Below are positions 1 through 30,216 of a DNA stretch of 30,216 bases, one piece after another. The position numbers were made by a program, and so were the translations under genes. The notes under the pieces were generated by a model that did not search any database, was not told the origin of the DNA, and saw nothing but the letters and a program-made list of their open reading frames with translations. Positions within the stretch are counted from its first letter, which is position 1; the number at the start of each line of letters is the position of its first letter. The stretch spans positions 1-30,216 of the IMG/VR virus record IMGVR_UViG_3300025251_000053; one strand, written 5' to 3'. This DNA is from a virus (Duplodnaviria > Caudoviricetes).

Positions 1-618
1 AAAGAAATTATAGACGACGATGGTATAGCATCTATTAACCCTGCACTTGCGACTGCAAGAACTGCCTCTGATGAACAAGCACTGGGGCTCGCAGCCGCTA
101 ATCTAGCTAATCCAGCACGTCAAGCTTCTCCTGCGGCTATAACGCCCTACACCCCCTCAGAAGCCGTTGCAGAGACTACTACAGGTGGTTCTGGTGTGGT
201 TGACCTATTACCTGCTGTACCAGACTACACAGGAGACACGCTAAAAGATGTTGCTTCTAGGTATATTGATGTGTCTGATTCTTACATATCTCCCTACAGC
301 CAAAGTGCAGGAGCAGGACGAGGCTCATACGCGGCAGGTGGTATAGCTAAGTTAAGAGAAGGTCGATATTTAGCTGGGGCTACTGATGGTATGGCTGATA
401 AAATACCTGCTGAAATAGATCAAGTACAACCTGCGGCTCTAAGTGACGGAGAATATGTCATACCTGCTGACGTAGTTAGTCACCTTGGTAACGGTAATTC
501 AGATGCGGGAGCAAAAGTTTTAGACGAGTTTTTAGTTGAAGTGCGCGAAGCACGTACAGGAAACGGCAAGCAGGGTAAGGAAATAGACCCTAAAAAATTG
601 CTACCAAAAGTAGCGTGA
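1..618 (+). CDS. Virion/internal (ejection-type) protein, 5'-truncated; C-terminal 'DGMADKIPA...LSDGEYVIPADVV' domain
   Basis: Frame 1 is stop-free from base 1 to TGA at 616-618, so the real start lies upstream of the window and not at 196. It carries YAAGG and LSDGEYVIPA motifs of the kind seen in phage internal/tape-measure-type proteins. Confidence 0.7.
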   Translation, partial: KEIIDDDGIASINPALATARTASDEQALGLAAANLANPARQASPAAITPYTPSEAVAETTTGGSGVVDLLPAVPDYTGDTLKDVASRYIDVSDSYISPYSQSAGAGRGSYAAGGIAKLREGRYLAGATDGMADKIPAEIDQVQPAALSDGEYVIPADVVSHLGNGNSDAGAKVLDEFLVEVREARTGNGKQGKEIDPKKLLPKVA

Positions 619-629
619 GGAGATAAATA

Positions 630-1457
630 ATGGCATTAGAAGAAGGTGACATCTTAGGTAAAGAATCTGCTCTATCTAATTGGGCGGGTGATTACGTTAC
701 TGATATGCTTGGTAGAGGTCAAGCTTTAGCTGATGAAGGGTATCAAGGTTATACTGGGCCGTTAACAGCAGGGCAATCTGAGTTACAGACAAGTGCATTT
801 CAAGGCATTGGCGGTTTAAATTTACCAACAGAAAACATGGGTGCATTTACTCCTGACACGTTTACAGCAGATGCCGCTGCTAGGTACATGAATCCTTACC
901 TTATGGCATCATTAAATCCACAGATTAAAGAAGCGAGACGGCAGTCAGATATAGATAGGTTAAAAAATGCTACTCGTATGACACAAGCAGGTGCTTTTGG
1001 TGGCAGTCGTCAGGCAATACTTGACGCAGAAAACCAAAGAGCTCTTCAGTCTAATTTATCTGACATAGTGGGTACAGGCTATAGTAGAGCTTATGATACG
1101 GCTATGGGGCAGTTTAATATAGAGCAAGATCGAGCAAGAGGTGCACAAGATGACGTTAACAGATATGGGTTGGGCGCTATACAAAAACTATATGATATAG
1201 GAGAAGAACAAAGGGGTATAGAGTCTGAAGGTATTGCAGCAGATTTAGCGCAGTTTAGAGAAGAGCGCGATTACCCATACAAACAAGTGCAGTATATGCA
1301 GTCACTACTTCAAGGATTACCTGTAGAAGCTCAACAATATTCTACCCAAGGGCTTAGTGATGTAGGTCAATTTTCTGAAGACTACGGTGCGTTAGCAGGT
1401 TTCTTTAGGGAGTTAGGTAAGCCTACTAAAAAGAATACAGAGGAGACAAGTACATGA
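630..1457 (+). CDS. Putative internal virion / DNA pilot (ejection) protein
   Basis: SD GAGGAG upstream; Gln/Gly/Ala-rich helical protein with YMNPY and GAFGGSRQ motifs typical of podovirus pilot-like proteins; lies in the virion operon. Confidence 0.6.
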   Translation: MALEEGDILGKESALSNWAGDYVTDMLGRGQALADEGYQGYTGPLTAGQSELQTSAFQGIGGLNLPTENMGAFTPDTFTADAAARYMNPYLMASLNPQIKEARRQSDIDRLKNATRMTQAGAFGGSRQAILDAENQRALQSNLSDIVGTGYSRAYDTAMGQFNIEQDRARGAQDDVNRYGLGAIQKLYDIGEEQRGIESEGIAADLAQFREERDYPYKQVQYMQSLLQGLPVEAQQYSTQGLSDVGQFSEDYGALAGFFRELGKPTKKNTEETST

Positions 1458-2881
1458 TAGATCCAAATGCAATGTCTCAGGGAATAGCTGGAGCGATGCC
1501 TCAAATAGCAGCAGCAGATCCTCAACGTAGACCGCAAGGACAAGTGGGCGGAGACTTACTAAAAGCTTTAGCTGCACAGAAATTATTAAAAGAAAAACAA
1601 GCGGCGCAACGCCAGATGGCTTTAGCACAAGAGACCGATGCTAATACTGTCGTATCTAAGAATGAAGCAGAGTTAGCGCAAAGATCTTTGGACGAAGTAT
1701 CTAAAGGTGTGTCTGGAGTTTTACAAAACAAACAAAGAAACGCACAAAAAAGAATGAACGCTCTTGCAAGTGGTCAACGCAGGGGTAGACCTCCTCAAGG
1801 TTTAGCTGACGCACGTATGGCTCAAGCTCTTGCACAAGGTGGCCCAAGACGTATGGCTCAAGGGGGCATTGTAGGGTTTCAACAAGGTCAAGAAGTGGAA
1901 GGCGCAGAGGTAGACGCTGAGACACAAAGTAAAATAATAGAATACGTAAAAGAAAACCCTTGGGCAACAGCTTTAAACACAGCAGCGTTAGCTGCACTTG
2001 TTGCCCCTGTGCCTGGAGGTCGTCCTTTAGCAGGAGTATTAAAATTAGGAGCTATGGGGGCTAAATATGCTCCTAAAATAGCTAAAGGGGTAGGAAAATT
2101 ATTTACAAAACCTAAACCTGGCCTGCAAGGACGTAACTTAAATAGAATTAATACAGGCCAACCGATGGGAGAAGCTACAAAAAGACTAGGTATAACTGAT
2201 GACGTAACAGCCGCAAGTAGGCAATTTGATCCACTTAGGTCGGCTGGAGTGTTAGGAACTGCTGGAGGTATTAGTAGCCTAATTGAAGGTGGGGGAGACG
2301 AAAAAATAGTAGATACAGGCAAGGGAGATGAGGACAAAAAAGTAATAACTCCAGCGGCAACATTACCTGCACCTGCGGTAGATTCTAATTTACCGACTTA
2401 CCAAGAAAAAATGACAAAAATTGAACGTGCTTTAGCTCAAGGCGGCATAGAAAGTTTTGCTAAAAATATGCAAGATATGGATGAAAAAGAAGCTGAACGA
2501 GCAATAAAGGAACGTTCAAATGAGCTGCTTGCAGAATATAATAGGTCAGTAGTAGACCAAAGAACTCTTAATGCAGCGCAAACACAACTATTAAATTACA
2601 GTAAACAATTGCAGATATTAGTAAGTCAAGACCCTATGGTGTTAGCGGCACAACGAGCACTTGAAGCAGCCTTAGACGACGGCGATGAAAGTGATATAGT
2701 AACAACACAAAAAGCACTTTCGAGTGCACAAGGAGCGGCTACGGCATCTATCGGTAAAACTCCAAGTGGGCGAGCTCTTATATCTCAAATAAAAGCTTTA
2801 GAAGCAACATTAAGTAGGTACCAAGGAGGTAGCGCAACTGTAGACAGTAGCGGTTTTGGTGAATTAAAAATTACAGGGTAG
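1454..2881 (+). CDS. Putative internal virion protein
   Basis: ATGA overlap with the upstream gene and SD GAGGAG; coiled-coil N-terminus, repeated AQGG motifs, hydrophobic stretch (ALNTAALAALVAPVPGG). Confidence 0.55.
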   Translation: MIDPNAMSQGIAGAMPQIAAADPQRRPQGQVGGDLLKALAAQKLLKEKQAAQRQMALAQETDANTVVSKNEAELAQRSLDEVSKGVSGVLQNKQRNAQKRMNALASGQRRGRPPQGLADARMAQALAQGGPRRMAQGGIVGFQQGQEVEGAEVDAETQSKIIEYVKENPWATALNTAALAALVAPVPGGRPLAGVLKLGAMGAKYAPKIAKGVGKLFTKPKPGLQGRNLNRINTGQPMGEATKRLGITDDVTAASRQFDPLRSAGVLGTAGGISSLIEGGGDEKIVDTGKGDEDKKVITPAATLPAPAVDSNLPTYQEKMTKIERALAQGGIESFAKNMQDMDEKEAERAIKERSNELLAEYNRSVVDQRTLNAAQTQLLNYSKQLQILVSQDPMVLAAQRALEAALDDGDESDIVTTQKALSSAQGAATASIGKTPSGRALISQIKALEATLSRYQGGSATVDSSGFGELKITG

Positions 2882-2895
2882 AAACAGGAATTGTT

Positions 2896-5800
2896 ATGCC
2901 ATTATATTCTATAGAAGGCCCAGGCGGTAAAACTTATGAAATAGAAGGCCCAGAAAACGCGACGCGAGATCAGGTCATACAGGCTATACAAGCTAAGTTA
3001 ACACCCGAACAGCCGTCAGCAGAAGATGCACTAGAAGATTATTTACAGGCTAGGGCAGATGCAGAGAATGCTAAACGTACTGCTCTTGGACGTGGGTTTC
3101 GTCGTAGTGTAGACTTAACTGGAGAAGGTATAGGCTCTGCTTTAGAGGGGGTAGGTAGTGTTTTAGGACTTGAGGGTCTTGAAGAATATGGCGCTGAAAT
3201 GGCGTTAGAGAACGAGGCTCAACTACAACGTGCAGAAGCATCAGCTACAAGACGGCAAGACGTAGAGGGTCTTGGTACAGGGTTAAGTTACTTTGGAGAA
3301 ACTTTAGCAGAGTCTTCAGTTCCTATGGGTGTTGGTATTGGCACAGGTGCGCTTACGGGAGCACTTGTTGGAGGAGGTATACCTGGAGCTCTTATTGGCG
3401 CAGGAGCAGCGGCACTATCACAACTACCTTTATTTTATGGTTGGAACCGTCAACGACAGAAAGAAGCAATAGAACAAGGAATTAAGACAGAAGTAAGCGA
3501 AGGTGCAGCGTTTTTATCTGCAATACCACAAGCAGCGGCAGAAGGTATTGTTGACCGTTTGTTAGTTGGAGGATTTTTTGCGACGCCGTTAATGAAACAA
3601 GGGGGCGTGCTTACAAGAATAGGTAAAGGGTCAGTCAGAGGTGCAGCGGCTGAAGTACCTACTGAGATAGGACAACAAGTTATTGAGCGTGCCCAAGCAG
3701 GATTATCGTTGACTAGCGATGAGGCTATTAGTGAGTATATAGACGCAGGTGTAGCAGCAGGTATGATCGGTAGCACTGTGGGTGCAGCAGGTAATATACG
3801 AGCAACTACACCAGAAATGCGAGAAGAAGCTCGAAGAACAGCAGCTCAAGAAAAAATCGCAAGGCTAGAAACTGAAGTTGAACCAGACCCAACAGATGAA
3901 ATATTAGCTATACAAGGGCCGCCAGAAATGCAAGGCCCTCCAGATAGACCTACAGCTTTACCAGCGCCAGGCACTCCTGCTGTTATACGCGTTGATACAG
4001 AGGGTAAAGCAAAAACAAGCGAAGAGTTATCTGTTGAACGTGATGAAGGCATAAAAATTGCAGAGCGTGCAAGGCAAGAAATACGTAGGACTGGCGAAGT
4101 ATCATCTAAAACTATGCAGGATTTACGTAACGCTAACATACCTCTTGAGTCTGTAAGTAAGGTACTAGAACAAACAAGAATGGAGCCTAGTTTAGCTAAA
4201 CCTTTAAAAGGAGAAGCCGATGCAGATATTGGAGAGCCTATCACAACAGGAAGTAGAGCTAGCGTTCAAGATGTTATATCAACGAGAGACGATAAGGATG
4301 CCAAGGAGCCTGATGCACCTGAAGAGGCAAGAGTGGACAGCCCTGAGCCTAGCGTTAGACCTGCTGTTGATACAGAAGTCACTGGAGACGATACATTAGA
4401 GGTTACACCGAAAGAAGGTGAAGCAGCCGTAGATTTTCTCGCAAGAAAAAGAGAAGCAGAAAAAACAAAAACTCCAGTTGAAGAAGAGCCTATATTTAAA
4501 GATGAAACAGTAACTAGTCTTTCAGCGTTGACTCGTAATCAACAGGCTAATCTTGATGTAGTAGCAAGAAAACTTGAAGCAGGTGAAATAAGTAGAGCTG
4601 AAGCAAATCAAAGAGCGGTAGACATTAAAACAGGCAGAGTCCCAGCTCAAGTTCAAACCGCTAGAGAATTAAAAACTGAAGAAGTTCAAGCAGCAGAGAT
4701 TAAAAGAGATGAAGCTCAGTTAGCTGAAATAGCTGTAGGAGAACAGGCAGGGCTCGACGCTTCGGCAAGGAAAGACGTTGAAAAACAAGCATCTTTAGAG
4801 AGTATAAACGCAACTAAAGCAGCGTTTGATAAACAAGATAAACGAGGGCGAAGAACTAGATTACAGAGATACGAAGAAGAGTTTTCTACTGTAGCCACAG
4901 ACCCATATGATAGAGGGACTAAAGGCGGTGCGTTAGATTCTTCAGACTTAAAAAAAGTACAAGACCTTGTAACAGGTGCTACTTTACCTAAATCTAATCC
5001 GTTGTTTAAAGTACAAGAGCGGTTACGAAAAGCTCCTTATCCTGCAGATGTGTTGCTAGATGACGCACCACATGAAATATCGGCAAAGGTAAAAAGAACA
5101 CAGAAATCTTCTACTAAAGATCCAAAAACAGGTAAAGAAACTGTAACCGAGTTAGATGCCGCGCTTAATGAAAGAATGCAGAACTCAGTTGAAGCATCAG
5201 CGCTTTCCATAGAAAAATGGGTTAACGAGAATTTATCTGAAAAAGCTAAAGAAAAATTTGCAGCTCAAAAAAGAGAAGAAGTAAGAACTCTTAAAGCACA
5301 AGCAGATTATATAAAAAGACGAAAAACAAGCGAAGACCAGGTAATTATAAACGATAATAACATTAACATTGAGAATGAAAGAGCTAAGTTTGAAGCGGGT
5401 GAGATAACTGAGGCGCAACTTAATAAAAATATAGACCGTATTAGAGAAAAATCTGCGTTGAAAAAATTACCTTTAGATTCGGTATCAAACTTAGATACTC
5501 CTATGCACCCCGTGGTTGTAGAAATGTTAGCCGCAGGTAATCTTGAAGCTGCACTTAAAGGACTATCGATCACGAGCCAAAGTAAACGCGTCAGTGCATT
5601 AGCGAAAGTACTTGCTAACAACATAGGAACTACAAAACTTGAAATAGTAGAAGATTTAGATTCTGCAGGTGTATTTGATCCTAGAACAAACACTATAAGT
5701 TTAAATTCAACAGAGGGTTTAAACACGCACACGTTACTACATGAGATGATACATGCGGTTGTATCTGCCAAGTTAAGCGACAAATCTAACCCCACAACAG

Positions 5801-8800
5801 CACAGCTTAACACGTTATTTAAAAAGGTTAAGGGTTTAATCCCAACTGCTCGTGGCAGTACCAACTTAGATGAGTTTGTTTCTGAAGCTATGAGCAACCC
5901 AGAGTTTCAATCAACACTGGCATCAATAAATATTCAAGGTGAACCCGTAAGTGTATACCGTAGATTTATGAATATAATAGCGAACTTTGGGCGTAAGTTA
6001 GTAGGAGCGCCTACAGTATCACTAACTTACATACCTAACATAAATGACTCTCTTAAAGGTTTAGATGTGTTTTCTGCAATAGATACGTTAGTACAAGGTG
6101 ATAACTTGTTTGACGCTCTTATAGCTCCTGCACCTGAGTATAGAAACGCAGACATGTTACTACTAAACGCAACTGCGGGCGGTGTAAACGAGATGGCAAA
6201 AGCGTTTGGTACTATACAGAAAAAAATTAACAGCTACGACGGTGTAAAGAGTTTTGGGAATAGTATGTTTGACATTCTAAAAAACTTAAGAAAAAGTCCT
6301 AGAGTAGGTATTTTAAAGATATTAGGTACACAAGCTTTGGCAGACGTAGCAGAAAAAGCTGGGTTTGGTAAACTAGCTGAAAATCTACACATAGCAATAG
6401 AAGAACAACGTGGAGCTATGATGGAGTCCGATGCGGCACTAGATGTAGTGATGCGCGATCTCGCTAACTTTAGGAAAGATAACCCTAAACTTAAAGTGGT
6501 TATGGATAAACTTATTTATGATGCAGATTATGGTAGTACCATAAATCAAGTAGACCCACTTCTTTCACAGGCTGATGCTGAAGCACAATATCTTAGGTAT
6601 AAATTTGAATATTTAAACGACAAGGGAGACTTAAAAACTAAGTCATTTAAAACTAAAAAAGATAGAGATGCCGAGTATAAAAAATTTACAGACCCTAAGT
6701 ATGAGGCAGAAAAACTTAATCCTGAATCTGAAAAGATGGATATATGGAAATTACAACAAAAAGAATTAAATAAACTTAACCCTGCGGATAGAAAAAAACT
6801 GTTAGCTCAGTACACCGCATTACGTAATACGTATAGAAACATGTACGAGAAGTTAAAAGACGTACTCTTTGGTCGTGTAGACGCCGCGTTAGCAGAAGAT
6901 CCTGACGCTGCTAAAAAGTTAAAAAGTAGTGTGTTTAAAAAAATATTTAGAGCAAACACTTTAGCTGTGTATTTTCCGCTTACGCGTGAAGGTAACTTTA
7001 AACTAACCTATGCATACAAAAGCGTAGATGAAGCGCCAGAGTCTGAAGCTAACCCGTCTTACGTAGTACGCATGTTTAAGAGCGAAACAGAAAGAGATAG
7101 AGCGGCGGCAGAAATAAGAAAAGATAATAAGTTTGAAAGAGTTGAAACTAGCGACGGTGATTTTAAAGAAGCGCATTTTGAGAACGCTCCCTCATTCTCA
7201 TTCGTAGGTAAAACATTAGACGCGTTAAAAAAAGGAGATGTTAAGGAAGATGTAAGAACAGAAATTGTTCAGTTGTTTATTGATACTTTACCTGAAACTT
7301 CTTTTGCTAAATCATTTAAAAAACGTGAAAATATTGAAGGGTTTATAGAAGATTCTTTAGATGCTTTCCGTATAAAAGCTTATGACTTAGGGCGTCAAAC
7401 TGAACGTCTAGTTCATGGTAAACGTATTAAAGATATAGAACAACAAATAAGCGGTTTAAAAGTACCTGATCCTGCAGCGATGAAAGCCGAGAGCATTGTA
7501 GGTAGAGGCACTGAGGCCATCACCGCATCATTTGCCGACCTAAAAAAGGAGTTGCTGCAGAGAGGGGGTTTTGCACGTAACCCTCCTAGCGAACCTCTTA
7601 TGAAAAAAGCTAATCAGTTTGCGTTTATATACACCATTGGGTTTAACGTATCCTCTGCCATAGTTAACACATCTCAAGTACCGTTGTTTGTGCTCCCATA
7701 TCTCGGCGCTAAGTACGGATACCAACAGAGCGCATCTGACCTTACAAATGCAGGTAGGCTTGTTGGAGGAGCAAAAAATAATATACTAGCGATGTACGAT
7801 AGAAATGAACAAGGTGATTACGTAGTAAAAAGTGATATACCTAAAAACCTTAAAGCAGAATACGAGCTTATGAAACCCGCCGTGCAGATGGCAGCGAAGC
7901 GTGGTCTACTAACAACATCATTCTTAAAGGATGCTTTAGGTCTTGATGAGTCAGGCAGGAAACGTACCATTGGAGATAGTATTTCTTCCATGTCGGCTTT
8001 TTTCTTTAACCACGCAGAACGTTTTAACCGCCAAACTACAATACTTGGGGGGTATAATTTAGAGCTTGAGAAGTTGATGGGTAAATATAAACCCAACGAT
8101 AAACAAAGTAGAACTGAGTATCTTCTAGGCGCTACAACAGAACAGAAAACAGCCGCCGCTAAAGAGGCAATACGCCAAGCACAAGAAACCAACGGTGGAG
8201 CAGTGTTAGAAACAGCCCCCGCCCTTACACAAAAAGGTATTGGTAGAGTTGCGTTTATGTATAAGAGCTACGGACTTCAGATGTATTACACTATGTTGAA
8301 GTCTGCAAAAACTATGATGGACTCTGACATGAACGCTGAACAGCGTAAGATCGCGGCTAAACAATTAGCAGGTGTTCATGGCACAGCGTTATTCTTTGCA
8401 GGTGTTCATGGTGTACCGCTCTACGGTGCGTTTAGTGTACTTTACAATTTACTTATCGCAGGTGAAGACGATGATGATTTTGATACTGTTGTACGCAAAA
8501 CAATAGGAGAGGGTTGGTATAAAGGTGTACCTGCTATGTCAGGCATTGACCCATCTAACCGTATAAGATTAACAGGTCTATTATTACAAGAAAACAAGTT
8601 TGACAGAAACGCTGACTTAGAAGGTTTAATAGGGTTTCATCTTGGTGGCCCATTCTTAAGCAGTGCGAAGAGGATACAACGGGGTGCAAAAGATTTATAT
8701 AACGGGGAATTAATGCGTGGTACAGAAAGTCTTCTACCTGCAGGTGTGGCAAATATGATGAAAGCGTTTCCATTTATAGGCCGCATAGATGCAGAAGGTG

Positions 8801-9216
8801 GTTACAAAACCAGACGTGGCGATATTATCTACGATGATGTAAACGTGCTCGAACGTGCAGGACAGTTCCTTGGTTTTGCTCCTACGGGGTATATGTTAGA
8901 GCAAGAGCGAAACAATATTATCAAGGGTATAGACACCGCCATAAGTAAAAAACGTTCTAAGTTATTAAAACAATACTACGTTGCTAAACGTATGGGTGAC
9001 TTTGACGGCGCACGAGACGTAAGAAAAGAAATGCGTGCGTTTAGTAAGAAGCACAAAGAGGCCGCAATTACTGCCGAAACTATTGACCGTTCTATGAAGC
9101 AACACGCAAAAACATCTTTAGAGATGTACAACGGCATTCGTTTAAACCCACAAATGCGAGAGACTTTGAAAGACAGTCGTAACGATTGGGATCGGGGTTT
9201 ACGGTTGTTTGATTAA
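2896..9216 (+). CDS. Giant internal virion / polyvalent-type protein with zincin-like metallopeptidase motif
   Basis: 2106-aa ORF; N-terminal Gly-rich hydrophobic segments; GVFDP...HTLLHEMIH...DEFVSEA (HExxH at 5740-5754 plus downstream Glu); long helical C-terminal region; last gene of the structural operon. Confidence 0.7.
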   Translation: MPLYSIEGPGGKTYEIEGPENATRDQVIQAIQAKLTPEQPSAEDALEDYLQARADAENAKRTALGRGFRRSVDLTGEGIGSALEGVGSVLGLEGLEEYGAEMALENEAQLQRAEASATRRQDVEGLGTGLSYFGETLAESSVPMGVGIGTGALTGALVGGGIPGALIGAGAAALSQLPLFYGWNRQRQKEAIEQGIKTEVSEGAAFLSAIPQAAAEGIVDRLLVGGFFATPLMKQGGVLTRIGKGSVRGAAAEVPTEIGQQVIERAQAGLSLTSDEAISEYIDAGVAAGMIGSTVGAAGNIRATTPEMREEARRTAAQEKIARLETEVEPDPTDEILAIQGPPEMQGPPDRPTALPAPGTPAVIRVDTEGKAKTSEELSVERDEGIKIAERARQEIRRTGEVSSKTMQDLRNANIPLESVSKVLEQTRMEPSLAKPLKGEADADIGEPITTGSRASVQDVISTRDDKDAKEPDAPEEARVDSPEPSVRPAVDTEVTGDDTLEVTPKEGEAAVDFLARKREAEKTKTPVEEEPIFKDETVTSLSALTRNQQANLDVVARKLEAGEISRAEANQRAVDIKTGRVPAQVQTARELKTEEVQAAEIKRDEAQLAEIAVGEQAGLDASARKDVEKQASLESINATKAAFDKQDKRGRRTRLQRYEEEFSTVATDPYDRGTKGGALDSSDLKKVQDLVTGATLPKSNPLFKVQERLRKAPYPADVLLDDAPHEISAKVKRTQKSSTKDPKTGKETVTELDAALNERMQNSVEASALSIEKWVNENLSEKAKEKFAAQKREEVRTLKAQADYIKRRKTSEDQVIINDNNINIENERAKFEAGEITEAQLNKNIDRIREKSALKKLPLDSVSNLDTPMHPVVVEMLAAGNLEAALKGLSITSQSKRVSALAKVLANNIGTTKLEIVEDLDSAGVFDPRTNTISLNSTEGLNTHTLLHEMIHAVVSAKLSDKSNPTTAQLNTLFKKVKGLIPTARGSTNLDEFVSEAMSNPEFQSTLASINIQGEPVSVYRRFMNIIANFGRKLVGAPTVSLTYIPNINDSLKGLDVFSAIDTLVQGDNLFDALIAPAPEYRNADMLLLNATAGGVNEMAKAFGTIQKKINSYDGVKSFGNSMFDILKNLRKSPRVGILKILGTQALADVAEKAGFGKLAENLHIAIEEQRGAMMESDAALDVVMRDLANFRKDNPKLKVVMDKLIYDADYGSTINQVDPLLSQADAEAQYLRYKFEYLNDKGDLKTKSFKTKKDRDAEYKKFTDPKYEAEKLNPESEKMDIWKLQQKELNKLNPADRKKLLAQYTALRNTYRNMYEKLKDVLFGRVDAALAEDPDAAKKLKSSVFKKIFRANTLAVYFPLTREGNFKLTYAYKSVDEAPESEANPSYVVRMFKSETERDRAAAEIRKDNKFERVETSDGDFKEAHFENAPSFSFVGKTLDALKKGDVKEDVRTEIVQLFIDTLPETSFAKSFKKRENIEGFIEDSLDAFRIKAYDLGRQTERLVHGKRIKDIEQQISGLKVPDPAAMKAESIVGRGTEAITASFADLKKELLQRGGFARNPPSEPLMKKANQFAFIYTIGFNVSSAIVNTSQVPLFVLPYLGAKYGYQQSASDLTNAGRLVGGAKNNILAMYDRNEQGDYVVKSDIPKNLKAEYELMKPAVQMAAKRGLLTTSFLKDALGLDESGRKRTIGDSISSMSAFFFNHAERFNRQTTILGGYNLELEKLMGKYKPNDKQSRTEYLLGATTEQKTAAAKEAIRQAQETNGGAVLETAPALTQKGIGRVAFMYKSYGLQMYYTMLKSAKTMMDSDMNAEQRKIAAKQLAGVHGTALFFAGVHGVPLYGAFSVLYNLLIAGEDDDDFDTVVRKTIGEGWYKGVPAMSGIDPSNRIRLTGLLLQENKFDRNADLEGLIGFHLGGPFLSSAKRIQRGAKDLYNGELMRGTESLLPAGVANMMKAFPFIGRIDAEGGYKTRRGDIIYDDVNVLERAGQFLGFAPTGYMLEQERNNIIKGIDTAISKKRSKLLKQYYVAKRMGDFDGARDVRKEMRAFSKKHKEAAITAETIDRSMKQHAKTSLEMYNGIRLNPQMRETLKDSRNDWDRGLRLFD
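4220..4399 (+). CDS. Candidate overprinted 59-aa ORF in the +1 frame of the giant gene
   Basis: AAAGGAG SD 6 nt before ATG 4220; MQILESLSQQEVELAFKMLYQRETIRMPRSLMHLKRQEWTALSLALDLLLIQKSLETIH*; lies in a low-complexity linker of the host protein. Confidence 0.5.
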   Translation: MQILESLSQQEVELAFKMLYQRETIRMPRSLMHLKRQEWTALSLALDLLLIQKSLETIH

Positions 9217-9246
9217 AAAAACCGCCCGTGTCGGTAGCACGAGCGG
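9215..9246 (-). terminator. Rho-independent terminator between the convergent virion and replication modules
   Basis: Minus strand CCGCTCGTG-ctaccga-CACGGGCGG (9 bp, one G-U) followed by T7. Confidence 0.75.
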
Positions 9247-9294
9247 CCTAGTTAGGGTGGAGAGTGACAGTTATTTCCTGTCTTTCCCTCTATA

Positions 9295-9528
9295 TCACAC
9301 AGTTCTCCATATGCGAACCCCTAATTTGTTATCCTCTACTCTGACCTGACTTTCAGTCTGCCAACCCCTCGCATCGGTTATTTTTTTGGCTTGCTCTATC
9401 GCCGCCTGGGTATTGACACACAAGATAAACACAGAGGAACTTGTTACCATGTCATCCCAATTAACTATAATCCTTACCCCGTCAGGGCTGAGATCATTCG
9501 TCTTCAGTATCCCTTGTCTTATTCTCAT
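9295..9528 (-). CDS. Small conserved-type hypothetical protein (C-terminal GVRIWR)
   Basis: 77 aa; overlaps the primase 3' end; G-x-R-x-W-R C-terminus as in small phage proteins found next to primases. Confidence 0.65.
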   Translation of the reverse strand: MRIRQGILKTNDLSPDGVRIIVNWDDMVTSSSVFILCVNTQAAIEQAKKITDARGWQTESQVRVEDNKLGVRIWRTV

Positions 9529-12250
9529 TCTCTATCGAACAGTCCACAGCTATTACCCATGTTGGGGGTAAGTTCATATGCGTGCCCCTACTTAGACGCA
9601 TCTTTACTTTAGTAGCGCCCAGCTTGCTTGTAAGGTCATGTATAAACGAGTTATAGTTTATTTGTTGTTCTCCGCACCATAGCTTTAGTGGTTTCACAAC
9701 AAGGTACGCACGTTTCAAATCAGTCTCGTATCGTGCAACTAACTTACCCCTTGGGAGCGCCTCTGGGATAACGAGTGACGTAACACCGTCATCTTGCTTA
9801 CGGAGGTCATCAGTGCTCTTAATCCACAGCACATTGCTCCAATGCTCATGTATGTAATCGTTTAGTGTTTCTTCGACAGATATGCTCATGTCTGCTACCT
9901 GACGCTTGTTCTCTTTTAAACGCTCTATAATCCATGAGAAGACCTTTGAGGTGTCATATTGGATAAGCCCTGCACGTTTTGCCATTATCAGTCCGACAAT
10001 CGTAGAGGTTGCAAGGACAGACCAATAACGGTTCTCAGCAGTTAGCCGTGCTTTGCGATCTACAACCTCTTGCACTTCCTCAAGAAGCTTAATCACTGCA
10101 TCTAGGTTATTCATAATATATTGGATGTAGACCTCACCCGCATGACCGTAGTTATTCTGTATGGCGGTGCTAAAAGAATCTGTTTCTTCTTTTGTTTCAA
10201 AGTTTATACGGCTCACCCTACATTCTAGTATTCTCTGTGCCTCTGCTTTTGGCATGGCTTTTATGATACTAATACGCTCTACAATGCTTGTGTTTCCTGT
10301 AGTTACAGCGAGTAGCTTCCAAGCATCGCCACGGGCACGTTCTGTGTTACTACCGCTAGACATACGTCCACGTTGGCGGCCACCCGTAAGTTGATAGGCA
10401 AGGTTTGATAACTCCTTACCGTGTGTGTTCGTCAGCTCGTCCATGTACAGAGGTAAGTTATGATACACCTCACCACGGTTCATCTTTGTGTTAAAGGTAT
10501 CTCTTTCATGGATAATCAGGTCATCAGGGTTACCCCACACAGATATACCTGCTGACATTGCGGTGGTTTTACCTACCCCTGACTCCTTACTGTATATATG
10601 TAATCCTGCACAATGTATGGGTAGAAACTGCATAAGAGGAGAACCAAAGGATGTACCCACTACAAATTGGTGTAGTTCAAAGTCATCTCGATTGTAAAAG
10701 TTTATCGCTTCCTTCCAAGCATCTAAAGAACCCTTTGGTTCGAACGAGGGAAACAACCCCGCAGTCTGGGAAGATGGTGGATTAAAATCTACCTTGTCTT
10801 TAAATATCTCTTGGTTACCAAGTATAAAAGACTCACAGGCGTCGTTAGCCCAACCAAACTGCCTATGTGCTTCATCTGCTTCCTTCTGTGACTGTAATTC
10901 GTTTACCCATGTTGTTGTGTATTGCATTAATTCATCCATCCTCGCTACTGCTATGCCTTGCATAGACAACTGTTTACGTAGTTCTTCCTTGGATGTTACT
11001 GCCGTAAGCGGTACTGTGAACTCCCTTATACCGTCTTTTGGGAGATGTAACCGCATAACGATAGCCTCTCCAAGCTCTACATCCCTAAGCCTCCTAACAA
11101 CGTACAGGTCGTTATGATATATCTGTCTATGTTCTTCCTCCCCGTCAGCACCTCTGACGCTTACATATATACCGCCATTCTCTCCCCTAAAGTACGGTGC
11201 GGGGTAATCTGGTATATCTGGAGCGCTCTGCGCCTGTTTAACCACACGACCTAATGTTATAGGAGATTTTATCTTGCCCCAATGTTTACAGTTTGTACAG
11301 ACATCAGGGTTATATTCATCAAATCTATTGCAAAGGTACGGCCCTTTTATGAGAGATACCTTATCTTCTGTTAACTTCTCATCGTAACCTTCATGCCCTT
11401 TGGACATCAGTTCTATAGCTTTGTCGCTATCAGCACAGAACTTTGCTATGGATAACCCTGCTCTCCACATGGGCTCGCTTACAGTTTCTCTGTTCTGTAT
11501 TATATTCTTTATCTGTTCGCACCCATTACCCTTCACAGTCTTAGATAGTATGACCTTAAACTCAGTATCAGAGTTATCCATAAACAAAGAAGCTACAGAG
11601 TTAGGCGTCATTTTCTTAGGTTGTGGTATAGCTTCCCCACCTAACAACTCAGAGAACTTATCAAAATCCACTAACTCATTTGTAGGCACGCCAATAAAAC
11701 TTACTTCTTTTGCGACCCCGTTCTTATAGTTATGTGTGTTTGGTACGCGTAGTATCCTAGCAACATCGGCTGTGACCACAGGGTCAGCCAGTAGTTTATG
11801 ATCTGCACATAGTTTCTTCAGACGTGTTGCTATAGGTAACCAGTCGTCAATCACCACTGATTCTGACAACAGCCAGTACACGTGCACTCCATTACCAGAA
11901 CTCACCATAACAGGTTTAGGTAAAGATAGCGTCTTACAAAACCGAATCAGATCTGTCAGCGCATCCTTCTGGGTAGGGTATTCCTTACTCGGCCCACAAT
12001 CTAGGTCAAGAAAGAATGACCTGATGTTCTTTACGTTATCTGCTTTACGTGATTGGCCTGTCTCAAACGTGGACAACCCAAAGTATATATCAAATCCTTG
12101 CTCGTCTAGGTCTTTAGACGCGTCTACAACCGCATCTATTGAGGGGTATAGCTTCTGTATCCTACGCTCATCGCTAAAAGCACATACGCAGTAAAAGCCG
12201 TCGTCACCTAGTATCCTCTTTAAAAATGTTTTTGTTTCCATAATATCCAC
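9494..12250 (-). CDS. Primase-helicase: AEP-like primase, Cys-rich domain and DUF927-type ATPase/helicase
   Basis: FFLDLDCG (DxD), SSGNGVHVYW (His motif), DVARILRVP; C...PYLC...CTNCKH; Walker A ESGVGKTT, Walker B LYMDE. The start may be ATG at 12241. Confidence 0.85.
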   Translation of the reverse strand: MDIMETKTFLKRILGDDGFYCVCAFSDERRIQKLYPSIDAVVDASKDLDEQGFDIYFGLSTFETGQSRKADNVKNIRSFFLDLDCGPSKEYPTQKDALTDLIRFCKTLSLPKPVMVSSGNGVHVYWLLSESVVIDDWLPIATRLKKLCADHKLLADPVVTADVARILRVPNTHNYKNGVAKEVSFIGVPTNELVDFDKFSELLGGEAIPQPKKMTPNSVASLFMDNSDTEFKVILSKTVKGNGCEQIKNIIQNRETVSEPMWRAGLSIAKFCADSDKAIELMSKGHEGYDEKLTEDKVSLIKGPYLCNRFDEYNPDVCTNCKHWGKIKSPITLGRVVKQAQSAPDIPDYPAPYFRGENGGIYVSVRGADGEEEHRQIYHNDLYVVRRLRDVELGEAIVMRLHLPKDGIREFTVPLTAVTSKEELRKQLSMQGIAVARMDELMQYTTTWVNELQSQKEADEAHRQFGWANDACESFILGNQEIFKDKVDFNPPSSQTAGLFPSFEPKGSLDAWKEAINFYNRDDFELHQFVVGTSFGSPLMQFLPIHCAGLHIYSKESGVGKTTAMSAGISVWGNPDDLIIHERDTFNTKMNRGEVYHNLPLYMDELTNTHGKELSNLAYQLTGGRQRGRMSSGSNTERARGDAWKLLAVTTGNTSIVERISIIKAMPKAEAQRILECRVSRINFETKEETDSFSTAIQNNYGHAGEVYIQYIMNNLDAVIKLLEEVQEVVDRKARLTAENRYWSVLATSTIVGLIMAKRAGLIQYDTSKVFSWIIERLKENKRQVADMSISVEETLNDYIHEHWSNVLWIKSTDDLRKQDDGVTSLVIPEALPRGKLVARYETDLKRAYLVVKPLKLWCGEQQINYNSFIHDLTSKLGATKVKMRLSRGTHMNLPPTWVIAVDCSIENENKTRDTEDE

Positions 12251-12336
12251 CCACTAGTGCCGAAAGACACCACGACTGGACATCGGCAGATATCCTTTTC
12301 GGTATAAACCTAGTCGTGGCGGAGTTCCATTGAGAC

Positions 12337-13047
12337 TTAATCGTCCCAAGCATCGAGTACGGAACTCAAGTCGTCTTCCGCCGTGGGTGGTGGTGGAGCG
12401 GGCTTTTTAACAACTTTCTTTGGTTCTTTTACTGGTTCTTCATCAAAGTCATCTACAGGTTCAGCAATGCTTACCACGTTAGACTTCTCAGCAGTCTTAG
12501 TAAAAGGATTAGCATCTTCTATGGTGAAGCCACCATCTACTTTACCAAACGGATTGTACTCACTTCGTTCAGAAAGCTTGATAACTTGTACAGCACGTAA
12601 CCTTAAGTTTACAGAATTTTGACCGTAACCTTTATACGGGTTAAACTGCACGGCAACATTGACTGTACTACCTGTCGTTAGTTGAAAATCAGCAGGTAAC
12701 TTGTTACCCTGGGAATCTAATTGCATAGGAGGTTTAGATAAACCCGAACTATACTTACCTTTTAGGTTAGCTTTGTAGGTATAAGTGCCATCATCATCTT
12801 TAATGAAAGGGTTTGATAGTTTCTCATCCCAGTCTTTCTCCCTGTTAGCTTGGTAGCTTTTTGACATAGCCATAAACAATTTCTTCGCTGTCTCGTTATC
12901 CATACGAAACTGTATAGAATACTCTGCGTCTTTTTCTGAAGGGTCACAGGGCATACTTCTACCTATTGGCTTTGGTTTAAACACATAGGTGGTGTCAATT
13001 TTAGGCCATAGGGCTTCTACATTCTCAATAATATACATCTCAGTCAT
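12337..13047 (-). CDS. ssb: Single-stranded DNA-binding protein (T7 gp2.5/DUF2815-like)
   Basis: GSTVNVAV...LRLRAVQVIKL OB-fold-like strands; acidic, Pro-rich tail ending LDAWDD; replication context. Confidence 0.75.
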   Translation of the reverse strand: MTEMYIIENVEALWPKIDTTYVFKPKPIGRSMPCDPSEKDAEYSIQFRMDNETAKKLFMAMSKSYQANREKDWDEKLSNPFIKDDDGTYTYKANLKGKYSSGLSKPPMQLDSQGNKLPADFQLTTGSTVNVAVQFNPYKGYGQNSVNLRLRAVQVIKLSERSEYNPFGKVDGGFTIEDANPFTKTAEKSNVVSIAEPVDDFDEEPVKEPKKVVKKPAPPPPTAEDDLSSVLDAWDD

Positions 13048-13077
13048 TTTTCGCTCTCCTTAAGAGGTTTAGGGGTT

Positions 13078-13341
13078 TTATATATCGTCGTCTAAATCAA
13101 TATCAGCAACGATATCGGTTGGTTCTTCGAAGTGTTGCTCCCACTTATTAGCAGGTTCACTTTCTTTCTCTTTATTAGTTAAAGCATGAGACACATCACT
13201 CACGTTAAACCTATAAGTATTACCTATTTTAATGTAGGTATCTTTAGGTATGTGGTTCTGTCTTACCCACGCTCGTACAGTAGATATGGAAACAGAGAAA
13301 TGTTTCGCCACATCTTCGATTGGTACAAATGGTTCACTCAT
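13078..13341 (-). CDS. Excisionase/MerR-like (HTH_17) DNA-binding protein
   Basis: IEDVAKHFSVSISTVRAWVR...IKIGNTYRF winged-HTH pattern; acidic tail. Confidence 0.8.
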   Translation of the reverse strand: MSEPFVPIEDVAKHFSVSISTVRAWVRQNHIPKDTYIKIGNTYRFNVSDVSHALTNKEKESEPANKWEQHFEEPTDIVADIDLDDDI

Positions 13342-13733
13342 TATTTCTTCCTTACAGAAATTACATATTCCTTATCGATGTTTAAACCATCAGGAACTGT
13401 GTTTGGGTTTTCTTCTAGGAACTGCTTAATATTGCTCGTGTTAAGACGCTTGTCAAGAAACTCTGGCACATTATGCTCTAATATAAATTTATGCATAGCC
13501 TCCCAATCGCTTGTCCAATACTTCGTCTTAGTAGATCTAAAAAACAATCCCGCAGAAGTTCTTACGCTTTCCAAACCGTGGTTCTCACAGTAGTCAAGCA
13601 ATGCTCGTTTGAGAACGTCTTGTTGTCTCACAAGTTTATCGTCCTCTGCCTTAAATTTTGCTGATAGCGCTGACCTCTCGGCACGTATCTTTATGTATGC
13701 ACTGGTCATCTTTTCAGCCGTAGCGTCGCTCAT
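13341..13733 (-). CDS. Hypothetical phage protein (N-terminal coiled coil)
   Basis: SD AAGGAGAG; stop/start coupling with the downstream HTH gene. Confidence 0.7.
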   Translation of the reverse strand: MSDATAEKMTSAYIKIRAERSALSAKFKAEDDKLVRQQDVLKRALLDYCENHGLESVRTSAGLFFRSTKTKYWTSDWEAMHKFILEHNVPEFLDKRLNTSNIKQFLEENPNTVPDGLNIDKEYVISVRKK

Positions 13734-13762
13734 TATACTCTCCTTTGCCTATCGAGAATTTA

Positions 13763-13791
13763 TATATAGTATCTATTGATACGCTAGTCAA
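13763..13791 (-). promoter_or_regulatory. Putative sigma70-type promoter for the HTH/ssb/primase genes
   Basis: TTGACT-N17-TATATA on the minus strand upstream of ORF 13733. Confidence 0.55.
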
Positions 13792-15319
13792 GTACCTCGT
13801 TGTAAAGATCTATCAACTTTGTGTGAACGTTGATTCTCTTATCTAATAACCTGTAAACGTGTTTTTCTGCGGCAGAACCTTGGAGTTGCACAACGGTAGA
13901 TTTATGTACCTGTCCTGACCTATGCACCCTAGCGTTGGCTTGTTCATAAGTTTCTAGCGAACTCGTCGGCCCCCACCAGACCACTGTGTTAGCGGCTGTT
14001 AACGTGACACCATGTGCGGCGGCTTGTGGTTGGATTACCAGCACACGTGGGTTCGGGGTTGTCTGAAAGGTTCTGAATATCTGTGTTCGTTGAGGTGCAG
14101 ATACATCGCCACGTATAACTTCAGTTGTTATACCCTCTGACCGTAACTTGTCTGTTAAGATGTCTATGACATGCTTAAAGGGTACAAACACTAAGATCTT
14201 TTGACTTGATTCGTCAATTACTTCTCGAAGCACTTTGTATCTATGCTTGATATCAAACTCTAGTGTAGACCCATCATCAGTATATACAGCCCCTGCCGAT
14301 ATCTGTAGGAGTTTGTTCAGACTTACCGCCGCGTTCATAGCCGTGACCTCTGCCCCTGTAATCTCCATTACTAACTTGTCTTTGAGTTGTTTGTAGTATT
14401 TCTTCTGTTGCCGTGTGAGTTCTACCTCACGCTTTACATACACCATTGGTGGTAAGTCCAAGCACTCTTCCTTTGTAAACCTAACCGCAGGTTGTAGTGC
14501 TTTGAACACGACCTCTGTAGCATCGGGCTTGGGTCTCCATGTAAACTGAGATACCCTGTGCATAACTTGGTCTTTGAATGACCCAAAGAACCTTGGCACT
14601 GATCTGGGGTTGACCATCTTAGCTAGACCATAGGCATCTGTTGGAGCTTGCGCGGCGGGTGTACCTGTCATCATCCACAGCCATGTATCTTCGTTAATTA
14701 GCTTGTTCAGTGTCTTCCAACGTGTCGTTTGTGCGTTCTTATAGTGGGTCGCTTCATCAACAATCACTAGGTCAAAGCCACCTTTCTTTATCTCATCAGC
14801 TACAATAGCAACGCCATCATAGTTAATGATTACATACTCAGACCCTTCTTCAATAATCTTTTTACGTTTTGCCGCCGCACCGTGAGCCACGGATACTGTC
14901 CTGTGGGTAGCAAAGGTAAACAAGTCATCACGCCATGCGCTATCCATGATTGACAGCGGGCAGATAACCAATACACGTTTTATTAGTTTTTGTTGTAGTA
15001 AATAGTCCGACGCCCATATCGCACTAGCTGTCTTGCCTGTACCCTGCTCGTTAAAACAAAAGGCTCTCTTGTTCATTGTCAAGAACCCTGCTGTTGTCTT
15101 CTGGTGGTCAAAGGGTTTGTGCTTGCCTGTCCACTTGTACCTACCCTCAATGGGTGACGGTGCTTTTATGTTTAGTGTCTTAAGGCTCGATGCTTCGGCA
15201 AGCCCCCAGTTAACTAGTACCTTATTGTCTGGTAATTGTTGGCTCTTTGGTATGAGGGCTGTAACTCTGTTAGGGTCACGTACTCTAAGCAACAAAGCTT
15301 TGTTGTCAATAATCTTCAA
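13784..15319 (-). CDS. SNF2-like superfamily 2 DNA helicase
   Basis: Motif I EQGTGKT, Ia ICPLS, II VDEATH, III TGTP, VI QANARVHRSGQ. Confidence 0.9.
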   Translation of the reverse strand: MKIIDNKALLLRVRDPNRVTALIPKSQQLPDNKVLVNWGLAEASSLKTLNIKAPSPIEGRYKWTGKHKPFDHQKTTAGFLTMNKRAFCFNEQGTGKTASAIWASDYLLQQKLIKRVLVICPLSIMDSAWRDDLFTFATHRTVSVAHGAAAKRKKIIEEGSEYVIINYDGVAIVADEIKKGGFDLVIVDEATHYKNAQTTRWKTLNKLINEDTWLWMMTGTPAAQAPTDAYGLAKMVNPRSVPRFFGSFKDQVMHRVSQFTWRPKPDATEVVFKALQPAVRFTKEECLDLPPMVYVKREVELTRQQKKYYKQLKDKLVMEITGAEVTAMNAAVSLNKLLQISAGAVYTDDGSTLEFDIKHRYKVLREVIDESSQKILVFVPFKHVIDILTDKLRSEGITTEVIRGDVSAPQRTQIFRTFQTTPNPRVLVIQPQAAAHGVTLTAANTVVWWGPTSSLETYEQANARVHRSGQVHKSTVVQLQGSAAEKHVYRLLDKRINVHTKLIDLYNEVLD

Positions 15320-15337
15320 AATACTCTCCAGTATATT

Positions 15338-15589
15338 TTATTTTTTCTTTTTCTTCTGTCCGTTTCTTGCACGGTTCTTTGAAGGGCTTTCCAGTCTAGT
15401 GCCGTCTTTGTTACTGCCCCCCTTACTTAACATCTTATTGTGACTTACATCTTTACCTTTGCGGTTTATTTTTTTCTTGTCGTAAGCACGTCTGGCACGT
15501 TGCCGTTCCATTCTGTCTGAGTGTTCCCCACGTTCCTTTTGTTTTTTGTATTCTTTCTTGTAGGGTCTAGGTGATTTAGTATATGGCAT
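15338..15589 (-). CDS. Small basic HNH-like protein (possibly degenerate)
   Basis: GKDVSHNKMLSKGGSN...SKNRARNG resembles the DVDH..PLSKGG..N...NR pattern of phage HNH proteins; very Lys/Arg-rich. Confidence 0.6.
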   Translation of the reverse strand: MPYTKSPRPYKKEYKKQKERGEHSDRMERQRARRAYDKKKINRKGKDVSHNKMLSKGGSNKDGTRLESPSKNRARNGQKKKKK

Positions 15590-16257
15590 CAGTTACTCCC
15601 ATTATAAACACATTCAATTACTGCACAGTGGCGTTTACATAATCCGCTCGGATGTGCGTTCCAAATATCGTTCTCGTATGCTATCTCCATACGCTTGTAA
15701 TTAGACATCCACTTCTCCCAGAGAGAAGGAATCATATCTTCAGTATACTTATCTTTAACAATATTATTTATTTTGACAAACAATAATGCGGCGTTCACCT
15801 GTTTTATTTCTGGGAAATACTTAAACGTAGCGAGTGCCATCAGCTCTAACTGTCCTTTGTCTGCGTAAGCAGAAGACTTACCTGTCTTGTAGTCCACGAC
15901 CCACGCCTTACTATCATCAACAATAACAAGGTCAGCGATACCACGCCACCAAACATTCTTATCTCTAAAGCCACAAGGCTCTAGCTCTCTGGTCAACCCC
16001 ATCTTTATTTCTGTTAACTTCTTACCACGTCTTTTGTTAAGTGACTCCAGGGCCCCCTCCATGTAGGAGAACTTACTAGGCACTGGTTTCCCATCTCTTA
16101 TGTATTCTTCAGCCACAAGATGGGCTTCAGTACCATACCGCATGGCATCTGTTTGTGGTTCTGGGTAATCTTTAGCTATCTTCATATGGTAAAATTGTTT
16201 GGGGCATTGCTCGAACGCCTTAATCTTACTAAATGACCACGGGGCTATACTCATCAA
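15589..16257 (-). CDS. Cas4/RecB-like PD-(D/E)XK nuclease
   Basis: WSFSKIKAFEQCP, GTEAH, IADLVI...VVDYKTG, QLELM; one N-terminal Cys plus C-terminal CKRHCAVIEC (1+3 Cys, Fe-S staple pattern). Confidence 0.85.
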   Translation of the reverse strand: MMSIAPWSFSKIKAFEQCPKQFYHMKIAKDYPEPQTDAMRYGTEAHLVAEEYIRDGKPVPSKFSYMEGALESLNKRRGKKLTEIKMGLTRELEPCGFRDKNVWWRGIADLVIVDDSKAWVVDYKTGKSSAYADKGQLELMALATFKYFPEIKQVNAALLFVKINNIVKDKYTEDMIPSLWEKWMSNYKRMEIAYENDIWNAHPSGLCKRHCAVIECVYNGSN

Positions 16258-16568
16258 TGAAGCTTTGATTTATCAACCCAAGTAATTTGGATTGTAACCC
16301 CACCTAAATTATTCTCTCTAGTTTCAGATGTAAATTCGTCTTCGTGCCCACATTTAACACACAAAGTTTTAAATTTAGAATCAACAGCATAAGTAAATTC
16401 TGTAAAACTATCGCACTTTCTACAGTCTGCAAACGTGTCAAGAACTTGTTGGATTACATCATCCGATGTTGAGTCTGTCATAAAGCGTTCAGTTATACCT
16501 CGCAAACTTGCGCGATCTAACCTATGTGATTCGCCAAGATCTAATTTTTTTACTTCTTCTTTTTTCAT
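16254..16568 (-). CDS. Hypothetical Zn-ribbon protein
   Basis: CRKC...CVKC; ATGA overlaps on both sides. Confidence 0.6.
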   Translation of the reverse strand: MKKEEVKKLDLGESHRLDRASLRGITERFMTDSTSDDVIQQVLDTFADCRKCDSFTEFTYAVDSKFKTLCVKCGHEDEFTSETRENNLGGVTIQITWVDKSKLH

Positions 16569-18388
16569 TCACAATCTCCATATGATTTGCCTGTACCGCT
16601 CTCGCAGTTGATAGGTAGGCCGTCTGCCCAATGAGGTGTCCAACGCATACATTTCTCAATATACTCTTGCGCTTCTTCCAATACATCGTCCTTTACACAG
16701 CATACAATCGAGTCATGTACCGTCAGTACGACACGATATTTCTTAGCTATTTGTAGCATTTGTTCGCCAATAATGCAACGCGCTATCGCTTGGCATACGT
16801 TCTCGATCACCTTACCGCCATATATTCTGGTGCGACCACGCCTTGTTTTGTAGTCAAACTCTACACCCTTATCTGTCTGTGTAAACTGTAGATCATCATA
16901 GCCTAGCTTCAGTCCTGATGGTAACAGTATCGCACCGTCAACCACCTTGAGTACACCTTCTAGTCCAAATTGAATGTTCTCACCACGTGCCAGTCCAGTA
17001 AGCATGTTCTGAGCATCGCGCCATAGTTGGTTTATCTTCCAATTCGCTTCTCTGTAGATACTAATAACACGCCGTGCTTCATCAAGTTCCATGTCAAAAC
17101 CAAACGTCTGCAACTGTGCTTGGAACTTCACCGCACCCATACCATAACCTGCACCAAGAATTGTAGTCTTACCCACAAACCTTTGATTTTTATCAACATC
17201 TTCTTCGGGGACTCCGTAGATGCGTGAAGCCATCTTCTTGTAAACATCTTCTCCTGCGTTGAATGATTGGGTCAGGTCATCTTGCTCGGCAAGCCAAGCC
17301 AACACCCTCGCTTCAATCTGTGATGAATCACAATCAATCAGAGAACACCCCACTGGTGCAATGATACTACGCTTGAGTTTCTTCCCATCGCGTCCACGAC
17401 TTGGTAGATTTTGCAGATTAATCTTGTCGTCGCCACCCCACCGTCCAGTGTGTGCCGCGTAGTATCTTACAGGTACAGGCAACAGGCCACGCTTGGATAT
17501 ATCAATGAACCTCTGTGTCCGTGTCTCTTCCAATGTACTTTTATTACCAAGCCTTGCCGCTACAAGAAGTTGCACCTTCTCGTTCTCATGTTCTTCGAGT
17601 GCCTTGAACCCCTCGTCAGACTTAGCAAAGGCAAAGGTCTCTTTACCTGTAGTCGGACTTACCTTCATGGGGGGCTTCACACCTAACTGCTCTAAGAGTT
17701 CAGCAAACTTAGGGTTTGACATAAGATCAGCTTTCTCAACTTTAGCGCTGCGTAACAAGTCATCCTTACGAGAACGTGTTTCCATGAGATGTTGTTCTAA
17801 CAGATTCAAATCAAGGTCTAAGATAGGCTCAATAAACATACGCAATGTACGGTCTATCAGCTTGAGTTCATCCTTTGGAAACCCCTTGACCATGATAGAG
17901 AAGAGTTTGTATGTCAGGTCTACGTCATTAATACAGTAGTCACCGAACCTACTTAGTTCTTCCTCTGAGAAATCTCTTCTTTTCTTTCCGAGGGTGTTGA
18001 GTACCTCGTCTCCTTTAACTCCGATCTGATACCTCTCAGCCAACGCCTTGAGACTACTAGAAGTTTCCACCCCGTGAAGAGCACGGGAGATACACAAAGT
18101 ATCGGTATACACGCGAGGATAAATATTGTAATGCCAATTAAGAATAGCACCATCGAACATAGTATTATGGCACAGTACCATAGACTTCGCCCAATCAAAG
18201 GTGTGTAAGTAACTCTTGAGTTGTTCATGTGTTCCACTCGCCCACTCCGTTTCTTGATTGTTAACTTTGATACCAACCCCAATCACTTCAAAGTTGGGGT
18301 CACGTACGTACGCTTCAGTTGTCATCTTACGTAAAGATGTTTCCTTGTCATAGAAGGTCTCGAAGTCCAGTGTAATTAGATCCATCAC
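16565..18388 (-). CDS. polA: Family A DNA polymerase with 3'-5' exonuclease, no 5'-3' exonuclease
   Basis: ExoI LDFET, ExoII HNTMFD, ExoIII YCIND; TGRW, NLQNLP; motif A DSSQIEARV, motif B RFVGKTTILGAGYG, motif C TVHDS. Likely start ATG at 18385. Confidence 0.95.
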   Translation of the reverse strand: MMDLITLDFETFYDKETSLRKMTTEAYVRDPNFEVIGVGIKVNNQETEWASGTHEQLKSYLHTFDWAKSMVLCHNTMFDGAILNWHYNIYPRVYTDTLCISRALHGVETSSSLKALAERYQIGVKGDEVLNTLGKKRRDFSEEELSRFGDYCINDVDLTYKLFSIMVKGFPKDELKLIDRTLRMFIEPILDLDLNLLEQHLMETRSRKDDLLRSAKVEKADLMSNPKFAELLEQLGVKPPMKVSPTTGKETFAFAKSDEGFKALEEHENEKVQLLVAARLGNKSTLEETRTQRFIDISKRGLLPVPVRYYAAHTGRWGGDDKINLQNLPSRGRDGKKLKRSIIAPVGCSLIDCDSSQIEARVLAWLAEQDDLTQSFNAGEDVYKKMASRIYGVPEEDVDKNQRFVGKTTILGAGYGMGAVKFQAQLQTFGFDMELDEARRVISIYREANWKINQLWRDAQNMLTGLARGENIQFGLEGVLKVVDGAILLPSGLKLGYDDLQFTQTDKGVEFDYKTRRGRTRIYGGKVIENVCQAIARCIIGEQMLQIAKKYRVVLTVHDSIVCCVKDDVLEEAQEYIEKCMRWTPHWADGLPINCESGTGKSYGDCE

Positions 18389-18549
18389 TCTTTCCCCACG
18401 TTATCTTCTTTCGGATAATATACGTCTACATGACACGCACATTTAGGACAGCTTAGGTTAGTTACTATAGACCAATTAGAATCTTCTTCTTCTATGTCGT
18501 GATCTCCACCCCATATTAACTCCGTTTTACAGTGCCAACAATTCATCAT
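18385..18549 (-). CDS. Small Zn-ribbon protein (54 aa, not in ORF track)
   Basis: MMNCWHCKTELIWGGDHD...TNLSCPKCACHVDVYYP; SD GGAGG; overlaps both neighbours. Confidence 0.75.
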   Translation of the reverse strand: MMNCWHCKTELIWGGDHDIEEEDSNWSIVTNLSCPKCACHVDVYYPKEDNVGKE

Positions 18550-18989
18550 TCTTCCTCCACTTCACACTCATAAGCAATACCAACGTAGGCCATGATGTCT
18601 ACGTAGTGGTCTCTCTTGAGTGGACTTGTTCTCCTACGTGCTAACTTTGTAGCAATATGGAACATAGGCACTTCTGATGGTTTTATCTTGTGCCCTGTCA
18701 TAGCATTAAATATATTTGCTATGTGGGTCATATTCTCCACAGGGTCACCGTAATCTTTGTTACGTTCACCAGACGTAAGGCTCGATGCTTCGGCAAGTAA
18801 AACACTGCGGTTAGCGTCTTTCTTGAACTGTTCTTTCACGAAAACTTCTTTTGGTGTACCTACGCGAGCTAGTGTTTCTTTTGCGTAGCTATATGAACAA
18901 CCAACCGCCTTGGTAATCTCATCTGCCGTAGCCAGTGGGTTATCTAACAAGTACTCAAATACTTTTTCTTCTACTTTCCGTTTCTTCAT
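18546..18989 (-). CDS. HTH-like N-terminus fused to a DUF6378-like domain
   Basis: FEYLLDNPLATADEITKAVGCSYSYA (HTH-like), then R..DYGDP.EN..IA...KLAR...DHYVDI.AY. Confidence 0.65.
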   Translation of the reverse strand: MKKRKVEEKVFEYLLDNPLATADEITKAVGCSYSYAKETLARVGTPKEVFVKEQFKKDANRSVLLAEASSLTSGERNKDYGDPVENMTHIANIFNAMTGHKIKPSEVPMFHIATKLARRRTSPLKRDHYVDIMAYVGIAYECEVEEE

Positions 18990-18999
18990 TTCTCTCTCC

Positions 19000-19176
19000 C
19001 TAAATATTGTAGCCTTTTAATCTCAGCCCTTCTACAAATTTTTTTAACTCTACTTGTGCGGCGTTGTACATTGTGTCTCCTATCATAGTACGATGTTCAT
19101 CCGCTTGGCGTTCGTAGTTGTCTACCTGTTTACGTAAGAACGTCAGTTCCTCTTGTTGTGCAGGGGTTAGTTCCAT
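19000..19176 (-). CDS. Hypothetical protein (58 aa, not in ORF track)
   Basis: SD GAGGAG; MELTPAQQEELTFLRKQVDNYE...GLRLKGYNI*; fills the gap in the operon. Confidence 0.7.
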   Translation of the reverse strand: MELTPAQQEELTFLRKQVDNYERQADEHRTMIGDTMYNAAQVELKKFVEGLRLKGYNI

Positions 19177-19406
19177 CGCTCCTCCTCGTTCATATCAAAC
19201 TCCCATGTCTCTTTATCCCAAGGGTAATAACCTTTGTTCATTGTAAATCCTGCTACAGGTAATGACCGCCCTCTCTGTATACCACTTTGAATACTCCATC
19301 TCATGTTGCATGTGTGGCAATGGTAATAGCTTCTAATCCTACGCCCTACGCGTCTCCATTCTCCTGTCTTTTCTACTGTGTCACTAAGACACCACTCACA
19401 CTCCAT
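19167..19406 (-). CDS. Hypothetical Zn-ribbon protein
   Basis: CEWC...CHTC; SD GAGGAG. Confidence 0.65.
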   Translation of the reverse strand: MECEWCLSDTVEKTGEWRRVGRRIRSYYHCHTCNMRWSIQSGIQRGRSLPVAGFTMNKGYYPWDKETWEFDMNEEERWN

Positions 19407-19554
19407 AACATCTCCTCATGTGCCTCCCATTTACAGATGAGAGGACTAAGCTTATCGTGCCTTACCCGACAAGATCACCGTATGGAACTTCGGAGGACGG
19501 CTCTTGTTGCGGTGGATATCAAGGGCACAAAATATAAAGCCCCCATATACGCCA

Positions 19555-19848
19555 TTACCTCTCACCGCTTAGTAATACTTCAACGTCATTCATATTCTCT
19601 TCATTAACAACTATAGCGATTCCACGCTGTGCGTCTATATCTCTTAAGTTCTTTTCCTGTAATGGTGTAGGTGTGTTCTTACCTGCTTTACATTCAATAC
19701 CAAAGAACTTCCCTTGATAGCACCCAACTATGTCAGGCACGCCGCTACCGCCGTAGCCACCTGTGACTGGGTAAAAGTAATACGCTCCCATAGCTTTAAG
19801 GTGTTTAACTACAGTTTTCTTTACCTTCGCTTCTGGTGTCATCGCCAT
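19555..19848 (-). CDS. VRR-NUC domain endonuclease
   Basis: MTPEAKVK, GVPDIVGC, FFGIECKAG, LQEKNL..I...G.AIVV; SD GGAGG. Confidence 0.85.
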   Translation of the reverse strand: MAMTPEAKVKKTVVKHLKAMGAYYFYPVTGGYGGSGVPDIVGCYQGKFFGIECKAGKNTPTPLQEKNLRDIDAQRGIAIVVNEENMNDVEVLLSGER

Positions 19849-19860
19849 GTTTTTACCTCC

Positions 19861-19905
19861 AAAAAAACTGGTTTCACATAGGAGAATGTGGACACCCCCC
19901 TATGT
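19861..19905 (-). terminator. Long hairpin plus U-tract at the early/replication boundary
   Basis: Minus strand ACATAGGGGGGTGT-CC-ACATTCTCCTATGT (about 13 bp, three G-U pairs), then GAAACCAG and T7. Confidence 0.5.
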
Positions 19906-19931
19906 TTAATCCCTAGCCATTGGCTAGCATG

Positions 19932-20204
19932 TTAATCTAAATAAAAGGTGTCAGCACCTACAAAGTTAGTCTTTCGCATACCAACACCTTTAATTTTCCT
20001 CCCACGCTCTACCATCATTAACACAGACACGCGGCCTTTGATAAACTCAGGTAGTGCATCCCAATGGTCATAGCTATCTTCTAATGCATTGTCAACACAA
20101 TTCATACCAATACATCGTACTCTGATATTATTTGTATCAGGATCTGCCCACACTTGGTATAACGTGTCAGAGGGAATATCAGATTGAGACATAGTACATA
20201 CCAT
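19932..20204 (-). CDS. Hypothetical protein
   Basis: ORF in the operon; start may be ATG 20192. Confidence 0.6.
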   Translation of the reverse strand: MVCTMSQSDIPSDTLYQVWADPDTNNIRVRCIGMNCVDNALEDSYDHWDALPEFIKGRVSVLMMVERGRKIKGVGMRKTNFVGADTFYLD

Positions 20205-21042
20205 CTCCCAACGCGTAGCCTACATCCTCAACATACTGATCTTGTGATAAGATGTTTACAACAGATAGCTTACCTGCCAGCTCCTGGGGAATCGTATCGT
20301 CGGTGTAGGTCTTTAAGCCCTCTGCGTTGAACATCGACCTGTCTCGTAAATAATGTTTGTTAGCGTTATCTATCGGCAATACATCAAAGTGTTGCGTACC
20401 GAACTTCTCATAAACCTTGACAAGACACAGATTTAACATCTTGGCTTCGGATATTTTATGCTCCTGTTGAGACGTTATGAAGTCTTTGACTTGTTGCCCA
20501 AACGCGGGGTCTATGAACACATGCCCAGAGTTGGATAGGTGTTCCATCTCACGATACATAGCTTCGCTTGTAAACAATTTATCTTTAATATCCTTCGCGT
20601 TCTTACGTACCTTATCACGTGCCGAACCAAATTGTAGCTTCACGTTGTGTACTGTTTCCACCGCTATGTCAATCATATCAAAGTTCTGAAGATACCGCTT
20701 CGCATTCTTCACACCGTCTTTCAAATGTATAGACATTGCCATATGACGTTGGTGACTGTAGGTTGAATACTTCATATTCCGTATCTTATGAGAATACACA
20801 ACGTAGTTACTGTCTCCCTTACCACTTTCGCGGAAGTCACCAAAGGCAATATACCCCATGCAAAAGGGGTGACCTTCCATGTACACATATGCTTGGTACG
20901 TATTTTTGTATTCAAACTGTAGACCACGCATCTCTTTACTCAGTTGAAATACAAACTCTTGTATCTCAGGCATGATATCAGAGTGTCCTCCTCTATATCC
21001 TTTACCTTTAATATCGCTCACGCGTTTTGCTTCATAGTTCAT
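20179..21042 (-). CDS. Hypothetical protein
   Basis: 287 aa; SD GAGGAG; ATGA overlap. Confidence 0.75.
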   Translation of the reverse strand: MNYEAKRVSDIKGKGYRGGHSDIMPEIQEFVFQLSKEMRGLQFEYKNTYQAYVYMEGHPFCMGYIAFGDFRESGKGDSNYVVYSHKIRNMKYSTYSHQRHMAMSIHLKDGVKNAKRYLQNFDMIDIAVETVHNVKLQFGSARDKVRKNAKDIKDKLFTSEAMYREMEHLSNSGHVFIDPAFGQQVKDFITSQQEHKISEAKMLNLCLVKVYEKFGTQHFDVLPIDNANKHYLRDRSMFNAEGLKTYTDDTIPQELAGKLSVVNILSQDQYVEDVGYALGDGMYYVSI

Positions 21043-21317
21043 TTTGTTTTCTCCTCTTCTCTATCTTGGTTAAAACATTTTTTACACAACAATCCTTCTT
21101 CGTGGGATTTTAAGTCTTCAGGATAATCCCAACCACACCAAGAACATTCTTTATGCTCATCATAATAAAAGATTATGCTAGGCATTTTATCTCCTAGTTT
21201 TTTGTCCTTGATCTCAAGTAACTCATCGGCAGAGAGGGTGTCAGCAAATGCCCAATTAGTATGCCCATATTCGCTATTGCAAATATCATCTATTTGCTCT
21301 GTTATATCTCTACTCAT
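21039..21317 (-). CDS. Hypothetical protein with C-terminal Zn finger
   Basis: CSWC...CKKC; SD GGAGG. Confidence 0.65.
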   Translation of the reverse strand: MSRDITEQIDDICNSEYGHTNWAFADTLSADELLEIKDKKLGDKMPSIIFYYDEHKECSWCGWDYPEDLKSHEEGLLCKKCFNQDREEEKTK

Positions 21318-21613
21318 TTTGTTTCCTCCTTGTTATAAAATTCATCATAGGCTTCATAGAAATCAGATTTATACCAACTCCAATCGTCGTAAAAATAGCG
21401 TACTTCGCCTTGTCTCCAAACTCCCCATTTGCCTATAAAAGAAAGCCAATTATTTTCAAAATCATCTGGGTCATTTCCAAAATCATCATCACCAATTTCG
21501 ATTGACCCGATACCTTCTTTATAAAAATCCTGATAAGCAAGTGTATCCACTATCTTGTTTGCAAGTTTTATTGCGTTAACTCGATCAAACACTCTTTTTA
21601 TATCTTCACTCAT
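21314..21613 (-). CDS. Hypothetical acidic, aromatic-rich protein
   Basis: SD AAGGAG; overlapping stop/start junctions. Confidence 0.6.
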   Translation of the reverse strand: MSEDIKRVFDRVNAIKLANKIVDTLAYQDFYKEGIGSIEIGDDDFGNDPDDFENNWLSFIGKWGVWRQGEVRYFYDDWSWYKSDFYEAYDEFYNKEETK

Positions 21614-22616
21614 TTTGTTTCTCCTTGATTATAATTTCAGCCGACCCTTCTATTGTAGATACGAGTTGACAGTATTTATTGATGAAGTCGTTGTACCTCG
21701 CCCGTAGCGTCGGCAAGTCCACATCACCTCCTAACTTGTTTTCTATATTATCACGTTCACTCCACAGTTGACGGTCACGTAAGTACTGCCACACCTCATA
21801 TTGAAACAGACTTGTTACATGCCTGTGCCACTCTGGATCACATATAACATCAGAAAGATTTTGGTTATGAAGGGTGTACCAATTTGAATGGCCGCAATGT
21901 ACCTTAATTTCTTCTTGCATCTTATTGAAGTAATCAAAGTCAGTGCTTGGCAAGATATTGTACATACTCACTACATACTCTAGTAGCTTATCACTGTATG
22001 GTTTGATCTCTGCTTTACGCTTCTTGTCCACACGCTTCTTGGGGTGCACATACTTATACGTGTCACCACGTACACGCCATAGATGCGTGTTCACCTCTCG
22101 CTCGAACTCAAGTGGATAGTCACCCTTGGGTAGAAAGTAATCGCGGTCTTTCTGATATTTCTTCCCATCGCCATGCTCTATACCAACGTACTGTTTGCCG
22201 TTGTCACTGTAGAACACCATGTTACTCGGCAACGCGTTCTCTAGCATAGTGTAGCGTATTGTATGTGCACTGTTATCTAGTCCGTTGCGTATGCGTATCC
22301 GCTCCCTCGTTCCATCGTATGTCCAAAGTATCGGCGCGAACTCCTGTTCTTGTTTGATGTCCGAAGGTTTTAAGGTGCGCCTGTCATACCACTGTCGTGT
22401 ATGCTCACCCAGACCATCGTAGTCACCGCCGTCCATCAGACCGTAGCAATTATATGAGAACTTCTTTATACGTTCCCACTTACGGTTGCGCGGGCCGAGT
22501 GGCCTTATGTCATCTGATAGCGAGTGCTTCTTACTCACCATCGGCTTGGTTGTGTTGTACATTTCCTCCACTCTGTGAAACGTATCCAGATTTGTTTTGT
22601 AGTGTCTATATGACAT
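21606..22616 (-). CDS. Hypothetical protein
   Basis: 336 aa; preceded by the palindrome and GAGG SD. Confidence 0.75.
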   Translation of the reverse strand: MSYRHYKTNLDTFHRVEEMYNTTKPMVSKKHSLSDDIRPLGPRNRKWERIKKFSYNCYGLMDGGDYDGLGEHTRQWYDRRTLKPSDIKQEQEFAPILWTYDGTRERIRIRNGLDNSAHTIRYTMLENALPSNMVFYSDNGKQYVGIEHGDGKKYQKDRDYFLPKGDYPLEFEREVNTHLWRVRGDTYKYVHPKKRVDKKRKAEIKPYSDKLLEYVVSMYNILPSTDFDYFNKMQEEIKVHCGHSNWYTLHNQNLSDVICDPEWHRHVTSLFQYEVWQYLRDRQLWSERDNIENKLGGDVDLPTLRARYNDFINKYCQLVSTIEGSAEIIIKEKQNE

Positions 22617-22649
22617 TTTGTTTTTCCTCTCTAGCCAGTGGCTACTTGT

Positions 22650-22946
22650 TTATAATATGTTAAATTTGCTTTCGTTAGTTATATGGCCTTTAATGAGTTC
22701 ATATGTATGCTTGTCGATCTCGGTTCGTAGTCCTAGATAGTAACGATCACCCGAAGCATTGGTGTAACACTGTTCTTCGTCACTCCATTTTGCAGTGCTA
22801 TTATCAACAGGATCACACCTATCACGCACAATTTCATGGTGTGCATCAAGATCATCTCTTTCGGTTATAAACGTAACGGTGTTTACACTGTACATATTAC
22901 CTGTATCATCAGAGTAATAGCCGATATCTGCTAAGTAATATCTCAT
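22650..22946 (-). CDS. Hypothetical protein
   Basis: 98 aa; SD GGAGGAG. Confidence 0.65.
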   Translation of the reverse strand: MRYYLADIGYYSDDTGNMYSVNTVTFITERDDLDAHHEIVRDRCDPVDNSTAKWSDEEQCYTNASGDRYYLGLRTEIDKHTYELIKGHITNESKFNIL

Positions 22947-22956
22947 CTTCTCCTCC

Positions 22957-24192
22957 TTACATATTGTTTGATTTGACGTGGACTACTTTACCCACGCTTG
23001 GTTTCGCGGTCTTATTATCTAAGACTGTCCACAGTACAGGGCATGTCCACTGACCCCAACCACCGTACAGGTAACCATCTGTTAACACGATAACGGCTTG
23101 TGGTTTAATGCCATGCTCGGCCATATACTCTGGCACACACTCTACATTCGTACCACCGCCACCTCTCGGCTTGGTTGACTTGACCAACGTATCCAGTTCA
23201 TGTGTCTCGTACTTCTCATCACGACACACCTCGGTATCCCAATACAACACGCGTACACATGACGGCTTGACCGTATCACAGATAGACTTGATCTCAGACA
23301 AGAACACCGACAATTCATTCCTGCCAATCGAGCCTGATGTATCAATAGCTAATACCAGTTCCTCGACCTTCTCAGAGATACCGCTTGGCATATAGATATC
23401 CATACCAATGTATCTGCGGTTGGGCTTGTTCCACGTAGAGTAGTCACTCCCTGCACATGTAGACGAGATGAACTCACGCAACACCTCACGCCAGTTGACT
23501 TGGGGTTCAAGTAGCTCACCCAGATCACGCGCACCCTTGTTGCCTAGCTTCCCTGCAACCATGTCACCTTGGCGTATCGCTTCGTCGATCTCACGTTCGA
23601 GTTCTTGCTTCTCGCCCTCGGTCATCTCCTTCGCACCCTCGAAGTCATGGTCATCGAACGGCTCACCGATAGCGGTGTTTTGTTCACCTGTGGTACTTGA
23701 ATCACCTCCGCCATTAACGTCGCCATCACCTGATGACGTGTTACCTTGTTTCTTCTCATACAGTAGCTTGAACACTTCCTCGGTATTCATACCCCGATAC
23801 TTCTCATCGAGACACCCACCATCGATCCACTCCACGAACCCATTCTTGTTCTCGTCCATGATCTGTATGTTGATAACATAGTCCATTGCCATGTTTGTCA
23901 GTTCAGGATCTAGCTTGGCCAGATGTTGGTAGTTGTGAATGTGTCTGTACATCTTGTGTCCTACTTCGTGCAGTACAAGAAAGCGCAGTTGCGGATCGGT
24001 CAACCCTGCAACAAACTCACGACCATAGTACTCATCTCTACCGTTGGTGTAGGCAGTTGGTACATCATCTTTGATGCCCCTCTCACCCACCATCAACACA
24101 CCAGACAACGCGGCGTAGTCATCGTTGCCCATGATAGAGACAACGGCCTTGGATAGGCGTTGCTCCTCAGTTAGATTATTTAACATTAACAT
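22957..24192 (-). CDS. DUF2201-type metallopeptidase fused to a vWA-like domain
   Basis: TAYTNG, LVLHEVGHKMYRH (HExxH), NMAMDYVIN; Gly/Asp linker; MIDAS AIDTSGSI, GGGGT, VLTDGY. Confidence 0.85.
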   Translation of the reverse strand: MLMLNNLTEEQRLSKAVVSIMGNDDYAALSGVLMVGERGIKDDVPTAYTNGRDEYYGREFVAGLTDPQLRFLVLHEVGHKMYRHIHNYQHLAKLDPELTNMAMDYVINIQIMDENKNGFVEWIDGGCLDEKYRGMNTEEVFKLLYEKKQGNTSSGDGDVNGGGDSSTTGEQNTAIGEPFDDHDFEGAKEMTEGEKQELEREIDEAIRQGDMVAGKLGNKGARDLGELLEPQVNWREVLREFISSTCAGSDYSTWNKPNRRYIGMDIYMPSGISEKVEELVLAIDTSGSIGRNELSVFLSEIKSICDTVKPSCVRVLYWDTEVCRDEKYETHELDTLVKSTKPRGGGGTNVECVPEYMAEHGIKPQAVIVLTDGYLYGGWGQWTCPVLWTVLDNKTAKPSVGKVVHVKSNNM

Positions 24193-24320
24193 TTTGTTTT
24201 CCTCTCTAGCCAGTGGCTAATTAAAATGGTGGTTCATCGTCGGGTTCTTCGGGCAACCATACGATATCGTATTGAAACATCGCCCAAAGAAACTCACGTA
24301 GATTTCTACCATATAACACC

Positions 24321-25415
24321 TTACTTCTTATCAGCAGTGAACATATACGTGTTGTCCTTCGCCCACTCAGTGAACTTGGCGTTAGACATAACCACGTCGA
24401 TCCTACTGTACTTCGGGTTCCTCGCACCATTGACGAACATACCTTGGGCTTCTTTGTTTAGCCTTGGCATGTAGTCCATCCACGCGTTGATCCAGTCTTT
24501 CTCCATCGATGCCAATGATCTGTACACAACCATACACGTGGCACTCGCACTGTCTGGAACCCTCGCGTTCTTGGGATCATTCTTGATACTGTCGAGTGAC
24601 GGTAATTGATCCGCTAGTTTGACAAAGGCCATCATGTCCATCGCACCTTGCTCACCGATAGTACCCATGAGTAAACTTGTTAGGGTGTGATCATCTATCG
24701 ACCCTCGTGCGTGCAGTAAGTCGGACGCCATATGTAGGGAACGTGGTGTCGTAAAGGCCGTGCGTTGTAGTTGTGGGTGATAGATGTATGGGTTCTCAGT
24801 TGGGTCTTTGACATCTTCGAATGTCTGCAATACCGCAGGGAAGTCTTTGACAAACCCCAATACCGATGGGTGTACATCGTTGTTGATACCCCACTCGATC
24901 CACTCAAGGTGGTCAGGTTTACGTATCTTAACAGTTGCTACACGATCACGTTGATGTGGTAACAACATATCACCAACGCCCTCTGCTCCAAGGTTCGTCG
25001 TGGCAAACACGATGCTTCCCTCTGGTAGTTCATAGCTACCAATCTTGCGCTCTAGTATAATACGCAGTAGTGCGTTCTTCACCGCAGGGTTAGCTTTACC
25101 GAACTCGTCAATCATCAGTATGATAGGTTTGTTCAAGTGTACGCCAAGTTCTTCATTGGTTGCATAGGTCACATAGTTCTGACCATCTAACTGTGCCATC
25201 TTCGGTATCATAATGTCACCGAGATCCTTGGTGGTACAGTCGAAGTAACAGGGCGTATGGTTTGGTAGTCGCTCTGCTAGTGTCGTAAGCATCGACGATT
25301 TACCGATACCCATGTGACCTTGAGCAAGTATGGTTCGCTTGTCACCATATGCCACGATTGCATCTACGCATTGGTCAAGTGACACCGCGTACATTTGTGT
25401 TGCTGAATTATTCAT
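24321..25415 (-). CDS. MoxR-like AAA+ ATPase
   Basis: Walker A GHMGIGKS, Walker B IDEF, ATTN sensor, TPRS; adjacent to the vWA gene. Confidence 0.85.
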   Translation of the reverse strand: MNNSATQMYAVSLDQCVDAIVAYGDKRTILAQGHMGIGKSSMLTTLAERLPNHTPCYFDCTTKDLGDIMIPKMAQLDGQNYVTYATNEELGVHLNKPIILMIDEFGKANPAVKNALLRIILERKIGSYELPEGSIVFATTNLGAEGVGDMLLPHQRDRVATVKIRKPDHLEWIEWGINNDVHPSVLGFVKDFPAVLQTFEDVKDPTENPYIYHPQLQRTAFTTPRSLHMASDLLHARGSIDDHTLTSLLMGTIGEQGAMDMMAFVKLADQLPSLDSIKNDPKNARVPDSASATCMVVYRSLASMEKDWINAWMDYMPRLNKEAQGMFVNGARNPKYSRIDVVMSNAKFTEWAKDNTYMFTADKK

Positions 25416-25582
25416 TTGTTTTCCTCCTCATTAATTAAATTCCATAGTTCTTCTGCGAACTCTTTGCGACCTTCAAGTATCCCATCGTCAAAGCTATCCA
25501 CATCTCCTATGTCATTTTCGTATTTGGAATATGCTTGGAGTTCACCTTCTATGGCATTGTTTATTTTCTCTATTAGTTTCAT
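25412..25582 (-). CDS. Small acidic protein (56 aa, not in ORF track)
   Basis: MKLIEKINNAIEGELQAY...EELWNLINEEENK*; SD GAGG; ATGA overlap with the ATPase gene. Confidence 0.7.
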   Translation of the reverse strand: MKLIEKINNAIEGELQAYSKYENDIGDVDSFDDGILEGRKEFAEELWNLINEEENK

Positions 25583-25617
25583 TTTGTTTTCCTCTTTGTT
25601 GTTAGCCAGTGGCTAGA

Positions 25618-26496
25618 TTAAATACCGATTGTTGGTAATGATTTAAGAATGTCGTCCACGTTCTTCTTGGTTTGAGCGCGGAAGTGTGCGTCTTCACGTA
25701 GTGCATCAGGTGTAACACCTTGGAACACATACTCTAGTTGTTGACGTATCTTCTCCTTCTCAGGATTATTATCGAGATTGAAGTCGGCAAGCATATCAAT
25801 GAGCATCGTCGCATTGGATACGAGCGTGTCACGGAATATGTTTTTCTTCTCGCCATCATTGAAGTCGATAGTCCTGGACATCTTTGTGAGTGACTCATGT
25901 AAACGTGTCCACACATCATTCATAGATTTCTGGAACATACCATTGTAGCTTGCTTCGCAGTCTTCTTGAACTTGCTTGAGTGCTTCGGCAGGTAGATCGA
26001 CACGTATGTCACCTGCATCTGGACATGGGAACGTGTATATATTCCACGCGAACTTGAGCTTAAGTTCATCTAATGTTGGATAGTCACTCGCATTGAATAG
26101 GTCACCGAGTTTAGCCTTTGCTTGCTCTACTTGGAACTCATACTCCGTAAAGAACTTCTCACACAAACTATCAAACTCATTCTTCATGTCTGACATTGTG
26201 TTGGTGTAGTCGAAGTATCGCTTGGTTGGTATCAGGCGTTGACCACCATCGCTCCAAGGTGTCGTCATACTCACGTGCAAGTTACGTGCATTGCCCACGT
26301 GTCTACCAATAGCTTGGAAGATATCGCTATCACCAAGAAGAGATTTGTAAACATCTGCAACACCGCTCTTGGCATTGTTTGTGTTAACAACTTCTTGTGA
26401 AGCTTTCTTGTCTTTCTTCCTAAGCGTTGCTTGTGATATGCGTAGGTCAACCAGTAGTGCTGACGACGCAAGGGTTGGGGTTGATATTGTATTCAT
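25618..26496 (-). CDS. DUF3150-like hypothetical protein
   Basis: LLVDLRIS...TTPWSDGGQRLIP...LGDLFNASDYP pattern; usual neighbour of AAA/vWA pairs in phages and ICEs. The family assignment is from recall. Confidence 0.55.
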   Translation of the reverse strand: MNTISTPTLASSALLVDLRISQATLRKKDKKASQEVVNTNNAKSGVADVYKSLLGDSDIFQAIGRHVGNARNLHVSMTTPWSDGGQRLIPTKRYFDYTNTMSDMKNEFDSLCEKFFTEYEFQVEQAKAKLGDLFNASDYPTLDELKLKFAWNIYTFPCPDAGDIRVDLPAEALKQVQEDCEASYNGMFQKSMNDVWTRLHESLTKMSRTIDFNDGEKKNIFRDTLVSNATMLIDMLADFNLDNNPEKEKIRQQLEYVFQGVTPDALREDAHFRAQTKKNVDDILKSLPTIGI

Positions 26497-26630
26497 TGGT
26501 CTTCTCCTAAATATGATTGCATACTTTTTTCTGGTACGTTTTGAAGCAACTCTTCGATAGCGGTCATGTCACCCATGCCCACATCTTCTTTGATTTGATC
26601 TATTACTTGATCGATAATTTCTTTACTCAT
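26493..26630 (-). CDS. Small acidic protein (45 aa, not in ORF track)
   Basis: MSKEIIDQVIDQIKEDVGMGDMTAIEELLQNVPEKSMQSYLGEDQ*; SD GGAGGAG; ATGA overlap. Confidence 0.7.
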   Translation of the reverse strand: MSKEIIDQVIDQIKEDVGMGDMTAIEELLQNVPEKSMQSYLGEDQ

Positions 26631-26793
26631 CTTCTCCTCCTCTGTTCCAATACTCATGGTTTGGATGTTGCATTATAAACTCTTTACGTAGGCGGTCATG
26701 TTCTCGTCTGGTTCTGACCACCTTGGTTAACACGTATGGCACGTAAACAAGTAGTGCCCCCACGTACATTGATATTAGTATTTCAAATGTCAT
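26623..26793 (-). CDS. Small membrane-anchored protein (56 aa, not in ORF track)
   Basis: MTFEILISMYVGALLVYVPYVLTKVVRTRR...: hydrophobic N-terminal helix followed by basic residues; SD GAGGAG. Confidence 0.65.
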   Translation of the reverse strand: MTFEILISMYVGALLVYVPYVLTKVVRTRREHDRLRKEFIMQHPNHEYWNRGGEDE

Positions 26794-26807
26794 TCTGTTT
26801 CTCCTCT

Positions 26808-27011
26808 CTAGCCAGTGGCTAATGATTTTTGGTTAAGGTGTTTTAGTTCTTCGACATTGGTGATACGCGTGTAACCTTGTTTAGGTAAGGGTACGACAGT
26901 CCAGCCGAGTCGGACTTGGGTCGCGTCTTGCTCACCACAATCGAGACAGGTCGTATAACCTAACATGGCTCGATCTACTGAGAATTGATTGTCACATTTC
27001 TTACATTGCAT
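26808..27011 (-). CDS. C4 zinc-finger protein (DksA/TraR-like spacing)
   Basis: CKKC-x(6)-DR...GYTTCLDC; first gene after the strong promoter; its stop codon lies inside a palindrome copy. Confidence 0.65.
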   Translation of the reverse strand: MQCKKCDNQFSVDRAMLGYTTCLDCGEQDATQVRLGWTVVPLPKQGYTRITNVEELKHLNQKSLATG

Positions 27012-27110
27012 TTGTTTCTCCGTTTGTTGCTAGCCAGTGGCTAGGGGTTGTATGACGTGTTACTGTGTGTTGCGTCATAGTAAATAATTTTTTTTCTTGA
27101 ACATACTTGC

Positions 27111-27139
27111 AGTATAACACAAGTATCGGGAAATGTCAA
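27111..27139 (-). promoter_or_regulatory. Strong sigma70-type early promoter
   Basis: TTGACA-N17-TATACT with extended -10 TG. Confidence 0.85.
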
Positions 27140-27196
27140 ACAATGTGGTTACTTATTGTTTTCACTTATTTGGTGTTAAATGGTGGTGTTTGGTGT

Positions 27197-27569
27197 AATG
27201 TCCTGCAATGTTCCATAATGTTCCAAAGTGGTGGTCTGGAAGTGCTTGAAAAGATTGGAATGTTCCAAAGTTCCTTTTAGGTCAAAATTGGACGGTCTTG
27301 AGATGTGCGGATTTTAGAATGGAACAAATGGACTCGCGCAAAGGCGGATCTTACAGGCGGATAGTAATTTTTTACTTTTGGAACATTATAAAAATATATA
27401 TATATATAGACCTTTTTACTACTACTACACATTACTGCTAGCCACTGGCTACCACCATTTACCACGAAAACATAATGTACCTTTTTCGTAAATATTTTGG
27501 AACATTATGGAACATTACACCCCTTTTTTGGAACATTGCAATAATATCAATAACTTACGTTGGAACATT
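27197..27569. repeat. Inverted iteron-like array (TGGAACATT, 8 copies) around an AT tract; candidate replication origin
   Basis: AATGTTCCA at 27207, 27217, 27259; TGGAACATT at 27379, 27498, 27508, 27529, 27561; alternating AT run at 27394-27408. Confidence 0.7.
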
Positions 27570-27584
27570 CGCTCGACGCTCCGC

Positions 27585-27661
27585 AGTCACTGGTATCTTT
27601 TCTAGCCATTGGCTAACGTGTTATAGTGCGAGGCTCGGTGCGTCTGAGTCACTGGTATCTT
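27585..27661. repeat. 15-bp direct repeat AGTCACTGGTATCTT (2 copies)
   Basis: Exact copies at 27585-27599 and 27647-27661, flanking the palindrome at 27602. Confidence 0.85.
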
Positions 27662-27674
27662 AAAAATTTGGCAC

Positions 27675-27702
27675 AAAAAAAAGGGGAGCAATTAAGCTCC
27701 CC
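27675..27702 (-). terminator. Rho-independent terminator after the 179-aa gene
   Basis: GGGGAGC-ttaatt-GCTCCCC followed by T8 on the minus strand. Confidence 0.9.
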
Positions 27703-27709
27703 AATAGTT

Positions 27710-28249
27710 TTATTTGATTGCTTTGAGCAATTCCAAAGTATTCTCTAATTGCTCTTGCTTGTCGAAGTCATCGACTTTTTCAATCTCTTTCTTGACTGCC
27801 GTCTTAAGCTTGGCAATCTCATCTTTAACACGTGTAAAGATATCACGAGGCGTATTTGCACCACCAGAGATTTGCTTGACCTTGCGGTTCTCGATGGCTT
27901 GTCCTAGCTTGTTAAGACCAGAGGTAATTTGGCCTTTCCAATGCGCTTGGTTCTTAGGTTTGCCACCTGTAGTAAAGTGACAGCCATTGTGATCTGGCGC
28001 CGTGTCATGGCCTTGTGCGTTCTTATTACTGATAAGCTTGATTGCTTCAGGTGTGAACCTAAGCGCAAATGCATCGCGTAAAGCTTGTCGATCATCACCT
28101 TGAAGATCCTGCTCACGTGTCCAACCAATCTTTATCAATTGGTCAATCAACGTTGACGATCTTTTCTGGCTGGCCTTGTGGCCTTTACTATCTTCCCTCA
28201 CAAGGTGAAGTGTTCGGTCGCATAGTACTACGTTTGTATTGTTTGGCAT
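27710..28249 (-). CDS. Hypothetical protein, stand-alone transcription unit
   Basis: 179 aa; SD AGGAGG; two palindromes upstream; terminator downstream. Confidence 0.75.
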   Translation of the reverse strand: MPNNTNVVLCDRTLHLVREDSKGHKASQKRSSTLIDQLIKIGWTREQDLQGDDRQALRDAFALRFTPEAIKLISNKNAQGHDTAPDHNGCHFTTGGKPKNQAHWKGQITSGLNKLGQAIENRKVKQISGGANTPRDIFTRVKDEIAKLKTAVKKEIEKVDDFDKQEQLENTLELLKAIK

Positions 28250-28532
28250 AACTGCCTCCTATAAATATGCTAGCCATTGGCTAGCGGTTACATCGTCTCA
28301 AGGTTTCCCTTGCCGATAATTATTTATAACACGTGATAACGTGTTACCCTATGATATAGCGGAGTTAGCCATTGGCTAGACCATACCCGCCCCCCATGCC
28401 CCACTTTTGCCAGACTAGTTACATACATGTATATGTATTACTATTTTCCACAAATAATTACCGAAATTTTGAGTTTGGCGACCCCACACCCCCCTTATAT
28501 AGGAAGACCCCCCTATAGGAGTCCCAAAATCC

Positions 28533-28560
28533 TTTACAAAAAAATTTTTTATATTATAAC
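28533..28560 (+). promoter_or_regulatory. Possible promoter for the terminase operon
   Basis: TTTACA-N16-TATAAC upstream of ORF 28593. Confidence 0.4.
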
Positions 28561-28592
28561 ATGTTTATCGGCTAACAACCTGCGATATAGAA

Positions 28593-29207
28593 ATGACTCT
28601 AGTAGTAGAACCTGAATTAGGTGTAAAAATAGATAAGAATACACCCTCTATTGATCTTAAGGATCGTATGGAGTCAGCAGCTAACACCGCAAAAGAGCTT
28701 GGTGAGCATGGGTTAAACGTAGAACCTACCAAGGAAGATAAGGATGTAGCAGCAAAACTTGCCGTTGCATACGCAGATAACCCAGAAAAGACCTCTAAAA
28801 AGGCCACACCCAAGAAAGTAGCCACACTTACACCCGCATCTTTGATCCTTACAGACAGCATTTTGCAGGAATTTGGTCGTTCCGTGGTAGAGAGCTCGGT
28901 GCAGATACGTCACCTTGTGACAAATAAGCTACTATTGGAGACAGATAACCCTGATCCGCGCGTACGCATACGTGCATTGGAGCTTTTAGGTAAGATTAGT
29001 GACGTAGGGCTGTTCGCAGAGAAGTCTGAAGTGACAATAACGCACCAGTCTACGGATGATATTAAGGAAAAACTACGAAGTAAACTCGCAAAACTCGTAA
29101 ATCCGCCTCAAGAAATAGAAGATGCGATAGAAATTGACGGTGAACCCGTAGATGTGAGTAAAGAACTCGGTATTGACGACTCCGAAGAGGGGTTTGACGA
29201 TGAGTGA
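28593..29207 (+). CDS. terS: Putative terminase small subunit
   Basis: Directly upstream of and overlapping terL; RIRALELLGK...GLF motif typical of TerS oligomerisation helices. Confidence 0.65.
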   Translation: MTLVVEPELGVKIDKNTPSIDLKDRMESAANTAKELGEHGLNVEPTKEDKDVAAKLAVAYADNPEKTSKKATPKKVATLTPASLILTDSILQEFGRSVVESSVQIRHLVTNKLLLETDNPDPRVRIRALELLGKISDVGLFAEKSEVTITHQSTDDIKEKLRSKLAKLVNPPQEIEDAIEIDGEPVDVSKELGIDDSEEGFDDE

Positions 29208-30216
29208 AGCTGCTTTGGCCTTCACTGAAGAAGAAATCCAAGTAATGTTGGACAATTTAGACCATTATAGCACAGATGAAGTGGCAGAGATTGACCGTAT
29301 GGTCGATGAACTGAGTGTTCGCAAAGAAAACACCCTTGCTTATGATGATCTGATTGAATTTTGTAAGAGGATGCAGCCTGACTACATCGTTGGGAAGCAT
29401 CACAGACTATTAGCAAATATGCTTATGGGTATAGAACGAGGAGATAAAGACCGTATATGTGTAAACATACCACCACGTCATGGTAAATCTCAACTTGTGT
29501 CTATATTTTTCCCTGCATGGTTTTTAGGAAGGAATCCGAACAAGAAGGTTATGATGGTGTCTCATACCACAGACTTAGCGGTAGATTTTGGACGTAAAGT
29601 ACGTAATTTAATCGCTACAGATGAGTATTTATCTATATTTCCCACAGTTAGGTTGGCTTCTGACTCTAAATCAGCGGGTCGTTGGAACACTAACTCTGGA
29701 GGTGAATATTATGCGTGTGGTATTGGTTCTTCTATTGCTGGGCGGGGTGCTGACCTCCTGCTCATCGATGACCCACATTCTGAACAAGACGTCATCAATG
29801 GAAATTTCGAAGTGTTCGAAAAAGCCTACGAATGGTTCACATTTGGGGCGCGTACTCGGCTTATGCCTGGAGGTCGCGTTGCCATAATACAGACACGTTG
29901 GCATATGGACGACTTAACAGGACGTGTTGTACGGGATATGGGGCAGAATGAGCGGTCAGATCAATATGAGGTAGTCGAGTTCCCTGCAATACTAGATGTT
30001 GTAGACGAGAAAACAAATAAATCTGCTCAAAAACCCCTCTGGCCTGAGTTTTTTGACTTGGATGCCCTACTCAGAACAAAAGCGTCTATGCCTGTATTTC
30101 AGTGGAACGCGCAGTATCAACAAGAACCCACCGCTGAAGAGGCTGCTTTGGTCAAACGGGAGTGGTGGCAGATGTGGCAGAAAGAAAGCCCCCCTGCATG
30201 TGAGTATATTATCATG
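29200..30216 (+). CDS. terL: Terminase large subunit, 3'-truncated (not in ORF track)
   Basis: ATG 29200, open to the window end; Walker A RICVNIPPRHGKS, Walker B GRGADLLLIDDPH, IQTRWHMDDL coupling motif, WNAQYQQEP. Confidence 0.95.
   Translation, partial: MSEAALAFTEEEIQVMLDNLDHYSTDEVAEIDRMVDELSVRKENTLAYDDLIEFCKRMQPDYIVGKHHRLLANMLMGIERGDKDRICVNIPPRHGKSQLVSIFFPAWFLGRNPNKKVMMVSHTTDLAVDFGRKVRNLIATDEYLSIFPTVRLASDSKSAGRWNTNSGGEYYACGIGSSIAGRGADLLLIDDPHSEQDVINGNFEVFEKAYEWFTFGARTRLMPGGRVAIIQTRWHMDDLTGRVVRDMGQNERSDQYEVVEFPAILDVVDEKTNKSAQKPLWPEFFDLDALLRTKASMPVFQWNAQYQQEPTAEEAALVKREWWQMWQKESPPACEYIIM

Follow-up and report, generated by a model that had tools for sequence, protein, structure and literature searches.

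The window and its giant gene

The window, that is the whole stretch of DNA analysed here, is a 30,216-base virus record with an estimated completeness of 49%, whose sequence is present in marine metagenome runs; over 6,900 bases it shares an identical sequence with a 70.6-kb contig. Its minus strand carries a replication block with PolA, SNF2 helicase, SSB, DUF927 primase and AAA plus DUF2201 genes, and its plus strand carries the end part of a structural gene run. The terminase is 44-47% identical to those of pelagiphages HTVC023P and HTVC027P and the polymerase about 36% identical to those of Rhizobium phage RHph_TM3_14A and Pseudomonas phage KPP25; our comparisons thus brought up no cultured phage closely related to the window. 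The AAA ATPase and DUF2201 metallopeptidase/VWA genes form a pair in the early region (22957-25415, minus strand); RHph_TM3_14A likewise has ATPase and metallopeptidase genes.

The last gene of the plus-strand run in the window (2896-9216) encodes a giant polyvalent/DarB-like protein of 2106 amino acids, which matches phrog_10089 (E 4e-44) and phrog_6958 (E 9e-14) and is 24-28% identical to DarB-like/PLxRFG proteins. Its PHROG matches are to DarB-like and virion families, the gene lies two genes downstream of a weak “DNA ejection protein” match, and the protein is likely to be a virion or ejection protein. It possesses a zincin-like region with an HExxH motif (HTLLHEMIHA; 5473-6045, plus strand), as in the polyvalent proteins whose MPTase domain is described in the accessible text of PMC5512222. 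A +2-frame stop-free stretch of 95 codons in the giant gene (3198-3485, plus strand) has no ATG and is at chance level (shuffle P 0.077). Right behind the stop of the giant gene, between two convergent gene runs, a 12-pair hairpin followed by a T tail (9219-9249) is possibly a shared terminator. Among the 109 scorable giants, the longest ORF of the 1.5 kb downstream is always carried by the opposite strand (109/109).

A 59-amino acid open reading frame in the +1 frame

The giant gene holds in its +1 frame a fully nested ORF of 59 amino acids (4220-4399, plus strand), running from an ATG at 4220 to a TAG at 4397-4399 and preceded, with a 6-nt spacer, by the Shine-Dalgarno (SD) sequence AAAGGAG (4207-4213, plus strand). 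This ORF had been proposed as an overprinted gene by a first-pass annotation of the window, and we confirmed its frame, its length and its SD. The overlap corresponds to amino acids 438-502 of the 2106-amino acid giant, inside a hypervariable linker upstream of the zincin-like region. It coincides with the longest +1 stop-free stretch of the giant gene (63 codons), and a +1-frame stop is found directly upstream (4205-4207), four codons ahead of the nested ATG. When the giant gene was shuffled 2000 times among synonymous codons, a +1 ATG ORF of at least 59 amino acids arose in 15.7% of the shuffles, and such an ORF together with an SD of at least 6 nt in none of them (0/2000); as these thresholds were set after seeing the ORF, it is the comparative data that carry the gene claim.

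The excess of G/C-ending codons that the annotation had attributed to the main frame at the overlap did not hold up gene-wide. The overlap has 18 such codons out of 61, for a gene-wide expectation of 15.4 ± 3.3, and 41% of the 61-codon windows in the giant gene match or exceed this count; compared with the local background only (12.1 ± 3.0), it is marginally high.

A search for an internal promoter of the nested gene gave eight sigma70-like sites for 13.7 expected, none above chance, and no convincing k-mer was shared upstream of the nested gene. The gene would be co-transcribed with the late operon and translated from its own SD. A +1 frameshift fusion was set aside, given the +1 stop four codons ahead of the ATG and the conservation of the SD and start.

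Selection on the +1 frame

Comparison with relatives of the window makes it nearly certain, on sequence grounds, that this stretch is a real overprinted second gene. In four relatives that were found via the main frame (L008-L011), DNA conservation forms an island that corresponds exactly to positions 4205-4398, the linker being unalignable elsewhere, and in this island the +1 peptide is 64-68% identical versus 31-37% for the main frame. Over ten pairs with the window, identity amounts to 299/582 residues (51%) in the +1 frame versus 149/582 (26%) in the main frame. The changed codons of these pairs comprise 13 synonymous and 433 non-synonymous changes in the main frame and 146 and 283, respectively, in the +1 frame; the corresponding counts in a single-coding control region are 35/25 and 45/45.

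The signals for translation are also maintained. An SD of at least 5 nt precedes 99 of 116 nested genes versus 43 of 831 other +1 stretches of the same genes, counted by the same rule. The start codon lies 50-90 codons before the end in all 180 peptides having an upstream stop, a count from which the cut or chimeric L003, L006, L016 and L028 were excluded; in L006 (3719-4028), an abrupt divergence of peptide and main frame past residue 45-47, together with a stop in the giant frame, suggests a chimeric contig end. At the last nested codon, several main-frame residues occur (A/T/P/S) although the synonymous base of the main frame does not change, which places the constraint on the +1 frame. Finally, the N-terminal helix of the peptide is conserved family-wide although it was absent from our search patterns, Ala15 being invariant in 148 rows.

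Alternatively, the frame could be open by chance or as a side effect of constraint on the main frame, since shuffling yields a +1 ATG ORF of this length at the rate given above and the support for the nested gene comes from sequence. The suppression of synonymous change, the conserved SD, start and stop, and a +1 frame conserved above the main frame largely refute this explanation, which we consider extremely improbable. These same features bear out the dual-coding constraint put forward by the first-pass annotation: homologues keep a start and the open +1 frame and in most cases the SD, with suppressed synonymous variation.

The nested gene further behaves as if it were a protected cassette. 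Among near-identical strains, the linker is swapped or deleted at 3878-4207 and 4399-4468, the breakpoints coinciding with the SD and the stop. In L001 and at a contig joint in run X13, the 70 nt at 4399-4468 (plus strand) are replaced by 4 nt, with 66 nt lost from the nested stop onward and the main frame kept in frame; as this indel turns the nested stop from TAG into TAA, the peptide is unchanged. In L002, the upstream linker is swapped right up to AAGGAG, with a (PE)n repeat upstream. The RNA-run contigs come from variant strains and inform at the contig level only.

Distribution of the nested gene

Two degenerate DNA patterns each retrieved at least 120 loci from IMG/VR, with an estimated ~770 and ~610 matching stretches. 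Among the 240 pattern-found loci, 160 are flanked and 159 of these have a main frame of at least 500 amino acids with the peptide in +1; the one exception, L235, has a main frame broken upstream. In the 80 short loci, the main frame is open end to end. The family amounts to 192 distinct peptides from related uncultured aquatic phages and, in 116 distinct complete giants (1265-3204 amino acids), the peptide is located at amino acids 357-847.

Independently, 80 loci were recruited by a C-terminal main-frame motif, of which 33 that were cut at the 5′ end were excluded and 47 kept. These 47 giants were thus sampled independently of the nested ORF, which is present in 36 of them (30 of the 40 distinct ones). 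Nine of the 11 giants without it are complete, L352 and L370 having an upstream part that is short or split; for two of these nine, whose records are 92% and 98% complete, the ORF is absent record-wide. Thus, the nested gene is common but accessory. It tolerates giants whose C-terminal parts are no more than 26-33% alike, and the peptide is much more conserved than the linker. No standalone gene for the peptide was seen among the 240 pattern-found loci.

This distribution weakens the obligate chaperone and the in-cis peptidase inhibitor that had been advanced earlier as possible products. A peptide that is always inside the same gene and never alone would be co-expressed with the giant, as suits a transient assembly chaperone or scaffold of the giant protein, its His tail (see below) then only marking it for disposal by Lon. 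We regard this as unlikely, considering that the peptide is missing from nine complete close giants, that it accepts divergent giants and outstrips the linker in conservation and that its fixed tail length seems to exceed the needs of simple disposal. As for an in-cis inhibitor that would place its C-terminus in the zinc site of the giant’s HExxH peptidase, the motif is present in 104 of 116 carrier giants and autoprocessing by the MPTase is proposed in the accessible text of PMC5512222. However, 12 of the 116 carriers have no HExxH (L243, L214, L077, L066, L087, L117, L062, L128, L126, L115, L073 and L304) and all nine complete non-carrier giants keep it intact, which leaves this explanation very improbable.

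Outside IMG/VR, a scan of GTDB with A4 gave no match, and a pattern scan of GTDB gave 17 stretches, eight of which are true members (L294, L295, L299, L300, L301, L303, L304 and L308). All lie on contigs assigned to MAGs from diverse taxa (Flavobacteriaceae, Polaromonas, Caulobacteraceae, Methylopumilus, Nanopelagicales, Saccharibacteria, Legionella and unclassified) and are probably mis-binned phage contigs; these taxa being unrelated, they give no host call. None of the five cultured phages KPP25, RHph_TM3_14A, 1F273_PE002, Skulduggery and HTVC023P matches the nested peptide.

A predicted soluble helical peptide

The product is predicted to be a soluble helical peptide. Its AF2 model is a small helical bundle, with helices at residues 9-21 and 36-58 plus short turns, and has a pLDDT of 82.0 with an 18-row alignment and of 83.5 with a 148-row alignment. 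The leucine richness (13 of 59 residues) and helical character noted in the first-pass annotation are upheld. The family is mildly acidic, with a median net charge of -4. A lipobox is found in 0 of 189 peptides, and the 19-residue hydropathy peaks at 1.28, none of the 189 reaching 1.6; this absence of lipoboxes and transmembrane segments speaks against the lysis factor suggested previously.

Searches with the single peptide sequence returned nothing from the protein database or from the ESM Atlas. The search of phage genomes by tblastn that had been recommended, run with two members on 50,697 phage records, gave only chance-level matches. With 9 and then 148 members, Pfam and PHROGs gave scattered weak matches only, and the best E of a PDB sequence profile was 0.22. 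Fold searches gave no match in BFVD at E ≤ 0.001 and none in the PDB with Foldseek; the best match of a VIA-wide fold search (Z 5.4, rmsd 3.0 over 59 residues) is a generic helical arrangement. This lack of fold matches does not show that the fold is new.

The C-terminal tail and the Lon His-degron

In the window, the C-terminal tail of the peptide (residues 52-59; 4373-4399, plus strand) ends with ETIH-stop, the family pattern being E-K-x-x-S-P-(L/V/I)-(H/Q)-stop. The stop falls exactly six residues past E-K in 107 of 108 unique peptides, the search pattern having left the end free, and the penultimate residue is L, V or I in 107 of the 108. The last residue is H in 59 of them, Q in 48 and N in one. 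Among the nearer relatives of the window, a set of giants retrieved through the main frame, H is the last residue in 29 of 30.

This end resembles the autonomous Lon degron x-L/I-L/I/V-H, for which the accessible text of PMC11986505 gives TLH, TVH and SLH among the working ends. It departs from the degron at position -2, where L or I would be expected: this residue is P in 62, L in 6 and I in one of the 108 peptides, and T in the window. In the same source (PMC11986505, Table S1), the half-life of a reporter with Yersinia Lon rises from 152 to 402 min upon H-to-Q substitution; since H-to-Q slows decay, the canonical end is missing from about a quarter to half of the family. On the peptide tree, H and Q interchange 22 times versus a shuffled mean of 41.9, and the Q end is tied to P at -2 (45/48 versus 17/58, p 3e-12). 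The Q-ending members may depend on the helical surface or on another pocket of Lon; alternatively, the real partner may not be Lon.

The orthologues of Smg, a high-affinity Lon substrate, have the same proportion of H ends as the nearer relatives of the window (H in 29 and Q in one of 30), and Smg and the peptide both have a hydrophobic/acidic helix at comparable spacing from the C-terminus (L at -10, acidic at -7). Aligned with Smg/DUF494 (L388-L417), the A5 peptide profile gave an hhalign probability of 25.6% (E 7e-4, in one comparison and over 37 columns); the likeness is weak and pairs the first helix of the peptide with an Smg helix. It is possible that the peptide mimics Smg.

Among the 25 listed ORFs of the window, the only other His-ending protein is encoded by a 104-amino acid ORF located between the polymerase and the exonuclease (16254-16568, minus strand); it ends with KLH, possibly a second Lon-type end.

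Predicted complex with Lon

We predicted the complex of the peptide, with its 148-row alignment, and residues 1-205 of Lon from one stand-in species, Caulobacter. The ipSAE is 0.73 versus 0.31 for the best of three controls, none of which was another His-ending peptide; runs agree in 100% of contacts and the pLDDT of the partners is at least 81. Of the solved pairs used for calibration, 116 of 157 attain this score mark, as do 2 of 215 mismatched pairs; the calibration applies only roughly to a prediction made with our own alignment.

In the model, His59 sits in the LarA pocket, among Lon residues 10-13, 25-29 and 32. The predicted interface is wider than the bare tail and involves residues 9-21 and 46-59 of the peptide, with the helices 9-21 and 46-53 adding surface. 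On the Lon side, it includes L12, I15, L25, R29 and T83, all five residues named from the LarA crystal structure, which in the accessible text of PMC11882793 are contacted by the terminal His of LarA bound to the Lon N-domain. It is possible that the pass owes to model memory of, or likeness to, this solved LarA-Lon complex. The entropy of the interface residues is low (1.67 versus 2.48 bits); part of this difference is circular, several of these residues having been imposed by the search patterns. As judged from this modelling, the peptide probably binds Lon.

The partner might nonetheless be another conserved host protein that reads (L/V)-(H/Q) C-termini, in which case the Lon docking would be model memory. 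The interchange of H and Q on the tree, the tie of Q to P at -2 and the fact that Q is a poor Lon end are consistent with such a partner, but our sequence, family and fold searches suggest none and the controlled Lon score is high. We thus hold this to be improbable, to about the same degree as the chaperone.

Proposed function

We propose that the product of the nested gene is a Lon-binding decoy or inhibitor that protects late phage proteins, a reading to which we give, from the model and by analogy, a probability of about 0.48. The peptide would dock on the N-terminal substrate-recognition domain of Lon through its (L/V/I)-H tail and its two helices and act there as a decoy or inhibitor. 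Lon would thus be blunted late in infection and phage proteins spared. Indeed, a protective decoy or inhibitor is what best fits a folded binder encoded within the last gene of a structural run. From the functions initially listed by the first-pass annotation, it is “regulatory factor” that agrees best with what is now a predicted Lon binder, lysis being unsupported and the chaperone and peptidase inhibitor having lost ground.

Binding alone gives no direction, since LarA activates Lon from the same pocket. The inhibitory direction is proposed by analogy with Dap2 and lambda CIII, and we place it just short of even odds. The same tail and the same complex prediction would equally suit a LarA-like activator, or an NblA-type adaptor delivering a host target such as a defence or division protein for degradation. 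Activation of Lon by LarA through this pocket is described in the accessible text of PMC10665427 and PMC11882793, and two of 148 members weakly match Pfam NblA (PF04485; best E 0.0019). Nevertheless, these matches are at chance level for leucine helices, NblA is not among the listed fold matches, the all-helical model is unlike the four-stranded core that provides the substrate pocket of LarA, and both conserved helices face Lon in the prediction. We therefore see an activator or adaptor as rather unlikely, although less so than the chaperone or another partner.

More tentatively than the decoy or inhibitor itself, we suggest that a widely distributed set of aquatic phages encodes, within the putative ejection-protein gene, a mimic of the bacterial His-degron with a de novo fold, which would clamp Lon at its allosteric N-domain site. 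Such peptides would form a new family of phage Lon modulators whose His-ending and Pro-Leu-Gln-ending variants are adapted to the Lon proteases of different hosts, and the gene would move as a cassette delimited by the SD and the stop.

Relation to known systems

Phages are already known to overprint genes and to encode Lon inhibitors. T4 PinA is a phage Lon inhibitor, and lambda Rz1 is encoded by an embedded +1 gene. Like Rz1, the nested gene is entirely contained, in the +1 frame, within a permissive part of a larger gene; unlike Rz1-type o-spanins or holins, its products have neither a lipobox cysteine nor a membrane segment in 189 peptides.

Dap2 of Pseudomonas phage PaoP5 inhibits Lon and thereby protects a packaging enzyme, a nuclease (accessible text of PMC13083879), and blunting Lon so that late phage proteins survive is the job that we propose for the nested peptide. 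Going by that description, Dap2 is set apart by its dependence on E97/E99 and by its gene being a neighbour of dap1 and not a nested one. Lambda CIII is a short phage polypeptide that inhibits a host AAA+ protease while also being its substrate (accessible text of PMC1838920), but it targets FtsH and controls lysogeny, and no match to it was found in the Pfam and PHROG searches of 148 members.

As described for Caulobacter crescentus, LarA is also a small protein with a hydrophobic-His end that occupies the Lon N-domain pocket predicted for the peptide. The peptide differs from LarA by being all-helical (LarA is alpha/beta, with a four-stranded sheet), phage-encoded and overprinted, and none of the 148 members matches the LarA family in Pfam. 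The (L/V/I)-H end and the Smg-like helix before the tail recall the Lon His-degron class of SulA, Smg and Y2853, at least as presented in the accessible text of PMC11986505; the invariant tail distance, the predominance of Pro at -2 and the many Gln ends distinguish the peptide family from this class. No description of the nested gene was found in the open-licence literature searched.

Altogether, these results reveal an unannotated protein family, whose members gene callers mostly miss because they are fully nested, and a clear example of selection acting more strongly on a nested gene than on the frame surrounding it. If the docking on Lon holds, the peptide would be a natural probe, 59 residues long, for the allosteric site in the Lon N-domain, and its H versus PLQ ends would offer a large allelic series occurring in nature with which to ask how the various Lon proteases read C-termini. 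If the proposed function is true, Lon counter-defence, which is known from a few isolated phage proteins, would reach an abundant group of uncultured phages.
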